Shown piece by piece: positions 1 through 64,000 of a stretch of 64,000 nt of DNA. Location: the NCBI GenBank assembly GCA_018396915.1, contig JAGTRD010000002.1, positions 48,706 to 112,705 on the forward strand, given 5' to 3'. Origin of the DNA: Candidatus Bathyarchaeota archaeon. Lineage in GTDB: Archaea > Thermoproteota > Bathyarchaeia > 40CM-2-53-6 > RBG-13-38-9. A program made the translations under genes and the position numbers. Positions within the stretch are counted from its first letter, which is position 1, and each line of letters opens with the position of its first letter. Under the pieces are notes generated by a model. It was not told the origin of the DNA. It did no database searches and worked only from the letters and a program-made list of their open reading frames with translations.

Positions 1-387
1 GTCTCTGAGGCTTCCAGCATCTTCGGGAAGGATAGGGTAGCGGCGGCAATAGATGTCAGGAACGGTAGTCCAACCATAGAAGGATGGAAAAGCAAATTAT
101 CCCTAGAGTATGTTGAGGTCGCAAAAAAGCTTGAGAACCTAGGAGTTGGAACTATAATATTCACATCCGTAAATGCAGACGGAACATTGAGAGGCCCAGC
201 CTTAATCGATGTTAAAAGACTCGTCCGAAGTTTGAGCATTCCTGTAATAGCATCTGGAGGAATAAGAGATCTGGATGATATTCGTGAGCTTGCAAAGATA
301 GGTGTTCAGGGAGTCATAGTAGGTACTGCTCTATATGAGAAGAGATTTACTCTAGCTGAAGCCATGAGGGTTGCTAGGACATGTTAG
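1..387 (+). CDS. hisA: HisA (ProFAR isomerase), 5'-truncated at window edge
   Basis: Frame-1 translation from nt 1 gives ...[12 protein letters not shown]...[35 protein letters not shown].., typical HisA TIM-barrel C-terminal half; overlaps hisF start by 7 nt. Confidence 0.8.
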
Positions 388-1202
388 TTAAGAGAATAAT
401 ACCTTGCCTCGACGTCAAGAATGGGAAGGTTGTTAAAGGAGTACGTTTCAAAAATTTGAGGGTTGAGGGAGACCCTGCAGTTCTTGCTGAGACTTATGGT
501 ATGGAGGGTGCTGACGAAGTAGTCTTTCTAGACATTACAGCCTCCTATGAGAAGAGAAAGATCATACTTGATGTAGTCGTCAGAACTGCTGAGAGGCTCT
601 TCATACCGTTCACAGTCGGTGGTGGGATACGGACTTTGTCTGACATTAGGATGATGCTTGCTTCCGGCGCAGACAAGGTTTCAATAAACACGGGCGCGGT
701 CGAGGATCCTAACCTAATAAAAAGGTCGGCGGAGGCTTTCGGATCGCAATGTATCGCAGTAGCTATAGATGCCAAGAGGGTTTATGAACATAGAGGAGAT
801 AAAACGATCGTTGAGACGGATCGCGGACCATGCTGGTGGGAGGTTTATATAAACGGTGGAAGGACGCCTACAGGAATCGATGCTGTAAAGTGGGCTGAGA
901 GAGTTGAGAAGTTGGGTGCGGGGGAGATCCTCCTTACAAGTATGGATTACGATGGAACAAGAAAAGGTTACGATATACCCTTGACGAAAAAGATCTCAGA
1001 GAGTGTAAACATTCCGATCATTGCAAGTGGAGGCGCAGGTGAACCTGAGCATATCAGACAAGTCCTAGTTGAAGGCTCAGCAGATGCTGCCTTAGCAGCA
1101 TCTATATTTCACAGAGGAATATACCCTGTGATGAAGGTAAAAGAATACCTTGCTGAGCGCGGCGTTCACGTGCGAATGGATGACGGGAAGTTTCGACCAT
1201 GA
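381..1202 (+). CDS. hisF: Imidazole glycerol phosphate synthase cyclase subunit HisF
   Basis: 273 aa, [23 protein letters not shown]...motifs of HisF; ATGA overlap with next gene. Confidence 0.93.
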
Positions 1203-1867
1203 TTCTACAGTTGAGTGTAGTTGAGGCGGAGAAGATTGCAGATAGGGTAGATTTCGAAAAGGGGGGAGGGTTGGTTCCGGCAATTGTTCAAGATGCATCT
1301 AATGGAAAAGTGTTAATGCAAGCATATATGAATAGGGAGGCCCTCATCTTGACCCTCACAACGGGTAAAACTCACTTCTGGAGCAGAACTAGAAGGAGAC
1401 TGTGGTTGAAGGGAGAGGAGTCTGGCCACTATTCTTTGGTTCAAAATCTCATATTAGATTGCGACAGTGACTCAATTCTAATTCAGGTTCAACAGGTTGG
1501 TCCATGCTGCCACACTGGTAGAGATAGCTGTTTCCATAATCCAATTATAGAAATGGGGGAGGCCGGCCCAGACGCCTCTATCTTATACAGAATATATGAG
1601 ATTATTCTGGAGCGTATAAGGACAGGAGACAATAAATCCTATGTGAAAAACTTGGTGAATGAAGGGGAAGACGCCATTCTGAAAAAGATAGGTGAGGAGT
1701 CGACAGAGGTTATATTGGCGGCGAAGGGAAGATTGGGAACGATCGTATCTGAAGTCACTGATCTAATATTTCATATTATAATTCTCTTAGCCTCAAAGAA
1801 GATTGATCTAAAAGAATTATTCGAAGAATTTGACAGTAGGCATAGGGAGAAGACATCTATAAACTGA
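1199..1867 (+). CDS. hisI: Bifunctional phosphoribosyl-AMP cyclohydrolase / phosphoribosyl-ATP pyrophosphatase HisIE
   Basis: 222 aa; N-half has HisI motifs ([17 protein letters not shown]), C-half HisE-like. Confidence 0.88.
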
Positions 1868-1904
1868 ACACTCCCCCTGACAATATTGATTGATAGCCAG
1901 AGAA

Positions 1905-3035
1905 TTACGTATATTCGCCCACCTTGGCTGCGATAGCGTCGGCCATTTCTAGAGTGCTGCTGCAGCCTCCCATGTCGTAAGTTCTAACCTTTCCCTCCGC
2001 GATAACGTCTGCGACCGCCTTCTCTACATTTTCAGCAAGGGATACCTCCCCAAGGTACTCAAGCATCATCTTCACAGACAATATCATCGCTATTGGATTT
2101 GCTTTATATTGACCAGCATACTTTGGAGCTGAGCCGTGGGTAGGCTCGAAAAGAGCGTAGTCATCACCAATGTTTCCGCTTGGGGAGAAGCCGAGACCTC
2201 CGACAAGTTGGGCGCATAAGTCAGATATTATGTCTCCGAAAAGGTTTTCAGCTACCAAGATCGAGTAGTCCAGAGGATTCTTCATCAACCACATACACAT
2301 AGCATCTATATTCCTCTCAAGAAGCTTTATTTCAGGATAATTCTCCGATATTCTTCTAGCCTCCCTCAACATGAGACCTCCCGTCTCCCTGAGTATATTT
2401 GGTTTGTCTATGACAGTGACTGATCTGTATCCTCTCTTCCTAGCGTACTCGAAAGCCTGGGTCAATATTTTGTCGCAAGCATTCTTCGTAACTATTCTCA
2501 TGGAGAGGGCGATTTCATCTTGGGGGATATGTTCGAATCTCCTCATTTTGGGATGGTTTCTTACCAGCCATTCTTTCAACTCTGAAGGCAGAGGATAGAA
2601 CTCTACACCAGAGTACAATCCTTCAGTATTCTCTCTGAAGACGACTAAGTCTATGCCATCCATGTAATTTAGGGGGTTGCCCTTGTAGCTCTTGCAGGGC
2701 CTTATATTAGTGTGTAGGTTGAATTCCTGCCTTATCCTGACTATTGGACTATAATACTTGTACCCTTTACCTTTGAGTTCAGGGGTAAGTTCCTGCTCAG
2801 CATCTTCCGGAGGCTTCGATGTAACTGCGCCGAGGAGGCATACATCTGTATCTCTTAGAAGTTTAAGGGTCCTATCGGGTAGGGGGTCACCCTCCTTTCT
2901 CCAAAACTCCCATCCAATGTCTCCATAAAAGTATTGGGCGTCGAGCTTCGTTGCTTTAAGAACTATCTTTGCCGCTTCCATAACGTCTCGGCCAATTCCG
3001 TCTCCTGGAAGAATCGCTATCCTATATTTTACCAC
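1905..3035 (-). CDS. Isocitrate/isopropylmalate dehydrogenase family protein (second paralog; candidate homoisocitrate or 3-isopropylmalate dehydrogenase)
   Basis: 376 aa, N-term IAILPGDGIGRDV, C-term SAPKYAG..ANPIAMILS motifs of beta-decarboxylating dehydrogenases; downstream of leuA. Confidence 0.8.
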   Translation of the reverse strand: MVKYRIAILPGDGIGRDVMEAAKIVLKATKLDAQYFYGDIGWEFWRKEGDPLPDRTLKLLRDTDVCLLGAVTSKPPEDAEQELTPELKGKGYKYYSPIVRIRQEFNLHTNIRPCKSYKGNPLNYMDGIDLVVFRENTEGLYSGVEFYPLPSELKEWLVRNHPKMRRFEHIPQDEIALSMRIVTKNACDKILTQAFEYARKRGYRSVTVIDKPNILRETGGLMLREARRISENYPEIKLLERNIDAMCMWLMKNPLDYSILVAENLFGDIISDLCAQLVGGLGFSPSGNIGDDYALFEPTHGSAPKYAGQYKANPIAMILSVKMMLEYLGEVSLAENVEKAVADVIAEGKVRTYDMGGCSSTLEMADAIAAKVGEYT

Positions 3036-3081
3036 ACCTTATACCACTCATCATATGTGAATGGTCCTTTTTGATTTTCCT

Positions 3082-4596
3082 TCAGGAACTTCTTATTCGT
3101 CTCTTCAGTATCATCTTGTTGATCCCCTCAATCATAGCTTCAACGCTTGCAGCTACTACATCTTCTCCAGCAGATCTTGCAGAGACCACATTACCCTCCT
3201 TATCTTCAACCTTTATCAATACTTCAGCTAGAGCGTCTGAGCCACCTGTAGTTGCCTCTAGTCTGTACTCTTTTAATCTTACATCTATTAAGGGACTCAC
3301 TATTTTGTGTATGGCCCTTATTGCAGCGTCGACTGGTCCAACTCCGGTCTCCGACGTCACATATTCTTTACCGTCAACAATTATCTTGACGGAAGATGTT
3401 GGAACAACCTCTGTCCCGGTGACGACTGTGAAATTCTTTAAGTCGACTACCCTCTTTTCTTCAGAAACCCCTCCGATCACTGCCTTGGCAATTGCGAAGA
3501 GATCTGCGTCGGTCACCATCTTTCCCTTGTCACCTATTTCCTTAACCCTCTGCATTATCTCCCTCATCTGTTCCTGGGTTGGATGTAAACCATCCTCCTC
3601 AAGCTTAGCAGCTATGCCGTGCCCACCTGCATGCTTACCTGCTTGAAACCACCTCTTCCTTCCAACAAGCTCTGGATCGATCGGCTCATAGGTTAATGGA
3701 CTCTTCAGGACTCCATGGGTATGTATTCCCGACTCGTGACCGAAGGCATTTTCACCAACTATAGCCTTGTTGGGTTGGACAGGGACCCCTGTCAACCTAG
3801 ATACGAGTCTTGAAGTCTCATATATTAGGCGTGTGTTTATGTTGGTCTTCTTACCTTGCAATAAGTGTAGAGCCATCACAAACTCTTCGAGGGATGCGTT
3901 TCCAGCCCTTTCTCCTAGACCATTTACTGTAACATGTGCCTGTGATGCTCCTGCTCTTACACCAGCTAGGGAATTTGCTACAGCTAGGCCGAAGTCATTG
4001 TGACAGTGTACACTGATAGGAATCTTCACGGTTTTCACAGCATCTGTTATGATTTCAAACATTCTCTCAGGTGTTGCTGCTCCAACCGTATCTGGGATAT
4101 TTATTCTGTCGGCTCCTGCCTCCTCAACAGCCCCAAGTACTTTCCTTAGAAAGCTTGGGTCAGTTCTAGTTGCGTCTTCAGGTGAAAACTCCACGACTAC
4201 GCCGTGTTTCTTCGTATATTCTATCCACTTCACAGCGTTTTCAAGAACTTGTTCTCTGTTCATCTGTAGTTTATATTTCATGTGGATTTCTGAGGTTGCG
4301 ATGAAGAGGTGTATGCATGGAACCTCACATTTTAGGGCGGCGTCTATGTCTTGTTGATTTGTCCTTGCTAAGGCGCAGACCTCACATTTTAGACCTTGCT
4401 TATTAATGAGTTTTGTTGCTTCAAACTCGCCCTTCGATACTATTGGGAAGCCGGCTTCAACAGTGTCCACACCCAGTTCGTCAAGTTTTATAGCTATCTC
4501 AAGCTTCTCTTCTGGCGTTAGGGAGACACCTGGAGTTTGTTCTCCATCTCTCAATGTTGTGTCGAATATTCTGACCCTTCCATTCTTGTTATTCAT
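3082..4596 (-). CDS. leuA: 2-isopropylmalate synthase (LeuA/CimA family, with C-terminal regulatory domain)
   Basis: 504 aa, RIFDTTLRDGEQTPGV..HCHNDFGLAVANSLAG; 4-nt overlap with leuB. Confidence 0.85.
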   Translation of the reverse strand: MNNKNGRVRIFDTTLRDGEQTPGVSLTPEEKLEIAIKLDELGVDTVEAGFPIVSKGEFEATKLINKQGLKCEVCALARTNQQDIDAALKCEVPCIHLFIATSEIHMKYKLQMNREQVLENAVKWIEYTKKHGVVVEFSPEDATRTDPSFLRKVLGAVEEAGADRINIPDTVGAATPERMFEIITDAVKTVKIPISVHCHNDFGLAVANSLAGVRAGASQAHVTVNGLGERAGNASLEEFVMALHLLQGKKTNINTRLIYETSRLVSRLTGVPVQPNKAIVGENAFGHESGIHTHGVLKSPLTYEPIDPELVGRKRWFQAGKHAGGHGIAAKLEEDGLHPTQEQMREIMQRVKEIGDKGKMVTDADLFAIAKAVIGGVSEEKRVVDLKNFTVVTGTEVVPTSSVKIIVDGKEYVTSETGVGPVDAAIRAIHKIVSPLIDVRLKEYRLEATTGGSDALAEVLIKVEDKEGNVVSARSAGEDVVAASVEAMIEGINKMILKRRIRSS

Positions 4597-5627
4597 TGTA
4601 CTCCCTCAATTATTGTTTGGGCTATCGCTCTCCCAACCTCTAATGTTTTGCTTCGTCCACCCAGGTCAGGTGTTGTAATGCCTGACTTTAGGGCTTTGAT
4701 GAAACCGTACTCAATTTTTTCAGCAGCCTCAAAGTATTTGTTTAAACCCATCTTTTCACCGAAATATTCGAGCATCATCTTTGAGGAAAGTATCATCGAG
4801 CATGGATTCGCTATCTGTTTTCCAGCTATGTCTGGAGCTGAGCCGTGTACAGGTTCGAAGAGGGCGAAATCTCTTCCTATATTAGCTGAGGGGGCTACAC
4901 CTAGACCCCCTACCAGCTGGGCTGCTTCATCTGAGAGTATGTCGCCGAACATGTTTGTTGTAACCAGGACGTCGAATTCATGGGGTTTTCGGATCAGATT
5001 CATGGCGGCTGCATCTACATATAGTTCATTGACGTCGATATCAGGATATCTTCTGGACACATTGAAGCATACTTCTCTGAAAAGACCATCTGTGACCCTC
5101 ATAACATTCGCCTTATGGACTATTGTGACTCTCCTCTTTCGATTTCTAACTCTTGCAAGTTTGAATGCATAATCGGCGATGTCTCTTGAGCCGCTGGCTG
5201 TTATTACCCTTATAGCTATTGCTGATTCGTCCAGTGTAAACTCAATACCTTTGTATAGGTCTTCAGTATTTTCACGTACTATAACTAGGTCTATGTCTGG
5301 TCTTAAGCATTCTATTCCAGGATAGGATTTTGCAGGTCTTATGTTGGCGTAGAGTTTAAACATGAGTCTCAGTCTGACTACTACGTCCCTTGCCATCTCT
5401 CCTACAGGTCCTTTGAGGATCGCATCTGTATTCTTGATGGCTTCGATAGTGTCTTTAGGGAGAGCTTCTCCCGTCTTCCTGTAACATTCATCTCCAGCTT
5501 CAACCTTGACGAAGTCTATGTCGAAGCCAAACCTCTGCTGAACAGCTTCTAGAACAGCTATTGTTGCCTCAGTCTGTTCTGGCCCTATGCCATCGCCTGG
5601 AATCAAAGCTATTCTAAGTCTTTTCAT
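4593..5627 (-). CDS. leuB: 3-isopropylmalate dehydrogenase
   Basis: 344 aa, IALIPGDGIGPE..; in leuC-leuD-leuB-leuA operon. Confidence 0.85.
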   Translation of the reverse strand: MKRLRIALIPGDGIGPEQTEATIAVLEAVQQRFGFDIDFVKVEAGDECYRKTGEALPKDTIEAIKNTDAILKGPVGEMARDVVVRLRLMFKLYANIRPAKSYPGIECLRPDIDLVIVRENTEDLYKGIEFTLDESAIAIRVITASGSRDIADYAFKLARVRNRKRRVTIVHKANVMRVTDGLFREVCFNVSRRYPDIDVNELYVDAAAMNLIRKPHEFDVLVTTNMFGDILSDEAAQLVGGLGVAPSANIGRDFALFEPVHGSAPDIAGKQIANPCSMILSSKMMLEYFGEKMGLNKYFEAAEKIEYGFIKALKSGITTPDLGGRSKTLEVGRAIAQTIIEGVQ

Positions 5628-6121
5628 GACCTCTCCACTAGAGCCCTCACGTGAGGTATCAGTCCACCTTCCTCAATCAGTTTCAAGATGAATTGAGGTA
5701 TTGGAGTAGCTCTCATTACTGTTCCTGTCGTCTTATTCTCAACCATCCCGTTTGCTAAGTCTACTGAGAGGGTGTCTCCTTCAGAGGTTGTTCGCGATAT
5801 TCCTTCACATTCGAGTACTGGTAGGCCTATGTTTATTGCATTTCGGAAGAATATTCTCGCAAATGATTCTGCTATGATACACTTAACTCCTGCGCTCTTT
5901 AAGGCTATTGGTGCCTGCTCTCTACTTGAGCCGCATCCAAAATTTTTTCCTGCGACTAGGATTACGCCTTCCTTTGCCTTCTGTGGAAATGTTGGGTCTA
6001 AACCTTCGAGGGCGTGTCTTCCAAGCTCCTCAGGATCTATTGATTCAAGATATCTTCCTGGGATTATCACGTCTGTATTTATGTTGTCTCCGAGCTTCAA
6101 TGTTTTGGCGGTTATTGTCAA
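5624..6121 (-). CDS. leuD: 3-isopropylmalate dehydratase small subunit
   Basis: 165 aa LeuD/aconitase swivel domain. Confidence 0.9.
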   Translation of the reverse strand: MTITAKTLKLGDNINTDVIIPGRYLESIDPEELGRHALEGLDPTFPQKAKEGVILVAGKNFGCGSSREQAPIALKSAGVKCIIAESFARIFFRNAINIGLPVLECEGISRTTSEGDTLSVDLANGMVENKTTGTVMRATPIPQFILKLIEEGGLIPHVRALVERS

Positions 6122-6122
6122 G

Positions 6123-7385
6123 TCATCTCCTCCTCAACTCATTTGGATCTGTTATGTGGCCGGTTACTCCAGAGGCAGCTGCGGTTGCTGGGTTGGCTAG
6201 GTAGACTTTTGATTGTGGGCTTCCCATTCTACCGACGAAGTTTCTGTTTGAGGTACTTATGCAAACTTCCCCTGGAGCCAGTAGTCCCATGTGCCCTCCA
6301 AGGCATGGACCGCAGGTTGCGTTTGTGACTACCGCCCCAGCTTCTGTAAATATTCTTAGCAGCCCCTCTCTGAGGCATTCCTTATATATTTCCTGGGATG
6401 CTGGGCTGATTATCATTCTTACACCTTCACTTATTCTTCTACCTTTCAGGATTGAAGCGGCTAGCCGGAGATCCTCTATTCTGCCGTTCGTACATGAACC
6501 TATAAACACTTGGTCTATAATCACATTTTGTAGCTCAGAGGCTGGCCTAACATTGTCAACGGTTGGTGGGCATGCCACGAGAGGCTGGAGACTCGACACA
6601 TCGTACTCCAATACGTCTTCATATCTTGCCCCTTCATCGCTTAAGACCGGTTTGAATGTTCCTCTTGTTCTTGCTCTGACGTAGGCTATTGTCTTGTTGT
6701 CTGGTGGGACGATGCCTGCCTTTGCCCCTGCTTCAACAACCATGTTGCATACTGTCAGTCTACCGTCGATACTCATTTCTTTAAATGTTTGTCCCGTAAA
6801 CTCTAATCCTTTATAGATCGCTCCTCCTTCTCCTAGGTCTCCTATTATTTTGAGTATGAGGTCTTTTGGAGTTGTGTACTTTCTAAGTTTCCCTCTTACA
6901 CATATCTTTATGGCTTTGGGAACCTTGAACCACATCTTTCCCGTAGTGAAGACTGCGGCCATTTCAGTTGAACCTATTCCGGTGGCGAAGGCACCGAGTG
7001 CTCCGTAGGTGCATGTATGTGAGTCTGCACCGACTATTAGTTCTCCCGGCCTTGCGTAGCCTCTCTCATGGAATACTTGGTGGCATACTCCTCCTTGTCC
7101 GATATCGTATAGGCTTCTGATTCCTTGCTCCCTTGCAAATTCTCTGAGGTTCTTCTGGTGGGTCGCCGCCCTTATTGTGCTTGCTGGAATCAGGTGGTCG
7201 AAGATTATGACTATTCTCTTTGGATCCCATACTTTTGAGGCGCCTATTTTTTTGAAGGAATCCAATGTTAAGGGTCCTGTCAGGTCATGAATCATAGCCA
7301 TATCTATGTTGGCTTCGACTATCTCTCCCGGGGTGACTTCTTTCTTCCCCGAGGCTCTGGCCAGTATTTTCTCGAAGATATTCAT
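6123..7385 (-). CDS. leuC: 3-isopropylmalate dehydratase large subunit
   Basis: 420 aa aconitase family, Fe-S Cys motifs (GSCTNGR, CGPCLG). Confidence 0.9.
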   Translation of the reverse strand: MNIFEKILARASGKKEVTPGEIVEANIDMAMIHDLTGPLTLDSFKKIGASKVWDPKRIVIIFDHLIPASTIRAATHQKNLREFAREQGIRSLYDIGQGGVCHQVFHERGYARPGELIVGADSHTCTYGALGAFATGIGSTEMAAVFTTGKMWFKVPKAIKICVRGKLRKYTTPKDLILKIIGDLGEGGAIYKGLEFTGQTFKEMSIDGRLTVCNMVVEAGAKAGIVPPDNKTIAYVRARTRGTFKPVLSDEGARYEDVLEYDVSSLQPLVACPPTVDNVRPASELQNVIIDQVFIGSCTNGRIEDLRLAASILKGRRISEGVRMIISPASQEIYKECLREGLLRIFTEAGAVVTNATCGPCLGGHMGLLAPGEVCISTSNRNFVGRMGSPQSKVYLANPATAAASGVTGHITDPNELRRR

Positions 7386-7493
7386 GTTCAGCCATCTTCA
7401 GTTGTTTTTCGTACCGTAATTATGGATAACATGTATAAAAACATTTGGAAATAAAATATTTCGTAATTCTAGTACGTTATACGCCATTTGCAG

Positions 7494-8516
7494 TCAGTAA
7501 CCCGTTGCGCCCTTCTCTATTCCAGCCATCTGTCTAATAATCTTACCAACCTTCTCGATGGGGTGGGCTTCAAGCTCCTGCATCAGACTATTCAGCTTCT
7601 CCATACTCTTCTTCGGGTCACCGCTCCACTCCTTGGCAAATTCGCCGCTCTGAACAAACTTCACAACCTTACGCATATTATCCTTGACATGCTCATCGAT
7701 CACCTTGGGGCCTACCGTGAGGCTACCGTACTGGGCTGTGTGCGATATCATCTTCATCATTCTGGTCAATCCACCCTCATACATTAGGTCCACCATAAGT
7801 TTCAGCTCGTTTGCAACTTCGAAGTATGCAAGTTCCGGTTGATAGCCCGCCTCAACCAAAACTTCGAATCCTTTCTTGACTAGCTCCATGGAACCTCCAC
7901 CCAAGACTATCTGTTCGCCGATTATATCGGTTTCAGCTTCCTCCTTGAATGTTGTCTCGATGACTCCTGCCTTTGTGGATCCTAGGGCCTTGGCCATCGC
8001 CAACACAGTCTCCTTTGCCTTCCCTGAAACATTCTGGTAGACGGCTATCAATGAGGGTACACCAAAACCTTCCTTGTAGATCTCTCTGAGCCGAGATCCT
8101 GGGCTCTTTGGGGCAACCATGACTACGTCGACATTCTTTGGTGGGATTATTTGTTTGAAATGTATGTTGTAGGCATGTGAGCAGCTCAGTGTCTTTCCTT
8201 CCTTGAGGTTTGGCTCTATCTGTTGCTTGTATACGGTTGGCTGTTCGAGATCTGGAAAGAGCATATGTATTATGTCGCCCTTCTTTGAAGCTTCATCCAC
8301 CGTCATAGGTGTGAAGCCTTCCTGTTCGGCGAGCTTCCAAGATTTGCCGCCTGGCCTCAAACCGACAATTACGTTCACACCCGAATCTCTGAAGGTTAAG
8401 GCTTGGGCTCGGCCCTGATTTCCATACCCTAATACAGCAATTGTCTTGCCCTCAAGATACTTCATATCTGCATCCTGGTCATGATATATCTTCGCCATCT
8501 CAAACACCTCATACAT
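7494..8516 (-). CDS. ilvC: Ketol-acid reductoisomerase
   Basis: 340 aa, [17 protein letters not shown] Rossmann motif. Confidence 0.95.
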
Positions 8517-9015
8517 CTATTCTTACAGATTCTGGCCCCCTAATAAGTGCAGTCTCTCCTGTCCTTGCAACCTCCATCAAACCGAAATCTCTAGTCAAAT
8601 TTATGAAGGCATCTATCTTGTCTTTTGATCCAACTATCTCAACGATCGCTGATGTCGGAGAAACATCTACAATTCTACCTCTGAAAACTTCAACATAGTG
8701 AAATATGTCTGATCTTATCTTTGGATCAGACGCGTTCAATTTGATCAGCGCTAACTCCCTAATCACTGCTTTCTGTGGATCTAGTCTCGCAGCCTTTAGA
8801 ACGTCTATCAGTTTTTCAAGTTGGCTTACAAGTTGCTCTGCATCTTTCTCCTCACCCTTAATGGTTATGGTCATCCTCGCCAGATCCTCTTGTTCAGCTG
8901 TTCCTATTGCAACACTCTCTATATTGAATCCTCTTCTCCAAAACATGTTAGAGACCTTGTATAGGACGCCGGGTTTATGTTCGACTAGAGCTGATATAAT
9001 AAATGTTTTAGGCAT
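8509..9015 (-). CDS. ilvN: Acetolactate synthase small (regulatory, ACT) subunit
   Basis: 168 aa, [23 protein letters not shown]. Confidence 0.9.
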
Positions 9016-9021
9016 TTTGAC

Positions 9022-10698
9022 TCACCCTATAACATCTTTTAAGCTATATCCTGCTGGGACCATAGGTAGGACGTTCTCCTCAGGATCTATTGGCACATCT
9101 ATGACTGTCGTGACCTCGCTTTTCAATGATTCTTTAACTGCTCTGGAGAACTCCTCGACTGAGCCGATACGTAGACCCTCGGCTCCGTATGCTTCAGCCA
9201 GCTTTTGGAAGTCTGGAACATCCCCTAAACTGACTGCTGAATATCTCCTATTGTAGAATAGCCTCTGCCATTGGGCGACCATTCCAAGCATTCTATTGTT
9301 CAATATAATGACTGTGACCGGAATATTTTCAGTTACTGATGTGGCTAGGGAGTTCTCTGTCATCATGAAGCTCCCGTCGCCGGCTACATCTACGACTGGA
9401 ACATTGGGGATAGCTGTCTTTGCACCTATGGATGCTGGGAAACCGTATCCCATGCATCCGAAGCCTCCTGAGGTGATGAAGGTTCTAGGTTTCAGAACCT
9501 TGAAGTATAGGGATGCCCACATCTGATTTTGACCTACCTCGGTCGTCACTATGGCTTCTGGAGGTAAGACTCTTCTAAGCTCCTTTAGTATTTTTGGAGG
9601 TGTTAGGTCTCTGCCGGAATTTTCAGTCTTGACATTATTGGTCTCCTTCATTTCCTTAAGTTTTCTTGACCAGGCTGTATCCTTCTTTTCAGTTAAGGTC
9701 TTTGTCAAGGCTCTGTATAGCGCCTCTAAAGCCATCTTTGCATCGCTGATTATCGCTAGGTCTACACACCTGTTCTTTCCAATCTCCGCTGGATCTATAT
9801 CTATATGTATCACCTTGGAGGCTGGGCAGAACTCATCTAGCTTGCCTGTGGTTCGGTCGCTGAATCTACATCCAACTGCAAGTAGTGTGTCAGCTTCATA
9901 TATAAGGCGGTTCGCCTCCTTTGATCCGTGCATACCGATTATTCCTATTGATAGAGGGTGGTCTTCTGGAATTGAGCCTTTACCCATTAGGGAAGTTGCG
10001 ACTGGGGCTAGTATGGTCTCTGCGACTTTCTGCAGTTCCTCTGAGGCATCCGACAGTATAACTCCTCCACCTGCCAGGATGAGGGGCCTCTCCGAGTTTG
10101 CCAGTATCTCTGCGGCCAATCCTATCTTTTCAGGGTCAGGCTTGTAATCTGTTCTGTAACCTCTAACCTCAACCTTCATGGGGAATTCGACTTCAGCCGA
10201 GTCCATCTGGATGTCTTTTGGAAGGTCTATCAAGACTGGACCTGGTCTACCTGTCGATGCGATGTGGAAAGCCTTCTTCACTGTGACTGGTATATCTTCA
10301 ACTCTGCGTGGTTGGAAACTGTATTTGGTCACTGGACTTGCTATTCCGATCATATCTGCCTCCTGAAAAGCGTCTAGACCTATTTGCGATGTTGATACTT
10401 GACCTGTTATGGCGACTATGGGCGATGAGTCCAGGTGTGCTGTTGCTATTCCAGTTATGAGGTTTGTGGCCCCTGGACCAGAAGTTGCCATGCACACCCC
10501 GGTCTTTCTTGAAGCCCTGGCATAACCATCGGCCATATGCGCAGCTGATTGTTCATGTCTTACCAGAATATGCCGAACTTTTGAGTCCAGAAGAACGTCA
10601 TATACTGGCATTATGGCTCCTCCAGGCAATCCGAATATTACTTCTACTCTTTCTTTCTCCAAAGATTCTACGAGGGCCTTTGCACCGGACATTCTCAT
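9022..10698 (-). CDS. ilvB: Acetolactate synthase large subunit (TPP enzyme)
   Basis: 558 aa TPP/FAD family; upstream of ilvN-ilvC. Confidence 0.9.
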   Translation of the reverse strand: MRMSGAKALVESLEKERVEVIFGLPGGAIMPVYDVLLDSKVRHILVRHEQSAAHMADGYARASRKTGVCMATSGPGATNLITGIATAHLDSSPIVAITGQVSTSQIGLDAFQEADMIGIASPVTKYSFQPRRVEDIPVTVKKAFHIASTGRPGPVLIDLPKDIQMDSAEVEFPMKVEVRGYRTDYKPDPEKIGLAAEILANSERPLILAGGGVILSDASEELQKVAETILAPVATSLMGKGSIPEDHPLSIGIIGMHGSKEANRLIYEADTLLAVGCRFSDRTTGKLDEFCPASKVIHIDIDPAEIGKNRCVDLAIISDAKMALEALYRALTKTLTEKKDTAWSRKLKEMKETNNVKTENSGRDLTPPKILKELRRVLPPEAIVTTEVGQNQMWASLYFKVLKPRTFITSGGFGCMGYGFPASIGAKTAIPNVPVVDVAGDGSFMMTENSLATSVTENIPVTVIILNNRMLGMVAQWQRLFYNRRYSAVSLGDVPDFQKLAEAYGAEGLRIGSVEEFSRAVKESLKSEVTTVIDVPIDPEENVLPMVPAGYSLKDVIG

Positions 10699-10782
10699 CC
10701 TTCATCATCTACACTGTTTTTATAAGAAGCCCGTAAGGCAACAATGTTGGATTGTTACCTAGGGCTAAATTAGAATTACAAT

Positions 10783-10855
10783 GACGATGAGTGGGATTAC
10801 AATTTGAAGGTTCACTAAAAGACTGCGCGTCCGCATCTTCATTTCACTCATCGTC
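10783..10855. repeat. Long imperfect hairpin (11-bp stem GACGATGAGTG / CACTCATCGTC, about 51-nt loop with inner TGAAG/CTTCA pairing) inside a 504-bp intergenic region
   Basis: Perfect inverted repeat read directly from the sequence; lies upstream of ilvB on the minus strand. Confidence 0.6.
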
Positions 10856-11202
10856 AAAGTTTCGTTTATGGTCTAACATTGTAACCTATAAGGTTATCGG
10901 TAGATGATTATTTGGATCATGACCTAAATGACTCAAATCTTAAGTTTAGAGTGAATCGCGCCGATGAGCCGCCGGGTCCATGGATATTTTAGGAGATTCC
11001 ACTCCACCCATCTAATGGCGGGGTCTACCCTCCATGTGGGAGTGAGTGCCCGACTCACATGTGTACTTCAGCTGAGAATATGAGGCTAAAATGCTCTTCA
11101 AAACCATTATGGGTTTAATATTACCGAGTACTTGATGAAGATGGTTTAAACCATGCTGAATGGGTTAAAAGATCACTTTCATACATGCATTCTCATATTC
11201 AT

Positions 11203-12405
11203 TTACCTTTCCAATCTCCTTCTAGCAATGTTCGCTATCTTTGTCTGTAGACCCCATAGTTCAGTGAATCCTGCGGCTTTCGTCTGGTCGAATGTTGTGT
11301 CCACACCGTATGTTGCAAGTTTCTGGTTGTAAAGTGATTTAGGAGATTTTCTTCCGACTATCTGATATGCCCCTTTGTAGAGTTTGAGTCTGACTTCACC
11401 TTCAACCCTCTCCTGACTCTTATTGATGAATGCGTTCAGATCCTCCATAAGGGGGTCCATCCATAGGCCTGAGTAGACTGCGACTGCCCACTCATTATCT
11501 ACGAGATGCTTGAAGGCAAGTTCATGTCTGGTCAAAACACATTTCTCTAGATCCTTGTGTGCCTCTATTAGAACAATGGATGCTGGGCACTCGTAGACTT
11601 CACGAGATTTTATTCCTACAATACGGTCTTCAACATGGTCTATGCGACCTACACCATTCCTTCCAGCTATATGGTTAAGGGACATTATCATTGTGACTGG
11701 ATCTGTCTTCGACCCGTTTATTGAGATAGGTGTCCCAGCATTGAATCCTATGGTTAAATATTCAGCCTTATCTGGACTTTTCTCAGGGGCTACGGTCCAT
11801 TCAAAAACCTCCTCCGGCGGTTCAACTGAAGGATCCTCCAATACTCCACACTCAATTGATCGACCGTATAGATTCTTATCTATGCTATATTGGCTCTGTC
11901 TCTTAGCAGGAATGGGGATGCCACGCTCTTCAGCATATTTGATCTCCTCTTCTCGTGAAAGCCCCCACTCCCTTATAGGCGCTATGATCTTCAACTCTGG
12001 AGCCAAAGCTGATATTGTTACATCAAACCTGACTTGGTCGTTGCCCTTACCTGTGCATCCATGAGCCACAGCATCTGCACCCTCCCTCTTAGCTACCTCT
12101 ACCAGTTTAGAGGCGATGAGGGGTCTGGATAATGCGGTTGATATTGGATATTTTCCTTGATACATCGCGTTTGCTCTGATCGCTGGATACACATACTCTT
12201 TGACAAACTCTTCCCTTGCATCTATTGAGTAGTGTCTTTCGGCGCCTATCCTCTCAGAGAATTCCTGAATAAGTTTCAAATCTTCCCCTTGACCAACATC
12301 GACTGTCACAGTGATGACGTCACATCTATACTTCTCAATCAGCCATCTTATCGCTACGGATGTATCTAATCCTCCAGAATATGCTAAGACTATTTTACCA
12401 CCCAT
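11203..12405 (-). CDS. argG: Argininosuccinate synthase
   Basis: 400 aa, AYSGGLDTS PP-loop. Confidence 0.95.
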   Translation of the reverse strand: MGGKIVLAYSGGLDTSVAIRWLIEKYRCDVITVTVDVGQGEDLKLIQEFSERIGAERHYSIDAREEFVKEYVYPAIRANAMYQGKYPISTALSRPLIASKLVEVAKREGADAVAHGCTGKGNDQVRFDVTISALAPELKIIAPIREWGLSREEEIKYAEERGIPIPAKRQSQYSIDKNLYGRSIECGVLEDPSVEPPEEVFEWTVAPEKSPDKAEYLTIGFNAGTPISINGSKTDPVTMIMSLNHIAGRNGVGRIDHVEDRIVGIKSREVYECPASIVLIEAHKDLEKCVLTRHELAFKHLVDNEWAVAVYSGLWMDPLMEDLNAFINKSQERVEGEVRLKLYKGAYQIVGRKSPKSLYNQKLATYGVDTTFDQTKAAGFTELWGLQTKIANIARRRLER

Positions 12406-12438
12406 TATACATCTACTCTTCAGTGTCGCTTCTAATTA

Positions 12439-13329
12439 CTATTTCTTTGATGTTTTAATTACGTAGTCGATTATTTTCGAGGCGATGTTGACACCTGTAG
12501 CTGTTGAGGCCCCTCTGAACTCTATTGTTGAGTTAACTTCATGTACAACCGGTCCATTCGGACTCTCCATGGCGTCAACAGCCAAGACACCTCCCCCCAC
12601 CGCCCTAGCTGCCCTCAACACTATATCCTCAAGTTGGCTGGATGTTGGGCAAGGTATGGTCGTAGCGCCCAAGGCCACGTTTGTTCTCCAAGCCCCTGCC
12701 GGAGCACTGCGATAAACTGATACTGCAACCTCATCACCTACGACAATAGTCCTTATATCTCTAGGCGGCCTTTCCACCATCTCTTGTATGTAATGGATTT
12801 GTAAAAGTGCATTATTCATCTGTTCTCTATGTTCAAGTATGGCCTCAGCTGTAGCCCGGTCTCTAACAGGTGAGACCAGCCTACCCCAACTCCCGACGAC
12901 TGGTTTTACTACTGCAGGATAGCCTATTTTCTCGAGTGCTTCTAATGCAGCTTCAGATGTGAAGGTTACATATGTCTTGGGCGTTGGGACACCTGCATTT
13001 TCTAATGCTAGAGAGGTGAAGAGCTTGTTTCCGCAGATTAGGGATGTGTTGAAGGAATTCACGACTGGGAGACCTTTCCTCTCCAAAACTGCAGAGATGT
13101 GAAGTCCCCTGAAGTAGCTTATGCATCTTTGAAGTATTATGTCTCCGTATGTTTCTGAATCATACTTACCACTGATATTTAGGCATATATTCTTTCCATC
13201 TATTAGATTCGTTGATATTCTCTTTCTTCTTGCAGCTTTGATCAGAGCTTTCTCTTCCCATCTCGTACGGTCATATATGATCGATAGTTTCTTTGGCAAC
13301 GATAGTCTATCACTCTCCCCAGTCTTCAC
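12439..13329 (-). CDS. lysX: LysX/ArgX family ATP-grasp ligase (RimK-like; LysW--aminoadipate/glutamate ligase), paralog 1
   Basis: 296 aa, similar to Thermus LysX (IYDRxRxEE.., GSWGRLV, YIQE...PRDIR). The annotated ATG overlaps lysW by 20 nt; the true start may be the downstream TTG at about 13287. Confidence 0.85.
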   Translation of the reverse strand: MKTGESDRLSLPKKLSIIYDRTRWEEKALIKAARRKRISTNLIDGKNICLNISGKYDSETYGDIILQRCISYFRGLHISAVLERKGLPVVNSFNTSLICGNKLFTSLALENAGVPTPKTYVTFTSEAALEALEKIGYPAVVKPVVGSWGRLVSPVRDRATAEAILEHREQMNNALLQIHYIQEMVERPPRDIRTIVVGDEVAVSVYRSAPAGAWRTNVALGATTIPCPTSSQLEDIVLRAARAVGGGVLAVDAMESPNGPVVHEVNSTIEFRGASTATGVNIASKIIDYVIKTSKK

Positions 13330-13483
13330 CGACGACCTCAGCGGTCTTTAGGTTGCATTTCCCATCTTTATCGAATGTAAGCTCATACTCAAGGCCACAG
13401 TCTGGGCAGGTCACGATCTCACCCTCAACAGCATCTTTTGGAATTGTAATTTCACCGTCACACTCAGGGCACTTGCATTTCAT
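13310..13483 (-). CDS. lysW: LysW amino-group carrier protein, paralog 1 (57 aa, below ORF-track cutoff)
   Basis: Manual translation of minus strand: MKCKCPECDGEITIPKDAVEGEIVTCPDCGLEYELTFDKDGKCNLKTAEVVGEDWGE; Zn-ribbon plus hallmark C-terminal EDWGE tail. Confidence 0.8.
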   Translation of the reverse strand: MKCKCPECDGEITIPKDAVEGEIVTCPDCGLEYELTFDKDGKCNLKTAEVVGEDWGE

Positions 13484-13576
13484 TCCGTTTCTGTCTCTCG
13501 CTTATTTTTTAGAATCCTCAGATCTTCAAATGCGTAAATGTCTGATCTCCTTAAAAGACTTTCTTTTGCAGTTGCT

Positions 13577-14023
13577 TCACCATTCACGCAGAATAATCAT
13601 CGTATTTGTGTTCGAGACTCCTCTAACCCTCCTGATCTCTTCAACACACTTGTTAACTTCAGTTATACTTGACGCAGAGATCATCACTGCTATGTCATAT
13701 TGACCTGTAATTTCATGTACCGTCTCAACATTCGAGATCTTAACTAGCTCCTGTGAAATCTCCGATGTTGGATACTCGGGATTGACTGAGAGGAGAGTTA
13801 TCGCCTTCGCCCCAGTCTTGAATCCTACTTGAATCGTGAACTTTTTAATATCCCCCGACTTGATCAGTGAGGAGATTCTCTTTCTAACAGCCCCTTCAGA
13901 TAAACCTGTTCTCTTTCCAATATCGACATAAGCTGCACGGCCATCATTCTTTAATATGTTTATTATCTTATAGTCTATTTCGTCCAATACTGATCTCCAA
14001 AGTATGGTATGATTATCGCACAC
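13577..14023 (-). CDS. lysM: Lrp/AsnC family transcriptional regulator (LysM-like regulator of the lys cluster)
   Basis: 148 aa: HTH N-terminus plus RAM domain; sits between the two divergent lysW-lysX modules. Confidence 0.75.
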   Translation of the reverse strand: MCDNHTILWRSVLDEIDYKIINILKNDGRAAYVDIGKRTGLSEGAVRKRISSLIKSGDIKKFTIQVGFKTGAKAITLLSVNPEYPTSEISQELVKISNVETVHEITGQYDIAVMISASSITEVNKCVEEIRRVRGVSNTNTMIILREW

Positions 14024-14111
14024 AAAGTAAGAATATCAAACGACCTTTATTTATTTTTCGACGTAAACTTTAATAACGATACGATATTTGTAAATAGCCA
14101 GGTGGATAAGG
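14024..14111. promoter_or_regulatory. Divergent promoter region between lysM(-) and lysW2(+); AT-rich TATA-like elements (tttaataa, atatttgtaaata) and SD AGGTGG 6 nt before the TTG start of lysW2
   Basis: 88-bp AT-rich spacer between divergently oriented genes; motifs read from the sequence. Confidence 0.4.
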
Positions 14112-14285
14112 TTGAAAGGGAAATGTCCAGACTGTTCAGCTGAAATAGAGATAGCTGACGACTCAATAGAAGGGGAAATAGTGGTATGCCCAGACTGTGG
14201 CCTCGAGCTAGAGGTTAAGAAGGACGCGACCGGCAAGATTGAGCTCAGACAAATAACTATAGAAAGGGAAGACTGGGGTGAATAA
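14112..14285 (+). CDS. LysW-like amino-group carrier protein, paralog 2 (57 aa, TTG start; missed by ORF track, its shadow appears as the 14051..14236 minus ORF)
   Basis: Manual translation: (M/L)KGKCPDCSAEIEIADDSIEGEIVVCPDCGLELEVKKDATGKIELRQITIEREDWGE*; same Zn-ribbon and EDWGE C-terminus; stop immediately precedes lysX2. Confidence 0.72.
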   Translation: MKGKCPDCSAEIEIADDSIEGEIVVCPDCGLELEVKKDATGKIELRQITIEREDWGE

Positions 14286-15143
14286 TTGAGTAAGACTATT
14301 GGGATGATCTACGACCAGATCAGGCCTGAAGAAAGATTATTAATAGACTCGGCCAGAAGGAAATCCCTGAGGCTCAACCTCCACGATGCGGAACGAATAA
14401 ATCTCGACCTTCTAGATCATGGAAAAGAAGAGCCCTTCGAAGATGTTATTCTACAAAGGTGCATAAGCTACTTTCGCAGTCTACATCTGACAGCATCACT
14501 AGAAAAAAGGGGGATTACTGTAATAAACTCTTCAAGGATAGCTTCAATCTGCGGCAACAAGCTATTGACCACACTTGAACTTGCGGAGGCAAAGATTCCT
14601 ATACCACGGGCAAGATTGGCGTTCAGCGTAGAATCAGCGTTGGATGCTCTATCAAAGCTAGGGTACCCAGCGGTACTAAAACCGATCATTGGAAGTTGGG
14701 GGAGACTCGTCGCCCCCCTAAAGGATGTTGAGTCAGCGAAAGCCATATTCGAGGATAGGGAACACATGTTTCCACTATACCAAGTCTACTACATTCAAGA
14801 GATGATTCAAAGACCACCTAGAGACATAAGATGCTTCATCATAGGAGATGCTGTAGTGGCGGCAATATATCGTTACGCACCTAAGGACGATTGGCGTACC
14901 AACACCGCGAGGGGTGGACATGTTGAACCTTGCAAGGTTACTCAGGAAATTGAGGAGCTTGCCCTGAAGACTGTTAAGGCCCTCGGTGAAGGCGTATATG
15001 GTGTCGACATGATGGAGAGTGATAGAGGCCTACTCATAAACGAGGTGAACTTCACAACAGAGTTTAGAAATAGCGTACCAGCCACTGGTGTAGATATCCC
15101 CGGAAAGATCCTTGATTTCGCTGCTAGCAAGGTGAGAAAGTGA
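14286..15143 (+). CDS. LysX/ArgX family ATP-grasp ligase, paralog 2
   Basis: 285 aa, about 50% identical to paralog 1; TTG at 14286 or ATG at 14304. Confidence 0.85.
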   Translation: MSKTIGMIYDQIRPEERLLIDSARRKSLRLNLHDAERINLDLLDHGKEEPFEDVILQRCISYFRSLHLTASLEKRGITVINSSRIASICGNKLLTTLELAEAKIPIPRARLAFSVESALDALSKLGYPAVLKPIIGSWGRLVAPLKDVESAKAIFEDREHMFPLYQVYYIQEMIQRPPRDIRCFIIGDAVVAAIYRYAPKDDWRTNTARGGHVEPCKVTQEIEELALKTVKALGEGVYGVDMMESDRGLLINEVNFTTEFRNSVPATGVDIPGKILDFAASKVRK

Positions 15144-15144
15144 G

Positions 15145-16197
15145 ATGAGGATATCGATAGTAGGCGGATCGGGATATGCTGGAGGCGAACTCCTACGTCA
15201 ACTGCTACGCCATCCAGAGGCGGAAGTAACTAGGGTTGTATCTAGAAGCCATCTCGATGAGTATGTGTTTCGAATACATCCGAATCTGCGTGGATATACA
15301 GATCTGAAATTCTCCCCTCTAAACATTTCAGATATAACTTCAAATTCAGACATAGTTTTCACAGCAACCCCACATGGAACATCAGCTGAGATGGTTCCAA
15401 AATTCTTAGAAGTAGGTCTGAAGGTTATAGATCTTGGAGCAGACTTTAGGCTAAGGAACCCTGAATATTATCCTGAATGGTATGGGTGGAGTCACCCGCA
15501 TCCTGAACTCTTAAACACGGCCATCTACGGTCTGCCAGAGCTTCATAGAAATGAGATCAGGAATGCAAAGCTGGTAGCATGTCCAGGATGTATGGCAACC
15601 GCAACAATCCTTGCAATAGCCCCACTGGTGAAGGAGCAGGCAATAGACTTTGAGAGGATAGTTGCCGACGTTAAGATAGGTTCCTCTGGAGCAGGAAACA
15701 CCCCAACCAGAGCTTCCCACCATCCAGAGCGTGCAAGTGGTGTGAGGCCCTACAAGGTTACTGGGCACCGTCATATTCCTGAGATCGTGCAGGAGCTGCA
15801 ACTCCTCGCAGGTGTAAAGCCGAAAATCTCATTCACACCTCACGCTGTCCCAATTATACGTGGAATACTAGCGACAATACACACATTCCCAGAGGTGAAC
15901 CTCACAATCTCAGATATCTGGAAAATCTACCGTTCCATGTACAGCCATGAACCATTCATAAGATTCGTGAAGGATAGAAGAGGACTACATCAACTCCCTG
16001 ACCCTAAAGCCACTATAGGCTCTAACTTCTGCGACATAGGATTTGAAGTTGACACATATGCGGATAGAATTGTACTGTTCAGCGCAATAGACAATCTTGT
16101 TAAAGGAGCATCGGGCCAAGCTATCCAATGTTTCAACATAATGCTTGGCATAGATGAAAGAACAGGTATCGCCGGACCGGAATGCTATCCGGTGTGA
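15145..16197 (+). CDS. lysY: N-acetyl-gamma-glutamyl-phosphate reductase family (LysY/ArgC)
   Basis: 350 aa, RISIVGGSGYAGGELLR, catalytic Cys region. Confidence 0.9.
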   Translation: MRISIVGGSGYAGGELLRQLLRHPEAEVTRVVSRSHLDEYVFRIHPNLRGYTDLKFSPLNISDITSNSDIVFTATPHGTSAEMVPKFLEVGLKVIDLGADFRLRNPEYYPEWYGWSHPHPELLNTAIYGLPELHRNEIRNAKLVACPGCMATATILAIAPLVKEQAIDFERIVADVKIGSSGAGNTPTRASHHPERASGVRPYKVTGHRHIPEIVQELQLLAGVKPKISFTPHAVPIIRGILATIHTFPEVNLTISDIWKIYRSMYSHEPFIRFVKDRRGLHQLPDPKATIGSNFCDIGFEVDTYADRIVLFSAIDNLVKGASGQAIQCFNIMLGIDERTGIAGPECYPV

Positions 16198-16203
16198 CCA
16201 GAA

Positions 16204-17010
16204 ATGCTTCTAGTGGTTAAGCTCGGAGGCAGCACCCTCGAGGAGGGCGTATCAGAAGAGTTTGCAAGGGACATCAAGAACACGTATGAAAACCACAAAC
16301 TCGTAATCGTCCATGGCGGAGGAAGGAAAGTGACGGAAATAGCCACTAGACTGGGAAAGGAGCAAAAATTGATTGTTTCACCAGAAGGCTTCAGAAGCAG
16401 ATACACAGACAGGGAGACAGCTGAGATCTATACGATGGTCATGGCTGGAAAAATAAACAAAGAGATTGTCTTAGCTCTTCAACGCCAGAGCCTGAATGTC
16501 ATCGGACTCTCTGGGATAGACGGTGCACTTGCAGTTGCTGAACGGAAAAAACAATTGATAATAATTGATGAAAGAGGCCGAAAAAGAGTAATAGAAGGTG
16601 GGTATACAGGTAAGATAAGTAGAATCAATGTAGAACTTTTGAAGATACTGATCGAAAACGGATACATTCCAGTGGTGGCACCTGTCGCCGTTGGGACTGA
16701 GTTTGAACCCTTAAACATTGATGGAGATCGTATGGCTGCAAATATAGCTGGATCCCTAAACGCGGATATGTTGATCCTACTAACCGATGTGGCCGGTCTA
16801 AAGCTGGATGGGAAACTTATTCAAAGAATGAGCTTAGTTGAAGCGAAGGATTCTCTCTCAAGGATAGGACACGGAATGATAACAAAGGTCTACGCAGCGA
16901 TCGAGGCTATAGAGATGGGGGTCAAGAAGGTTTCAATATCTCCCGGCATGGAATCCTCGCCAATAACCTTCTCAATAGAGAATAAATGTGGAACGGTGAT
17001 AGAAAGATGA
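16204..17010 (+). CDS. lysZ: Acetylglutamate kinase family (LysZ/ArgB)
   Basis: 268 aa amino-acid kinase fold, VVKLGGS. Confidence 0.9.
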   Translation: MLLVVKLGGSTLEEGVSEEFARDIKNTYENHKLVIVHGGGRKVTEIATRLGKEQKLIVSPEGFRSRYTDRETAEIYTMVMAGKINKEIVLALQRQSLNVIGLSGIDGALAVAERKKQLIIIDERGRKRVIEGGYTGKISRINVELLKILIENGYIPVVAPVAVGTEFEPLNIDGDRMAANIAGSLNADMLILLTDVAGLKLDGKLIQRMSLVEAKDSLSRIGHGMITKVYAAIEAIEMGVKKVSISPGMESSPITFSIENKCGTVIER

Positions 17011-18206
17011 ACGAGACAGAAATTGTTGAGATTGAGCAGAGATATATGGCAAATGTTTACGCAAAGAGAAATCTGATAGTGACCAAGGGTGAGGGTGCTA
17101 AATTATGGGATATCAAAGGCAGGGAATACATAGACTGTATGGGCAACTATGGGGTAGCGATAGTCGGACACTGCCACCCAAAAGTTGTCGAAGCAATAAA
17201 AAGACAGTCTGAGAAACTCATTTCATGCCATGGCTCATTATATAATGACTCCAGGTCTAGATTGCTCGATAAGCTCGCCGAGATATCTCCCAAAAACCTC
17301 CGAAGATTCTTTCTCTCAAATAGTGGAGCCGAAGCTGTGGAATGCGCTATAAAACTTGCTAGAAGATACACTGGTAAAAAGGAGATCATTGCAATGATGG
17401 GGGGTTACCATGGTAAAACGTTGGGAGCTCTATCAGCAACTTGGGATAAGAAGTATCGTACCCCATTCCTCCCGTTACTTCCAGAATTTAAACATGTACC
17501 CTACGGCGATGCAGCCAGATTGCGTGAAGCTATAACAGAGAACACCGCAGCCATCATAGTAGAGCCTATTCAAGGAGAGGGTGGCATCAGGATCCCTCCT
17601 GAAGGATATCTCCAAGAGGTTAGAGAAATATGCGATGAGAAAGGAATATTGATGATTGCTGATGAGGTCCAGACAGGGTTCGGGAGAACGGGCAAGATCT
17701 TCGCATGTGAACATTGGCAAATCGTACCTGACATATTATGCTTGGCTAAGGCTGTTGCTGGAGGCCTCCCCTTGGGAGTCACGATGGCCAAGGAGGACAT
17801 AATGCTCTCCTTCAAGGTCGGTGAACACTCAACCACTTTCGGAGGAAACCCACTCGTATGCTCGGCTGCATATGCTGCAATAGAGGTTTTATTGGAGGAG
17901 AGACTTACTGAGAGGGCAAAGGAACTCGGCCGTTTCTTCATGGGTGAACTGGAGAATCTGAAATCTAAATACAGGATTATACGTGATGTCAGGGGTTTGG
18001 GTCTAATGGTTGGTATCGAGTCGAGATTTGACGTGTTCAAAATCCTCCAGAACCTGATGTTGGATGGAGTACTCGCACTTGATGCAGGAAGAAACATAGT
18101 GAGATTTCTACCACCATTAGTAATATCGAGAGAACAGCTTTCAACAGTAGTTGAAGTTCTTGACAGGGTCCTGGCGGAGGATGAGAATGAACGCCTACGA
18201 AGTTAA
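16986..18206 (+). CDS. lysJ: Acetylornithine/LysW-gamma-lysine aminotransferase (LysJ/ArgD), class III PLP
   Basis: 406 aa; the likely true start is ATG 17007 (MNETEIV...), giving an ATGA overlap with lysZ. Confidence 0.9.
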   Translation: MWNGDRKMNETEIVEIEQRYMANVYAKRNLIVTKGEGAKLWDIKGREYIDCMGNYGVAIVGHCHPKVVEAIKRQSEKLISCHGSLYNDSRSRLLDKLAEISPKNLRRFFLSNSGAEAVECAIKLARRYTGKKEIIAMMGGYHGKTLGALSATWDKKYRTPFLPLLPEFKHVPYGDAARLREAITENTAAIIVEPIQGEGGIRIPPEGYLQEVREICDEKGILMIADEVQTGFGRTGKIFACEHWQIVPDILCLAKAVAGGLPLGVTMAKEDIMLSFKVGEHSTTFGGNPLVCSAAYAAIEVLLEERLTERAKELGRFFMGELENLKSKYRIIRDVRGLGLMVGIESRFDVFKILQNLMLDGVLALDAGRNIVRFLPPLVISREQLSTVVEVLDRVLAEDENERLRS

Positions 18207-19287
18207 ATTTCTGATCGATATGCTGAGGCTGTATAGCCCAAGCGGTGGAGAATCCGCAGTTGCGAAATACCTTAGAGAAACTCTTTCAAGAAGTAACTTT
18301 GACGTAAGAATTGACGACACTGGAAATGTAATAGGAACCTGCGGTTCAGGGTCACCTACACTACTCCTATGTGGCCATATGGATACTGTTCCTGGGCAAT
18401 TGGAGGTTAGACTTGACGGCGATCTCCTATATGGAAGAGGTGCTGTAGATGCAAAAGGACCACTCGCTAGCATGATCATGGGCTCGAATATACCTGATCT
18501 CAATGGCAAGATAGTTGTCGCCTGCCTAGTCGATGAGGAAGGAAATGGCAAAGGTGTGAAGCAACTCATCAAAGATAATGTTCAAGCAGATTACGCTATA
18601 TTTGGAGAGCCGAGTGGGGCATGCAATATCACGATTGGATATAAGGGTAGTCTACATGTGTATGTCGAATGTATAACCCCTACAGCACACTCGTCAGCAC
18701 CATGGCTTTCAAGCAACGCAATAGAGAAAACTTATGAGTTCTGGGATAATATAAAGGGCTACAATTTTGACTGCGATATAGCTGAAAGCCGCTTCTACTC
18801 AGTAACTTCATGTTTGACAGCGCTTAAGGGCGGTGGAACACCCGGCCTCATTCCATCAAGATGTGAGGCAGAGATCGATATAAGAACACCCCCTCAGACC
18901 GCGCCTGAAAAAATCATTAAAACAATAACAGAATTAGCTCAAGACTATGAGAGGAGAAATCCAGATGTCAAGATAAAGATTAGAGACGCGGGATATATTC
19001 CAGCTTTTGAGGCAGATCCGAGATCTATCTTAGTTAGAGCTTTAAGATACTCGATCAGGAAAGTTTGTGGGCGGACACCAATTCTCCTTAAAAAAACAGG
19101 TACGGGAGATATGAATGAATTAGGCTCCAAATTGAATATACCTATGGTTGCCTACGGTCCTGGAGATTCTCATTTAGACCACACACCAAATGAACATATC
19201 TCAATCTCTGAATACCTCACGAGCATAAGGGTGTACCGAGAGGCGATTCCCATGATTTTCAAACTCCATAGAAACGTAGGCGATTAA
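18151..19287 (+). CDS. lysK: LysK/ArgE M20 family deacylase (LysW-lysine/ornithine hydrolase)
   Basis: 378 aa, M20 metal-binding motifs (HMDTV, DAKG, EEG); the likely start is 18181/18187. Confidence 0.85.
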   Translation: MKFLTGSWRRMRMNAYEVKFLIDMLRLYSPSGGESAVAKYLRETLSRSNFDVRIDDTGNVIGTCGSGSPTLLLCGHMDTVPGQLEVRLDGDLLYGRGAVDAKGPLASMIMGSNIPDLNGKIVVACLVDEEGNGKGVKQLIKDNVQADYAIFGEPSGACNITIGYKGSLHVYVECITPTAHSSAPWLSSNAIEKTYEFWDNIKGYNFDCDIAESRFYSVTSCLTALKGGGTPGLIPSRCEAEIDIRTPPQTAPEKIIKTITELAQDYERRNPDVKIKIRDAGYIPAFEADPRSILVRALRYSIRKVCGRTPILLKKTGTGDMNELGSKLNIPMVAYGPGDSHLDHTPNEHISISEYLTSIRVYREAIPMIFKLHRNVGD

Positions 19288-19289
19288 CT

Positions 19290-20684
19290 ATGGTCTTCAA
19301 AAAACTAAATCATAAAATTCTCATCCTCGATACCACTTTAAGGGAGGGGGAACAGACGCCGAACGTAAATTTCACGATTGAAGAGAAGCTCCAGATAGCA
19401 AGGAAGCTCGATGAAATTGGTGTCAATATGATTGAGGCTGGAGATCCCAACGTTTCTAGAGATGTGAAAGAAGCTATCAGAAGAATAGCCAGGGAGGGTC
19501 TCAGGGCTGAGATACTTGCCCACTGTAGGGCCTTAATTCCAGATGTTGAAAATGCTGCATCGTGTGACGTTGATAGAGTTGCAATATTTCTGGGAACATC
19601 TAAAACCCACTTACAACATAAACTGAGAAGAGATGAGGAAAATGCTGTTGAGCTTGTGACGAAGGCAATAGAACATGCTAGAGAACAGGGGTTAAGCGTT
19701 AGGTTTACAGCTGAAGATGCGTCGAGAACTGACTACAAATTTCTTACACGCATATGCAAAGCTGCTGAAGATGCTGGGGCAGATAGAATTAGTATTCCCG
19801 ATACAGTCGGAATAATGACACCTGACAAGGTCAGGGAACTATTTCAGAACCTCAGCAAAGAATTGAGAGTTGAACTTGATACACACTGCCATAATGATCT
19901 TGGAATGGCCACAGCTAACACTCTGGCGGCCTTGGAAGGAGGAGCGACGGCAGCTCATGTTACAATCAATGGCTTAGGCGAAAGGAGTGGAATAGCGCCT
20001 CTAAGTGAAATAGCTGTGGCCTTAAAAGTGATATATGATGTCGACACAGTGAATCTTGAAGAGTTGCCTGCCATCTCGCTTATGGTGGAGAGGTTCAGCG
20101 GCGTCGTTCCTGCCCCGAATACACCAATAATTGGTGAGAATGCTTTTACACATAAGGCAGGAATACATGTTGCGGGTGTTCTAGCCGACCCATCGACATA
20201 TGAAGGGTTCCCACCAGAACTGATAGGCCGACAGAGGGAAATAGTCATTGACAAATATACAGGATTCCATGCGGTCAAGTCCAGACTCGAGAGGTTGGGT
20301 GTCTGCCTCAATGATGATCAAATGGCGAAGATTGTGCAAGAAATCAAGGAGCGGCCGACAATAACAAAGTTTAGAGATGCAGACCTCATAGAGCTGGCTG
20401 AGAAGATAACTGGAAGAAACCTCCAAGCAGAGATTCCAACAAAAGTTGAAGCACTTATAAGAGTCAAATGCGAATCCAACATATATACAACAGCCATAGC
20501 TAGAAGACTAAAAGCCCTCAAGAAGATAAACAAGGTCTATGAAGTCACTGGAAACTACGATATTGAAGTTACAGTGATAGCTGAATCAACGGCTGAGCTT
20601 AATGAGATACTGGAGAGGATAAGGGAGATAGAAGGTGTTGAAGCCACTGAAACCCAGCTAGTTCTAAAAAAATTCGAGGTATGA
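19290..20684 (+). CDS. Homocitrate synthase with fused C-terminal RAM (Lrp/AsnC ligand-binding) domain
   Basis: 464 aa; N-term LDTTLREGEQTP..HCHNDLGMATANTLAA (LeuA/HCS family); last about 80 aa (NYDIEVTVIAESTAELNEILERIREIEGVEATETQLVL) resemble the RAM domain of the adjacent Lrp; last gene of the lys operon. Confidence 0.85.
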   Translation: MVFKKLNHKILILDTTLREGEQTPNVNFTIEEKLQIARKLDEIGVNMIEAGDPNVSRDVKEAIRRIAREGLRAEILAHCRALIPDVENAASCDVDRVAIFLGTSKTHLQHKLRRDEENAVELVTKAIEHAREQGLSVRFTAEDASRTDYKFLTRICKAAEDAGADRISIPDTVGIMTPDKVRELFQNLSKELRVELDTHCHNDLGMATANTLAALEGGATAAHVTINGLGERSGIAPLSEIAVALKVIYDVDTVNLEELPAISLMVERFSGVVPAPNTPIIGENAFTHKAGIHVAGVLADPSTYEGFPPELIGRQREIVIDKYTGFHAVKSRLERLGVCLNDDQMAKIVQEIKERPTITKFRDADLIELAEKITGRNLQAEIPTKVEALIRVKCESNIYTTAIARRLKALKKINKVYEVTGNYDIEVTVIAESTAELNEILERIREIEGVEATETQLVLKKFEV

Positions 20685-20969
20685 AATCGTCGACTGAGAA
20701 ATAATATTTTATAGCGAAGTTACCCCTACTATTTATATTATAATATGAACATATATACGATATCTATTCACTTGCCCATACTACTTCTGACCAATGCATC
20801 ATTGAACTTGGAGAGATAAAGTTTAACGGCGCCCCTAAAAAGGCCTCCAAACATCCCCTGGAGGATACATCAGCCTTAGAGTGTACCCTAGACTTAATAA
20901 GAGCATATTATCAGAACGTAACGAAAGATTGATAAAATAGCCTTTAGAGCCCTTATAACTAAAAGGCAG

Positions 20970-21362
20970 ATGAGGATGAAGCGGATGCCTAAACAGTTTT
21001 ACGTGAAATTCCAGACTCCAAAAGAAATCTCTGAAAAAGCCTTCCAAGCTTTACAAGTCGCCAGAGATACCGGAAAGATTAAAAAAGGAACAAATGAAAC
21101 TACGAAAGCGGTAGAGAGGGGAGTTGCAAAGCTTGTCCTTATCGCTGAGGACGTTGAGCCACCCCAGGTCGTAGCCCATCTCCCCATACTTTGCGAAGAA
21201 AGAAAGATTCCTTACTTATTTGTCCCAAGCAAGCTGGAGTTGGGAAGATCTGCTGGAATAGAGGTCGGTTCGGCAGCCATATCCATAATTGAGCCTGGAG
21301 AAGCAGCTGAGACGGTGAAGGAGCTTATCAGCGTATCGGAGAAATTGATGAAAGGCGGTTGA
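20970..21362 (+). CDS. rpl7ae: Ribosomal protein L7Ae
   Basis: [35 protein letters not shown]; the real start is probably ATG 20985 (MPKQFYV). Confidence 0.9.
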
Positions 21363-21607
21363 ACAAGAAAATGAGTGCAACGGAGAAGACTTCTAAGTCA
21401 AGTTTAGAAGAAGCCCTAACCCCAGCGGAAGTAACCCAAATTGTTGGCAGAACAGGAGTAACGGGAGAAGTTATACAAGTCAGAGTGAGAATCCTTGAAG
21501 GGAGAGACAAAGGCAGAATAATCACCAGAAATGTGAAGGGGCCAGTTAGGCTTGGCGATATACTTATGCTCAGAGAGACCGAGAGGGAAGCTAAAAAGAT
21601 TCGTTGA
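21359..21607 (+). CDS. rps28e: Ribosomal protein S28e
   Basis: 82 aa, [31 protein letters not shown]. Confidence 0.9.
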
Positions 21608-21622
21608 CGAGGTTTTCATAAA

Positions 21623-21811
21623 GTGCCAAGGACATTCAAATGTTCCTTCTGTGGTAAAGAGTATCCACCAGCCTCTGGAATAGCCTACTTCAGGAATGAC
21701 GGGTCTATATTATACTTCTGCTCAACCAAATGTAGAAAAAATTTGCTGAAGCTCGGTCGAGACCCTAGAAAGCTCAAGTGGACCAAACATTTCAGTCGAA
21801 AAGAGAGTTGA
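21623..21811 (+). CDS. rpl24e: Ribosomal protein L24e
   Basis: 62 aa, [31 protein letters not shown] zinc ribbon. Confidence 0.9.
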
Positions 21812-21826
21812 GGCGACGCATTCCTC

Positions 21827-22276
21827 ATGGAGCGAACATTTGTCTTGATAAAGCCGGAAGGAGTAATGAGGGGGCTCATAGGCGAAGTTATATCGAGATT
21901 TGAGAGGAAAGGCCTAAACATAATAGCTTTAAAAATCTTGAATATATCAAGCAGACAAGCTGAGGCTCTCTATTCGGCGCATAGGACAAAAGATTTCTAC
22001 AAGAGGCTTCTTGAGCATATAATGTCCGGTCCAGTAGTCGCTATGGTGGTCGAGGGGCCGAACGCAGTTAAGGCAGTGAGAAGACTTGTCGGAGCCACGA
22101 ACCCTCAAGAAGCCGATCCAGGGAGCATTAGAGCTGAATTCGCATTAAATATAACCCAGAACATTGTGCATGCAGCGGACAGTTTAGAGAATGCAAGTAA
22201 CGAGATAAAAATATTTTTTGAGGATAATGAGATACTGAGCTACAAAAAACCCACGGAAACCCAATTTCTATTCTAG
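21827..22276 (+). CDS. ndk: Nucleoside diphosphate kinase
   Basis: 149 aa, ERTFVLIKPEGV..NIVHAADS. Confidence 0.95.
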   Translation: MERTFVLIKPEGVMRGLIGEVISRFERKGLNIIALKILNISSRQAEALYSAHRTKDFYKRLLEHIMSGPVVAMVVEGPNAVKAVRRLVGATNPQEADPGSIRAEFALNITQNIVHAADSLENASNEIKIFFEDNEILSYKKPTETQFLF

Positions 22277-22380
22277 ATCTTTAGATGGGTAGGACAACCT
22301 TTAACCAACTAATCTACGAATCAACCTAAGATTTAAAGAGTGTGTCGATATCGCCTTAATAGGAGATGCTGACCTTGCCA

Positions 22381-24189
22381 ATGCGTCAACCAATCGTCGT
22401 GGTCTTAGGCCATACGTCGTAGAGTTAAAATAAATTCACGACGGGCAAAGTAGACCACGGCAAAACAACACTACTTGATAAGATTCGAGGAACAACCGTT
22501 GCAAAGAGAGAACCTGGCCAAATAACCCAGTGGATAGGGGCAAGCTTACTCCCTTCAGAAATAATCATGAAAAACTATGGAGAGATCCTTGAAAGATTCA
22601 AAGTTCAAATAAAGATTCCTGGATTACTATTCATAGACACGCCTGGACATGAGAGTTTTTCGAATCTCCGTCGTCGCGGAGGCTCCGCTGCAGACATAGC
22701 GATATTGGTTGTAGACATTATGCAAGGAGTTGAACGCCAGACCGAGGAGTCTATCGAGATACTCAAATCTAGAAGGACACCATTTGTCGTGGCAGCTAAT
22801 AAAGTTGACTTGATTCCGGGGTGGAGGAGCGTAGGTTCAAAATCGATCACACAATCAGTCATATCTCAACCCACTGAAGTTCAAAGGGAGATGGATACTA
22901 AAATTTACACTATAATGGGTTCACTATCAAAACTTGGATTAAACTCTGACAGGTTTGACAGAATCAAAGATTTTACGAAGACCATTGCAATAATACCTAC
23001 AAGCGCAAAAACAGGAGAAGGTATTCCTGAGCTTCTAACGATCCTAGTTGGACTCACACAATCATTCATGAGAAAAGAACTGTTGACGAGTAGTGGACCC
23101 GCGAGAGGAACGATTCTAGAGGTTGAGGAGGAAGTTGGTTTAGGAGTTACCGTAAACGCAATTATCTATGATGGAAAATTAAATATTGGGGATAGAATAG
23201 TTCTCGGAGGTAAAGGTGGGCCGATACTCACCACGATCAGGACAATATTAGTTCCAAAACCATTAGATGAGATAAGGGATCCAAGAGATAAGTTTTCAAC
23301 TGTTCAGAGTGTGGGGGCAGCTTCTGGAATAAAGATCGCCGCACCAAACCTAGAGAATGCCCTCGCCGGTTCATCTCTATACGCGATTCCCGATAAGGAA
23401 AGCCCTGAAACCTACGTAAATATGATCAAAGAAGAGTTTGAGAGGCTGATAATACATACTGATAAGGATGGAGTAATCCTCAAGACCGATACTCTGGGGG
23501 CATTAGAAGCTATAACCGAGTCGCTAAGAAAGGCTGGCACACCTATAAGGATAGCTGACGTTGGGGACATCTCAAAAAGAGAAGTCATAGAGGCAGAAGT
23601 AGTCAAAGGAAAGAACCGGTTACTTGGCATAGTTTTGGGATTTAACGTAAAGACATTACCAGATGCTGAGGAGGAGGCTAGAAAGAGAGGTGTCCCAATA
23701 ATTATAGCGGATATAATATATGATTTATTAGATAAATATTCGAAGTGGCTAGAAGCCGAGAGATATGCTAATTTAAAGGCAGAATTGGAAAGCCATATCA
23801 GACCTGGAAAAATAAGGGTTCTTCCAGGACTAATATTCAGGAGAAGCAAACCCGCAATCTTTGGTGTAGAAGTCTTGGCTGGTAGAATTGGGCAGAAATA
23901 TCCGTTGATAAATGGTGATGGAAAGAGGATAGGAGAGATTATGCGAATCCAAGATAGAGGTAGAGATGTTGGCGAGGCCATTTCAGGAACCCAAGTAGCA
24001 GTCTCTGTGGATAAAGCTGTAATTCATCGAAACGTATTCGAAGGCGATATATTATATGTAGCCGTTCCAGAAAGGTCAGCGAAGGAACTTTTAACCAGAT
24101 TAAGAGATCACATTAGCCCTGAAGAGGTGGAAGTACTCAGGGAGCTAACCGAAATAATGAGGAGAGAGAATCCGTTCTGGAACATTTAG
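22381..24189 (+). CDS. infB: Translation initiation factor aIF5B (IF-2); ORF interrupted by a 36-nt insert. Proposed structure join(22381..22413,22450..24189), 590 aa
   Basis: Exon 1 MRQPIVVVLGH (22381-22413) and, in the same frame after a 36-nt stop-containing insert, VDHGKTTLLDKIRGTTVAKREPGQITQWIG...IDTPGHE... Together they reconstitute the canonical aIF5B N-terminus and P-loop. The ORF track only reports an internal ATG at 22567. Confidence 0.85.
22414..22449 (+). other. Candidate bulge-helix-bulge-type pre-mRNA intron in infB (36 nt, in frame, contains TAG and TAA)
   Basis: Insert acgtcgtagagttaaaataaattcacgacgggcaaa splits GH|VDHGKT. Internal 6-bp stem CGTCGT(22415-20)/ACGACG(22438-43) with a 17-nt loop. 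Exon GCC (22409-11) pairs with intron GGC (22444-46). The 5' junction lies after the 2nd nt of a 3-nt bulge (at|a). Exon-exon helix GTGGTC(22399-404)/GACCAC(22453-58) flanks the structure. Confidence 0.5.
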
Positions 24190-24263
24190 AATCGCACACT
24201 CGACAAATTAATATGCTCCTTACCATGCCTAGTAAGATACCTGCAGTATCGAGTAGATAACAA

Positions 24264-24698
24264 TTGGCGAAATTCAAACTGGTGATATCGGATCCGAATC
24301 TAGGGAAGGCCTCAGTGATGGAACTGGAGGGGGAAAAGGCAAAACCCCTTTTGGGAAGGCAAATAGGAGACATATTCGACGGCTCTATTATAGGATTGAG
24401 TGGCAGAGAGGTTAAGATAACAGGTGGCAGTGATAAAGATGGGATACCTCTCAGAGGGGATGTTCACGGTGGCGTGAAAAAGTATTTACTGCTCACAAAG
24501 GGCGTAGGTTTCAGAGGAAGAAGTGGAGAGAGAAGAAGAAAAATCGTTAGAGGCCGAATGATTACCGATGAGACATATCAGATAAATCTAGTCTTAACAA
24601 GAATAAATAAAGAAAATGGTGGAAAAGTACAATCCTCCACCAATGAAGTTTATGAGGATGGGACCAATGAAAGCCAAGGTGCTAAGAGAGAACCGTAA
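24264..24698 (+). CDS. rps6e: Ribosomal protein S6e
   Basis: 144 aa, MAKFKLVISDP..GIPLRGDVHGG. Confidence 0.9.
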   Translation: MAKFKLVISDPNLGKASVMELEGEKAKPLLGRQIGDIFDGSIIGLSGREVKITGGSDKDGIPLRGDVHGGVKKYLLLTKGVGFRGRSGERRRKIVRGRMITDETYQINLVLTRINKENGGKVQSSTNEVYEDGTNESQGAKREP

Positions 24699-25011
24699 TC
24701 CATTGTTAAAGCGTCGGGAGTTGCTTATAGAAGTTATACATGATGACGCCTCCGGAACTCCTGAAAGACAAACGCTGAGAAGGTTCTTGGCATCACAACT
24801 TAATGAGAAACTCGAAAATTTATTCTTATTGAAGGTTGAAGGTAGGAAGGGCGCAGACAAGTCTCTATGTCACGTTGAGATATATGATGATAGAGAACAC
24901 GCAGAGGAAATACTCCCGAGACACATAATCAATAGGAACATTCCACCTGTAGGAGGAAAATCTGTGGAAGGGGGAAAAGCAGTTGAACCAAAGAGTTCAG
25001 AGAAGGAGTGA
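24616..25011 (+). CDS. rps24e: Ribosomal protein S24e
   Basis: NPLLKRRELLIEV motif; the true start is probably an internal ATG (24652 or 24664), which reduces the overlap with rps6e. Confidence 0.85.
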   Translation: MVEKYNPPPMKFMRMGPMKAKVLRENRNPLLKRRELLIEVIHDDASGTPERQTLRRFLASQLNEKLENLFLLKVEGRKGADKSLCHVEIYDDREHAEEILPRHIINRNIPPVGGKSVEGGKAVEPKSSEKE

Positions 25012-25214
25012 GGGAAATGAGTAAGAGTGAGGGACGTCAAAAGAAGAAAAGACTGAGTTTAGGTTTCCTATACGATTACAATCATGAAAGTGGTGGTATC
25101 AAACTAAGAAATAGAAAATGCCCAAGATGCGGCAATATAATGGCGCATCATAAGATACCTAAACAGAGATGGACCTGTGGTTCGTGTCGATACACTGACT
25201 ATATTAAGTCTTAA
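25008..25214 (+). CDS. rps27ae: Ribosomal protein S27ae (zinc finger)
   Basis: 68 aa, CPRCGNIMAHH..WTCGSC. Confidence 0.85.
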   Translation: MREMSKSEGRQKKKRLSLGFLYDYNHESGGIKLRNRKCPRCGNIMAHHKIPKQRWTCGSCRYTDYIKS

Positions 25215-25735
25215 CCTGGCTCGTAGGTCATGGAGCCGATAATGCGTCTGACAAGGTTTCTCTTCTCTTCATTGACCCTCACGAAAACCATTCCAGCCCT
25301 TGGCGGCTGACCGTAAACCACAATAGAGCCTTCGGGAGCTTCTAGGATAGCCGGTAATGTAAGAAGGTCTTCTTCACCCCTAACAAGTATTAAGGCCCCA
25401 TCATACTTAATAGCTTCAGATATCGTCATCCAAGCCATATTACTTATTGTCCCAGCCTCGTTCTCAACAATGAATATTCTATTACCTTTGAAACCTGAGA
25501 TGCCAATCTCTCTACGCATCTCTTTTCCATCAAATATCTTGATCCATGAGTCGAATCCCGCCTTGAATGCACTCCTGCCAACCCTGTCTCCGACGCATAT
25601 AACTTTGGGAGGTTTATATTCGGCAACTATCTCTTTCAATCTCTTCATGTTTTCTTCCTCATCGCCCTTAAGTAGGTCACCTAACGGAAGCTTCAGTAAT
25701 GCTCTAAGCTCCCTTGTCAATACGAATCTACCCAA
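25211..25735 (-). CDS. DUF359 family protein (archaeal GTP-dependent dephospho-CoA kinase family)
   Basis: 174 aa; conserved position next to spt4/rpoE' as in many archaea; family call from memory of the DUF359/TK1697 family. Confidence 0.5.
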   Translation of the reverse strand: MGRFVLTRELRALLKLPLGDLLKGDEEENMKRLKEIVAEYKPPKVICVGDRVGRSAFKAGFDSWIKIFDGKEMRREIGISGFKGNRIFIVENEAGTISNMAWMTISEAIKYDGALILVRGEEDLLTLPAILEAPEGSIVVYGQPPRAGMVFVRVNEEKRNLVRRIIGSMTYEPG

Positions 25736-25767
25736 GATAAGCCCCTGAAATAGGTAGCAAGAGGAAT

Positions 25768-25953
25768 CTACCGGATGTGAATAGCATATTTCCCAGGAGT
25801 CTTGGCCCCTATCATTCTGCTTATTTCTGACTTCTCTACATCTAACACTATAACCAAGCCTGCCCAGTCCTCGCTGAGGACCGAGGACTTACAGTTTGGG
25901 CAAATGTTGCCCATGCTTATAAAACGGCAGTTTTTACAAGCTTTCTCTTTCAT
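25768..25953 (-). CDS. spt4: Transcription elongation factor Spt4 / RNA polymerase subunit E''
   Basis: 61 aa, CKNCRFISMGNICPNC zinc ribbon; downstream of rpoE'. Confidence 0.8.
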   Translation of the reverse strand: MKEKACKNCRFISMGNICPNCKSSVLSEDWAGLVIVLDVEKSEISRMIGAKTPGKYAIHIR

Positions 25954-26507
25954 TGGCTCATTTCCTTCTTTATTTCTTCATTTATCCACTCAAATTTCCC
26001 AAGATATGGTTGTCTCATGGTCAAACCGATCTTACCGCTCACTCCACCTCTTGGAAAACTGACAGCTATTACCCTAGCCCTGACATGATCACCTTTACAT
26101 ATTCTACGGTGTGTCTCTTTGCCTGAAAGGACACCTTGCTTCTCATCGTATGTTATAAAGTCGTCCATAATCTGGGAGACATGGACGAGAGCATCTTCAG
26201 GACCGATTCTGATGAAAGCCCCAAAATCCGTAACTTCTACGACTTCACCCTCAACTATCTCATGCAGTTCGGGGTAGAATGTCAATAACCTAAATTTAAC
26301 CTTATGATAAGTTGATCCGTCGCCTGGAAGAATCCTACCTACAGGGTCTACATCGACATCGATCACATATATAACGTAACCCAACTCTTCATCTATCAAG
26401 TTCTCATATTTCACTTTAACTTGTTCTCTGGCTGCTTTCTTTATTGCCCCTCCGAGCTTATCTGGAGGAATCCTAATAGTGTCCTCCATAACCATTATTC
26501 TGAACAT
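25950..26507 (-). CDS. rpoE: DNA-directed RNA polymerase subunit E' (Rpo7) with S1 domain
   Basis: 185 aa, MFRIMVMEDTIRIPP.., S1-like C-terminal domain. Confidence 0.85.
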   Translation of the reverse strand: MFRIMVMEDTIRIPPDKLGGAIKKAAREQVKVKYENLIDEELGYVIYVIDVDVDPVGRILPGDGSTYHKVKFRLLTFYPELHEIVEGEVVEVTDFGAFIRIGPEDALVHVSQIMDDFITYDEKQGVLSGKETHRRICKGDHVRARVIAVSFPRGGVSGKIGLTMRQPYLGKFEWINEEIKKEMSQ

Positions 26508-26539
26508 TTCTCTAACACAGCCTATGAAACGCTCTTAAT

Positions 26540-26956
26540 TTAACAGTCATCGGGAGGATATCCCTCAAGTTTAAGTCTTGAACGTTCTCTTACATAGATT
26601 ACTGGCACATTTATATCTCTTAGTCTCTTTCTGAGTGCTGTGTCTGCAGTAGCTACTATTGCGTTATTCTCCACGGCAAATCTCACAAGTGCATCGTCAA
26701 CGGTTTCTTGAGCACCTCTCTCGAATTCAACACTTTCGCAACGATCAAGAAACTTCAACATGTAGACCGATCTCCTACCACGTTCAGATGATTCAACTGA
26801 AAGTCGATGAAGTTCATCCCTGACAGGACTTATCGCGATGAATCTTACACGTCTAGAAAGCAGCCCTTCGATCTCATAAAATATGTCAAGCTTCAGGTTT
26901 AAGGATATGAGAAAGAAATTTGAATCTAGAACGACCTTACACGTCAACTGAATCAC
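26540..26956 (-). CDS. PIN-domain protein (conserved partner between aIF2-gamma and rpoE')
   Basis: 138 aa, VLDSNFF...TADTALRKR acidic/PIN-like motifs; conserved archaeal neighbourhood. Confidence 0.55.
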   Translation of the reverse strand: MIQLTCKVVLDSNFFLISLNLKLDIFYEIEGLLSRRVRFIAISPVRDELHRLSVESSERGRRSVYMLKFLDRCESVEFERGAQETVDDALVRFAVENNAIVATADTALRKRLRDINVPVIYVRERSRLKLEGYPPDDC

Positions 26957-28188
26957 TTTAAGGTACCATACCCAATCAGTCGCCAGCTATCTCCTATTCT
27001 TCTACTCAGAGCAACCTTAAAGTTTGGGTCTACACAAATAGGCCTTTTTAATGATATGTCTATAACATTTTCTCTTGCCGATGTGACGACTCCGGAAGTA
27101 ACTGCTGTAGCAACATTGAGAACCAATGGTTCATTCGTTCTTATCTTTTCGACTGCGACTAAGTCTTCAGTACCTACAGCCTTCTCGAAAAGCTGAACAT
27201 CTAATGTGACTTTGTTGAGAACCTCCGGAAGCGTTCCTTCCTTGCCAACCATGCTCCCGACCAAACCATCTGCTTTTGTTACAGAGGGGCATAAGGCGGT
27301 ACCTATGCCGACGAGTCCACCAGGACCAGCCTCAGAAACCTCGCCTCCACCTACGCGTAGACTCCTGATAACAGTGAATATAGGTTGATAATGAGTTTTA
27401 CCACTATCATCAACCTTCAACCCTGGCCTGATCTCGATCTGATCTTCTATATGGAAAACCCCTTGGACGATCGAGCCACCTAATACCCCCCCACTCAAAT
27501 GTTCGGCCCTAGTCCCAGGCTTATTTATATCGAAAGATCTTAGTACATACATTCTTGGTGGAGCTGAAGTGTCTCTCTTCGGGGTTGGAATTTTCTTTTC
27601 GATAGTCTCGATCAACAAGTCAACATTTACATTGTGCTGTGCTGATATAGGTATTATTGGAGCATCTTCCGCTGAAGTTCCCTTAAGAAATCTTGATATC
27701 TCACGCATATTTTCTACAGCTCTCTCCCGATTAACAATATCTATCTTATTTTGAACAATTATCAAATTTTTTATTCCAGCCATCTCTGCTGCTAAGAGAT
27801 GTTCCCGATCCTGTGCTTGGGGGAACTTGGCGTCAGCTGCTACGACGAATAGGGCGCCATCCATTAACGCGGCACCGGACAGCATAGTTACCATCAAGCT
27901 GTGGTGTCCGGGGCAGTCGATGAAACTTACAGCTCTAAGGAACTTGGTGTCTGAACCACAGATTGGACACCTTCTTGATGTACAATAGGATATAGGCCCC
28001 CTATGTGCTGAACATTTATAAAAGTGGGCATCTGCATAGCCAATCCTTATTGTTATTCCTCTTCTGAGCTCTTCAGAGTGTCTAGCAGTCCAAACTCCAG
28101 TCAATGCTTGGACGAGAGTACTCTTACCGTTGTCCACATGCCCTAAGGTTCCTATGTTCACTTCCGGTTGAATAGGCAAAGCCAACAC
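26953..28188 (-). CDS. eif2g: Translation initiation factor aIF2 gamma subunit
   Basis: 411 aa, NIGTLGHVDNGKSTLVQALTG, zinc knuckle CxxC..CxxC. Confidence 0.95.
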   Translation of the reverse strand: MLALPIQPEVNIGTLGHVDNGKSTLVQALTGVWTARHSEELRRGITIRIGYADAHFYKCSAHRGPISYCTSRRCPICGSDTKFLRAVSFIDCPGHHSLMVTMLSGAALMDGALFVVAADAKFPQAQDREHLLAAEMAGIKNLIIVQNKIDIVNRERAVENMREISRFLKGTSAEDAPIIPISAQHNVNVDLLIETIEKKIPTPKRDTSAPPRMYVLRSFDINKPGTRAEHLSGGVLGGSIVQGVFHIEDQIEIRPGLKVDDSGKTHYQPIFTVIRSLRVGGGEVSEAGPGGLVGIGTALCPSVTKADGLVGSMVGKEGTLPEVLNKVTLDVQLFEKAVGTEDLVAVEKIRTNEPLVLNVATAVTSGVVTSARENVIDISLKRPICVDPNFKVALSRRIGDSWRLIGYGTLK

Positions 28189-28308
28189 TTACCATCTCAG
28201 GATGTGAAAGATGCTACTTATTGAAGGTGGTGATTAATTTAACCTTTCCAAAAGATTCTTTCAACTACATATATTAATAAACATGAGTCGAAATAGTCGG
28301 AGATACAT

Positions 28309-29304
28309 ATGAAAGAGTTATTATGTTTGGGAATAGAGTCGACAGCCCACACTTTCGGTGCAGGAATCGTCTCCGAAGATGGCAAGATATATTCGGACTC
28401 AAGGGATGTATATGTTCCCGTGATAGGAAGGGGAATACATCCGACAGAGGCTGCGCAACATCATAACATCGCCGCACCTAAAGTTATTTTGGATGCTTTC
28501 AGGAAAGCCAATCTAAAACCCGGAATGATTGACATCATAGCCTACTCATGTGGACCAGGCCTCGGTCCATGTTTACGCGTCGGCGCAACAATAGCTAGAG
28601 CACTATCAACTTACCTATGCAAACCTCTAGTTCCTGTAAATCATGCGATTGCACATATAGAGATAGCATCTCTAAATACTGGAGCTAAGGACCCGCTGAC
28701 AGTACTCGTCTCAGGTGGTCACACTGCGATAGTAGCTTATGCTGCTGGCAGGTGGCGTATTTACGGAGAAACCGAGGATATAACACTGGGAAACCTTCTC
28801 GACGTGTTTGCTAGGGAGGTTGGTTTACCCTCACCTGGGGGCCCTGAGGTTGAAAGGCTTGCTGAGATGGGAAAGATATTCATAGACCTCCCATATACTG
28901 TGAAGGGGAACGATGTAGCTTACTCTGGATTACTATCGGCTGCATTACGTAAGTACAGGGATGGCGTTGATCTTAAGGATTTATGCTTCTCTCTTCAAGA
29001 GGTTGCATTCGCAATGATAGCTGAAGCAACAGAAAGATCTCTTGCCCACACAGAAAAGAAAGAGCTGCTATTGAGCGGGGGAGTAGCAGCTAATAAGAGG
29101 TTGCAAGGCATGCTTGAGTCTATTGCAAGAGAACACGATGTAAAATTCTATTGTGTAGATAAGAGTCTAAGTGGAGACTCGGGTGTTCAAATAGCATGGA
29201 ACGGGATCTTAGCATATAGATGCGGACTCAGAATTGATGTTAAGAAAAGCCATGTGAAGTCTCGATGGAGGCTAGATCAAGTTGATATCCCATGGAGGTC
29301 TTAA
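28309..29304 (+). CDS. kae1: tRNA N6-adenosine threonylcarbamoyltransferase Kae1
   Basis: 331 aa, LGIESTAHTFGAGIV.., Kae1/TsaD family. Confidence 0.95.
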   Translation: MKELLCLGIESTAHTFGAGIVSEDGKIYSDSRDVYVPVIGRGIHPTEAAQHHNIAAPKVILDAFRKANLKPGMIDIIAYSCGPGLGPCLRVGATIARALSTYLCKPLVPVNHAIAHIEIASLNTGAKDPLTVLVSGGHTAIVAYAAGRWRIYGETEDITLGNLLDVFAREVGLPSPGGPEVERLAEMGKIFIDLPYTVKGNDVAYSGLLSAALRKYRDGVDLKDLCFSLQEVAFAMIAEATERSLAHTEKKELLLSGGVAANKRLQGMLESIAREHDVKFYCVDKSLSGDSGVQIAWNGILAYRCGLRIDVKKSHVKSRWRLDQVDIPWRS

Positions 29305-29942
29305 GTTTGAGACTCCTCAGTAAAGGAGCTGAGGCAGACCTTTACATCGCAGAATGGTATGGAAGAAAAGTTGTTATAAAAAGAAGAATATCGAAGGCTT
29401 ATAGGAACCCATTTTTGGATCTTAGACTCAGAGCTTCACGTACTGTCCGTGAAGCAGAAAACATGCATGAAGCCAAGAAGGCATCGGTCCCAACTCCAAT
29501 TATTTATTTTGTTGACAAAGAAAGCACAACTCTGGTAATGGAGTATATTGATGGGCTTAGAGTGAAGGAAGCTTTGGGCATGCTAGATAGTAGTGAGAGA
29601 GAAAAAGTATGTAAACAGATTGGAATGAAAGTTGGAATGCTCCACTCCGCCTCATTAATCCACGGAGATCTTACTACATCAAACATGATCATTTGTGGAG
29701 ATAAAGTATTCTTCATAGATTTTGGCTTGAGTTTCCATTCACATAGTAATGAGGATAAAGGAGTTGACCTACACTTATTGAAGAGATCGCTGGATAGCAC
29801 CCATTACACGGAGTCACATGACTGTCTCAAACATATACTTCAAGGATACCGGGAAGTCTCAGGCGAGAGATACACCTCGAAGATTTTGAAGAAGATGAAA
29901 GAAATTGAATATAGAGGAAGATATTTCAGCGGGAGAACCTGA
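29292..29942 (+). CDS. bud32: KEOPS complex kinase Bud32
   Basis: 216 aa atypical RIO-like kinase (GAEADLY, HGDLTTSN, DFGLS); separate gene overlapping kae1 by 13 nt. Confidence 0.85.
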   Translation: MEVLSLRLLSKGAEADLYIAEWYGRKVVIKRRISKAYRNPFLDLRLRASRTVREAENMHEAKKASVPTPIIYFVDKESTTLVMEYIDGLRVKEALGMLDSSEREKVCKQIGMKVGMLHSASLIHGDLTTSNMIICGDKVFFIDFGLSFHSHSNEDKGVDLHLLKRSLDSTHYTESHDCLKHILQGYREVSGERYTSKILKKMKEIEYRGRYFSGRT

Positions 29943-29950
29943 ACACTTTC

Positions 29951-30583
29951 CTATAACTTTTTCAACATCCAGAAAGCAAATTTTTCTAAGGCAATACGTC
30001 TGTGGGATACTATCTGCTTTTCATCGAATCCCATCTCAGCGTAGGTTTGATTCTTACACTCAGGTATAAAGATAGGGTCAAAACCCCACTTCTGCCCTCT
30101 AATCCTTGAAGATATGGCTCCTCTTACAACTCCTGTAAATATATGGATATTCTTAGGAGAGTCGATGTAAACTACTACCGACTCGAATCGAGCAGATCTC
30201 CGCGATGTGCCTTCCATAAGTTTAAGAATACCATTATTTCCAATCGTCTCATAAACGTAGGAAGAGTATGGACCTGGGAATCCGCCAAGAGCATCGATAA
30301 AGAGGCCTGAGTCCTCAATAAAGAGTGGATTACGTATCTTCTCGTATAGATATCGAGCACTCTCTGAAGCAATTACCCTGAGAGACTCAGCCTGTATCTC
30401 AGGATATTTTAGATTCAAATGTTTAAAGACTATTCCGAACTTTCCCAATATACTCTTGGCTTCATGAACCTTGTTCATATTTGATGTGACGAAAAGTAGT
30501 CTAGATCTTACTGAATTCCTGCAAGTGACTAGAACCGTCAATATTACACCTTTAAAGCTTCTTAATCTCCCTAAGCACTTCAA
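29951..30583 (-). CDS. Non-canonical purine NTP pyrophosphatase (Ham1/RdgB family)
   Basis: FVTSN.NK..E...., FIEDSGLFIDALGGFPGPYS; the N-terminal 35 aa are probably an artefact of an upstream start. Confidence 0.85.
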   Translation of the reverse strand: MKCLGRLRSFKGVILTVLVTCRNSVRSRLLFVTSNMNKVHEAKSILGKFGIVFKHLNLKYPEIQAESLRVIASESARYLYEKIRNPLFIEDSGLFIDALGGFPGPYSSYVYETIGNNGILKLMEGTSRRSARFESVVVYIDSPKNIHIFTGVVRGAISSRIRGQKWGFDPIFIPECKNQTYAEMGFDEKQIVSHRRIALEKFAFWMLKKL

Positions 30584-30705
30584 GCTTTAGATAAGATTAA
30601 AAAGTTATTATTTTGACCTGAATAGATTGAGTTTATGGCAAATGAATTCATCCCAGCAAAGTTATTTTATATAAGATCAGACACTTGTAACTAGGTGGTG
30701 AACCT

Positions 30706-30951
30706 ATGATCTCTGCGTGTATTCTTATAAGAACTGAAAGGGGCAGATTCGACGAGGTCGTTGAGAGAATGAAACAATTCAAAGAGACCAGAAGTGTCAT
30801 GGCGGTATTAGGTAGATACGACGTAGTTGTCGATGTGGAGGTTCCCAGTTATGAAACTTTAGGGAGTGTTGTGATGAAAATGGGTAGAATTGGAGGAGTA
30901 GTCTTCACTGAGACTTTACCAGAGATCAGGATGGAGGATCAGTTATGTTGA
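30706..30951 (+). CDS. Stand-alone RAM (Lrp/AsnC C-terminal ligand-binding) domain protein 1
   Basis: 81 aa, ISACILIRTERGRFDEVVERMKQFKETRSVMAVLGRYDVVVDVEV; no HTH. Confidence 0.7.
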   Translation: MISACILIRTERGRFDEVVERMKQFKETRSVMAVLGRYDVVVDVEVPSYETLGSVVMKMGRIGGVVFTETLPEIRMEDQLC

Positions 30952-31169
30952 ATGCGTGTGTATTGATAAAGACCATACCTACAAGAATAGAAGAGACCTT
31001 GACCGAAGTTAAAAAGTTCAAGCAGGTTAAGAAAGCTTATATGGTCTTCGGTCGGTGGGACATAGTTGCCTTCATGGAAGTTTCAGAGTATAAGGAGTTA
31101 AAGGACATTACAAGCGAAATAAACCGCATTAAAGGTGTCAGGAGTACCGAAACTTTAGCGAGTACCTAG
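30945..31169 (+). CDS. Stand-alone RAM domain protein 2
   Basis: 74 aa, LNACVLIKTIPTRIEETLTEVKKFKQVKKAYMVFGRWDIVAFMEV; overlaps the previous gene by 7 nt. Confidence 0.7.
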   Translation: MLNACVLIKTIPTRIEETLTEVKKFKQVKKAYMVFGRWDIVAFMEVSEYKELKDITSEINRIKGVRSTETLAST

Positions 31170-31196
31170 GTGTACCCAGGGGTTGCCAGAAAATAC

Positions 31197-32249
31197 TTAT
31201 GGTATCACCTTAGATTCCCTCGCAACTCTTTCTGCCTGAGTTGCTGTCAAGCCCTTATCCCCAAATATTGTATATCTATCAGGTCTGATCTTATGAACCA
31301 TAGTCAAGGCTTCAATTATGTATCTTGGCTTGATGCCAAGTTCAGCCGCTGTGGATGGAGCGCCGACCTTCGTCAGGACAGCCCTTAAAAGTTTCCAGTT
31401 GGCACCTTGCAGATATGCACTTATTATCGCCCCTACACCGCACTGCTCACCGTGAAGAGCTGGTTTTGGAGCGACCATGCTCAAGGCATGGCTGAACATG
31501 TGCTCGGAGCCACTACATGGCCTGCTACTTCCAGCGATACTTATGGCTACACCGCAACTTATTAGAGCTTCAACGACGGTCTTTACAGCATCCCCACTCA
31601 ACCTCCTTATTGCAGAAGCATTTCTCATAATTAGTCTTGAACTCATCAGCGCAAGTTCAGCAGCATAGTCTCCATAATACTCTCCCTTAACCTTATGGGC
31701 CAATCTCCAATCTCTGACAGCTGTGTATTTAGCTAAAATATCACCGCATCCACTGGCTATGAATCTGTAAGGTGAACTTGAGATTACAGATATGTCGGCG
31801 AATATAGCAATCGGAGCGTGACATCTAATTGAGTAGGGTTTGCCGAGTCCTTTAATAGACGCTTGAGGACTGGCTATTCCATCATGAGAGGCGGTAGTAG
31901 GAAAACTGATGAATGGCACACCTTTATTAGCAGAGGAAAGTTTTGCGATGTCGATATCCCTTCCACCACCTAAACCTATTACAAATGAAGGTGACTCTTC
32001 ACAAATTCTCTCTTCAGCTCTTTTAACCCAGAATATTGTAGAGTCTTCGACTACGAGATAACATACATCGAATGATGCCCCATGAAGCACTGGGCCTACC
32101 TTGCTTTTAGCGAATGATATCATCCTAGGACCGGTTATAATCAAGACTTTACCTTTTAATCCAAGTTTCTTACATAAATCTCCAAATGCGCCTATTATAT
32201 CGCTACCTACAATTACCTCTCGTGGCAATTGCATGTGATGAAGACGCAA
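31197..32249 (-). CDS. egsA: sn-glycerol-1-phosphate dehydrogenase (archaeal lipid backbone)
   Basis: 350 aa iron-containing ADH/DHQS-like fold, GLGGGRDIDIAK..HDGIASP. Confidence 0.85.
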   Translation of the reverse strand: MRLHHMQLPREVIVGSDIIGAFGDLCKKLGLKGKVLIITGPRMISFAKSKVGPVLHGASFDVCYLVVEDSTIFWVKRAEERICEESPSFVIGLGGGRDIDIAKLSSANKGVPFISFPTTASHDGIASPQASIKGLGKPYSIRCHAPIAIFADISVISSSPYRFIASGCGDILAKYTAVRDWRLAHKVKGEYYGDYAAELALMSSRLIMRNASAIRRLSGDAVKTVVEALISCGVAISIAGSSRPCSGSEHMFSHALSMVAPKPALHGEQCGVGAIISAYLQGANWKLLRAVLTKVGAPSTAAELGIKPRYIIEALTMVHKIRPDRYTIFGDKGLTATQAERVARESKVIP

Positions 32250-32261
32250 TTCATCAACCTC

Positions 32262-34073
32262 TCAACTAAGTAAGAATGCGCCAATCAAATTAGAGGTAAA
32301 GAGGATAGCCACTATGTATCTTGCTACAAGTTTGGAGACGCTGTACATAAAATCGGTAAGTTGCTCAAGAGATTTAGATCCTAAACTTTTAACTTCCACG
32401 GTCTCAGTAGCAGATGAAACTTCGACTCTCTCAAGATTTTCCTTAGCCTCTTTAACAGTATTACTGACGATTCTTAAAAATATATCTTGGTCTAAAGCTT
32501 CTCCGATGGGATGATAGCCTAGTCTAGCGGGAACCAGACCGTTCACAACGTGGGTGTCAGTAGTCATAATCTCTCCATCGTCAATTCCAATGTTTTTTAA
32601 TGATGAAAGAATCTTCTCTCTTAAACCTGATATCATATTGTTACCATCTAATATAACATATGCCGAAAGTTTGTTTGAAACTTTAAATACGAATGCGCTT
32701 ATTCCTCCTGGCCCACAGCCATGTTCAGGTCCATATCCCCAAAACCCATTTTTTGCGACACCCATCTCGAAGGGGGAGGTGTCTATATGGGACAATGTCT
32801 CAATCGCTTGAATTGAAGCCATCCTGAGATCTTCTATCTCTTTATCTGTGTAATCCTTTACATTATTGATGCAATTATGAGAATCTACGATTGCAGCATG
32901 CTTAAATTTCATTCTTGCGAGTCGATGCACCTCCTCACCTAGGCTGGACGGAATATCCTCCATATCATTGGGCGACTGAGTCAATGTGAGCATAATGGAG
33001 TCTCCAAATATTTGAGCACCAACCTTGGCCGAACCTACTGTAAATCTTCGGAAGGCAGATGCCTTATCATAATAATTCGTAACTCTCAGAAGATTTTTGA
33101 TGGTTGATAAAACCTTTTCATTCTGAGATTTTGATACGAGGTTATGTTCATGTCCTGAGACGCCATGTGGAACAGCTACTACTAATCCTCCATCCTTCTC
33201 AAGAGAATTCTTTATCATATATGGAAGGGCGCTACTCCCTACATTTAAAAAAGGCCCGGGGTGAAAGTTACCCACTATAAGCAAACCTTTCAGTTGACCC
33301 GACCCCTTAGACCTAAATTGAAGGGTGGTCAAATTCACCTTGTCATCTATTCCCATACCTTCTAGATATCTCTCAAACATTTCGTTATCACCGTTGAGCC
33401 AGTCTACAAGGAAGGCTCTGAATATTTGAAGGGGTGAGACTCCTATCGAACATTTTCCTCTAGATTCTATGAGTTTAAGTAACAGAATAGTAGGTAAAAG
33501 AGATGTGACTGTTACAGGAATCAATATTATAAAGAGGGGTGTTCTAGGGGTTAGAAATAAGGTCGACAGCAATGTCGACACTACGGGTTGCAGGAATATA
33601 TATAGTATCTTGTTAAAGATCCCTTTTGAGGACATAGATAGGATGGCGAGGGCCCTAATTGGAACGACTGTGAACAGAGCAAAATAGAAAGGTTGTTCAG
33701 GAAAGATTATATTTGTTAGATAGTTCTTTAGGAGTCCTCCTATACTCAAAATAAGAATCCAGAGAATGCAAGAGAAGAGGGATAAGGCAAGGCATCTTCG
33801 GAGATAAAAAAGTGAATCGTATCTTAGCAATATGTATGCAGAGAACAAGTCTGCTAAGATTGATGGAAGGAAAAAGATCGTTAGACCGAATAACCCTCCA
33901 TAAAGTGCTGTGTTAATGTTCATACTTAAGAAAGCGAAAGCTAATGCTGGTCCTACAACGGTAAAGGTGAAAAGCAGAATAATTATTCTTAGCGTCGAGG
34001 GAAATGCAACAGCCCTGACGAGCCTATAATACGGGAGCATCTTGACTGAAAAAAGGCGACTTCGGCCAACCAA
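32262..34073 (-). CDS. Polytopic membrane protein, DUF2070-like (N-terminal multi-TM region plus soluble C-terminal domain)
   Basis: 603 aa; long hydrophobic N-terminus, FHPGPF motif; family call from memory, unverified. Confidence 0.4.
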   Translation of the reverse strand: MVGRSRLFSVKMLPYYRLVRAVAFPSTLRIIILLFTFTVVGPALAFAFLSMNINTALYGGLFGLTIFFLPSILADLFSAYILLRYDSLFYLRRCLALSLFSCILWILILSIGGLLKNYLTNIIFPEQPFYFALFTVVPIRALAILSMSSKGIFNKILYIFLQPVVSTLLSTLFLTPRTPLFIILIPVTVTSLLPTILLLKLIESRGKCSIGVSPLQIFRAFLVDWLNGDNEMFERYLEGMGIDDKVNLTTLQFRSKGSGQLKGLLIVGNFHPGPFLNVGSSALPYMIKNSLEKDGGLVVAVPHGVSGHEHNLVSKSQNEKVLSTIKNLLRVTNYYDKASAFRRFTVGSAKVGAQIFGDSIMLTLTQSPNDMEDIPSSLGEEVHRLARMKFKHAAIVDSHNCINNVKDYTDKEIEDLRMASIQAIETLSHIDTSPFEMGVAKNGFWGYGPEHGCGPGGISAFVFKVSNKLSAYVILDGNNMISGLREKILSSLKNIGIDDGEIMTTDTHVVNGLVPARLGYHPIGEALDQDIFLRIVSNTVKEAKENLERVEVSSATETVEVKSLGSKSLEQLTDFMYSVSKLVARYIVAILFTSNLIGAFLLS

Positions 34074-34088
34074 TTTAAAACCTCAAAT

Positions 34089-34853
34089 TCAATATTTTTT
34101 ACGGATACTCATGATAAGCCTTTCAGCGTTTTCTATAGTAGAATGTTCTATCACCGTACCGGTGACGATAGCATCCGCGCCTGCTTTGACAGCCTCCGAA
34201 GCCTGTTCAGGCGTCCTTATTCCTCCACCTACAATAAGTTTCACATCAATTGATTTCCTTACGCTCGATATCATTTCTGGAGGGACAGGCTTCATGGAAC
34301 CTGAGCCTGCCTCCAGATATACAAAACGCATCCCTAAGTATTGGGCTGCAAGGGCATACATGGATGCCAGCTCAGGCTTATCGACAGGTAATGGGATGGC
34401 TTGCCCTACAAATCCTGCAGCACCTGGTGTTGAACCAACTATTATATATCCCATAGGCAAGACTTCTAAGCCATAACGCTTAACCAAAGGTGCTCCTAAA
34501 GCTTGCGCTCCTGTAATATAGTAGGGGTTCATAGAGTTCATGAGAGTGGAAAAGAAAATTGCGTCGGCATACTGACTAATCCCAGCTACCCCGTTTGGAA
34601 ACAGAATTATCGGAATCGCCACTCTCCTTTTGATGCCCTTGATAACTTCATCTAATTCATGGGGGGAAACTACTGTGCTTCCGCCGACCATGATAGCCGA
34701 CGAGCCTAATTTCTGAAGTTTATAGGCAATTTCACCTGCTCTCTCAGGTGTCACATTCTCAGGGTCGATCAGAGATAGGTGAATTGCCCCATCTCGGGAA
34801 ATAGCATCCTCGATATGTTTCTCTACTCTACCCACCATTGAAACTTCCTCCAC
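34089..34853 (-). CDS. Geranylgeranylglyceryl phosphate synthase (PcrB family)
   Basis: 254 aa TIM barrel, LIVGGGIRTPEQA. Confidence 0.88.
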   Translation of the reverse strand: MEEVSMVGRVEKHIEDAISRDGAIHLSLIDPENVTPERAGEIAYKLQKLGSSAIMVGGSTVVSPHELDEVIKGIKRRVAIPIILFPNGVAGISQYADAIFFSTLMNSMNPYYITGAQALGAPLVKRYGLEVLPMGYIIVGSTPGAAGFVGQAIPLPVDKPELASMYALAAQYLGMRFVYLEAGSGSMKPVPPEMISSVRKSIDVKLIVGGGIRTPEQASEAVKAGADAIVTGTVIEHSTIENAERLIMSIRKKY

Positions 34854-34994
34854 ATTTCCTTATATGGATGAACGTATGAATGCAAAATTTGCACTCACTC
34901 ACTTTCTTTCCTCTAAGCTATTTGAACATAGATCATTCTTATAGATTTCACCTATAATATGTTAGTCGAATACACATCAGTGGTGAACATTTGA

Positions 34995-35837
34995 GTGTTT
35001 ATGAAAGTCTCTTCCATCGTCAAAATGTTCAGGCCTATCAACTGCCTAATGATGGGGGCAGCGGTTGTCATCGGAGAGATCATAGCACTTGGCGGCCTTC
35101 CTGAGTTTTATGAAGCCTTTCTAGGAGCTTCGACAGCAATATTTCTTATGGCAGGTACTATGGCTATAAACGATTATTATGACTTGGAGATAGATAGAAT
35201 AAATCGTCCGGAAAAGCCTCTGCCTTCAGGAGTTATCAAGCCTCCTCACGCAATCATTTTGGGGTTCATTGCATGTGGCTTAGGTTTGGTTGCAGCAGCT
35301 TCACTTAATGCTAGCAGCCTCTTAATTGCGTTACTTGCACTATCCCTGATGTTATACTATAATACTCGAGGTAAGAGAACAGGCCTGCTGGGGAACGTTA
35401 TCGTCAGTATATGTATAGGCCTTCCGTTCATATATGGCGGATCAGCTGTTGGAAAGGTCACATTCACTTTACTACTATTCTCATTGATCTCGTTTACGGC
35501 AAATCTGGGCAGGGAGGTCACAAAGGGAATAGTCGATGTAGAGGGAGATCGTGTGGGTGGGGTAAAGACTGTAGCTGTGCAGTATGGCCCAAAGTTTGCC
35601 TCGAAAATTGCATCCACGTTCTACTTAACAGCAGTTATTTTAAGCTTTGTGCCTCTATTTTTTGGATTGGTCGGAAGAAGATACATTCCCCTAGTGCTGG
35701 TATCAGACATAGGATTCATAGTCTCAACGTTTTCATTGCTCCGTAGATATTCTCGTGAAGACGCTGAAAGGATTAAAAATATGGTTCTCATATGGATGTC
35801 TCTGGGCCTCCTAGCTTTTCTCGCTGGAAGTTTGTAA
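34995..35837 (+). CDS. UbiA-family prenyltransferase, probable digeranylgeranylglyceryl phosphate synthase
   Basis: 280 aa, NDYYDLEIDRINRPEKPLPSG Asp-rich motif; divergent from the GGGPS gene. Confidence 0.8.
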   Translation: MFMKVSSIVKMFRPINCLMMGAAVVIGEIIALGGLPEFYEAFLGASTAIFLMAGTMAINDYYDLEIDRINRPEKPLPSGVIKPPHAIILGFIACGLGLVAAASLNASSLLIALLALSLMLYYNTRGKRTGLLGNVIVSICIGLPFIYGGSAVGKVTFTLLLFSLISFTANLGREVTKGIVDVEGDRVGGVKTVAVQYGPKFASKIASTFYLTAVILSFVPLFFGLVGRRYIPLVLVSDIGFIVSTFSLLRRYSREDAERIKNMVLIWMSLGLLAFLAGSL

Positions 35838-35842
35838 TGGAA

Positions 35843-37126
35843 TTATTGGCCCCTCTTCAGTTCCTCAAGAAGTTCTTTTGCCCTATCCATCCTGACCCTA
35901 TGTTCCTTTACCATTATATCAGCGATCTTATCAACCATCTCTCCAGTGGCACCAGCCATCAATGCGATGTTTCTAGCATGCAGGGTCATGTGACCCCTCT
36001 GTATACCTTCAGTCGCAAGTGCCCTTAGAGCTGCCAAGTTTTGAGCAAGACCAACAGCAGCAATGATCTGAGCAAGCTCAGAGGCTGACTTCACCCCAAG
36101 GATCTTTATAGCTATCTTCGCTACTGGATGGGTTGCGGTAGCACCTCCGATAAGACCGACCGCCATGGGAACTTCTATAGTTCCAACCAAATCTCCATCA
36201 CGGTTCTTCTCCCATGTTGTAAGTGGTCTGTAACCACCATGAAGAGCTGCATAACTGTGTGCACCCGCCTCAACAGCCCGTGTATCATTACCCGTTGCCA
36301 ACACTACAGCCGTGATTCCATTCATTATTCCTTTATTGTGAGTTGCACATCTGTAAGGGTCTGCAAGTGCAAATGCATATGCGTTAATTATTCCTTCAAC
36401 AACTTCTTCTCCACCAAGCGCTGCTTTTGAGAAAGTAGCTTTTGCACGTGCAAGTCTCTCAGTAGCCAGATTCGATATGATTCGCAAACATACTTTGCCT
36501 CCTGATATTCTTTCAACTATCGGCGCAACAGCCTCAGCCATGGTGTTCACGGCATTTGCACCCATAGCGTCTCTGCAATCCACCAAGAGTTCAAGTATAA
36601 CCATGCTGCCAACTATTGTATTAAGTACTTTGCAACGAATATCTTTAGCTCCTCCTCCTTTAGAGACCAGTATGGGGTCTTGCTCATTCGCCTTTTGGAG
36701 AATTTCATCCTTAGCGGAGAGCAGAGACATTCTTGCTCTATAAGGATCTGGAACCTTCAGAATTTGTATCTGCCCAATCATTACCGGTTGGGTACTGCTG
36801 GTGGTGAATCCACCCTTCTCCCTTGCCATCTTTGCAGCATTGCTCGCAGCAGCGACAACAGATGGCTCCTCTATCGCCATAGGGATCAGGTAGTCCCTCC
36901 CATTTATGAGAAAGTTTGTAGCTATTCCGAGGGTCACAGGCATTACGCCTACAACGTTCTCTATCATCCTGTTTGCAAGGTTTATATCTAATGAACCTGT
37001 CGATCTCAGAATATTTACTTCTTCATCAGTAAGGGATGCAAAATCCTTAAGAATCCTAAGACGTTCATCTGGCGTCAGATTGTAGAAGCCTGAAATCTGG
37101 GAAGTCTTATACATAATTTTCTCCAC
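35843..37126 (-). CDS. hmgA: HMG-CoA reductase (class I)
   Basis: 427 aa, ENVVGVMPVTLGIATNFLING..DAMGAN. Confidence 0.9.
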   Translation of the reverse strand: MEKIMYKTSQISGFYNLTPDERLRILKDFASLTDEEVNILRSTGSLDINLANRMIENVVGVMPVTLGIATNFLINGRDYLIPMAIEEPSVVAAASNAAKMAREKGGFTTSSTQPVMIGQIQILKVPDPYRARMSLLSAKDEILQKANEQDPILVSKGGGAKDIRCKVLNTIVGSMVILELLVDCRDAMGANAVNTMAEAVAPIVERISGGKVCLRIISNLATERLARAKATFSKAALGGEEVVEGIINAYAFALADPYRCATHNKGIMNGITAVVLATGNDTRAVEAGAHSYAALHGGYRPLTTWEKNRDGDLVGTIEVPMAVGLIGGATATHPVAKIAIKILGVKSASELAQIIAAVGLAQNLAALRALATEGIQRGHMTLHARNIALMAGATGEMVDKIADIMVKEHRVRMDRAKELLEELKRGQ

Positions 37127-37173
37127 CTTTACAGTTAATCATCATGTATTTAAACAATGGTCAAAAAAGAGTT

Positions 37174-38268
37174 TCATGAGGATCTCCTCGCGTACTCATA
37201 AGTGTTGTAGCCCCGCTCATTTAGCCAATGGGCTGTAAAACCAGAGATTATTAATGGAACCCTCTTAAGTTCATCCAAGTTTCTTGCGCCTACGAGAAAC
37301 ATTGCTGTCTTTAATTCCTCAATTAAAGTTTTGATTGTTTCGTTGAGAAATTTCTCTCCTCTAACTGCTGCCTTGAGTAGGGGCAGGGCGATACCCCCTG
37401 CAGTTGCGCCTATCGATATGGATTTTGCTACATCAATGCCGTTTCTTACACCTCCGGAGGATATGACGGTTAACCTAGTTGATCTTACAGCCTCGATGAT
37501 GCTGACGCACGTTGGAATACCCCAATCTCTGAAGGTTATTCCTAGAACCTGTTGAAGCTTAGCACCCATCTTCTTTGCTCTGAAATACTCGACAGCAGCC
37601 CAGCTTGTGCCACCTGCGCCAGCAACATCGATCCCTTTGGCGCCAGCGCTCTCAATTCTTGACGCTACCTCACTTGATATTCCGCAGCCGGTCTCCTTGA
37701 TTATCACTGGAATGTCTAATTTAGAAGTCAACTCTCTTATCTTTGAAAGCAGTCCCCTAAAGTTTGGTTCCCCCTCTGGCTGAATCGATTCCTGGAGTGG
37801 ATTTGCGTGTAACATAAGAGCGTCTGCATCAACCATCTCCACTGCTGCTTTAGCCTCTTCTATTCCATATCCCTCGGCGAATTGTGGACATCCAAGATTT
37901 GCAAAAATGAACGCGTTTGGGGCCATATCTCTTACTATACGATAAGTCTTGGCTAATTTTGGATTTTCAATAGCAGCCCTTTGACTTCCAACGCCAATAG
38001 CTAAACCAAACTGCTCCGCACACTTTCCAAGAATCTTATTTATCTTAGTAGCTTCATCCAATCCTCCTGTCATAGGTTCTAATATTATTGGAGCCTGCAG
38101 GGTGTGCCCAAAAAAATTTAGTGAAGTGTCTATATCGGAGCGTGAAATCTCAGGGAGAGCATTATGGAGTAGTGTAATATCGCCAAACCCAGGCTTAATT
38201 TCATGCTCTACATTTTCCTTCAATGTTATGTTTATGTGCCCTTTTTTCCTTTTGTCTATTCTGGACAT
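37174..38268 (-). CDS. fni: Isopentenyl-diphosphate delta-isomerase type 2 (FMN-dependent)
   Basis: 364 aa TIM barrel, IIKETGCGIS, GAGGTSWA. Confidence 0.9.
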   Translation of the reverse strand: MSRIDKRKKGHINITLKENVEHEIKPGFGDITLLHNALPEISRSDIDTSLNFFGHTLQAPIILEPMTGGLDEATKINKILGKCAEQFGLAIGVGSQRAAIENPKLAKTYRIVRDMAPNAFIFANLGCPQFAEGYGIEEAKAAVEMVDADALMLHANPLQESIQPEGEPNFRGLLSKIRELTSKLDIPVIIKETGCGISSEVASRIESAGAKGIDVAGAGGTSWAAVEYFRAKKMGAKLQQVLGITFRDWGIPTCVSIIEAVRSTRLTVISSGGVRNGIDVAKSISIGATAGGIALPLLKAAVRGEKFLNETIKTLIEELKTAMFLVGARNLDELKRVPLIISGFTAHWLNERGYNTYEYARRSS

Positions 38269-38325
38269 TTACATTTACACTCTCAGCTCATCTTTCCTTA
38301 GTTCATTGTTAGACCGCTTCTTTCA

Positions 38326-39306
38326 TCACCGGTCTAAATCCGAATGTTTTGCGCCATATTCATCTATTAATACTTGGTATGGCTGCCCTCCGGCATCCAT
38401 TATTGCTTTCATGATGCGATCCTTATATTCCGGAGTTGATAAAGCTATGATGCAACCGCCACCTCCGGCTCCTGTAAGTTTTGCTCCAAGAGCGCCTGCT
38501 CTCCTTGAAGCTTCAGCTAACTTATTGAGCATAGGTGTAGATACACCGATCCTTACCAACAATTCATGGTTCTTATCCATCAATCTTCCAAGCTCTTTGA
38601 AGTCTTCTCGTTCATATGCTTCAGCTGCTTGAAGAGTTATTCTTCCAACTTCCTCGCTAACCATTTCAAATTCATCTTCTCCAAAGTGTTTACTAACTTC
38701 GGTTACTAGGTCTCCTGTAGTTCTAGTCGAACCTGTGTTACCAACTATGAAGCATATGTTCCGTTTGGGTGAAAGTCGTATAGGTGGGTGGCCAATCCTA
38801 AACAATATGACACCGCCATACACAATTGTTGTAGGGTCGATACCTGAGGGATGTTTATGAATAAGCCTCTCTTGAATCATGGCTACTTCACAGATTTCTT
38901 CTGTAGTAAGGTTCAGATTTAGGAATCTCGCCAAAGCAACTATAGACGATACTGCTGTGGATGCTGATGAACCTAAACCAACACCGATTGGTATCTGTGA
39001 CATGATCTTCAAATGGAGTCCAACATTTCTTATCTTTGCTCTGTTCAAGATCTCATTTATGAGGAGTCGAAATGGTTCAATGATTTTTTGGGCATTAGGA
39101 ATCGGTGTCTCGACACCCTCGTCCGTTGGTTGAAAAGTCGCTTCTACGCCAAGGTTTAGAGCTGAGATTTTAATTGTGTCTGTCAATGCAGGTATTACGG
39201 AACTTTTAGAGTATAGGTTAATTGCGGCTGCTAGGGCAGGTTGACCGTGAACGACAAAGTGCTCTCCTGTGATTATTACTTTTGCAGGGGCGCGTGCAGA
39301 CGCCAC
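38326..39306 (-). CDS. mvk: Mevalonate kinase (GHMP kinase family)
   Basis: 326 aa, PAKVIITGEHFVVHG, PIGVGLGSSAS. Confidence 0.8.
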   Translation of the reverse strand: MASARAPAKVIITGEHFVVHGQPALAAAINLYSKSSVIPALTDTIKISALNLGVEATFQPTDEGVETPIPNAQKIIEPFRLLINEILNRAKIRNVGLHLKIMSQIPIGVGLGSSASTAVSSIVALARFLNLNLTTEEICEVAMIQERLIHKHPSGIDPTTIVYGGVILFRIGHPPIRLSPKRNICFIVGNTGSTRTTGDLVTEVSKHFGEDEFEMVSEEVGRITLQAAEAYEREDFKELGRLMDKNHELLVRIGVSTPMLNKLAEASRRAGALGAKLTGAGGGGCIIALSTPEYKDRIMKAIMDAGGQPYQVLIDEYGAKHSDLDR

Positions 39307-39330
39307 TATGAGCCCGCCTAGAGTAGATGG

Positions 39331-40179
39331 TTATAGAGGAATGACCATAGAGGCATAGCCAACTACCGATTGATAGTCGCCTGAGATCTCACCACTCGTC
39401 CGATAGGAGAGTAGCTTGGCCTCGGTAGCTCCCCTCCTCTTTGAATAGACGACGGCTGATATGATGGGGCCGACGCCGCAGGCCGACACCATTTCAGATT
39501 CGACGGTATCTTCTATGAGCTGCTCGTCAAGTCGTTGGATTGCTTGGATAACCTTCATGTCTTTGAAAACTGCAACTTCATGAGGCTCGTAATGGGTCAT
39601 ATCTGATGAGGCTAATACTAGATGTGTAGGTTCATTGGCAACCTTAGAGATGGCCTCACCCAATTCCCTGCTCGTCTCTAGATCCTGCATCATCATGCAT
39701 ATTGGAACAAACCTGAAGTTGCTCCCATACAGATACTGGAGGAAAGGGAGTTGAACCTCGATGGAGTGCTCGTAAGTATGAGCCTCAACATCAACATCAA
39801 TTATCGAAGCATTCTCAAGGATCGAATTTGCAAGGTGAGAGTCAATCTTGACTTCACCTAGAGGGGTGACCCAGCCCCCTTCATTCATCAATGATACTCC
39901 ACTCCCTCTTCCAGTATGGTTAGGCCCTACGATAACTATCGTTCTGGGCCTTCCGTGTCTTGCAAGCTCTGAGTAGGCGGTTGCGGCTACTGGACCAGAA
40001 TATGCGTAGCCGGCGTGTGGACATATGAGTCCCACTATCCCCGACAGTTCCTTATCGACAACTTTCGGAATTTCTTTTGGTCCTAATCGATGTTTGAAAC
40101 AACCTTCTATCTCCCGCTTCAACTCCTCGGTTTTACCGGAGTAGAAAAAACCCGCCTGAGCGGGCTTACGAACTTTCAA
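39331..40179 (-). CDS. MEMO1-family protein (AmmeMemoRadiSam system protein B)
   Basis: 282 aa, QAGFFYSG..ICPHAGYAYSG motif. Confidence 0.75.
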   Translation of the reverse strand: MKVRKPAQAGFFYSGKTEELKREIEGCFKHRLGPKEIPKVVDKELSGIVGLICPHAGYAYSGPVAATAYSELARHGRPRTIVIVGPNHTGRGSGVSLMNEGGWVTPLGEVKIDSHLANSILENASIIDVDVEAHTYEHSIEVQLPFLQYLYGSNFRFVPICMMMQDLETSRELGEAISKVANEPTHLVLASSDMTHYEPHEVAVFKDMKVIQAIQRLDEQLIEDTVESEMVSACGVGPIISAVVYSKRRGATEAKLLSYRTSGEISGDYQSVVGYASMVIPL

Positions 40180-40850
40180 TCCTCAGTACCATGCCTTGGC
40201 GTTATTGCAGTAAGTTTCGTTTCGAAGTCGTCTACGGTTAGGGGTATATTTCCATCTGGGGGTATCTCACCCCTCTCACGGAGAACTTGCCTTGCCAGAA
40301 GCCAGAAGACCATTGCCAGAGCCTTTCTACCTTTATTGTTCACCGGTATGGCAAGATCAACGCCACTCAAGACATTGTCAGTGTCACATAGGGCTATGAC
40401 AGGAACACCTGCTTCAGAAGCCTCCTTTATCGCTTGAGAGTCAGCTCTGGGATCGGTTACTATGACAAGTTGCGGTTCGATATGTTTGGGCTGGAGAGGG
40501 TTTGAGATGAGCCCGGGCATGAAACGTCCCACTATCGGTATGGCCCTAGTCAACTCACAGAATTTCTCGACAGGAGTTCTTCCATATAGTCTCGAGGAGA
40601 CAACCAATATCCGCGAAGGTTCGAATCTACTGATGAATCTTGCAGCTAATCTTATTCTTTCATCTGTCTTCCCTATGTCTAGAATAAATAAGCCATCAGG
40701 TCTAACCCGGAAGATATGTTTCTCCATATCTCCTGTCTTTACTCTCGTACCTATGTGGAGCCCAGCCGCTAATAGCTCTTCTAGGGGTTGAAGAAGATTC
40801 TCAGCTTTTGGAATCTCCTCTCTTCCATCATTTGTACTCATTCTAACCAC
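40176..40850 (-). CDS. rps2: Ribosomal protein S2 (uS2)
   Basis: 224 aa, AGLHIGT..VIVTDPR..EA..GVPVIALCDTD. Confidence 0.9.
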   Translation of the reverse strand: MVRMSTNDGREEIPKAENLLQPLEELLAAGLHIGTRVKTGDMEKHIFRVRPDGLFILDIGKTDERIRLAARFISRFEPSRILVVSSRLYGRTPVEKFCELTRAIPIVGRFMPGLISNPLQPKHIEPQLVIVTDPRADSQAIKEASEAGVPVIALCDTDNVLSGVDLAIPVNNKGRKALAMVFWLLARQVLRERGEIPPDGNIPLTVDDFETKLTAITPRHGTED

Positions 40851-40851
40851 C

Positions 40852-42102
40852 TCAGATATTTAACATTGCCATTCTGAAGTTTTCTTTAGGGGATTCCCCT
40901 ATTCGTATAAGCTCATTGACCTTTGAAGTTCTTTCACCGCCTATAACGCCAAGCTTTATTATAGGTGCGTCTACTGCCACTGATAGGTGGGAGATCTCTG
41001 CGTCGCAGGTCTCTCCAGATCTGTGGGAAACTATTGGAATATAATTTGATCTCTTGGCCAACTCAACAGTCTTTAGTGTGTTGGTGACTGTGCCTATTTG
41101 ATTGGGTTTAATTATTATAGCGTTTCCAGCTTTAGTCTTAACACCTTTTCTCAAGCGTTCTATGTTGGTTGTGAAGAGGTCATCACCACATATAATTGTT
41201 CCCTTGGCTTTATATGTAAGTTCTGCGAATGCCTCAAATGATTCCTCGTGGAAAGGATCCTCTACATATGCCAATTTGAACTTTCTTATCAGGTCAAGCA
41301 TGAAATCGATCTGGTCGCCCTCATCCAACTTTCTTGCATCTTTTTTGTAGATGTAGACTTTTTCTTTTTCATTCCAAATCGATGAGGAAGCCACGTCTAT
41401 CCCGATCCTCAATGTGACACCTGTCTCATTTGAAACCGCCTCACATGCTTCGGACAGAATTTCAAGAGCATCCTCAGTTTTGAGTGGTGCAACCCATGCG
41501 CCTTCATCTCCTTTTCCAGATAAGATAATTCCCTTTCTCTCAGTTAAGCGGCCAATCTCTCTGTGGACTCTTATGTTAGCTGCTGCAGCTTCCATTAAAG
41601 TCTCTGCATGTGTCGGTAGGGCCAAGAACTCTTGGATGTCAGTCTTTTCTCCCTTGGCATGAAGTCCACCACCTATTACATTTCCAAGAGGGTAGGGGAG
41701 ATCATAAGTTTCCCTCTCTTCTAGATACTTGAAAAGAGGTATTCCAATTGAGGCGGCCCCCGCCTTTGCTGACGCTAAAGATATGGCATATGCAGCGTTT
41801 CCTCCGAGATTGCTAAAGTCACTTGTTCCGTCTACTTCATGGAGGATACTATCTATCTTACTCACATCATCTAGACTGATCCCCACGATTCTGGGGGCTA
41901 CTTTCTCGCGTATTATCTTTATGGACTCATCAACACCACCTTGCGGGTAGGACTTCACTTCCCACTTTCCTTTACTTGCACCTGAAGGTGCAGCCGATCG
42001 CCCCATTCCTCTTTCTGTTGTTATTTCAACCTCGATTGTTTCGGAACCTCTACTATCGAAGACCTTCCTGGCCCTGACGCTCACTATAGATGTTGATACC
42101 AT
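40852..42102 (-). CDS. eno: Enolase
   Basis: 416 aa, VFDSRGSETIEVE.., SHRSGETCD. Confidence 0.95.
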   Translation of the reverse strand: MVSTSIVSVRARKVFDSRGSETIEVEITTERGMGRSAAPSGASKGKWEVKSYPQGGVDESIKIIREKVAPRIVGISLDDVSKIDSILHEVDGTSDFSNLGGNAAYAISLASAKAGAASIGIPLFKYLEERETYDLPYPLGNVIGGGLHAKGEKTDIQEFLALPTHAETLMEAAAANIRVHREIGRLTERKGIILSGKGDEGAWVAPLKTEDALEILSEACEAVSNETGVTLRIGIDVASSSIWNEKEKVYIYKKDARKLDEGDQIDFMLDLIRKFKLAYVEDPFHEESFEAFAELTYKAKGTIICGDDLFTTNIERLRKGVKTKAGNAIIIKPNQIGTVTNTLKTVELAKRSNYIPIVSHRSGETCDAEISHLSVAVDAPIIKLGVIGGERTSKVNELIRIGESPKENFRMAMLNI

Positions 42103-42111
42103 ATCTACATC

Positions 42112-42330
42112 TCACACTATACTCTTTTTCGCTACAGCTTCAGAATACTTCAAAATATCGTCGATTATATCAACATGTGTTATGAACATTCGCCTACAGC
42201 AGTATCTTTCGATACCAAGTTCATTAAGAACTTTACCTGGCTCCTCCCCAGATTTCACTCTGCTGGAGAATTCTTCCCATTTATCTGCAATCACTTTGCC
42301 GCATGTAAAACATCGAATAGGTGTTATCAT
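42112..42330 (-). CDS. rpoN: RNA polymerase subunit N (Rpo10)
   Basis: 72 aa, [18 protein letters not shown]. Confidence 0.9.
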
Positions 42331-42361
42331 ATTGGACTTTCCTCAATAAAATGTTTTTATT

Positions 42362-42751
42362 TTATCTGTAAGACTTCTGTCTTCTCCTCCTCGCTCCTGG
42401 ACCACCGAATTTCTTGGACTCAGACCTTCTAGGGTCACCGGCCAGCATAGCTCGGTCGTGAATTCTGAACAATCTTTTGACATGGGCGCTTTTGGTCCAT
42501 TTGACAAGCCCCTTAGCTATTGCAGTTCTAGCGGCATCAGCCTGACCCATGATTCCCCCTCCGCTGGCTTTAATCTCTATGTCTAGTCCCTTTGCCTTAT
42601 CTGCAGCGAGAATTATTGGCTCTAATATTTTCACTCTTGCAAGTTCGGGACTCAATATGTTGAGGGGGAGATTATTGAATGTGATATGCCCACTACCGCT
42701 CCTAAAAATAGCTTTTGCGATAGATGTCTTTCTCTTTCCACTTATTACCAT
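42362..42751 (-). CDS. rps9: Ribosomal protein S9 (uS9)
   Basis: 129 aa, C-terminal GGPGARRRRQKSYR. Confidence 0.9.
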   Translation of the reverse strand: MVISGKRKTSIAKAIFRSGSGHITFNNLPLNILSPELARVKILEPIILAADKAKGLDIEIKASGGGIMGQADAARTAIAKGLVKWTKSAHVKRLFRIHDRAMLAGDPRRSESKKFGGPGARRRRQKSYR

Positions 42752-42764
42752 TACTTTCTTTTTC

Positions 42765-43217
42765 TCACTCGTAACTTATACCTCCTATCTCTTTAGACAA
42801 GTCACCGAGATATATGTATGGAGATCTGAGCTTTGTTGCTTCAGCTCCTGGGATGTTCTGTTTTGGAACGTCAGCATATATAGGTGGAGGCTGTTCATAG
42901 ATTTTGACCATCTTGTAAGCTTTCTTACCTTTAGGTTTCTTGAATGGAAGCATGCCCCTGAGAGCGCGCCTCGCATAAGTTGTGGGCTTTCTTGGGTGGC
43001 GGGGCGCTTTGTCTTGGGAGCCTAGGGTTCTTGTTCGAAGCCTAACCTTTGCCTTCTGGATGATGCTCCCTTTACTCCCTGATATGACGGCTTTAGATAT
43101 GTTTAAGATGACCACTTCATTTCCTTCCATAGCTCTTTTAGCGGCGTAAGTGAGCAACCTACCCAAGATTAGGTTGGTAGCGTCAATAACCATAAGCTTT
43201 CTAAGCATTAAATTCAC
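42765..43217 (-). CDS. rpl13: Ribosomal protein L13 (uL13)
   Basis: 150 aa, VIDATNLILGRL. Confidence 0.9.
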   Translation of the reverse strand: MNLMLRKLMVIDATNLILGRLLTYAAKRAMEGNEVVILNISKAVISGSKGSIIQKAKVRLRTRTLGSQDKAPRHPRKPTTYARRALRGMLPFKKPKGKKAYKMVKIYEQPPPIYADVPKQNIPGAEATKLRSPYIYLGDLSKEIGGISYE

Positions 43218-43573
43218 CTGATTATCTTGACGTGATTCCCTCTAGGATTCTCCTCTAAAAGTTTCCCTATTGTGATACACCTACCGCCAGTTGATGTGAT
43301 TCTCTTGACTGCAGTGGATGAGAAGCCTAAGGCGGCAACAGTTATCTGATGGTTGATTTTCCCTGATCCTAATACTTTTCCCGGTACGGCTACCGTGTCC
43401 CCCCCTCTCGTAACCCTTGCGATTCGACCCACATTCACTCGAGCCATATGCTTTCTAGGTTTAAGCAATGATTGTAAGATTGCTGACCATATCGGAGCAC
43501 AATTCTTCCTAGAGGCTTTCTGAAGAATCTTTACTAATTCAATCAGTTGGGGATTAGTTTTTTTCACTAGCAT
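43214..43573 (-). CDS. rpl18e: Ribosomal protein L18e
   Basis: 119 aa; conserved position between rpoD and rpl13. Confidence 0.85.
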   Translation of the reverse strand: MLVKKTNPQLIELVKILQKASRKNCAPIWSAILQSLLKPRKHMARVNVGRIARVTRGGDTVAVPGKVLGSGKINHQITVAALGFSSTAVKRITSTGGRCITIGKLLEENPRGNHVKIIR

Positions 43574-44402
43574 TCCCCTCCAGCTCGGTTAAAAGATGGG
43601 AAAAAACTATTGCTTTCTCACGGACCTCTCGTAAGGCTTCTTGCAGTATTCTTACTACAGGTAATGAGCCGGTGCCTTCGATATGGAATATGAAATCCTC
43701 TTCACTCCAGGAGAGATTGATGGGGGAGGGTTTTCTAGGACAGTGCCTAACACATTCAGAACATAGGGTACAGTTCTCACTGTTCCTCACCTGAAGTTTA
43801 CCATCGGCAAAATATAGTATTCCTTGAGGGCAATATTTGACGCAATCTCCGCAGCCGTCACATTTCTTGGATGTTATTGTAATTATAGGTAGATATTTGT
43901 AAGCACAAGCTGATACAGGCTGCCACTTAGCATGTTCTTGGCCACGCCCAAGCCTGGCATAGGCTTCCAGTTTTAGCCTCTGGCCTGGAGCCAGCTTCAC
44001 TATCGGAATCTTATCACTCACAGGTCTAATCGTTGGGTTCTCAGGCTTGAGGTCCCCCGAATAGACTGTGATAGTCTTATCGTTTGCTCCAGCCTCCAAT
44101 GTTAATGAGACTCTGCATCTGTTGCATCCAAGCTCACTTTTACAATCGCACTTCTCAGGAAGAGTGTATGTGTCAAGATCTGTAACCAAAGGTATTAGAC
44201 CTAACCTATGAGCCAGTACTTCATCAAACAGAATTGAAGTATTCTCTATTATAATAACATCGTCTATAGCCATTGTTGGAACTTCAGCTATCATTATCCT
44301 TCGTAACGTATTAGCAAACGCCGGAGTTATACCGTTTACTCTGAATTTTAACAGACTATCTTCCAGCTTAATTATAGACAGCTCCAAATCGTTCAACCCC
44401 AC
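43554..44402 (-). CDS. rpoD: RNA polymerase subunit D (Rpo3) with 4Fe-4S ferredoxin-like insertion
   Basis: 282 aa, CDGCGDCVKYCP and CTLCSECVRHCP cluster motifs. Confidence 0.9.
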   Translation of the reverse strand: MGLNDLELSIIKLEDSLLKFRVNGITPAFANTLRRIMIAEVPTMAIDDVIIIENTSILFDEVLAHRLGLIPLVTDLDTYTLPEKCDCKSELGCNRCRVSLTLEAGANDKTITVYSGDLKPENPTIRPVSDKIPIVKLAPGQRLKLEAYARLGRGQEHAKWQPVSACAYKYLPIITITSKKCDGCGDCVKYCPQGILYFADGKLQVRNSENCTLCSECVRHCPRKPSPINLSWSEEDFIFHIEGTGSLPVVRILQEALREVREKAIVFSHLLTELEGNASEKN

Positions 44403-44612
44403 TCATTGAGGAGAGCCTTTGCGTTAACCTCCTATATCGCGTCATCTCTAAACACTCAGGGAGCTAAGACGAACAGACCCTTCCTAGCCTATTCGGCTAG
44501 CGTACACATATAAACGTTCTTTATATGTTTATTTAGTCGGTGCGCATAATCAGGTGCCCTCACACTCTACCGTAAAAAGGACAAAATTTATTTCTATTAA
44601 GTCAAATGACAC

Positions 44613-45065
44613 ATGGTAGTCTTGTATGAGGGTCGAATCATGTTTCTCAAAGACTCCATAAAATTGACTCTGGAGGGCGCGAAAGCCATCTTAGCAGCGG
44701 CTGAACGTAAAGCTAGGGAGATAGGTGTACCGATGGATATAGCCATAGTCGATGAAGGTGGAAATCTACTGGCTTTTGAGAGGATGGATGGGGCGAAGAT
44801 TACAAGTATCGATATCGCGATCAACAAGGCGTTCACAGCAGCAGGAAGCAGAAGGGGGACCCACGAATATGCCGACATAGCTGCACCTGGAAGGCCTGCA
44901 TTTGGAATTCATGTGAGTAATCAAGGCAGATTCATGATCTTTGGGGGAGGACTACCCATCGTGGTCAAAGGAGAAGTTGTGGGGGGAATAGGATGCAGTT
45001 CAGGAACGGCAGAAGAGGATAGAATAGTAGCTCAAGCAGGATTGGATGCTCTTCCAAAAGACTGA
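44613..45065 (+). CDS. GlcG/HbpS-like (DUF336) protein
   Basis: 150 aa, LTLEGAKAILAAAERKAREIGVPMDIAIVDEGGNLLAFERMDGA; the start is probably the internal ATG. Confidence 0.55.
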   Translation: MVVLYEGRIMFLKDSIKLTLEGAKAILAAAERKAREIGVPMDIAIVDEGGNLLAFERMDGAKITSIDIAINKAFTAAGSRRGTHEYADIAAPGRPAFGIHVSNQGRFMIFGGGLPIVVKGEVVGGIGCSSGTAEEDRIVAQAGLDALPKD

Positions 45066-45138
45066 ACCACCAACATACAACTGAAAACGGAGTAGAAGAC
45101 GTATTTGCATTAGCTAAATTTTAAACTAAAGTGTTGGC

Positions 45139-46116
45139 CTATCGCCCCTTCAATAATAATTGGGGTGATGCTTCAATATGATTTCTTGAATATCTTTTAA
45201 ATTTTACATCTAGCGTAGTTACTATTAGCAAGTATATAATGATCCATATGGTGAAAAGAACCTCGCCTATTGATTCATGGAACATTCTCAGATTAACGTC
45301 TATGTATGCTCCATAGTATATTATTAGAAAGATTCTAATTATGTTAACGAAGAACGTACCGATAGCCCCAAAACATGCGTAAACTAATTTTTTAAAAGTA
45401 GATGTCTGGAGTTTTAACATAAGTATGATAATTACTAGGAAGTAGATTACCATGCTCAATACTCCAGCACATTGCCAGTAAATCTCTATGAGGAGAAAGC
45501 CCTTGTTCCCCCAGACCGCTAAAGTTTCACCTCCTAAATAATCGATCCTCACACCTACACTCCTCAGTAGGAAGACCGTAATTGCCAATATTGGCTTCAT
45601 CATAAATTGAAGAGACTCAGCAGAACCGTACGGAAATGTGGCATCCAACATCAGAATTAGAGCCATTCCTGAGAGGAAAACTATAGGTGTAGGAAAATAC
45701 TTTAAATTCTTAAAGCCAAAAATAGTCGTGGCCAGCACTAAGACATGAGCGGCATAAACCAAGTAGTCTAGAACTCTGGTCCAACTGAGAATTTGAGGTT
45801 TTGTTATATACCCTAATTTGGAACCTAAATGAGCTATCAGACTCTCTTGGCCAAAGGCGTATACGGCACAAAAATAACTTGAGAACACAACCGTTGCAAC
45901 TATAATGATAAATATTTTCGTGATTGTAAACTCCGGCCTAACATTCCTCCTTATATCAAACCATTCCATCGTTAAGAAGATGAAGGCGAAAAGTAAGCCA
46001 GCCCCCGCCCCCTCATTCCATCCAAGTATGAAGTGGTTTGGATCAATGAATAACAATGTCGCTATTGGTGCAACAAATGCAAGCAGGAAAATCTCCTTGC
46101 ATTTCATATTCAACAA
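45139..46116 (-). CDS. Polytopic membrane protein, exosortase/archaeosortase-like
   Basis: 325 aa, at least 7 predicted TM segments, conserved-looking C-A-G (EIYWQCAG) and N..R (FFVNIIRIF) motifs reminiscent of sortase-like transpeptidases; family call tentative. Confidence 0.4.
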   Translation of the reverse strand: MLNMKCKEIFLLAFVAPIATLLFIDPNHFILGWNEGAGAGLLFAFIFLTMEWFDIRRNVRPEFTITKIFIIIVATVVFSSYFCAVYAFGQESLIAHLGSKLGYITKPQILSWTRVLDYLVYAAHVLVLATTIFGFKNLKYFPTPIVFLSGMALILMLDATFPYGSAESLQFMMKPILAITVFLLRSVGVRIDYLGGETLAVWGNKGFLLIEIYWQCAGVLSMVIYFLVIIILMLKLQTSTFKKLVYACFGAIGTFFVNIIRIFLIIYYGAYIDVNLRMFHESIGEVLFTIWIIIYLLIVTTLDVKFKRYSRNHIEASPQLLLKGR

Positions 46117-46309
46117 CCTGCACTGCTGGAAACCAGGTCAATCTAGGGCCCAGACATTTAGGATTTATCTGTTTATATTGATTACCCTAATCCAAAATTG
46201 AATATAATACAGATGGTTAAGTAGAGATAATTGTTTCATCAAACCTTAAATTAAGTAAGACACAGATGACTCAGTGTAGATTACTTAAAATATTCTCGGA
46301 GGATACGCT

Positions 46310-47566
46310 TTGTCGCATAACCACCTAAAAGACATAACCGCTACCTTAGGAAAAGAATTGGTTGACAAGACGATAACCCTTTGCGTTACCGGCAGCGTAG
46401 CCGCCTCCCAGGCACCAGAGATCGCGAGGGAATTGATGCGCAGAGGTGCAGATGTTCATGTAGTCCTTTCCCCAGCAGCATGTAAATTGATAAGTCCAGC
46501 TTTGATGGAGTGGGCCACAGGGAACCCTGTCATAAAAGAGCTTACCGGCAGGGTGGAGCATGTTGAACTTGCAGGGGATTGGCCTGGAAAATCAGACCTG
46601 GTCCTGGTGGCGCCAGCGACAGCGAATACGATAGGCAAGATAGCATATGGAATAGATGATACGCCTGTAACTACGGTCGTAACAACAGCATTAGGTTCAG
46701 GAACACCAGTTATAATTGCCCCTGCCATGCACCGGTCGATGTATAAACATCCCATCGTCTCGGATAATATTAGGAAATTGAGAAGTATAGGTATTGATGT
46801 GCTTGATCCAGAAATTGTTGAGGGGAAGGCGAAGATAATTAAGAGTTCAGTAATTGTAGATGCGGTCGTCCAGAAGCTATCATTCAAGGACCTTGAAAGC
46901 TTTAGGTGTCTAGTTACAGCCGGCCCCACTGTCGAGCACATAGACCCGGTCCGAATAATTACCAACAGAAGCTCAGGAAGGATGGGTGTAGCAATAGCCA
47001 GAGAAACTTCAAGACGTGGTGCGGAGACGACGCTCATAATCGGCCCGACAGAAATTGAAATACCTTTTAACATAAAGACCATAAGAGTTGAGACCTCACA
47101 GGACATGCTTGATGCGGTTGAGAATGAACTTAACAGTAAGGACTATAAGGTCTTCATAGGAAGCGCTGCTGTCACAGACTATAGACCGGCAATATCTCAA
47201 AAGTTCAAGATACAGACGAGGAACACCCCAAAACTTGTGATTGAACTTCAAGCCACCCCCAAGATAATAGAGAGAGTGAGAAAGATTCGGCCTGAAATCT
47301 TCATAGTTGCATTTAAGGCTGAGTATGGATTGACTGACAATGAACTCGTTAGAAGGAGCCAAGAGTATCTTCAACAGTCAAGCGCCGATTTAGTTGTAGC
47401 AAACCATGTTGGTGTTGATGGAGTTGGTTTTGCCTCAGAGACAAACGAAGTGTTTATCGTGGATAGAGATTTAAAGGTCACGCATATAAGTCGAGCAAGT
47501 AAAGGGGAAATCGCCAGACATCTTATAGACTATATAGCTATGAAGCTTGGTGTTAAGAGACATTGA
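46310..47566 (+). CDS. coaBC: Bifunctional phosphopantothenoylcysteine decarboxylase / phosphopantothenate--cysteine ligase CoaBC
   Basis: 418 aa, flavoprotein N-half (LCVTGSVAA), ligase C-half; TTG start preceded by GGAGGA. Confidence 0.9.
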   Translation: MSHNHLKDITATLGKELVDKTITLCVTGSVAASQAPEIARELMRRGADVHVVLSPAACKLISPALMEWATGNPVIKELTGRVEHVELAGDWPGKSDLVLVAPATANTIGKIAYGIDDTPVTTVVTTALGSGTPVIIAPAMHRSMYKHPIVSDNIRKLRSIGIDVLDPEIVEGKAKIIKSSVIVDAVVQKLSFKDLESFRCLVTAGPTVEHIDPVRIITNRSSGRMGVAIARETSRRGAETTLIIGPTEIEIPFNIKTIRVETSQDMLDAVENELNSKDYKVFIGSAAVTDYRPAISQKFKIQTRNTPKLVIELQATPKIIERVRKIRPEIFIVAFKAEYGLTDNELVRRSQEYLQQSSADLVVANHVGVDGVGFASETNEVFIVDRDLKVTHISRASKGEIARHLIDYIAMKLGVKRH

Positions 47567-48336
47567 ATCGAATGAAGGTGGCTGCGATACAGATTGGTCC
47601 CGAACATGCATCGAAAGAGATGCTTGAGACTCTAGTTGCCACATCTGTAGATGGAGGAGCTAGACTACTATGTTTCCCGGAACATTGGATAGGAAATGAG
47701 ACAGAGAGAGGGGTCTCTACAGTAATAGAGTTAATGAAGAATTTAGCTAGAGATTTCAGGGTTACAATAATCGCAGGGGGATTCTATCTTGATTTTCAAG
47801 AGGGACCCTACGTTGCAGCGCCTGTAATAGATCTTCAGGGAGAAGTTATCGGGGTACAGAGGAAGATACATCTTTTCGGCGAAGAGAAGAAAATAGCGAA
47901 GCCGGGCTCAGATATCACCATCTTCAATATCGACGGGGTGCGGTTGGGTGTTATCATTTGTTACGACTTAGCATTTCCAGAAGTTGCAAGGGCTCTAGCA
48001 TTGAAAGGGGTAGACCTAGTGTTTGTTCCGTCAAGAATATTGAGTCATGGCGTCAAGCCGTGGCACCTATATCTCTCAACTAGATGCTTAGAGAACCGTC
48101 TACCGATGGTATCCGCCAACATCGTGTGGCCACCACAGTACATAGGGCAGAGTATCATATTGGGCTTGGAAGAACACATAGATTCATCAATAGTTTATCC
48201 AAAGATTATCGGAATCGGTGGGCAGTCCTCTGAGGCAATTGTAGCTGAAATAGATCTAGAAACTGCTAGGAGGCTTAGAGAGTCTAGACTAAGTGAAAGA
48301 CGGCCTGAAGTTTACAAGTCAATGCTAAATGGGTAG
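47563..48336 (+). CDS. Carbon-nitrogen hydrolase (nitrilase superfamily)
   Basis: MKVAAIQ..CFPE..ICYD catalytic E-K-C pattern; the probable start is ATG 47572. Confidence 0.8.
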   Translation: MNRMKVAAIQIGPEHASKEMLETLVATSVDGGARLLCFPEHWIGNETERGVSTVIELMKNLARDFRVTIIAGGFYLDFQEGPYVAAPVIDLQGEVIGVQRKIHLFGEEKKIAKPGSDITIFNIDGVRLGVIICYDLAFPEVARALALKGVDLVFVPSRILSHGVKPWHLYLSTRCLENRLPMVSANIVWPPQYIGQSIILGLEEHIDSSIVYPKIIGIGGQSSEAIVAEIDLETARRLRESRLSERRPEVYKSMLNG

Positions 48337-48455
48337 AGATAGCGGCTATGATAGACAGCATCTGCTGCCAGCAAAGTCTTTAACAAACCCTTTAGATGCT
48401 GTTGCCAAAAACAATATAAATTGTACTACACAACTATGGCTGGAGGAGAAGTATC

Positions 48456-49553
48456 ATGTCTAAGAGTGTCAAAGGTGTTGGTGATGGAGGACTCAACCTA
48501 GGACCAGACAAAGAAATAAACAGAGATATTTGGCTGAAAGATGTGTTCCCTGAGTGGGGAACAATTCTAAACAAGGAGATAGAGGAGACGAAGCCTGAGC
48601 CGAATACGTTTGTATTATGGTGGCTCGGCGGTGCGGCGTGGTGGATGAAGAGCGCTGCGGGCGCAAACATATGCATAGACCAGTATAGTGGTTCAGGTGG
48701 ATCCGTGGAGTATAACGAGCTCTCAAAGTATTCTGGAGTAATAAGGATGACAGGGGCGCAGAAGATGTACTGGCTAAGATGTATCCCACATGTGCTTGAC
48801 ATATGGGCAGTCAAAGAATGTGATGCCTTCCTATCAACACATATACATACGGACCACGCAGACTTCTACACTATAAAGCCTCTGCTTCAAAACACAAACT
48901 GTAAATTCATCGGGCCTCCAAGGGTCGGAGAAATATACGAGAGATGGAAGGTTCCAAAAGACAGAATCATAACTGTGAAACCGGGGGACATGGTGAAGAT
49001 AAAAGATGTCGAGATACATGCCGTGGAGTCGTTCGACAGAACAGTACTCATAACAGAGCAGGCAGACCTTAGGAAACTTACGATGGAAGATTTCGCAAAA
49101 CTCATGGATCAGAAAGCGGTTAATTATGTCTTGAAGACACCATATGGAACAGTCTACGACGCTGGGGACTCGCATTACTCAAACATGTTCTTCAAGCATG
49201 GGAGACAGTTCGATATAGACATCGCCCTAATAACATTCGGCGATAATCCCGACGGAATGACGGACAAGATGAATCCTTACGATGCGTATAGAGCAGCAAA
49301 ATGTCTAAGAGCAAAGGTTTGCATCCCAATGCACTATGAGAACTGGGGGATTGTGGAAGGAGACCCGACAGATCTTGAGATGATCGCAAACAAGAAGTTT
49401 GCACCATTCAAAGTATGCATAATGAGACCTGGAACAAAGTATGTCTGGCCCAAAGACAAGGACAAGCCCAGAATCTACTATTCACACCAAGTGGATGCAA
49501 GCAACTACTTCAGACCAGACCTTGTAGATCTACCTTTCCCAGCATACCTCTAA
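48456..49553 (+). CDS. Metallo-beta-lactamase-fold hydrolase (UlaG-like)
   Basis: 365 aa, HIHTDHAD zinc-binding motif. Confidence 0.7.
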   Translation: MSKSVKGVGDGGLNLGPDKEINRDIWLKDVFPEWGTILNKEIEETKPEPNTFVLWWLGGAAWWMKSAAGANICIDQYSGSGGSVEYNELSKYSGVIRMTGAQKMYWLRCIPHVLDIWAVKECDAFLSTHIHTDHADFYTIKPLLQNTNCKFIGPPRVGEIYERWKVPKDRIITVKPGDMVKIKDVEIHAVESFDRTVLITEQADLRKLTMEDFAKLMDQKAVNYVLKTPYGTVYDAGDSHYSNMFFKHGRQFDIDIALITFGDNPDGMTDKMNPYDAYRAAKCLRAKVCIPMHYENWGIVEGDPTDLEMIANKKFAPFKVCIMRPGTKYVWPKDKDKPRIYYSHQVDASNYFRPDLVDLPFPAYL

Positions 49554-49567
49554 GAAAACCACAGTTA

Positions 49568-49592
49568 CCTCCTTTCTTTTTTTAAAAAAGAT
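49568..49592. terminator. Oligo-T / oligo-A palindrome (cctcctttctttttttaaaaaag) between convergent genes; candidate bidirectional archaeal terminator
   Basis: T11-like run followed by A6, 15 nt after the MBL stop, in the convergent gap before hflX. Confidence 0.4.
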
Positions 49593-49768
49593 TTGGGTGT
49601 AGTCCAAAGACCCTTTACGTCTCTCACTTATGGTATCCCCCATATGTTTCATGATATTTATGAGAAAACAATGGCGTTAAATCTAGATCGGTTATAAATT
49701 CATTAAAGAACAATTTTTTTGAAAGGTAGTGTTAGATAATTAGGTGGCTACACATGTTCATCTGTGAT

Positions 49769-50881
49769 TCAGGAAGCAATCGGAGTTTTGACGGTGCCGA
49801 GCTTTTCAAGCACAGAGTCTAGGACTAACTCAACATTCCTCCCCGTCAATGAACTCAAGGAACATATCTTCACATCCGGCATAAATCTTCTGAGTGTTTC
49901 ATAGGCTTCCACAACATGGCTATCGCTGACAAGGTCTACCTTATTGAGACACAGTATTTGATGGTGGGGCATCTCGATTCTCCTTGATATACTGTTTATC
50001 GAAGAAATCTTTCTAACGAGTGTCCTAAGCGATTCACTTACATCTACAAAAAGTAGAACAAGATCTGAATTTGATATTTCATCGAGAGTCGCGTAGAAGG
50101 CATCTATTATCATGGGATGCATATCCTCTATGAAACCTATGGAGTCGACGAGTATGCATTTGAAACCCCTCCAATCTATGAGCCTCGAGCAAGATGATAA
50201 TGTTGTGAAAGGCCCTAAACCAACATCCTTAGATTCTGAAGTCACCCTGTTAAAGAAGGTTGTTTTTCCACTCTGAGTATAGCCTGCCAAGGCAACTGTT
50301 GGGAAGCCTAGTTCACGCCTCCTTTCTCTGAGCTTAATCTTCATCTTCTTAACTCTACACAGCTTCATGTTAAGATTCTTTAATCTTCTTCTCGCAGCTT
50401 TCTCATACTCTTTGAATGGGTAATCTCCTGGACCGCTCCACCCAACCTGCTCACCTAATATTCCTCTCAACTTTATGAATTCCCGCCCCCAAGAGAAGGT
50501 GTATCTCAGTCTCGCCAGCTCTATCTGCAACTTGGCCTCCTCAGTCATAGCCCTTTTATTGAAAACCTCTAGAATGAGCAGGTTTCTATCTATAACTTTG
50601 ACATCACCTAATCTCCTCTGTATCTTGAAGACTTGGCTAGATGGAAGGGTGTTTGTAAATATGACCGCATCCACCCTCCTCTGATCAACCATTCTCTTAA
50701 GTTCCTCAAGTTTTCCAACACCGATACAGTGGCTATGATGAACACTGTTCCTCTTTTGCACTAGGGTTCCAACAATCTCGTAGCCTATATTCCCAGCCAT
50801 GCTTGATAATTCACCGACTCTCGAAACGTTTCTGGGTAATTTACATTCGACAATAATAGCTTTCAAAGTAGTTAACTTCAC
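49769..50881 (-). CDS. hflX: GTPase HflX
   Basis: 370 aa, GYTQSGKTTFFN G1 motif, HflX N-domain. Confidence 0.9.
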   Translation of the reverse strand: MKLTTLKAIIVECKLPRNVSRVGELSSMAGNIGYEIVGTLVQKRNSVHHSHCIGVGKLEELKRMVDQRRVDAVIFTNTLPSSQVFKIQRRLGDVKVIDRNLLILEVFNKRAMTEEAKLQIELARLRYTFSWGREFIKLRGILGEQVGWSGPGDYPFKEYEKAARRRLKNLNMKLCRVKKMKIKLRERRRELGFPTVALAGYTQSGKTTFFNRVTSESKDVGLGPFTTLSSCSRLIDWRGFKCILVDSIGFIEDMHPMIIDAFYATLDEISNSDLVLLFVDVSESLRTLVRKISSINSISRRIEMPHHQILCLNKVDLVSDSHVVEAYETLRRFMPDVKICSLSSLTGRNVELVLDSVLEKLGTVKTPIAS

Positions 50882-51049
50882 CCGGTCCCTCTATAATGAT
50901 TGCATCCTACGGTTTATAATTGTAAAAAATCCTTTTTATAATCTTACCTTGAGTCACGCAACGTCTAGTCATATCTAATTTTAATGAGCAGCTGATAGCA
51001 GTAACCCTATTAATAGGTTAGATTATCTTCAACATGACGGTGAAAGCCA

Positions 51050-52216
51050 GTGAATACATATAATGGTTCCAGACTACCACTCTATGTTTCAGCTGCAGCC
51101 CTAATAGCAATGATTGTCACGTCGACAATCATTACTAATATGTATCTTCAAGTCCAGACCAGAATAGTGGATTTGCAGTCCAGGGTTGAGAGCCTCCAGT
51201 CACAATTACAATCACTAAGTAGGGAGGGTGAAAACGGTTCTGAGGCTCATCAAGTCTTTCTTCTCATACAGGAGTCTGTTGTCCAAGTGTTAAATAAGAA
51301 AGTTGGAGTCAAAGGTTTAGAGCCTTACGCGAGTGGTTCAGGATTCGTTTACAACAAGGAAGGCCACATCATAACGAATAATCACGTCGTAGATAAGGCT
51401 GATGTTATTGAGGTTACCTTTCTTGATGGATCAACCTTCAGGGCTACACTCATAGGCGCTGATCCTTACTCTGATCTAGCTATTCTTAAGGTGGATATTG
51501 CACCCGACAGACTCAAACCCGTAATTCTAGGCGACTCATCGAAACTGCTCGTTGGGGAGACCATATACGCCGTCGGCGCCCCTTTCGGTTTGAGTTGGTC
51601 TCTGACGAAGGGAATCGTAAGCCAGATAGGCAGAACACTACCTTCTGCTGGCGGTTATCCAATTGTGGGTGTGATCCAGGTAGATGCTGCGATAAATCCT
51701 GGGAATAGCGGGGGGCCATTGCTAAACTCTGTTGGGATGGTGGTAGGTGTCAATACTGCTATTCAGACTGAGACGGGAGTCTTCTCAGGAGTTGGATTTG
51801 CAATTCCATCTAACCTAGTCAAGAGGGTATCTTCATCCCTCATCAGCACAGGCCATTACGACCATCCATGGCTCGGGGTTATAGGTACCGATGTGACTCC
51901 ATCCATTGCTGAAATAATGAATCTTAAAGAAGCAAAAGGAGTCTTAGTGATCTCTACTGTTAAGGACAGCCCCGCTGAGAAGGCTGGGGTGCGTGGTGGA
52001 GAGAGGACGGAGATAATTGAGGGGAGGAACGTAACAATCGGTGGTGACGTAATTATAGGTGTAAATGAACAGCCTGTAAGAAAATTTGAAGATTTATCTT
52101 TTTTCTTGGAGTATAATTGTAGACCAGGGGAGAAGATTCGTCTGAATATTATTCGTAATGGTACATTGATAGTATTGGAGGTTAATTTGGGTGTGCGGCC
52201 GCCGCCATCAAGATAA
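51050..52216 (+). CDS. HtrA/DegP-family serine protease with PDZ domain
   Basis: 388 aa, N-terminal TM, HV.D..D..GNSGGPL catalytic triad context. Confidence 0.9.
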   Translation: MNTYNGSRLPLYVSAAALIAMIVTSTIITNMYLQVQTRIVDLQSRVESLQSQLQSLSREGENGSEAHQVFLLIQESVVQVLNKKVGVKGLEPYASGSGFVYNKEGHIITNNHVVDKADVIEVTFLDGSTFRATLIGADPYSDLAILKVDIAPDRLKPVILGDSSKLLVGETIYAVGAPFGLSWSLTKGIVSQIGRTLPSAGGYPIVGVIQVDAAINPGNSGGPLLNSVGMVVGVNTAIQTETGVFSGVGFAIPSNLVKRVSSSLISTGHYDHPWLGVIGTDVTPSIAEIMNLKEAKGVLVISTVKDSPAEKAGVRGGERTEIIEGRNVTIGGDVIIGVNEQPVRKFEDLSFFLEYNCRPGEKIRLNIIRNGTLIVLEVNLGVRPPPSR

Positions 52217-52244
52217 TGCCTACATAGGTAACACCAACACTTTT

Positions 52245-52784
52245 CTATTTTGCTACTTGATAAGGGCTTCTAAAACTCAACCTAGGAGTCGTAACATTAA
52301 TTTTAGATGTTGAATAGTATTGATCGGTGCTTATACCTTGGCTTAAACTTAGGACTTCTGGTAGAATCTTCTCCAAAAGAATCGTAGAAGGGACCCCAAA
52401 CACTACGCCTCTACATCTAGGATCCACATATATATAATAGCTAGATTCATACCATCGAATAAGGGCCTTGTCGGCATGGCCGAAGAGGGGTTTCTTAACG
52501 ATTATAAATGGCCACTGTTTGCACGCTATTGGCTTAATCGCTTGAATACTACAAATCCACCTACCTGAGGTTTGAAATTGGAATATGCAGCGGCCGTCGT
52601 ATCTTTTAGCAAGATAGACCTTACCAACGTCTATTCTGATAAATGAGGTACCGTAATTCTTCAAGATATTTGCATATTCATCCATGCGGAGGGGTACCCT
52701 GAACCATTTGCAGCAGTCACCACAAGCCAGACATTCCCAATATTTAACTTTGCGCCATGGAATAAAGACTCTTGATGCTGCCAT
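52245..52784 (-). CDS. YkgJ-family CxxCxxCC zinc/iron-chelating domain protein
   Basis: 179 aa, CLACGDCCK motif. Confidence 0.5.
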   Translation of the reverse strand: MAASRVFIPWRKVKYWECLACGDCCKWFRVPLRMDEYANILKNYGTSFIRIDVGKVYLAKRYDGRCIFQFQTSGRWICSIQAIKPIACKQWPFIIVKKPLFGHADKALIRWYESSYYIYVDPRCRGVVFGVPSTILLEKILPEVLSLSQGISTDQYYSTSKINVTTPRLSFRSPYQVAK

Positions 52785-52792
52785 CTCAGATC

Positions 52793-53893
52793 TCAGTCTG
52801 GTCTTTCGAAAGTCTTTTCCAACTCGATGAGAAGTTCCCTCTGCCTCTTCGTAAGTCTTGTAGGAACAGTAACGTTTACTCTGACATATTCATCCCCTCT
52901 CCCATACTCATTGAATTTAGGCATGCCTTTACCTGCGATCTTGAATATTGTTCCCGACTGTGTTCCTGGGGGGATTCGGAGCTCTATCTTTCCGTTTAGG
53001 GCAGGTGCTGAAATCTTCCCGCCAAGGGCTGCTTGTGTGTAGGTTATCGGAACCTCACAGTAGAGGTCAGCTCCTCTTCTCTCGAAGATTGGATGTGGCC
53101 TAATATGGACTGTTACATAGAGGTCCCCTGGAGGGCTTCCTCTTGGACCCGCATCACCCTCTCCCCTAAGCCTCAAGGTGGCGCCGTCTTCTACTCCTGG
53201 AGGGATCCTGATGCTCAACCGACGGTCACGCTTAACATTTCCAGTCCCACCGCACGTGTTACATGGGGTTTCAACAATCTGGCCTTTTCCCCTGCACCTG
53301 TCACAGGTCGTTATCTGTGTGAACGTGAAGAAACCTGAGGCTGCTGATTGTTGCCTCCTTATCTCTCCTGCCCCTCTACATGTAGGACAGGTCTTTAGGC
53401 TTGTCCCAGGTTTGGCCCCACTACCGCCACACGTTGCGCAATCCTCAACTCTGGACATAGATATCTCCCTCTCAAGACCGGTCGCAGCTTCCTCCAAACC
53501 AATCTCTAAGTCATACTGAAGATCGTACCCCCTTTGAGGTATTCTCCAGCTTCTCCCCCCGAAGAAGTGGTCGAATATGTCGAAGCCGAATCTAAATCCT
53601 AAGTCTCTAAAAATCTCTTCGAAGTCTACGCCTCTGAATATGTCTTCAGGCCTGTATCTGTCACCTATCCCTGCACGACCATACATATCATATGTTCTTC
53701 TTTTCTCATCATCTGATAGTACGGCATATGCTTCAGATATTTCTTTGAACTTCTCTTCAGCGTCTGGTGACTTGTTCCTGTCAGGGTGATATTTGAGAGC
53801 GAGCTTTCGGTAAGCATTCTTTATCTCCTCTTTGGTAGCGTCCCTTGAGACGCCAAGTATTTCATAGTAGTCCTTCTCGGCCAAGATGGCCAC
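52793..53893 (-). CDS. dnaJ: Chaperone DnaJ
   Basis: 366 aa, J domain HPD (KYHPDRN), four CxxCxGxG repeats. Confidence 0.95.
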
Positions 53894-53916
53894 CGGTGGA
53901 TAGTAGTCGCAGTATT

Positions 53917-55806
53917 CTACGGCTTCCCACTCTCATCTACGACCTTATAGTCCGCATCAACCACTTTCCCTTTTCTCTCACCTGATTCACTCTTAGACTC
54001 ACTCGTCGACTGACCTTGGGTTTGAGTTGCCTGTTGGTAAACTGATGTCCCAACTTCTTGCAAGACTCTGGATAGATCTTCGATCCTCGATTTGATGGCG
54101 GCCACATCTTTTCCAGTCAATGCTGTCCTCAAGTCGGCAGACGCCTTCTCTAGCTTCTCCCTCTGCTCTTTACTGACCTTATCTCCAAGATCCCTCAGAG
54201 TCTTCTCCACCGTATATAGTAAAGAGTCGGCCTGATTTCTAGTTTCAGCCTCCTCTCTCTTCAAGCGGTCCTGTTCAGCGAACTTCTCAGCCTCTTTGAT
54301 CATCCTCTCCTTCTCTTCCTCTGAGAGTTTGGTTGTTGCCGTTATAGTTATCTTCTGCTGGTTCCCAGTTGCAAGGTCCTTCGCTGAAACGTTGAGTATT
54401 CCATCTGCATTTATGTCAAAGGTCACCTCTATCTGTGGGACACCCCTAGGCGCTGGAGGGATCCCTGTTAGGGTGAATCTGCCCAAAGAGACATTATCAG
54501 CTGCCATCGCCCTTTCACCCTGCAAGACATGTATAGTAACGCTTGTTTGGAAGTCTGCTGCGGTGGTGAATATCTGGCTCTTCCTTGTTGGAATAGTTGT
54601 GTTCCTCTCAATTATCTTTGTAAAGACTCCACCTAAGGTTTCAACTCCTAGTGAGAGTGGTGTTACATCTAGAAGGAGTAACTCCTGAACTTCTCCAGCT
54701 ATGACTCCCGCTTGTATGGCGGCACCCATGGCGACGCATTCCATAGGGTCTATCCCTCTCTCAGCAGGCTTCCCCATATAATCCTCAACAAACTTCCTGA
54801 CTATGGGCATCCTCGTAGGGCCGCCAACCAGAATTATCTTGTCTATATCTTGAGGAGTCATCTTCGCGTCAGCAAGAGCCTGGTTTATAGGGCCTTTACA
54901 TCGTTCAATGATCGGCATAACCAGCTCCTCAAGTTTTGCCCTAGTCAATGAAATGTTAAGGTGTTTTGGACCCGAAGAGTCAGCGGCTATAAATGGAAGG
55001 TTTATTTCGGTTGTGAGTGTTGTTGAAAGCTCTATCTTAGCCTTCTCAGCCGCCTCCCTCAACCTCTGCACAGCGACCTTATCATTAGTGAGGTCTATTC
55101 CGGTAGTTTTTTTGAATTCATTGATTAAGTAATTGACTATCGCATTATCCATGTCTGTTCCACCAAGCTGTGTGTCTCCGCTTGTGGACTTGACTTCAAA
55201 TACAGGCGGCTCAGAAGGTCCTGGTCTGCCTATCTCCATTAAAGTCACGTCAAGAGTCCCTCCTCCTAGATCGAAGACCATTATCTTCAATTCTTTCTCA
55301 GCCTTGTCGAGGCCGTAGGCTAAAGAGGCTGCTGTCGGCTCATTTATTATTCTGACTACTTCTAGACCTGCTATCGTGCCAGCATCCTTCGTCGCTTGCC
55401 TCTGATTATCATTAAAGTAGGCTGGAACAGTAATGACGGCTTTGTCTACTCTCGCACCGAGGAACGCCTCGGCATCCCTCTTAATCTTCTGCAGTATGAA
55501 TGCAGAGATCTGTTGTGGAGTATACTCTTTACCAAATATCTGAACCTTATAGTCTGTGCCCATCTTTCTCTTTATGGCCATCACTGTGCCTTCGGGATTA
55601 GTAATAGCTTGTCTTCTAGCCGGTTCACCGACTAAGAGTTGCCCATCCTTTGTGAAGGCAACAACTGATGGGAATGCTTTCCCACCTACAGTTGTGCCTT
55701 CAGCGCTTGGGATCATTACTGGTCGACCGCCCTGCATGACCGCAGCTGCGGAGTTGCTGGTACCTAGGTCTATACCTATTATCTTCGATGCTTGGGAGCT
55801 GCTCAT
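53917..55806 (-). CDS. dnaK: Chaperone DnaK (Hsp70)
   Basis: 629 aa, [18 protein letters not shown]. Confidence 0.95.
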
Positions 55807-55953
55807 TGGAACACCACCGTGAGGTAGCCAACGAATAGGTATGAAACTTAGCTATAAAGAGAAGTTGGCTTAAAGAAAAATATTTTGGAGATTTTTATTG
55901 GCGTCGCCCGTGAATTAGGGCTTCATGCAAGTAGTTCGATCTAGACTTATCTT

Positions 55954-56508
55954 TTAACTAAATTTCTTCGAGACTACGACGACGCTGGGTCTAAGAAGTT
56001 TACCTTTGAACATGTAACCTGCCCTGATCTCATTTACAATTATACCTTCAGGAACATCTTCCTTCAAAACTTGGTCGGCGGCTTCATGGATTTCAGGATT
56101 GAAAGGTTTTCCGACGGCCTCTATCCTAATCAATCCTTCACCTTCCAGAATATTCATGATTTTTTTCATGATAAGCTCAAGACCGGACCTGAGATCCTCA
56201 CAATCATGAGTTCCATGAGATAACTTGAGAGCCATCTCCATATCATCCAGTATGGTCAGGAGATTTGAAATCAAACGTTCATTAGCCCTCTTGATGATCT
56301 CATCTGTCTCCCTCCTTACTCTCTTCTGGATATTTTCTATTTCCGCTTGCATATACTTGAGTTGGTTCAAGTATCTATCAGACTTGGCCTTCTCACTTGC
56401 CAGAGCCATATTCAATCGGTCAACCTCTCTCTCGAGATCCCTATCTTCTCCCCCTTCAGTTCTAGTACCGACATCTTCACATGAATCTGTTTTAGATGTG
56501 TTCATCAT
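55954..56508 (-). CDS. grpE: Nucleotide exchange factor GrpE
   Basis: 184 aa coiled-coil N-terminus plus GrpE C-terminus; upstream of dnaK-dnaJ. Confidence 0.9.
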   Translation of the reverse strand: MMNTSKTDSCEDVGTRTEGGEDRDLEREVDRLNMALASEKAKSDRYLNQLKYMQAEIENIQKRVRRETDEIIKRANERLISNLLTILDDMEMALKLSHGTHDCEDLRSGLELIMKKIMNILEGEGLIRIEAVGKPFNPEIHEAADQVLKEDVPEGIIVNEIRAGYMFKGKLLRPSVVVVSKKFS

Positions 56509-56702
56509 AGATCTGTTCTCCTTACAATTCTAAATTTTTGGTGGGAGCCTATTTGTGTATATTGTTGATAAAATAAACTTTACAAGTAACCTGATCTTGC
56601 TCATACTTATTATCAATTTAACGGAAGTAATATTCATTGATGACGCTACCTGTTTAAAAATTATGGTCGGTCGGAGGTATCTTTCTGGTCCGGGCACCAT
56701 CA

Positions 56703-57746
56703 TTGGTAGTTGAGAAAACCCTAGGCCAAAATGCTATAAATCTTGTCAAATCACTTAACCTTTTGAACGAAAGATTGAAAGTAAAAATTTCGAATGGGAA
56801 AGTCGTTATACCATTGACGAAGGAACCTGCTGAGAGCGAGCTTGAGGCTTTCAAACTCGGACTTAAACGATTTCAACTCGCAGATCATATGTTCAAGATT
56901 AGGAAGGTGCGGCCTAGAAATCTTGTTGAGGCATTGAAAGGAAAACTTCCACAAAACATGACCAAGATTTTACCAAGATCATACAACATAATAGGTGATG
57001 TGGCAATATTGGATATTCCTAACGAACTCAGGACACATGCTAAAACAATTTCTGAAGCATTTAAAATATTGAACCCAAGGGTGAAGACTGTTCTGATGAA
57101 GGCTGGTCCAGTAAAGAACATTTTTCGTGTTAGACAATATGTTGTTCTCAACGGGGGCTCTTCTACAGTTACTCATCATGTGGAGCATGGCTTGATATTT
57201 CGACTCGACCCTTTGAAGGTGTTCTTCAATCCGAGGCTGATCCATGAAAGGCAGAGGGTTGCATCTATGGTTGGGGGCAATGAGACCATCATCGACATGT
57301 TCGCAGGAGTCGGTGCGTTTCCAATAATCATTGCAAGATCAAAGGATGTAAGGAAGATATATGGAATAGATGTCAACCCTGAAGCAATATCGTTCATGCT
57401 ACAGAATATTATTTTGAATAAACTTCGAGGTAAAATAGTAGCGGTTCTGGCTGACGCCACATCAGAATTACCTTTAGGTGGTTTAGCTGATCGTGTCATA
57501 ATGAACCTCCCTGAGAGGTCTCTTGAGTTTTTAGGTGATGCATGCAGATTTCTGAAGCCTATAGGTGGAATCATACATATCTACATATTCATAGATGAGA
57601 AAGTGAGGGAAGGATTGATCCTCCAAAAAATTCATAGCACAATATGTGAGGTGGGAAGAAAAGTTGTTTCTGTCGAGAGTTTCAGGAGGTTTAAGGAGGT
57701 TGCGCCGAAAGAGTGGCATGTCGTTGCGGACGTGAAGGTAGCTTAG
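56703..57746 (+). CDS. tRNA (guanine37-N1)-methyltransferase Trm5 / Taw2-like class I SAM MTase
   Basis: 347 aa, DMFAGVGAFP, NLPE motifs. Confidence 0.8.
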   Translation: MVVEKTLGQNAINLVKSLNLLNERLKVKISNGKVVIPLTKEPAESELEAFKLGLKRFQLADHMFKIRKVRPRNLVEALKGKLPQNMTKILPRSYNIIGDVAILDIPNELRTHAKTISEAFKILNPRVKTVLMKAGPVKNIFRVRQYVVLNGGSSTVTHHVEHGLIFRLDPLKVFFNPRLIHERQRVASMVGGNETIIDMFAGVGAFPIIIARSKDVRKIYGIDVNPEAISFMLQNIILNKLRGKIVAVLADATSELPLGGLADRVIMNLPERSLEFLGDACRFLKPIGGIIHIYIFIDEKVREGLILQKIHSTICEVGRKVVSVESFRRFKEVAPKEWHVVADVKVA

Positions 57747-58348
57747 GACTCAACAATCATAGTGATATTGACTTTCGCGTCATGATTTCTTAGATGTTCA
57801 ATGAAAACTCTGTCGAAGTCTTTCGCGGCTTTGTTGGAATTTATCATAACAGTCTTTGGGCATACATAATTACTCTTCCTAGATACTATGGCTGTCTCAT
57901 CTGTGAAAGTCAGCGATCGACTCCCTCTACCAACGGCCAACTCAATGATTCCGTCAACCTCTATTATAAATATGATTCTGGCCAATTCGCTTGATGCAAG
58001 TCTCTTGAAACTCAAGGAGAGATCAACTGCCGCTTTACTGGCTTTCACAGCAAGGATACAGTCTCCCTTAACTGTTACGAAATCGTCTTTAGTGAACTCG
58101 AAAGTAGTTTTATGATTTGCCTTAATGTTTGGATGCCCTCTGGCCTCTATCTTCTCGGTTACTCGAGCCATACTTCCATTAACCCCCTTCAGATACAGTC
58201 TCGTGGCTAGCATCTCCCAAACTTTTATTCTACCTACCTGGGGATAATGTATCTTGAGGTTACTACTTTTGGATAAGTATGAAGAGCTTAGAAGAAAGGC
58301 GGTTGAGCTTCTTGTAAAGGAAGGGATCCTTAGATCGCCAAGCGTCAT
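57743..58348 (-). CDS. DUF371-like protein
   Basis: Core about 140 aa (MARVTEKIEARGHPNIKANHKTTFEFTKDDFVTVKGDCILAV..); the N-terminal 45 aa of the ORF overlap pcm and are probably not translated. Confidence 0.45.
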   Translation of the reverse strand: MTLGDLRIPSFTRSSTAFLLSSSYLSKSSNLKIHYPQVGRIKVWEMLATRLYLKGVNGSMARVTEKIEARGHPNIKANHKTTFEFTKDDFVTVKGDCILAVKASKAAVDLSLSFKRLASSELARIIFIIEVDGIIELAVGRGSRSLTFTDETAIVSRKSNYVCPKTVMINSNKAAKDFDRVFIEHLRNHDAKVNITMIVES

Positions 58349-58949
58349 CAGAGCGATGAATATTGTTCCGAGAGAGGAATTTCTTCCGGAAGATGTGAGG
58401 TCAGAAGCATATATAGATGCTCCCCTACCTATCGGATATGGCCAGACGACTAGCGCCCTACATATGACTGCTATGTTCTGTGAGTACGCGGAGCTGGCGG
58501 TTGGAGATAAGATTCTTGAAGTCGGGGGCGGCTGTGGATATATGAGTTGCGTATATGCTGAGGTTGTTGCCCCGAGTGATCAGCCTAGAGAGTCTTGGGG
58601 CCACGTGTGGTCGGCGGAAATAATTGATGAGTTGGCGAGATTTGCAATGGAGAATGTGAAGCGGTGTGGATACGCAGACAGAGTTGATATAATATGTAGA
58701 GATGCATCTTTAGGCTTAGAAGATTATGCGCCTTACGACGCCATAATAGTTACCAGTGCGGCTCCGAGTATTCCTAAAGAACTTATAAGCCAACTTAAAC
58801 CGGGAGGATGTATACTAATACCTGTGGGGGATATTAGGTTTTATCAGAAGCTTGTTAGGGTTAGGAAACACCTCGACGGCAAGATTACTAAGGAGGACCT
58901 TGGCGGAGTTGCCTTTGTACCAATGAGGGGTAAGGCTGGATGGAAGTGA
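58254..58949 (+). CDS. pcm: Protein-L-isoaspartate O-methyltransferase
   Basis: 231 aa, ILEVGGGCGY SAM motif. Confidence 0.9.
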   Translation: MRLLLLDKYEELRRKAVELLVKEGILRSPSVIRAMNIVPREEFLPEDVRSEAYIDAPLPIGYGQTTSALHMTAMFCEYAELAVGDKILEVGGGCGYMSCVYAEVVAPSDQPRESWGHVWSAEIIDELARFAMENVKRCGYADRVDIICRDASLGLEDYAPYDAIIVTSAAPSIPKELISQLKPGGCILIPVGDIRFYQKLVRVRKHLDGKITKEDLGGVAFVPMRGKAGWK

Positions 58950-58962
58950 TCAAAAATAAAAC

Positions 58963-59460
58963 TTGGGTTACAAATTCTATCTGGAGGCTTTGCTCAAGGT
59001 GAATAGAGGCAGAGTATCTAAATCTAGTGTACTCCTCCAGTTCATATCTCGAAATCCAGGTTTAACTGCCGAAGAGATTTCTAAGATGCTAGGATGGACT
59101 CCGAGAAGCGTAAAGCTGGTTTTAAGTAAACTTGAAAAATCCGGTCGAGTAGCAATAAGATTCTTCCCAACAGTTCTACATGTTGATGAAGGGCGTTGGG
59201 AAGTCGAGAAGGAGGTTTCGAACGAGAGGGAGAAGCTTGAGAAGATTATACTTAAACTTCGGGAGAGGGATAGAGAGACTTTTGAGAAATGTGTGAAGGC
59301 AAAAATGTTGAGAGATGATAAACTGGCAACCCTATATGCTAGTCAGTGTGCTGATATAAGAAGGTTGATAAGGGCAGTAGTTGCAAGTCAGGGCGTTCTG
59401 ACAAGAATAGGGGTTGCCCTAGAGAGTCTGAGGTTGAGTTTAGGAAGAAAATTGTTGTGA
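58963..59460 (+). CDS. Winged-helix DNA-binding protein (hypothetical regulator)
   Basis: 165 aa, wHTH-like N-terminus (LTAEEISKMLGWTPRSVKLVLSKLEKSGRV) with a coiled-coil C-terminus. Confidence 0.4.
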   Translation: MGYKFYLEALLKVNRGRVSKSSVLLQFISRNPGLTAEEISKMLGWTPRSVKLVLSKLEKSGRVAIRFFPTVLHVDEGRWEVEKEVSNEREKLEKIILKLRERDRETFEKCVKAKMLRDDKLATLYASQCADIRRLIRAVVASQGVLTRIGVALESLRLSLGRKLL

Positions 59461-59467
59461 GGGATTT

Positions 59468-60505
59468 TCAAAAGAATTTTTCTAATGTGGACCTATCCCT
59501 CTCAACCCATCCTCTGAGAAGCCGATCTAGGGCGTTTCTTACTCTCCTCTCCGAGAAGTCTCTCTCCCCACATAGGAAATTTATGGTTGCTTCAATGTCT
59601 GGCTTCCGCCATTCAAGTCTATAGTCGTCTGTGACTTTGGGGTGGAGGAAGAGCTCTCTGATTTCCAATAGGTAATCCAGGCCTTCACCTGCCGGTAGGA
59701 TTTTGAGAGTACTAGCCAAGTCCCCCCTCTCCTTGATCAGTTTCAAGGCGGTCTTGGGACCTACTCCCTTGAAACCTCCAGGGTTATAGTCTGTTCCAAG
59801 AAGAATGGCCAGGTCAATGAGTTGTTCCCTTGTGACTCCTAGAATCCTCAGGATCCTATCGAGCTCTAACAATTCTAGGTCCACATCGACATATACTTCT
59901 CTACCTGGAAGTTTTCTCCTCCCTGTAATTGTAAGGTTACGTATCAACCGTGAGGCTCCGAATAGGAGGGAGTCGTAGTCTTGGCTGGCAACGGCCCAGA
60001 GGTCATTCTTGGAGACTATGTGAGCCGCTTGGGCTTCACCTTCTGAAGGTGCCTGAATCCATGGTATACCCATACTGTCTAGCAGTCTCTTCGCATCCTC
60101 GACCATCTCATCCTTCAGTTTAGAGGTCATCTGGGCATATCGCCTTGCCTCCTCTACTGCGCCACGCCTAATAGCCTCCTCATATTTTATAGTAGCCTCC
60201 TCCTTAATTCTCATCCTCCTCTTGAGTTCAACCTCCTTCACGGTAGGTGGCTCCCCATCGAATACGTAGGCAACCCGTATCCCCCTCTCCATCAAGTTCA
60301 CAGTCCTGTAGAATAGCCCGCTGAGATGGCTCGTCACCCTTCCAGACCTATCCATGAGGGGCTCACCGGCCTCTCCCCTAATGGTTGCAAGAAACTGGTA
60401 TAGGGCATTATAGCAATCAATAACAATCGATTTTCCATGGAGGTCCTCAAAACTGATCTTCTTCCTCTCCACTATCGGTCCGAGATCGACTCCCAAATGA
60501 AACAC
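59468..60505 (-). CDS. fen1: Flap endonuclease FEN-1
   Basis: 345 aa, XPG-N and XPG-I domains, C-terminal PIP-like tail. Confidence 0.95.
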   Translation of the reverse strand: MFHLGVDLGPIVERKKISFEDLHGKSIVIDCYNALYQFLATIRGEAGEPLMDRSGRVTSHLSGLFYRTVNLMERGIRVAYVFDGEPPTVKEVELKRRMRIKEEATIKYEEAIRRGAVEEARRYAQMTSKLKDEMVEDAKRLLDSMGIPWIQAPSEGEAQAAHIVSKNDLWAVASQDYDSLLFGASRLIRNLTITGRRKLPGREVYVDVDLELLELDRILRILGVTREQLIDLAILLGTDYNPGGFKGVGPKTALKLIKERGDLASTLKILPAGEGLDYLLEIRELFLHPKVTDDYRLEWRKPDIEATINFLCGERDFSERRVRNALDRLLRGWVERDRSTLEKFF

Positions 60506-60805
60506 CGAGAAGATAACGTAGGTTATGTTTTCTATGGGTGTTAAATATTATCTTTAGGGAATTTTGGGTTACACATGGGTTTAACTTTATTGTATCCTAC
60601 CTCTTGAAAACCAGCTAGATAGCCAAATATGGTGTGTCAGGTACTATCGTATCTTAGGGAGGTTCGCATGTGAATATGGTAGGGACCCTCCACACCCCCC
60701 ATAGGGGGTTGGAGATTGACGGTTAGGGGAGGAGCTTCTATGTTATGGTTGAGCTTTGTTTACTGGAAGTGATGTTTGGCCATAGTTGACAGGTGAGGGG
60801 AACGA

Positions 60806-62128
60806 TCATACATATTGAACTATCTTCCTTTGCTTGTGATGAACCCTTAGAGTCACACTTGCCCTCACCCAATCTTTCAATGGGATGGTTAGGAATGTTA
60901 GGGTGTGGGATATGGCCCTATGTAGAGTATCGAATTTTACAGGTTCATTCTTCAACATTGCTCTGACGCTTTCCCTAACATTCCAGACTCCGACTGGAAG
61001 AATATAGTCTGGATGTATCTCTCTCAAGACCAGGCATGACGCCTGTCTACTTATTCTTCTGAGCTTCTCAGCAACGGCCAGCCTAGCTGCATAATAGCAT
61101 CCTCCAACACTAGCATACGATGTTCGGCCTCCATAGGTCTCATAGTCACCCATCAGTTCGGGGGTTGAGCCATCATAATTCCAGAATGTCTTTGGGTACC
61201 ACGCTTCGATCCATTCAAAGCTCCAACTCTCAGGGATAAATATGGCAGCATAGAGGTTGCCAATATTCTTGAACGTGTATACGTAATACTCATCTATCGT
61301 TGGATATTTTTTTATCTCTTCTATAATTCTGGATGAGATCGAAGTATCTACAGCTGTTATAGCCCATCTTGTTGGGACGAGCCGCCTTCTGGAACGGATT
61401 CCAAACATTCCTAGACTGAATGCACGTTGAATCCTTGTTACTAGGACACCTGCGTCGTAAAGTGATAATATGGCTTCTGAGGCTTTCATATCTGTATCGT
61501 AGAATGCACGCTCAATCCTACTGTCAACCGATATGTTTGGTACTATGAATTTTTTCATGGGGGCTGAAGGACCGAAGGGCTGGACATACTCATCCAAGAT
61601 TATGGGCCCACTGGGTCTCCTTGAGAAGATAGCCTCGGCTTCAGCAGGCCTCTTAGACATAGCCAACTCCTGAAAATCTTCGAGTAGCCTAGGAGGATTC
61701 TGGGTATCCGCCACATCGAACCTTACCTTACCTCTGACTAGAGAGTACCGGTAGTCAACGATGTCAAGGATGGACTTACCCACCCAAAATTCAGGGGTGT
61801 CAAGAATTTCAGTATCGCCATGGTATGGCGGAATCATCGGACCTACATATACTTTAGGGTATCCGATACGGCCAACAAAGAGGGCTGGTGGTGTAGTACC
61901 CTCGACATGATCCCTACATATCAAGTCTCGATGTTTAAAGATGGATTCAACCCTTACGAGCACAGGGCACATAGACTTTCCACAGAAGCCCCTAACACCC
62001 CTACAGTGAAGACATATCCTTGAGGAGGCTCCGCAACCTAGACTTATACCTACCAGCGATAAATATTCATGGGTGGGATTGTTCTCAACCCATTTCTCAG
62101 TCAGTGATACTTCACCAAAACCAGCCAA
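60806..62128 (-). CDS. Nre-family archaeal DNA repair protein (candidate)
   Basis: 440 aa, N-terminal Cys cluster (CGASSRICLHCRG..FCGKSMCP); neighbour of fen1; family call from memory. Confidence 0.45.
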   Translation of the reverse strand: MAGFGEVSLTEKWVENNPTHEYLSLVGISLGCGASSRICLHCRGVRGFCGKSMCPVLVRVESIFKHRDLICRDHVEGTTPPALFVGRIGYPKVYVGPMIPPYHGDTEILDTPEFWVGKSILDIVDYRYSLVRGKVRFDVADTQNPPRLLEDFQELAMSKRPAEAEAIFSRRPSGPIILDEYVQPFGPSAPMKKFIVPNISVDSRIERAFYDTDMKASEAILSLYDAGVLVTRIQRAFSLGMFGIRSRRRLVPTRWAITAVDTSISSRIIEEIKKYPTIDEYYVYTFKNIGNLYAAIFIPESWSFEWIEAWYPKTFWNYDGSTPELMGDYETYGGRTSYASVGGCYYAARLAVAEKLRRISRQASCLVLREIHPDYILPVGVWNVRESVRAMLKNEPVKFDTLHRAISHTLTFLTIPLKDWVRASVTLRVHHKQRKIVQYV

Positions 62129-62176
62129 GCGGTTTATCCACTCATTCTAGATGGAGCATCCCTCCAAGGATTAAGC

Positions 62177-63334
62177 TCAGCGTTGAGTCGTCTCCACAAT
62201 GATAAAGGAGACCTGTTTGAACTTCTCTAACCCTCCACCTGAAACATATATTGTAAGAGTGTAACTCCCAGTCGGAGCAACGGATTGAGTCACTATCTGA
62301 AGGGTCACAGTAGTCGTTCCGGTAGTGTTGAATCTCCCACCCTCAATAACCCACCTATGGTAGACTCCTATAGTTGGGAGGCCTGAAACCCTGAAGTTGA
62401 GGTCAGCCTCAAACCCCTCCCTAATGTTCAGTATTATGTTGAATGGTGTTATCTGCTCAACAACCTGCCCCACAATCATTCTGGAGACAGTCTGTGATGT
62501 AGGTTCAACTGTGAAATCGAAGTCTGGGACCTTGAGGATTGCAACTGATGAATTTCTCACCATCGTACCCTTTGGAGTGCTGACCCTCCCCTCAACATTT
62601 ATCAGATATCGGCCTGCAGGTATGAATTGGTCTGAAGTAGACCTTATCGTTAATTCTGAAGTCGCGCTCCCATCTGGTGGAGGTGAGACCGATACAGGGT
62701 TGAACTCAGCAGTCAACCCGCCAGGCAGTGTGTCTGAACCTCCCACGGTAACTCTCAATGTGACTGGCGAAGAGAACCCGTTGAAGGACCTCACCACAAC
62801 AGTTGTCTTAGCGCTCTGCTTCACATATACAGTCATTTCCTTCGACGCTATGTCTACTGCAAAATCTCCGACTGCTATTTTCCTTATAGGTTCAGCTGCA
62901 GAGTTTCCATACGCATCTGCTGCGGTGATGTAATAGTATAAGCTTCCCTGAACCTCTGACCCTGGTATCGTGTAGGAGTATTGGTCGCCGCCAGTAGCTA
63001 TAAGAAGCATGTATGCCTTTTTCCATTCAATGCGCTGGTAGGATCCAAGAGTGATGTTTCCAGGGAGGATCGTATAATACAAGGTTACATTCTTAGGCCA
63101 GCCTGTAACCCTGACTGTCAGGGTTATGTCCTGGCCCAATGATGCCTTTGTTATAGGTTCATGGGACATTGTAAGTCTCTGCCACCATCCTCCTGTCCCT
63201 CCTATCCCAGCTGAGAGTATGGCAAGGATTACGGCGATAACCAAGACGCTGACCATGAAGAGACCTACTAGGGCGAATATTTGCCTGCGAGAGGCAACCT
63301 CAACCCTCTCCTCGCTTGAGACTTCTTCTGTCAT
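62177..63334 (-). CDS. Membrane-anchored extracellular protein with Ig-like beta-rich repeats (hypothetical)
   Basis: 385 aa, single N-terminal TM/signal anchor, T/S/V-rich beta-strand repeats. Confidence 0.4.
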   Translation of the reverse strand: MTEEVSSEERVEVASRRQIFALVGLFMVSVLVIAVILAILSAGIGGTGGWWQRLTMSHEPITKASLGQDITLTVRVTGWPKNVTLYYTILPGNITLGSYQRIEWKKAYMLLIATGGDQYSYTIPGSEVQGSLYYYITAADAYGNSAAEPIRKIAVGDFAVDIASKEMTVYVKQSAKTTVVVRSFNGFSSPVTLRVTVGGSDTLPGGLTAEFNPVSVSPPPDGSATSELTIRSTSDQFIPAGRYLINVEGRVSTPKGTMVRNSSVAILKVPDFDFTVEPTSQTVSRMIVGQVVEQITPFNIILNIREGFEADLNFRVSGLPTIGVYHRWVIEGGRFNTTGTTTVTLQIVTQSVAPTGSYTLTIYVSGGGLEKFKQVSFIIVETTQR

Positions 63335-63432
63335 GGTTAACCTCCATTATTATATCTGCTCAGGTATATTAAGTAAAGCTTTTCCCATAATTTACTTTTT
63401 AGGTCTATGAAAAGTAGACTTGCAATTCTGGT

Positions 63433-63825
63433 TCAGCGGTCAAGCTTCTCAAGTCTCTCCATAGCTTCTAAGATCTCCCTTTTAATCCCTATAAGCCTCT
63501 GCTCAGTCTCACTCGCATGTAACCTCTCTCCGCTGGTATGTTCAGGCTCCTGCCTTCCAAGACTTGACCTTGAGAGCCTGACGGTTTCATAATCTGAACT
63601 TACTCTCAGAAGATATACTCCTGTCGCAAATAAGGTTGCAAAAATTCCCATCAGCAATATCGCCTGTATAACCACTGCATAGGTTAGTATTGAAAGTTCA
63701 CTGTTTATTGTGGTGTGCACGTTCTGTATTAACGATGTGAACCTTATGGTGAGCATTATGTCCAATATCAAACTTGCAATTCCAAATACTACCATAATGA
63801 CGCCTGCCATTCTCCAGCCGTTCAA
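63433..63825 (-). CDS. Small membrane protein (3 TM) with charged C-terminal coiled-coil tail, hypothetical
   Basis: 130 aa, hydrophobic N-terminal two-thirds. Confidence 0.3.
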   Translation of the reverse strand: MNGWRMAGVIMVVFGIASLILDIMLTIRFTSLIQNVHTTINSELSILTYAVVIQAILLMGIFATLFATGVYLLRVSSDYETVRLSRSSLGRQEPEHTSGERLHASETEQRLIGIKREILEAMERLEKLDR

Positions 63826-64000
63826 CTTTCAGATGCCCCTATGGAGTCGTTGATGTTACGTCTATGTAAATATGCCTGTGAGATAAAGAGTTTAGACCTC
63901 ATTTAGGCTCCAAAAGATATATTTGTTGGGCCACTCTTTGAGTTGAACGTGATCTTGAATGCCGATAACAGATATAGCTAAGAAGCAGTTGGCCCAGAAG

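Follow-up and report, generated by a model that had tools for sequence, protein, structure and literature searches.

Two LysW-type carrier genes, each beside its own ligase gene, share a cluster with one lysY-lysZ-lysJ-lysK set in a Candidatus Bathyarchaeota archaeon

We found two LysW-type amino-group carrier genes, W1 and W2, in a Candidatus Bathyarchaeota archaeon, each adjoining its own ATP-grasp ligase gene (X1 and X2, respectively) and arranged divergently in a cluster with a single lysY-lysZ-lysJ-lysK set (Table 1). The cluster lies in the 64,000-nucleotide stretch of DNA that we analyzed, hereafter the window (GCA_018396915.1, JAGTRD010000002.1:48706-112705). Because one ligase has a LysX pocket and the other an ArgX-like pocket, argG follows X1, and there is a single lysY-lysZ-lysJ-lysK set, we view this as a Sulfolobus-like system split between lysine and arginine, with two carriers. 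On balance, we think it somewhat more likely than not that the cluster is AmCP-dependent and makes both lysine and ornithine/arginine, with each ligase preferring the neighboring carrier and one downstream set shared between the branches. The substrate specificities, the carrier preferences, and the common use of the downstream enzymes are what we infer from the features described below. We found no biochemistry on any two-carrier system in the literature.

Table 1. Features of the two-carrier cluster, with positions counted from the first nucleotide of the window.
Feature	Position	Strand	Evidence
argG (argininosuccinate synthase), end of minus-strand module	11203..12405	-	ORF; Pfam Arginosuc_synth on identical gene in L001
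X1, ArgX-like ATP-grasp ligase (predicted glutamate--carrier ligase)	12439..13299	-	TIGR02144, pocket motif
W1, LysW/ArgW-type amino-group carrier	13310..13483	-	NF041070 match
TACGCATT, downstream of the AAAAGAAAGTCTTTTAAG box of W1	13527-13538	-	Conserved in 11-locus alignment
BRE/TATA-like box AAAAGAAAGTCTTTTAAG 5' of W1	13550..13567	-	Conserved in alignment of 11 related loci; putative promoter
LysM-like Lrp/AsnC regulator, 136 aa (NCBI call)	13577..13987	-	NF040947 LysM 173.3 bits, cut-off 180
BRE/TATA-like box CGACGTAAACTTTAATAACGATACGATAT 5' of W2	14059..14087	+	11-locus alignment; putative promoter
W2, LysW-type amino-group carrier	14112..14285	+	NF041070, TIGR01206, PF21344
X2, LysX-type ligase (predicted alpha-aminoadipate--LysW ligase)	14286..15143	+	TIGR02144, pocket motif
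lysY/argC-type reductase, sole copy in window	15145..16197	+	TIGR01850 440 bits
lysZ kinase	16204..17010	+	NF010662 289.8 bits, cut-off 194
lysJ aminotransferase, 399 aa (NCBI call)	17007..18206	+	TIGR00707 444 bits; ORF from 16986
lysK carrier-lysine/ornithine hydrolase, 366 aa (NCBI call)	18187..19287	+	NF003367, TIGR01902; ORF from 18151
Homocitrate synthase with C-terminal RAM (AsnC-type ligand-binding) domain	19290..20684	+	TIGR02146 456 bits, cut-off 413.55

Genes of the cluster

Both carriers are 57-aa zinc-ribbon proteins. W1, which runs from MKCKCPECDG at an ATG start to AEVVGEDWGE, has two CxxC pairs in its N-terminal ribbon (CPEC...CPDC) and scores 83.9 bits (E = 5.8e-24) in a profile search with NF041070, the LysW/ArgW carrier model of NCBIfam, above its cut-off of 75 bits. 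W2, which has a TTG start with AGGTGG just upstream and ends in ITIEREDWGE, likewise has two CxxC pairs (CPDC...CPDC); it scores 72.8 bits (E = 1.7e-20) on the same model, slightly under the cut-off, and 42.1 bits on TIGR01206. The two are 56% identical and share the C-terminal EDWGE with three solved LysW proteins, the best PDB matches being Sulfolobus tokodaii LysW for W1 (49.6 bits) and Thermus thermophilus LysW for W2 (39.6 bits). Pfam PF21344 (Zn_ribbon_LysW) is recorded for both in public annotation. In an alignment of 11 related loci, the box upstream of W2 has the consensus CCGAAATCTTTAATA..GTACGATAT.

The ligases are 48% identical and both exceed the cut-off of the RimK-type ATP-grasp model TIGR02144 LysX_arch (X1 310.9 bits, X2 316.4 bits, cut-off 275.6), a model that does not separate LysX from ArgX. 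X2 starts at the base right after the W2 stop codon. The X1 ORF (12439-13329, minus strand) reaches a GTG at 13329, and the conserved start is a TTG at 13299, 10 nt past the W1 stop codon, which gives the 286-aa form called by NCBI. Against S. tokodaii ArgX (3vpb), X1 scores 196.6 bits and X2 164.7 bits. We compared substrate pockets at Thermus LysX positions 182/192/203/258/259, a motif defined in PMC12998189 whose numbering we checked by counting; mutagenesis at pocket positions changes the preference for glutamate or alpha-aminoadipate (PMC12998189; PMC10433800). The X2 pocket, F-I-T-N-S, is identical to that of T. thermophilus LysX. The X1 pocket, I-V-V-G-A, shares I182, V203, and G258 with the I-Y-V-G-F of S. 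tokodaii ArgX and has smaller hydrophobic residues at positions 192 and 259; because it does not read F-I-T-N-[ST], we rejected X1 as a LysX. The 158 distinct ligases that we classified fall into two classes, with G at position 258 in all 96 ArgX-like and N in all 62 LysX-like sequences, and with V/I versus T at position 203.

In the mechanism that we propose, X2 with ATP would link alpha-aminoadipate to W2, at the gamma-carboxyl of this carrier's C-terminal glutamate, as the entry to the lysine branch; the aminoadipate would be supplied by the homocitrate synthase route, which is encoded in the final part of the X2 operon. X1 would link glutamate to W1 at the entry to the arginine branch, with the argininosuccinate synthase of the same operon acting later. 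A single set of LysZ, LysY, LysJ, and LysK would then phosphorylate, reduce, transaminate, and release both carrier-bound intermediates, accepting W1 as well as W2.

The downstream genes were identified by profile matches. The top model for lysZ, NF010662, is that of a bifunctional [LysW]-aminoadipate/[LysW]-glutamate kinase. LysJ falls under the cut-offs of the LysJ-specific models, and LysK scores 322 bits on NF003367 (cut-off 363) and 289 bits on TIGR01902 (cut-off 163). The profile search for paralogues of these four genes and of acetyl-dependent arginine genes covered the 64-kb window of the 262-kb contig, and it found no second lysY/lysZ/lysJ/lysK set in the cluster or elsewhere in the window. 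For homocitrate synthase, Pfam HMGL-like and AsnC_trans_reg are recorded, and the LysM model scores 67.5 bits over residues 377-461. The regulator ORF extends over 13577-14023 on the minus strand, with HTH_AsnC-type and AsnC_trans_reg domains recorded by Pfam; a LysM-like regulator occupies the same position, beside the lysine operon, in all loci that share this layout. We assign it as LysM-like, with putative DNA and ligand binding.

Much of this gene content had been proposed in an earlier note made from the sequence of the window, and most of that proposal stood up. The coordinates and ends of the two 57-aa EDWGE-ending ORFs agree with ours, including the TTG start of W2; each carrier is indeed followed by its own RimK-like ligase, described there as about 50% identical to each other; and the Lrp regulator between the modules and the continuation of the plus-strand module after X2 through lysY-lysZ-lysJ-lysK to homocitrate synthase were recovered by ORF positions and profile matches. 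The note had also called the small ORFs missed, which is correct for its own ORF track only, as the Bathyarchaeia MAG deposited as public assembly GCA_038852215.1 already has gene calls for both.

Carrier tails and carrier use

The residues preceding EDWGE vary with the class of the neighboring ligase. We compared 125 distinct classified carrier-ligase pairs, mostly from Bathyarchaeia and counted without regard to relatedness, numbering positions back from the C terminus. Carriers beside ArgX-like ligases always show the pattern [A/S]-E-x-x-(G)-EDWGE, with A at -10 in 87/88, E at -9 in 88/88, and G at -6 in 83/88; the E at -9 is seen across Bathyarchaeia, Nitrososphaerota, and Methanomethylicia. 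Beside LysX-type ligases, E at -9 is present in 7 of 37 carriers, these seven having A-E, with T in 14 and Q in 8 (Fisher p = 1.5e-22 for E at -9 versus ligase class, relatedness ignored). E at -7 is found in 36 of the 37 LysX-linked carriers versus 54 of the 88 ArgX-linked ones, W1 having V there. The two tails of a locus differ at -9 in 22 of 26 distinct two-carrier loci. W1 (A-E-V-V-G-EDWGE) belongs to the ArgX-linked tail class and W2 (I-T-I-E-R-EDWGE) to the LysX-linked one, in keeping with the dedicated carriers that the earlier note had suggested. Tail residues that track the partner ligase favor partner-specific carriers, without proving them. Such a preference would be read from about seven residues before EDWGE: ArgX-like ligases would require the pair A-E at -10/-9 and in most cases G at -6, and LysX-type ligases would accept or favor different tails that have E at -7.

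Alternatively, the two carriers may be interchangeable. The carrier is a stoichiometric protein substrate, so each operon would bring its own copy, the branches could be switched on independently, each with a sufficient carrier supply, and the tail differences would reflect lineage drift or mild tuning of the ligases with no true specificity. A conserved promoter-like box precedes each of the two carrier genes, which also adjoin their respective ligase genes, a layout compatible with interchangeable carriers as well as with preference for the neighboring carrier. The tail of S. tokodaii LysW, AEQVGEDWGE, is of the ArgX type (A-E..G) and nearly identical to that of W1, and in the related Sulfolobus acidocaldarius, LysX and ArgX use LysW in common according to summaries in PMC12998189 and PMC10433800; cross-use is therefore biochemically possible, and X2 could also use a W1-type carrier. 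The seven A-E tails among LysX-linked carriers point the same way, against which stand the invariant E at -9 beside ArgX-like ligases and its replacement in 30 of the 37 carriers beside LysX-type ligases.

The history of the carriers bears on interchangeability from both sides. Within the clade of the window, the W1 and W2 classes form separate orthologue groups with 96% support each in a carrier tree, which argues that they have long been kept apart; the deep nodes of the tree have bootstraps of 4-16%, so an ancient separation of ArgW from LysW lineages is not demonstrated, as interchangeable carriers would allow. In locus L033, the two carriers are identical at 117/117 nt of the zinc-ribbon part and at 22/45 nt of the tail. 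As this conversion shows, one globular domain can replace the other, yet the tails have been kept distinct while the remaining carrier sequence was homogenized. Weighing these observations, we regard full interchangeability as a doubtful but serious contender.

Carrier use could also be asymmetric, with W1 a general carrier for both ligases and W2 a lysine-only carrier that ArgX-like ligases cannot use, so that part of the carrier pool is reserved for lysine. The constraint on the tails is indeed one-sided, ArgX-linked tails being nearly invariant and LysX-linked tails variable, and the resemblance of the W1 tail to that of S. tokodaii LysW, together with the dual service of S. acidocaldarius LysW summarized above, is compatible with a general W1. 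The near-universal E at -7 in LysX-linked carriers hints at a requirement on the LysX side too, W1 having V at this position, and we consider the asymmetric arrangement unlikely.

A stricter form of partner preference, which we put forward tentatively and think would probably fail in full, is that the carriers act as orthogonal tags: each ligase would recognize only its own carrier through the residues before EDWGE (A-E..G versus ..E[KR]), feeding one LysZ-LysY-LysJ-LysK line, and the single-carrier Sulfolobus system would be derived, having kept the ArgW-type tail. If this were true, two separately sized and regulated carrier pools would partition one enzyme line between lysine and arginine.

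Identity of X1 and of the carrier genes

The name ArgX-like for X1 rests on motif and gene context. In a neighbor-joining tree, X2 clusters with the FITNT ligases of Nitrososphaerota (79% bootstrap), and the ArgX of Sulfolobales and Desulfurococcales clusters with Thermus and Thermococcus LysX (100%), apart from the X1-type ligases, with weak deep nodes (28-48%). This tree does not bear out X1 as an orthologue of the characterized Sulfolobales ArgX, and we describe it as putatively ArgX-like in function rather than as a member of that clade. X1 and X2 do not form one LysX clade, and their pockets (IVVGA and FITNS) differ accordingly, as expected if the earlier note was right to see two kinds of ligase.

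X1 might then be something other than a glutamate-specific equivalent of ArgX, either bifunctional for glutamate and alpha-aminoadipate or active on another amino acid, in which case the minus-strand module would perhaps not be strictly for arginine. Besides its position in the tree, the residues at 192 and 259 depart from the Sulfolobus ArgX motif, and most Bathyarchaeia have an X1-type ligase as the sole ligase found near lysYZJK. However, every ligase of the X1 class has G258 and V/I203, the residue at 182 is aliphatic like its ArgX counterpart, the X1 module is linked to argG, and lysine already has a dedicated LysX-type ligase and a homocitrate synthase; moreover, haloarchaeal ArgX is glutamate-specific despite a motif without G-F (PMC10433800). 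A function for X1 outside the ArgX type therefore seems quite improbable to us.

Both carriers are under purifying selection, with pN of 0.055-0.22 versus pS of 0.73-0.93 among orthologues from 8 related species (one indel-misaligned pair excluded). The idea that one small ORF arose by chance or is a duplicate in decay, for which the TTG start and below-cut-off NF041070 score of W2 might be cited, is hardly credible and, as far as sequence evidence goes, refuted by pN far below pS for both carriers in at least eight species, by the retained CxxC pairs and EDWGE terminus, by the conserved upstream box of each gene, by the AGGTGG ribosome-binding site of W2 and its abutting ligase gene, and by public gene calls with PF21344 for both.

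Distribution and relation to characterized systems

The arrangement is not peculiar to this window: Bathyarchaeia and Nitrososphaerota have both carrier-ligase pairs in 33 loci, with 26 distinct carrier pairs among them, and all have one lysY/lysZ/lysJ/lysK set per cluster. The two-carrier, two-ligase, one-downstream-set layout is widespread in Bathyarchaeia and ammonia-oxidizing archaea. Here and in related loci, argG lies beside the ArgX-like pair (adjoining it in most related loci, directly after X1 here) and homocitrate synthase accompanies the LysX-type pair. Most Bathyarchaeia loci have only carrier-ArgX-like-Y-Z-J-K. In the Nitrososphaerota type, the gene order is argG-W-ArgX*-Y-Z-J-LysM-(HCS)-W-LysX*-K, as seen in L022, L056, and L075 and in roughly a dozen loci from metagenomes.

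Nitrososphaerota clusters, such as Nmar_1287-1296 of Nitrosopumilus maritimus, resemble the window in their parts, with a pair of carriers, one ligase that is ArgX-like and one of LysX type, and a single Y/Z/J/K set, but all genes are on one strand instead of divergent around a regulator, and the LysX-linked tail reads PAQVEGEDWGE versus the ..T.E[KR]EDWGE of the window type. In a metabolic model of N. maritimus, Nmar_1287 is the one LysW mentioned, the ligases are Nmar_1288 and Nmar_1295, and LysZ is Nmar_1290; the gene numbering suggests a second carrier and hence that N. maritimus also has both pairs. Where annotation and metabolic models, this one included, presume a single LysW in each genome, they would need a small correction.

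The bench-studied systems, those of Thermus, Sulfolobus, Thermococcus, and Natrinema, are all single-carrier. In Sulfolobus (S. acidocaldarius and S. tokodaii; Ouchi et al., 2013, as summarized in PMC12998189 and PMC10433800), two paralogous ligases split the entry of alpha-aminoadipate and glutamate, and one LysZ/LysY/LysJ/LysK-type set serves both branches, as we predict for the window; a LysM-type Lrp regulator, LysM-like in the window, and a RAM-domain homocitrate synthase are likewise present. Sulfolobus differs, per those summaries, in its one common carrier, whereas the window has one carrier gene per ligase and the tails of the two differ; the two carrier genes led us to reject a Sulfolobus-type single-common-carrier system. 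The argX genes of S. tokodaii and Pyrolobus (order argG-argH-carAB-argX), crenarchaeal genes of the characterized type, have no LysW-like ORF within 6 kb, which agrees with the single carrier that the earlier note gave for known systems.

In Natrinema gari, a carrier gene (ArgW) paired with a glutamate-specific ligase (ArgX) feeds arginine (PMC10433800), as predicted here for W1 and X1, and most Bathyarchaeia loci resemble this type. N. gari has no LysX, its lysine coming from the diaminopimelate route (PMC10433800), in contrast to the window, where the cluster also includes a further carrier, a LysX-type ligase, and homocitrate synthase; the latter two rule against a haloarchaeal-type, arginine-only ArgW pathway. 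The name ArgW, which the earlier note offered for a separate carrier, is already taken by this haloarchaeal protein (PMC10433800) and appears in the NCBIfam model name. Thermococcus kodakarensis (Yoshida et al., 2016, as summarized in PMC12998189) also has carrier-mediated lysine and ornithine synthesis with shared downstream enzymes, but is described there with a single carrier and a single ligase that is bifunctional, instead of two carriers and two ligases with specialized motifs; in our pocket comparison, the motif of its ligase is Y-I-T-N-A. T. thermophilus shares the X2 pocket and supplies the closest solved relative of W2, but its carrier serves lysine alone, arginine being made through the acetyl route.

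Carrier-protein amino-acid biosynthesis serves as a model for the divergence of lysine and arginine synthesis from a promiscuous ancestor. The two-carrier layout would be an intermediate state absent from the published evolutionary schemes that we found, and it poses the question of whether the carrier, and not the ligase alone, encodes specificity. The tail rule names the residues of interest, E at -9 and A at -10, which are invariant or nearly so beside ArgX-like ligases.

As a separate observation, the aIF5B gene contains a conserved intron-like insert.

Two carrier-ligase modules around a single regulator

ORF and family-model analysis of the window placed two divergent modules on either side of a LysM-like Lrp/AsnC regulator. 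Each module contains a LysW-type carrier (W1 on the minus strand, W2 on the plus strand) with two CxxC pairs and a terminal EDWGE, followed by an ATP-grasp ligase (X1 and X2, respectively). The carriers are 56% identical to each other and the ligases 48%. Both carriers have Pfam Zn_ribbon_LysW on record, and they score 83.9 bits (W1) and 72.8 bits (W2) against the NCBIfam LysW/ArgW carrier model, which has a cut-off of 75. Both ligases pass the LysX_arch model, which has no power to split LysX from ArgX. The 64-kb window holds a single lysY/Z/J/K set, and the best model for its LysZ is a bifunctional kinase. In the homocitrate synthase of Sulfolobus, the RAM domain is a lysine feedback sensor, and by analogy the RAM domain of the window enzyme probably has the same role. 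Scanning the window for Rfam families and tRNAs gave no matches.

Features of the two modules and of the neighboring genes (window coordinates)
Feature	Coordinates	Strand	Remarks
argG	11203-12405	minus	last gene of the minus-strand module
X1 ligase	start 13299, stop 12439	minus	conserved TTG start, 10 nt past the W1 stop
W1 carrier	13310-13483	minus	57 aa, ATG start
Spacer		minus	93 nt, between regulator and W1
Promoter-like box before W1	13527-13567	minus	AAAAGAAAgTCTTTTAAG, then TACGCATT; conserved in 11 related loci
LysM-like Lrp/AsnC regulator	13577-13987	minus	ORF to 14023
Promoter-like box before W2	14059-14087	plus	CCGAAATCTTTAATA..GTACGATAT; conserved in 11 related loci
W2 carrier	14112-14285	plus	57 aa, TTG start after AGGTGG
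X2 ligase	14286-15143	plus	begins on the base immediately after W2
lysY, lysZ, lysJ, lysK, homocitrate synthase		plus	after X2; module ends at 20684
Homocitrate synthase	19290-20684	plus	RAM domain at the C-terminus (AsnC-type, ligand-binding); LysM model matched by residues 377-461, 67.5 bits
aIF5B gene	22381-24189	plus	P-loop codons interrupted
aIF5B insert	22414-22449	plus	36 nt, two in-frame stops
Ribosomal protein S6e	24318-24712	plus	two short public calls (60 and 67 aa)

The earlier note had described two small EDWGE-ending ORFs, each paired with its own ligase around an Lrp regulator, and this description is correct, since both carriers match family models and are called in public annotation. 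Its remark that the ORFs had been missed holds for its own ORF track only; both are called genes in a public Bathyarchaeia MAG (GCA_038852215.1, contig JAWCKH010000001.1). Orthologues of each carrier occur in at least eight related species, where ligase identity is 72-79%. Between orthologue pairs, leaving out one pair misaligned by an indel, pN of the carriers is 0.055-0.22 against a pS of 0.73-0.93, with synonymous sites saturated. An alignment of 11 related loci further revealed a conserved BRE/TATA-like box upstream of each carrier gene, with a different box for W1 and for W2. As far as sequence can tell, this conservation in pN/pS and upstream boxes rules out W1 or W2 being a chance ORF or pseudogene. 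Relatives also conserve an ATCGTAC element, some 60 nt upstream from the box of the lysine operon; this element could be a LysM site or part of the promoter of lysM itself.

Ligase pockets and carrier tails

The Nishiyama group has defined a signature of the substrate pocket from five residues (182/192/203/258/259 in Thermus LysX numbering), which read F-I-T-NS in LysX, I-Y-V-GF in ArgX, and Y-I-T-NA in the bifunctional Thermococcus enzyme (PMC12998189). We rebuilt the three solved ligase sequences from PDB alignments, checked the numbering by counting, and obtained FITNS for TtLysX, IYVGF for StArgX, and YITNA for TkLysX. The substrate-pocket comparison raised in the earlier note separates the two window ligases: X2 carries FITNS, as does TtLysX, and X1 carries IVVGA. 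In a set of 158 distinct ligases, the two classes differ at position 258 (G in 96/96 of the X1 type, N in 62/62 of the X2 type), at position 203 (V/I versus T), and at position 182 (aliphatic versus F). This motif-based split agrees with gene context in the window and related loci, where argG accompanies the X1-type pair and homocitrate synthase the X2-type pair. The strongest class discriminators are pocket positions 182, 203, and 258-261 together with the 154-163 loop. Position 8, which is R in 92/96 ArgX-like ligases versus Q/H/T in LysX-like ones, was considered as a reader of the carrier tail and dropped, S. tokodaii ArgX having I there.

The phylogeny of the two ligases against LysX and ArgX that the earlier note had proposed, built as a neighbor-joining tree (bootstrapped with a numpy routine), puts a caveat on this split. 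X2 falls with the FITNT ligases of Nitrososphaerota (79% bootstrap), and X1 lies apart from Sulfolobales ArgX. ArgX of Sulfolobales and Desulfurococcales instead shares a group with LysX of Thermus and Thermococcus (100% bootstrap, in a tree with weak deep nodes; tree items L085, L086, P0121, P0129, P0147, P0177, and P0191), and the ArgX-like ligases from Bathyarchaeia, Nitrososphaerota, and Methanomethylicia fall outside it. This pattern could reflect repeated origins of glutamate-specific ligases or long-branch attraction. Because Sulfolobales ArgX groups elsewhere in the tree, we describe X1 as ArgX-like by its inferred function and not as an orthologue of Sulfolobus ArgX.

The carrier tails, which the earlier note had also singled out for comparison, differ between W1 and W2 and track ligase class. 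We sorted 144 distinct carrier/ligase pairs by ligase motif, of which 125 fell into the two classes (88 ArgX-like and 37 LysX-type).

Residues at four carrier tail positions, by class of the adjacent ligase
Tail position	Beside ArgX-like ligase	Beside LysX-type ligase
-10	A 87/88	A 19/37
-9	E 88/88	E 7/37 (T 14, Q 8, V 3, K 3)
-7	E 54/88	E 36/37
-6	G 83/88	G 13, R 11, K 7, E 6 of 37

The association between E at -9 and ligase class (Fisher p = 1.5e-22) is an indication only, because relatedness among the pairs is ignored. In all 26 distinct two-carrier loci, E stands at -9 of the ArgX-linked carrier, and in 22 of them the LysX-linked carrier has another residue there. W1, with a tail ending ..KTAEVVGEDWGE, and W2, ending ..RQITIEREDWGE, both follow the pattern of their partners. 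In one related locus (L033), the carriers at 8318-8488 (minus) and 9807-9977 (plus) are identical at 117/117 nt in the zinc ribbon versus 22/45 in the tail, which suggests recent gene conversion or duplication with partner-specific tails kept apart; the identical zinc-ribbon parts are possibly an assembly artefact. A carrier tree sets the LysX-linked carriers opposite the ArgX-linked ones, but a claim of ancient separate carrier lineages was dropped, as deep bootstraps are just 4-16%.

Distribution of the two-pair layout and comparison with known systems

The two-pair arrangement, which the earlier note had contrasted with the single LysW of Thermus, Sulfolobus, and Thermococcus, is widespread, not peculiar to the window, and would not astonish a specialist. 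A scan with X1-type ligases, limited to a single genome for each species, yielded 80 loci (Bathyarchaeia, Nitrososphaerota, and Methanomethylicia), and a metagenome scan with X2-type ligases yielded 80 further loci. Both carrier-ligase pairs are present in 33 loci, each with a single Y/Z/J/K set. A LysW-type ORF lies directly before the ArgX-like ligase in 77/77 loci of the X1-type scan with upstream DNA. With ligases classed by pocket motif (ArgX and LysX here standing for ArgX-like and LysX-type), three layouts were found: W-ArgX-Y-Z-J-K only (layout A), in most Bathyarchaeia and resembling the haloarchaeal ArgW type; argG-W-ArgX-Y-Z-J-LysM-(HCS)-W-LysX-K (layout B, HCS being homocitrate synthase), in Nitrososphaerota; and HCS<K<J<Z<Y<LysX<W<LysM>W>ArgX>argG (layout C), that of the window. 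Most Bathyarchaeia loci (in L005-L084 and L087-L166) have no LysX-type ligase within 8-10 kb of the carrier-ArgX-like-lysY-Z-J-K genes, and these look like an arginine-only "ArgW" type. Carrier pairing is not universal for LysX-type ligases, since some metagenome LysX clusters (lysM-lysX-lysYZJK) have no carrier beside the ligase; in one of them (L146), the lysM-lysX stretch contains no carrier between the two genes.

The components and chemistry of the window are those of known LysW/ArgW (AmCP) pathways, and the name ArgW is already used for a haloarchaeal arginine-only carrier (PMC10433800) and in an NCBIfam model name. Every characterised system nevertheless differs from the window, with its two carriers, two ligases, and one downstream set. 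The accessible literature that was searched holds no description or test of this combination; matches on "two lysW" concerned an unrelated bacterial transporter gene. In S. tokodaii and Pyrolobus fumarii, argX ends argG-argH-carA-carB and has no LysW-like ORF within 6 kb, uncalled ORFs included, whereas in the window a carrier gene lies beside each ligase. The absence of a nearby carrier fits the common-carrier model published for Sulfolobus. In a metabolic model of Nitrosopumilus maritimus, Nmar_1287 is LysW, Nmar_1288 and Nmar_1295 are the ligases, 1290 is LysZ, and 1293 is an HCS-like gene; these numbers, from the model supplement, fit layout B, and the numbering would imply a second carrier, although the paper mentions one LysW. 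The best 120 homologues of a marine LysX-type ligase, examined for the two-carrier layout in cultured ammonia oxidisers, include no named cultured strain, so the N. maritimus case rests on gene numbers.

We propose that X2 would load alpha-aminoadipate on W2 and X1 glutamate on W1, and that LysZ, LysY, LysJ, and LysK would process both conjugates, a sharing suggested by the bifunctional-kinase match of LysZ. Each ligase would prefer its neighboring carrier, and the ArgX-like ligase would be the stricter of the two. In the main rival reading, which we consider rather unlikely, the carriers are interchangeable, and each operon has its own copy only so that this stoichiometric protein substrate is plentiful enough and separately controlled; the S. 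acidocaldarius LysW serves both ligases, as summarised in PMC12998189 and PMC10433800, and the partner-specific tails speak for the proposed preference. Less probable still is an asymmetric scheme with W1 as a general carrier and W2 serving lysine only. The best solved relative of W1 is S. tokodaii LysW, which has an ArgX-type tail (AEQVGEDWGE) like that of W1 and is a homologue of the dual-use S. acidocaldarius carrier, and the best solved relative of W2 is the lysine-only Thermus LysW. The tail rule makes carrier specificity directly testable.

Neighboring genes for aIF5B and S6e

Removing the insert in the aIF5B gene restores VVLGH|VDHGKT and an intact 590-aa protein; public annotation calls no gene at this position. 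Inserts occur at the same position in 14 distinct related Bathyarchaeia sequences, are 34-38 nt long (mostly not multiples of three), and have conserved boundaries and variable interiors. The folding energy of the region is -33.2 kcal/mol (z = -8.1), and the consensus structure is bulge-helix-bulge-like, with an exon-exon helix, a 4-bp central helix, a 3-nt bulge with the 5' junction, and compensatory changes in the inner helix. The insert looks like a conserved archaeal mRNA intron. The literature searched gives cbf5 as the protein-coding example of such an intron in archaea; aIF5B goes unmentioned in the papers returned. Farther along, the stretch for ribosomal protein S6e is divided between two public calls, yet one stop-free frame spans it.

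Follow-up and report, generated by a model that had tools for sequence, protein, structure and literature searches.

A predicted bulge-helix-bulge intron in the P-loop of the translation GTPase gene aIF5B of Bathyarchaeota

The window analyzed in this work, a 64-kb stretch of a metagenome-assembled Candidatus Bathyarchaeota genome, contains the gene for aIF5B, the archaeal IF-2/eIF5B-type translation GTPase, whose reading frame had been described in an earlier note on this DNA as interrupted by a 36-nt insert. The interruption was confirmed at positions 22414-22449 of the forward strand, which in the frame of exon 1 read ACG TCG TAG AGT TAA … and include a TAG and a TAA stop codon. The upstream frame encodes MRQPIVVVLGH when translated from ATG 22381, with its last base at 22413; depending on the start codon, exon 1 (…RQPIVVVLGH) comprises 11-13 codons that specify strand beta-1 together with the initial two residues of the G1 motif. 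The frame of exon 2, which was assigned to aIF5B by Pfam and NCBIfam profiles, is open from 22450 (VDHGKTTLLDKIRG…) up to its first stop at 24189. The coding features of the locus are the following.

22375-22413, forward strand: exon 1, from the probable TTG start (or else ATG 22381) through the His codon, M-P-M-R-Q-P-I-V-V-V-L-G-H
22414-22449, forward strand: predicted intron of 36 nt, with in-frame TAG at 22420-22422 and TAA at 22426-22428; homologous inserts amount to 16 distinct sequences
22450-24189, forward strand: exon 2, from VDHGKTTLLDKIRG… to the stop, 579 codons plus stop, the remainder of aIF5B

As had been claimed, the exact excision of 22414-22449 generates a 590-aa aIF5B protein that matches the TIGR00491 profile (aIF-2/aIF5B; NF003078) at positions 2-589 of 591 with 765 bits (cut-off 555), i.e. 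over its full length and including the G1 motif. The publicly annotated product, MBS7650086.1, which is unspliced and N-terminally short, covers only positions 24-589 of the same profile. Excision of these 36 nt restores the GHVDHGKT motif, invariant in about 100 intronless homologues, and it is the sole excision that restores GH/VDHGKT, the equivalent being true in 16 of 16 homologues.

The RNA of this region was predicted to adopt a stable structure. An 81-nt fold showed an MFE of -33.2 kcal/mol, compared with -12.8 ± 2.3 kcal/mol for 200 shuffled sequences (z = -8.7, with no shuffle as good), and the same fold was retained in a 201-nt context. Every helix named in the earlier note is present in this fold, whose elements are listed below.

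22396-22407, forward strand: outer helix h, 5' strand, in exon 1; pairs with 22451-22461
22408-22411, forward strand: central helix H, 5' strand (GGCC), in exon 1; pairs with 22444-22447 (GGCA)
22412-22414, forward strand: 5' bulge AU/A; predicted EndA cut between 22413 and 22414
22415-22443, forward strand: inner hairpin h'; 22415-22420 pair with 22438-22443, extension 22422-22426 with 22433-22437, loop at 22427-22432
22448-22450, forward strand: 3' bulge AA/G; predicted EndA cut between 22449 and 22450

The outer helix is formed by the exon 1 codons for VVVL and the exon 2 codons for VDHG and comprises 10-11 pairs, since 22404 is bulged in the comparative register and the window MFE pairs 22396-22405 with 22452-22461. 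The Gly-His codons (GGCC) pair with the 3' end of the intron to form the central helix, which in the window consists of four positions (three pairs plus a G22408·A22447 mismatch), and the body of the intron folds into the inner hairpin, with six pairs and a 5-pair extension, so that two 3-nt bulges remain on opposite strands. The motif known as bulge-helix-bulge (BHB) is defined as two 3-nt bulges on opposite strands with a 4-bp helix between them (PMC6379350), and in the hBHBh' form it is closed by helices h on the exon side and h' on the intron side with at least two Watson-Crick pairs (PMC7714728). The aIF5B element has the 3-nt bulges, the 4-position helix, the closing helices and symmetric splice sites. 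Splicing of BHB motifs takes place after the second nucleotide of each bulge, and both junctions derived from the protein fall at this point (AU/A and AA/G). The position proposed earlier for the 5' junction, after the second bulge nucleotide, was right, but the 3' site, once the relatives are taken into account, is not really in a "relaxed" loop across a 3-bp helix: the motif is closer to the canonical hBHBh', with a 4-position H and with the 3' site in the 3-nt bulge 22448-22450.

An insert at the same site was sought in other genomes of the lineage. More than 20 independent contigs from Bathyarchaeota relatives with 62-94 % protein identity carry one at an identical codon boundary, and together they provided 16 distinct intron sequences (loci L002-L006, L011, L019, L023, L033, L035, L040, L044, L046, L053, L063, L064 and L067-L070). 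The loci derive from different samples in NCBI, JGI, ENA and Logan assemblies, and the sources of intron-bearing contigs include JGI 3300010324, 3300028675 and 3300056899 as well as SRR13165000, SRR14702244 and SRR8539650. Twelve were retrieved with a DNA pattern that fixes GGCCAYA and GTAGAY, and conservation at these positions is in part ascertainment; nine (L002-L006 and L067-L070) were obtained by protein homology and are free of this bias. The introns measure 34, 35, 36, 37, 38 or 42 nt, lengths that are mostly not multiples of three, and neither the sequence nor the length of the loop is conserved, the intron appearing to be kept only as a structure. Pairing was observed in 95.5 % of 336 pair cells in the 16 sequences, against 30-47 % when the partners were slid, and none of 500 shuffles matched the observed pairing or covariation score. 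By helix, the paired cells accounted for 98.9 % in h, 92 % in H and 91.7 % in h'. Changes in h were limited to GC to GU in the 16 sequences, and five of the six h' pairs were altered on both sides among the relatives, i.e. by compensatory change.

The central helix was fully paired in most relatives (GGCC/GGCC, GGCC/GGUC, GGCC/GGCU or GGUC/GGCC). The 5' bulge (AUA or ACA) occupied the same three alignment columns in 16 of 16 sequences and was unpaired in the MFE of all 14 that were folded. Five relatives with a fully paired H (L003, L005, L006, L033 and L035) gave an MFE of exactly 3-4-3, with all four H pairs formed and with the 3' bulge positions alone unpaired (AUG). The central helix carries a G·A mismatch in the window and a C·A mismatch in relatives L011 and L070, and a strict alpha4-type endonuclease might be an unlikely partner for such helices.

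The exon strands of the motif showed a double constraint. Across the 16 sequences, every substitution in the ten exon 1 codons for RQPIVVVLGH was synonymous and, on this comparison, exon 1 is under purifying selection at the protein level. The synonymous sites were fixed in 16 of 16 intron-bearing genes according to the pattern GTC GT[GA] GTN YTA GG[CT] CAY / GTA GAY CAY GG[CT] (the slash marks the intron site), whereas in three intronless relatives the corresponding sites are free to vary, and none of the four intronless relatives that were folded formed a BHB-type helix. The complementarity between GUN-GUN-GUN (VVV) and GAY-CAY-GGN (DHG) may have predisposed this site to an intron. In an NJ tree, 15 intron-type proteins formed one clade without any intronless member. 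Inheritance of the intron extends to two or more Bathyarchaeota lineages, the main clade and that of L005 and L006. Among the best 150 matches from 1.84 billion cluster representatives, the first residues never aligned at the first residue of exon 2, as would be expected from an intron at this site, and other major lineages thus gave no indication of carrying it.

The comparison with relatives also bears on the start of the gene. The use of ATG 22381, assumed in the earlier note, is doubtful, this codon being ATA, ATT or CTA in 10 of 16 relatives. Because a TTG or ATG two codons ahead of the Arg codon (CGT) is conserved in all relatives while the ATG 22381 codon varies, aIF5B probably starts at TTG 22375 (MPMRQP…). 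Two candidate signals were located upstream.

22330-22340, forward strand: A/T-rich box GATTTAAAGAG, candidate archaeal TATA-like promoter element
22362-22365, forward strand: GGAG, putative Shine-Dalgarno-like element

In 16 of 16 intron-bearing loci, a similar box (ATACTTAAG or TTTAAAGAG) precedes the Arg codon by 45-55 nt, and the box at 22330-22340 is a probable TATA-like promoter for aIF5B's own transcript. A GGAG or GAGG lies 10-20 nt ahead of the conserved TTG start in the relatives, and the GGAG of the window would be Shine-Dalgarno-like.

Other components and products were looked for by several searches. The Pfam profiles revealed no EndA, RtcB or Cbf5 among the 50 ORFs of the window, neither the window nor the fetched loci contained EndA, RtcB or an intron-containing tRNA, and Rfam and tRNA scans gave nothing in either. 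A search of 5.8 billion predicted proteins with the N-terminal 136 residues as query brought up no spliced-type sequence with 80 % or more identity to the intron clade; two short hits taken as candidate spliced sequences (P0127 and P0130) proved to come from intronless genes frameshifted in long-read assemblies. There was no Rfam match at the gathering threshold in the whole window, and none at E ≤ 1 over 22300-22520. In the window, a covariance model built from the element matched 22393-22464 only. A scan of the window for BHB motifs, followed by an ORF-joining filter and an MFE check, retained the aIF5B site and two weak hits, 35507-35642 on the forward strand and 45087-45142 on the reverse strand, which would add only 17-18 codons each and are regarded as chance. 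A permissive BHB scan yielded thousands of chance matches and is uninformative alone.

Some explanations for the insert can be discarded. In-frame read-through or stop-codon recoding is impossible because inserts of 34, 35, 37 and 38 nt shift the frame, and a self-splicing group I or II intron or a curated RNA family was rejected, the element having 36 nt rather than hundreds of nucleotides and lacking any Rfam match. That the insert arose from faulty assembly or sequencing, or marks a pseudogene that it has inactivated, could be suspected from the metagenomic origin of the window and from the N-terminally short protein of the public annotation. This explanation is practically negligible, however, given that independent samples and assemblers gave more than 20 contigs with the insert, in 16 different sequences, that all full-length cases have an intact exon 2 of 579 codons at 62-94 % identity, and that exon 1 changes are only synonymous; moreover, aIF5B genes truly frameshifted in long-read assemblies (L074 and L075) have no insert at the site and no structure. 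Ribosomal bypassing, with take-off at the Gly or His codon, landing at the 3' end of the insert and about 36 nt skipped, would agree with the stable hairpin that follows the take-off region and the stop codon shortly beyond, with the presence of GGC both ahead of the insert and near its 3' end, and with a last intron triplet that in four relatives is CAT, identical to the His take-off codon. Nevertheless, the other sequences end in AAA, CAA, CAG, TAT, TAG or TAA, and a landing codon is thus not conserved; a ribosome that landed on the 3' GGC or GGT would meet TAG or TAA directly in L040, L046 and L063, and in other sequences such a landing would swap the invariant His for K, Q or Y. Furthermore, the traits that are conserved, the bulge size and the 4-position helix, are those of a BHB and are not needed for hopping. 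With matched take-off and landing codons absent and a stop at the end of the insert in three sequences, ribosome hopping was rejected as extremely improbable.

It could also be argued that translation starts inside or after the insert, in which case RQPIVVVLGH would be a leftover or a small upstream ORF and the RNA would stay unspliced. Gene callers have set the start in this way (MAGHVDHGKT…, or MRGTTVAK… in MBS7650086.1), and the 3' part of the insert does provide, in some relatives, an in-frame start followed by G-[HQY], which would lead to products such as VTGHVDHGKT, MAGHVDHGKT, MAGQVDHGKT or MGYVDHGKT. But between the in-frame stop and exon 2, the window, L002 and L019 contain no ATG, GTG or TTG, and L040, L046 and L063 have TAG or TAA as the last in-frame codon ahead of exon 2. 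A protein started inside or after the insert would be without the beta-1 strand that belongs to the fold of P-loop GTPases. In addition, the position ahead of VDHGKT, where H is invariant, would be taken by K, Q, Y or H, and exclusively synonymous substitutions in exon 1 of 16 sequences are unexpected for a relic. With six sequences lacking a start codon, the internal start was rejected, and we consider it very improbable.

The reading that we favor, with high confidence, is that 22414-22449 is a BHB intron of the aIF5B pre-mRNA that is obligatorily spliced by EndA and RtcB. Every computational test that was run supported the earlier proposal of a BHB-type mRNA intron in the aIF5B P-loop; the structure, position and coding consequences of the intron can be regarded as established at the sequence level, and the splicing itself is what we infer. 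According to this model, EndA, the tRNA/rRNA splicing endonuclease, would cut between 22413 and 22414 and between 22449 and 22450, the RNA ligase RtcB would join the exons, and the 36-nt intron would probably be circularised. The mature mRNA would then read …VVVLGH/VDHGKT…, with a complete P-loop, and direct the synthesis of a full-length protein containing the peptide …PIVVVLGHVDHGK. The unspliced RNA, in turn, would yield only a 13-15 residue peptide or a protein without strand beta-1 and the P-loop and, since these products lack the P-loop, splicing would be obligatory for function. In agreement with this model, EndA and RtcB are present in every near-complete archaeal genome examined, including those of Bathyarchaeia, and BHB-dependent circular 23S rRNA was found in all of them (PMC12918454).

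The closest known system is the intron of the cbf5 pre-mRNA of Crenarchaeota (Desulfurococcales and Sulfolobales; Watanabe 2002, Yoshinari 2006, Yokobori 2009; PMC2738675). Both are short BHB-type introns within a protein-coding gene (16-44 bp in cbf5, 34-42 nt in aIF5B), both are read as being recognized by EndA through their structure (a prediction in the case of aIF5B), both interrupt a catalytic motif (the catalytic residue's codon in cbf5, the P-loop in aIF5B), and both have a patchy distribution of gain and loss and are routinely mis-annotated. They differ in the host gene and lineage, cbf5 encoding a pseudouridine synthase in Crenarchaeota and the intron described here lying in aIF5B of Bathyarchaeota, with no sequence relationship; in the motif, described as "BHB-like" in cbf5 and near-canonical hBHBh' in aIF5B; and in that splicing was shown experimentally for cbf5, whereas for aIF5B it is deduced from sequence. 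By its predicted features, the aIF5B intron is thus one that works like the cbf5 intron outside that intron lineage. The BHB introns and processing stems of archaeal tRNAs and rRNAs share the same geometry (3-nt bulges, 4-bp helix, cut after nucleotide 2), the same presumed enzymes, EndA and RtcB, and the expectation of circular intron products. Unlike tRNA introns, however, the aIF5B intron resides in an mRNA, without a tRNA body that aids recognition, and its exon strands double as codons, so that synonymous sites carry the structure. An mRNA was also the substrate of the splicing endonuclease in the case of the BHB intron in the 5'UTR of Haloferax volcanii HVO_1309 (PMC7714728). The HVO_1309 intron lies in an untranslated leader and leaves the ORF uninterrupted, whereas splicing of aIF5B would be needed to create the ORF.

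More distant parallels can be drawn with other intervening elements. In the eukaryotic HAC1/XBP1 mRNAs, the cut by IRE1 is followed by ligation by RtcB or Trl1, the ligase of metazoa being of the RtcB family. HAC1/XBP1 and, as proposed, aIF5B have in common a spliceosome-independent splicing by protein enzymes, a short structure-defined intron and a changed coding sequence, but the endonuclease of the former is the stress-regulated IRE1, which differs from the EndA proposed here. Inteins of aIF5B (NCBIfam NF011418, 1049-aa IF-2) are parasitic or intervening elements in the same G1 motif, and intein-bearing forms were seen in the search of cluster representatives. They align from residue 17 of the spliced protein (…HGK/TTLL), five codons downstream of the intron site. 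Inteins are in-frame, self-splicing elements of about 440 residues removed as protein, whereas the aIF5B element contains stops and would be removed as RNA. The bypass of phage T4 gene 60 resembles aIF5B in having a short untranslated gap within an ORF, a hairpin and a stop near the start of the gap, although it has matched take-off and landing codons and the aIF5B insert has no conserved ones.

The novelty claimed in the earlier note held in the searchable literature, in which no earlier report of a BHB intron in aIF5B was found and papers from 2009, 2020 and 2025 name no mRNA substrates other than cbf5 and one Haloferax 5'UTR case. In citations going back more than 20 years, cbf5 figures as the sole archaeal protein-coding sequence with a BHB intron (PMC7714728, PMC2738675), and aIF5B would be the second one known to need BHB splicing. 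PGAP and metagenome gene callers have assigned at least five different wrong N-termini to these aIF5B genes, all without strand beta-1 and some also without the P-loop, a systematic error that touches marker-gene alignments and completeness estimates. The intron also offers a natural substrate whose exon strands are under both codon and RNA-structure constraint, a clean system for the study of EndA specificity, and a concrete junction, 22413/22450, that can be searched for in existing sediment and hot-spring metatranscriptomes.

It is conceivable, although we consider it unlikely, that splicing of the aIF5B mRNA is a regulated step and no passive relic, so that the supply of this factor, which joins the ribosomal subunits, is gated by the same EndA and RtcB that mature tRNAs and rRNAs. 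If so, it would be an archaeal analogue of HAC1/XBP1 in which translation-initiation capacity is coupled to RNA-processing capacity. In a broader version of this idea, BHB introns at catalytic motifs of essential genes would be widespread in uncultivated archaea and, if that were true, gene callers would systematically hide them. Whether or not the step is regulated, the intron proposed here would mean that the tRNA endonuclease's splicing of mRNA is more than the peculiarity of one gene and that it extends to a universal, essential GTPase in a very abundant archaeal lineage.

Re-reading of the sequence between 22200 and 22620, with translation of 22381-22500, confirmed that MRQPIVVVLGH is encoded from the ATG at 22381 up to base 22413, that the following 36 nt (22414-22449) read T S stop S stop N K F T T G K in the same frame, and that the frame from 22450 encodes VDHGKTTLLDKIRG… and remains open until the stop at 24189, as the earlier note had described. 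The ORF listing of the window contained no ORF holding the P-loop and the protein body together. Removal of the 36 nt does restore a normal aIF5B, since the spliced 590-aa protein matched NCBIfam TIGR00491 (aIF-2, i.e. aIF5B) over positions 2-589 of 591 with 765 bits. The gene is deposited as MBS7650086.1 ('Candidatus Bathyarchaeota archaeon'; 568 aa, equal to window 22486-24189), which starts MRGTTVAK and lacks the G1 motif, because it covers only positions 24-589 of TIGR00491. Gene callers have given the intron-bearing aIF5B genes at least five differing wrong N-termini (MBS7650086.1 and the database proteins P0002-P0011, P0026, P0049, P0050, P0073 and P0077), some placed within the intron and others 22-70 residues further downstream; strand beta-1 is missing from every one of these miscalled proteins, and the P-loop from some too.

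The search of relatives was carried out along three routes. Scanning of reference genomes with the spliced protein located a second Bathyarchaeota MAG (JAGTQO01; loci L001/L002), whose 36-nt insert is alike except at three loop positions. A protein search returned about 8,000 aIF5B homologues, and 17 of the best 120 have an N-terminus cut at or after the P-loop (among them VTGHVDHGKT, MAGQVDHGKT, MAGHVDHGKT, MGYVDHGKT and MLFIDTPGH…), the remainder reading …RQPIV[VA]VLGHVDHGKT; the DNA of seven truncated homologues (L003-L006, L067-L070) carries an insert precisely at the His-Val boundary in every case. One metagenome scan with the pattern GGCCAYA-N(25-55)-GTAGAYCAYGGNAARAC yielded 60 loci, 12 of them aIF5B with an insert and 48 unrelated GTPase genes and chance matches. 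The same insert, which the earlier note had proposed to look for in other infB genes, was thus found as 16 distinct intron sequences of 34, 35, 36, 37, 38 or 42 nt. They lie on more than 20 contigs from differing samples and assemblers (NCBI, JGI, ENA, Logan), which rules out an assembly error, and in-frame read-through is ruled out because most of the lengths are indivisible by three.

The segment 22390-22470 (81 nt) has a folding energy of -33.2 kcal/mol, compared with -12.8 ± 2.3 for shuffles (z = -8.7), and the fold is kept in both the MFE and the centroid structure of a 201-nt context.

Predicted fold of the aIF5B element (plus strand)
22396-22405/7 with 22451/2-22461: outer helix, exon 1 with exon 2
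22408-22411 with 22444-22447: central helix, GGCC with GGCA, three pairs and G·A
22412-22414: 5' bulge AUA, 3 nt
22415-22443: inner hairpin
22448-22450: unpaired AAG, 3' strand

The junctions that the protein requires (22413/22414 and 22449/22450) fall after nucleotide 2 of both bulges, and the 5'→3' order on either strand is helix, central-helix strand, bulge, helix. The archaeal bulge-helix-bulge (BHB) motif consists of two 3-nt bulges, a 4-bp helix and the closing helices h and h' (PMC6379350, PMC7714728), and the predicted geometry of the aIF5B element is that of this definition. The 5' junction had been placed after the second nucleotide of a 3-nt bulge, which stands, 22413/22414 lying within the AUA. 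The 'relaxed' loop assigned to the 3' junction needs revision, and in the light of the relatives' predicted folds this site is better described as a canonical hBHBh' with one mismatch.

The same architecture was obtained in all 14 sequences folded individually, with an MFE of exactly 3-nt bulge, 4-bp helix and 3-nt bulge in five of them (L003, L005, L006, L033 and L035); the other two of the 16, L069 and L070, fit it within the alignment. When the BHB structure was imposed on the 16-sequence alignment (a 14-sequence version was also computed), 95.5 % of the 336 pair cells held standard pairs; with the 3' partners moved by 1-3 columns the share fell to 30-47 %, and no shuffle of the columns, out of 500, scored as high in pairing or in covariation. 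Both partners vary in five of the six pairs of the inner helix (CGUCGU/ACGACG, CGCCA/UGGCG, CAUCC…/…GGGUG and others), the sole changes in exon-exon and exon-intron pairs are G-C versus G-U, and neither sequence nor length of the loop is conserved. The 12 pattern-scan loci were selected for GGCCAYA and GTAGAY, so that conservation of those bases there is partly by construction; the nine protein-homology loci, free of this bias, have the same bases except L069, an informative exception in which GGC becomes GGU and the pair becomes U·G.

The exons appear to be constrained twice. Pairing bases are kept in all 16 intron-bearing genes, as GTC GT[GA] GTN YTA GG[CT] CAY / GTA GAY CAY GG[CT] (slash, His-Val boundary), whereas three intronless relatives use varied synonymous codons at these residues.

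Codons of the intronless relatives L071-L073, in the order listed
First: GTC GTT GTT CTT GGG CAT / GTC GAC CAT GGA
Second: GTA GTA GTG CTT GGG CAT / GTG GAT CAT GGA
Third: GTC GTC GTA CTT GGT CAC / GTG GAT CAT GGG

The helix between the VVV and DHG codons is absent from the folds of four intronless relatives (L071-L073 and L074). This comparison argues that synonymous sites of the intron-bearing genes are under selection for RNA structure. Moreover, all nucleotide differences in the ten exon 1 codons RQPIVVVLGH are synonymous (CAA/CAG, CCA/CCG/CCT/CCC, ATC/ATT/ATA, …), a pattern that makes sense only if exon 1 is joined to exon 2 and that argues that it is translated as protein.

The start codon had been placed at ATG 22381. 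In 10 of the 16 intron-bearing sequences that position reads ATA, ATT or CTA, whereas a TTG (ATG in L067) two codons 5' of the Arg codon is universal, and the start is therefore probably TTG 22375 (MPMRQP…), which would yield a protein of 592 aa, the length most frequent among intronless homologues. Another in-frame ATG lies at 22366 (window 22366-22383). A conserved A/T box (TTTAAAGAG or ATACTTAAG) about 45-55 nt 5' of the coding start and a GGAG/GAGG element immediately 5' of it (window 22330-22365 and the matching region of L002-L006, L011, L019, L023, L033, L035, L040, L063, L067, L069 and L070) suggest that, within the L7Ae-S28e-L24e-NDK-aIF5B-S6e-S24e cluster, aIF5B is served by a promoter and a Shine-Dalgarno site of its own.

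Ribosome hopping across the insert would need matched take-off and landing codons, but the last intron triplet is AAA, CAA, CAG, TAT, CAT, TAG or TAA, and landing on the 3' GGC would meet a stop next in L040, L046 and L063. The window, L002 and L019 have no start codon after the stop, and in L040, L046 and L063 a stop is the last in-frame triplet, so that translation starting inside the insert, as the gene callers assume, is impossible in all six; it would also drop strand beta-1 and change an invariant His. Nor do these genes resemble pseudogenes: the 579 codons of exon 2 are undamaged in all lineages, with identities of 62-94 %. The truly damaged aIF5B genes of L074 and L075 differ, with frameshifts elsewhere and no insert at the P-loop, where both are intronless. 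In these long-read-style contigs (L074 3380-3420, contig_27510; L075 3001-4784, contig_103815) frameshifts split aIF5B into 2-3 ORFs, and the adjoining Lhr helicase of L075 is also broken; the breaks are likely indel errors, not introns.

A neighbor-joining tree built from 119 aIF5B proteins groups 15 intron-type sequences in a single clade, to which no intronless protein belongs. Because P0049 (L006) and P0077 (L005) lie outside it, nearest intronless sequences, and the tree is a simple one, the distribution would fit a single old gain with losses as well as two gains. The 150 best matches from a search of 1.84 billion cluster representatives included no protein whose first few residues align with the residue that opens exon 2, so there is no obvious sign that the intron is common beyond these lineages. 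In many archaeal aIF5B homologues with lengths of 700-1150 aa (NCBIfam NF011418 match; representatives P0245-P0254 etc.) the alignment to the spliced protein does not begin before its residue 17 (…HGK/TTLL), as would be expected if an intein of about 440 residues sat in the same P-loop, five codons 3' of the intron site; one motif would thus host two kinds of intervening element.

Elsewhere in the window, 42102-43214, between enolase/S2 and L18e/RpoD (minus strand), holds just two implausible plus-strand ORFs in a greedy ORF map, where small minus-strand L13, S9, RpoN and RpoK genes would presumably lie, judging from the usual archaeal gene order. A GrpE-DnaK-DnaJ chaperone cluster occupies 52793-56508 (minus), and two LysX/RimK-type ATP-grasp genes (12439-13329, minus; 14286-15143, plus) flank an AsnC-type regulator, adjoining arginine and lysine biosynthesis genes. 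Besides aIF5B, the sole BHB-like candidates past the structure and ORF-joining filter, 35507-35642 (plus) and 45087-45142 (minus), are weak and were regarded as chance, each adding just 17-18 codons to an already complete gene (a UbiA-family prenyltransferase and an exosortase-like gene).

The nearest known counterpart of the aIF5B element is the intron in cbf5 of Desulfurococcales and Sulfolobales, which is 16-44 bp long, BHB-like and EndA-dependent, disrupts a catalytic-residue codon and shows a gain/loss distribution (PMC2738675). The aIF5B element would work in the same manner, but lies in another gene and lineage and is not homologous. The searchable literature to 2026, apart from subscription-only papers, holds nothing on an intron in aIF5B or infB, in line with the novelty that had been claimed, and the only mRNA substrates that it names are cbf5 and the Haloferax HVO_1309 5'UTR.

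Taken together, recurrence at one site, covariation and exon constraint support the BHB-type mRNA intron of the earlier note, and the element is very probably a spliced intron of aIF5B. Its structure, position and effect on coding are shown by the sequences, whereas the steps of splicing are inferred: the splicing endonuclease EndA would recognise the motif and cut in both bulges, and the ligase RtcB would join the exons and probably circularise the intron. No EndA, RtcB, Cbf5 or tRNA gene was found in the window or the fetched loci; a 2026 study that examined near-complete archaeal genomes, Bathyarchaeia among them, reported EndA, RtcB and BHB-dependent circular 23S rRNA for every one (PMC12918454). 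The central helix is mismatched in the window (G·A) and in L011 and L070 (C·A), which may point to a broadly specific endonuclease. We saw no evidence of a role of the intron beyond being spliceable. The site may have been made receptive by the built-in complementarity between GUN-GUN-GUN (VVV) and GAY-CAY-GGN (DHG). The mature mRNA would encode the complete G1 motif, and because unspliced RNA could give no more than a peptide of 13-15 residues (M(PM)RQPIVVVLGHTS, then a stop), splicing would be obligatory for aIF5B production.
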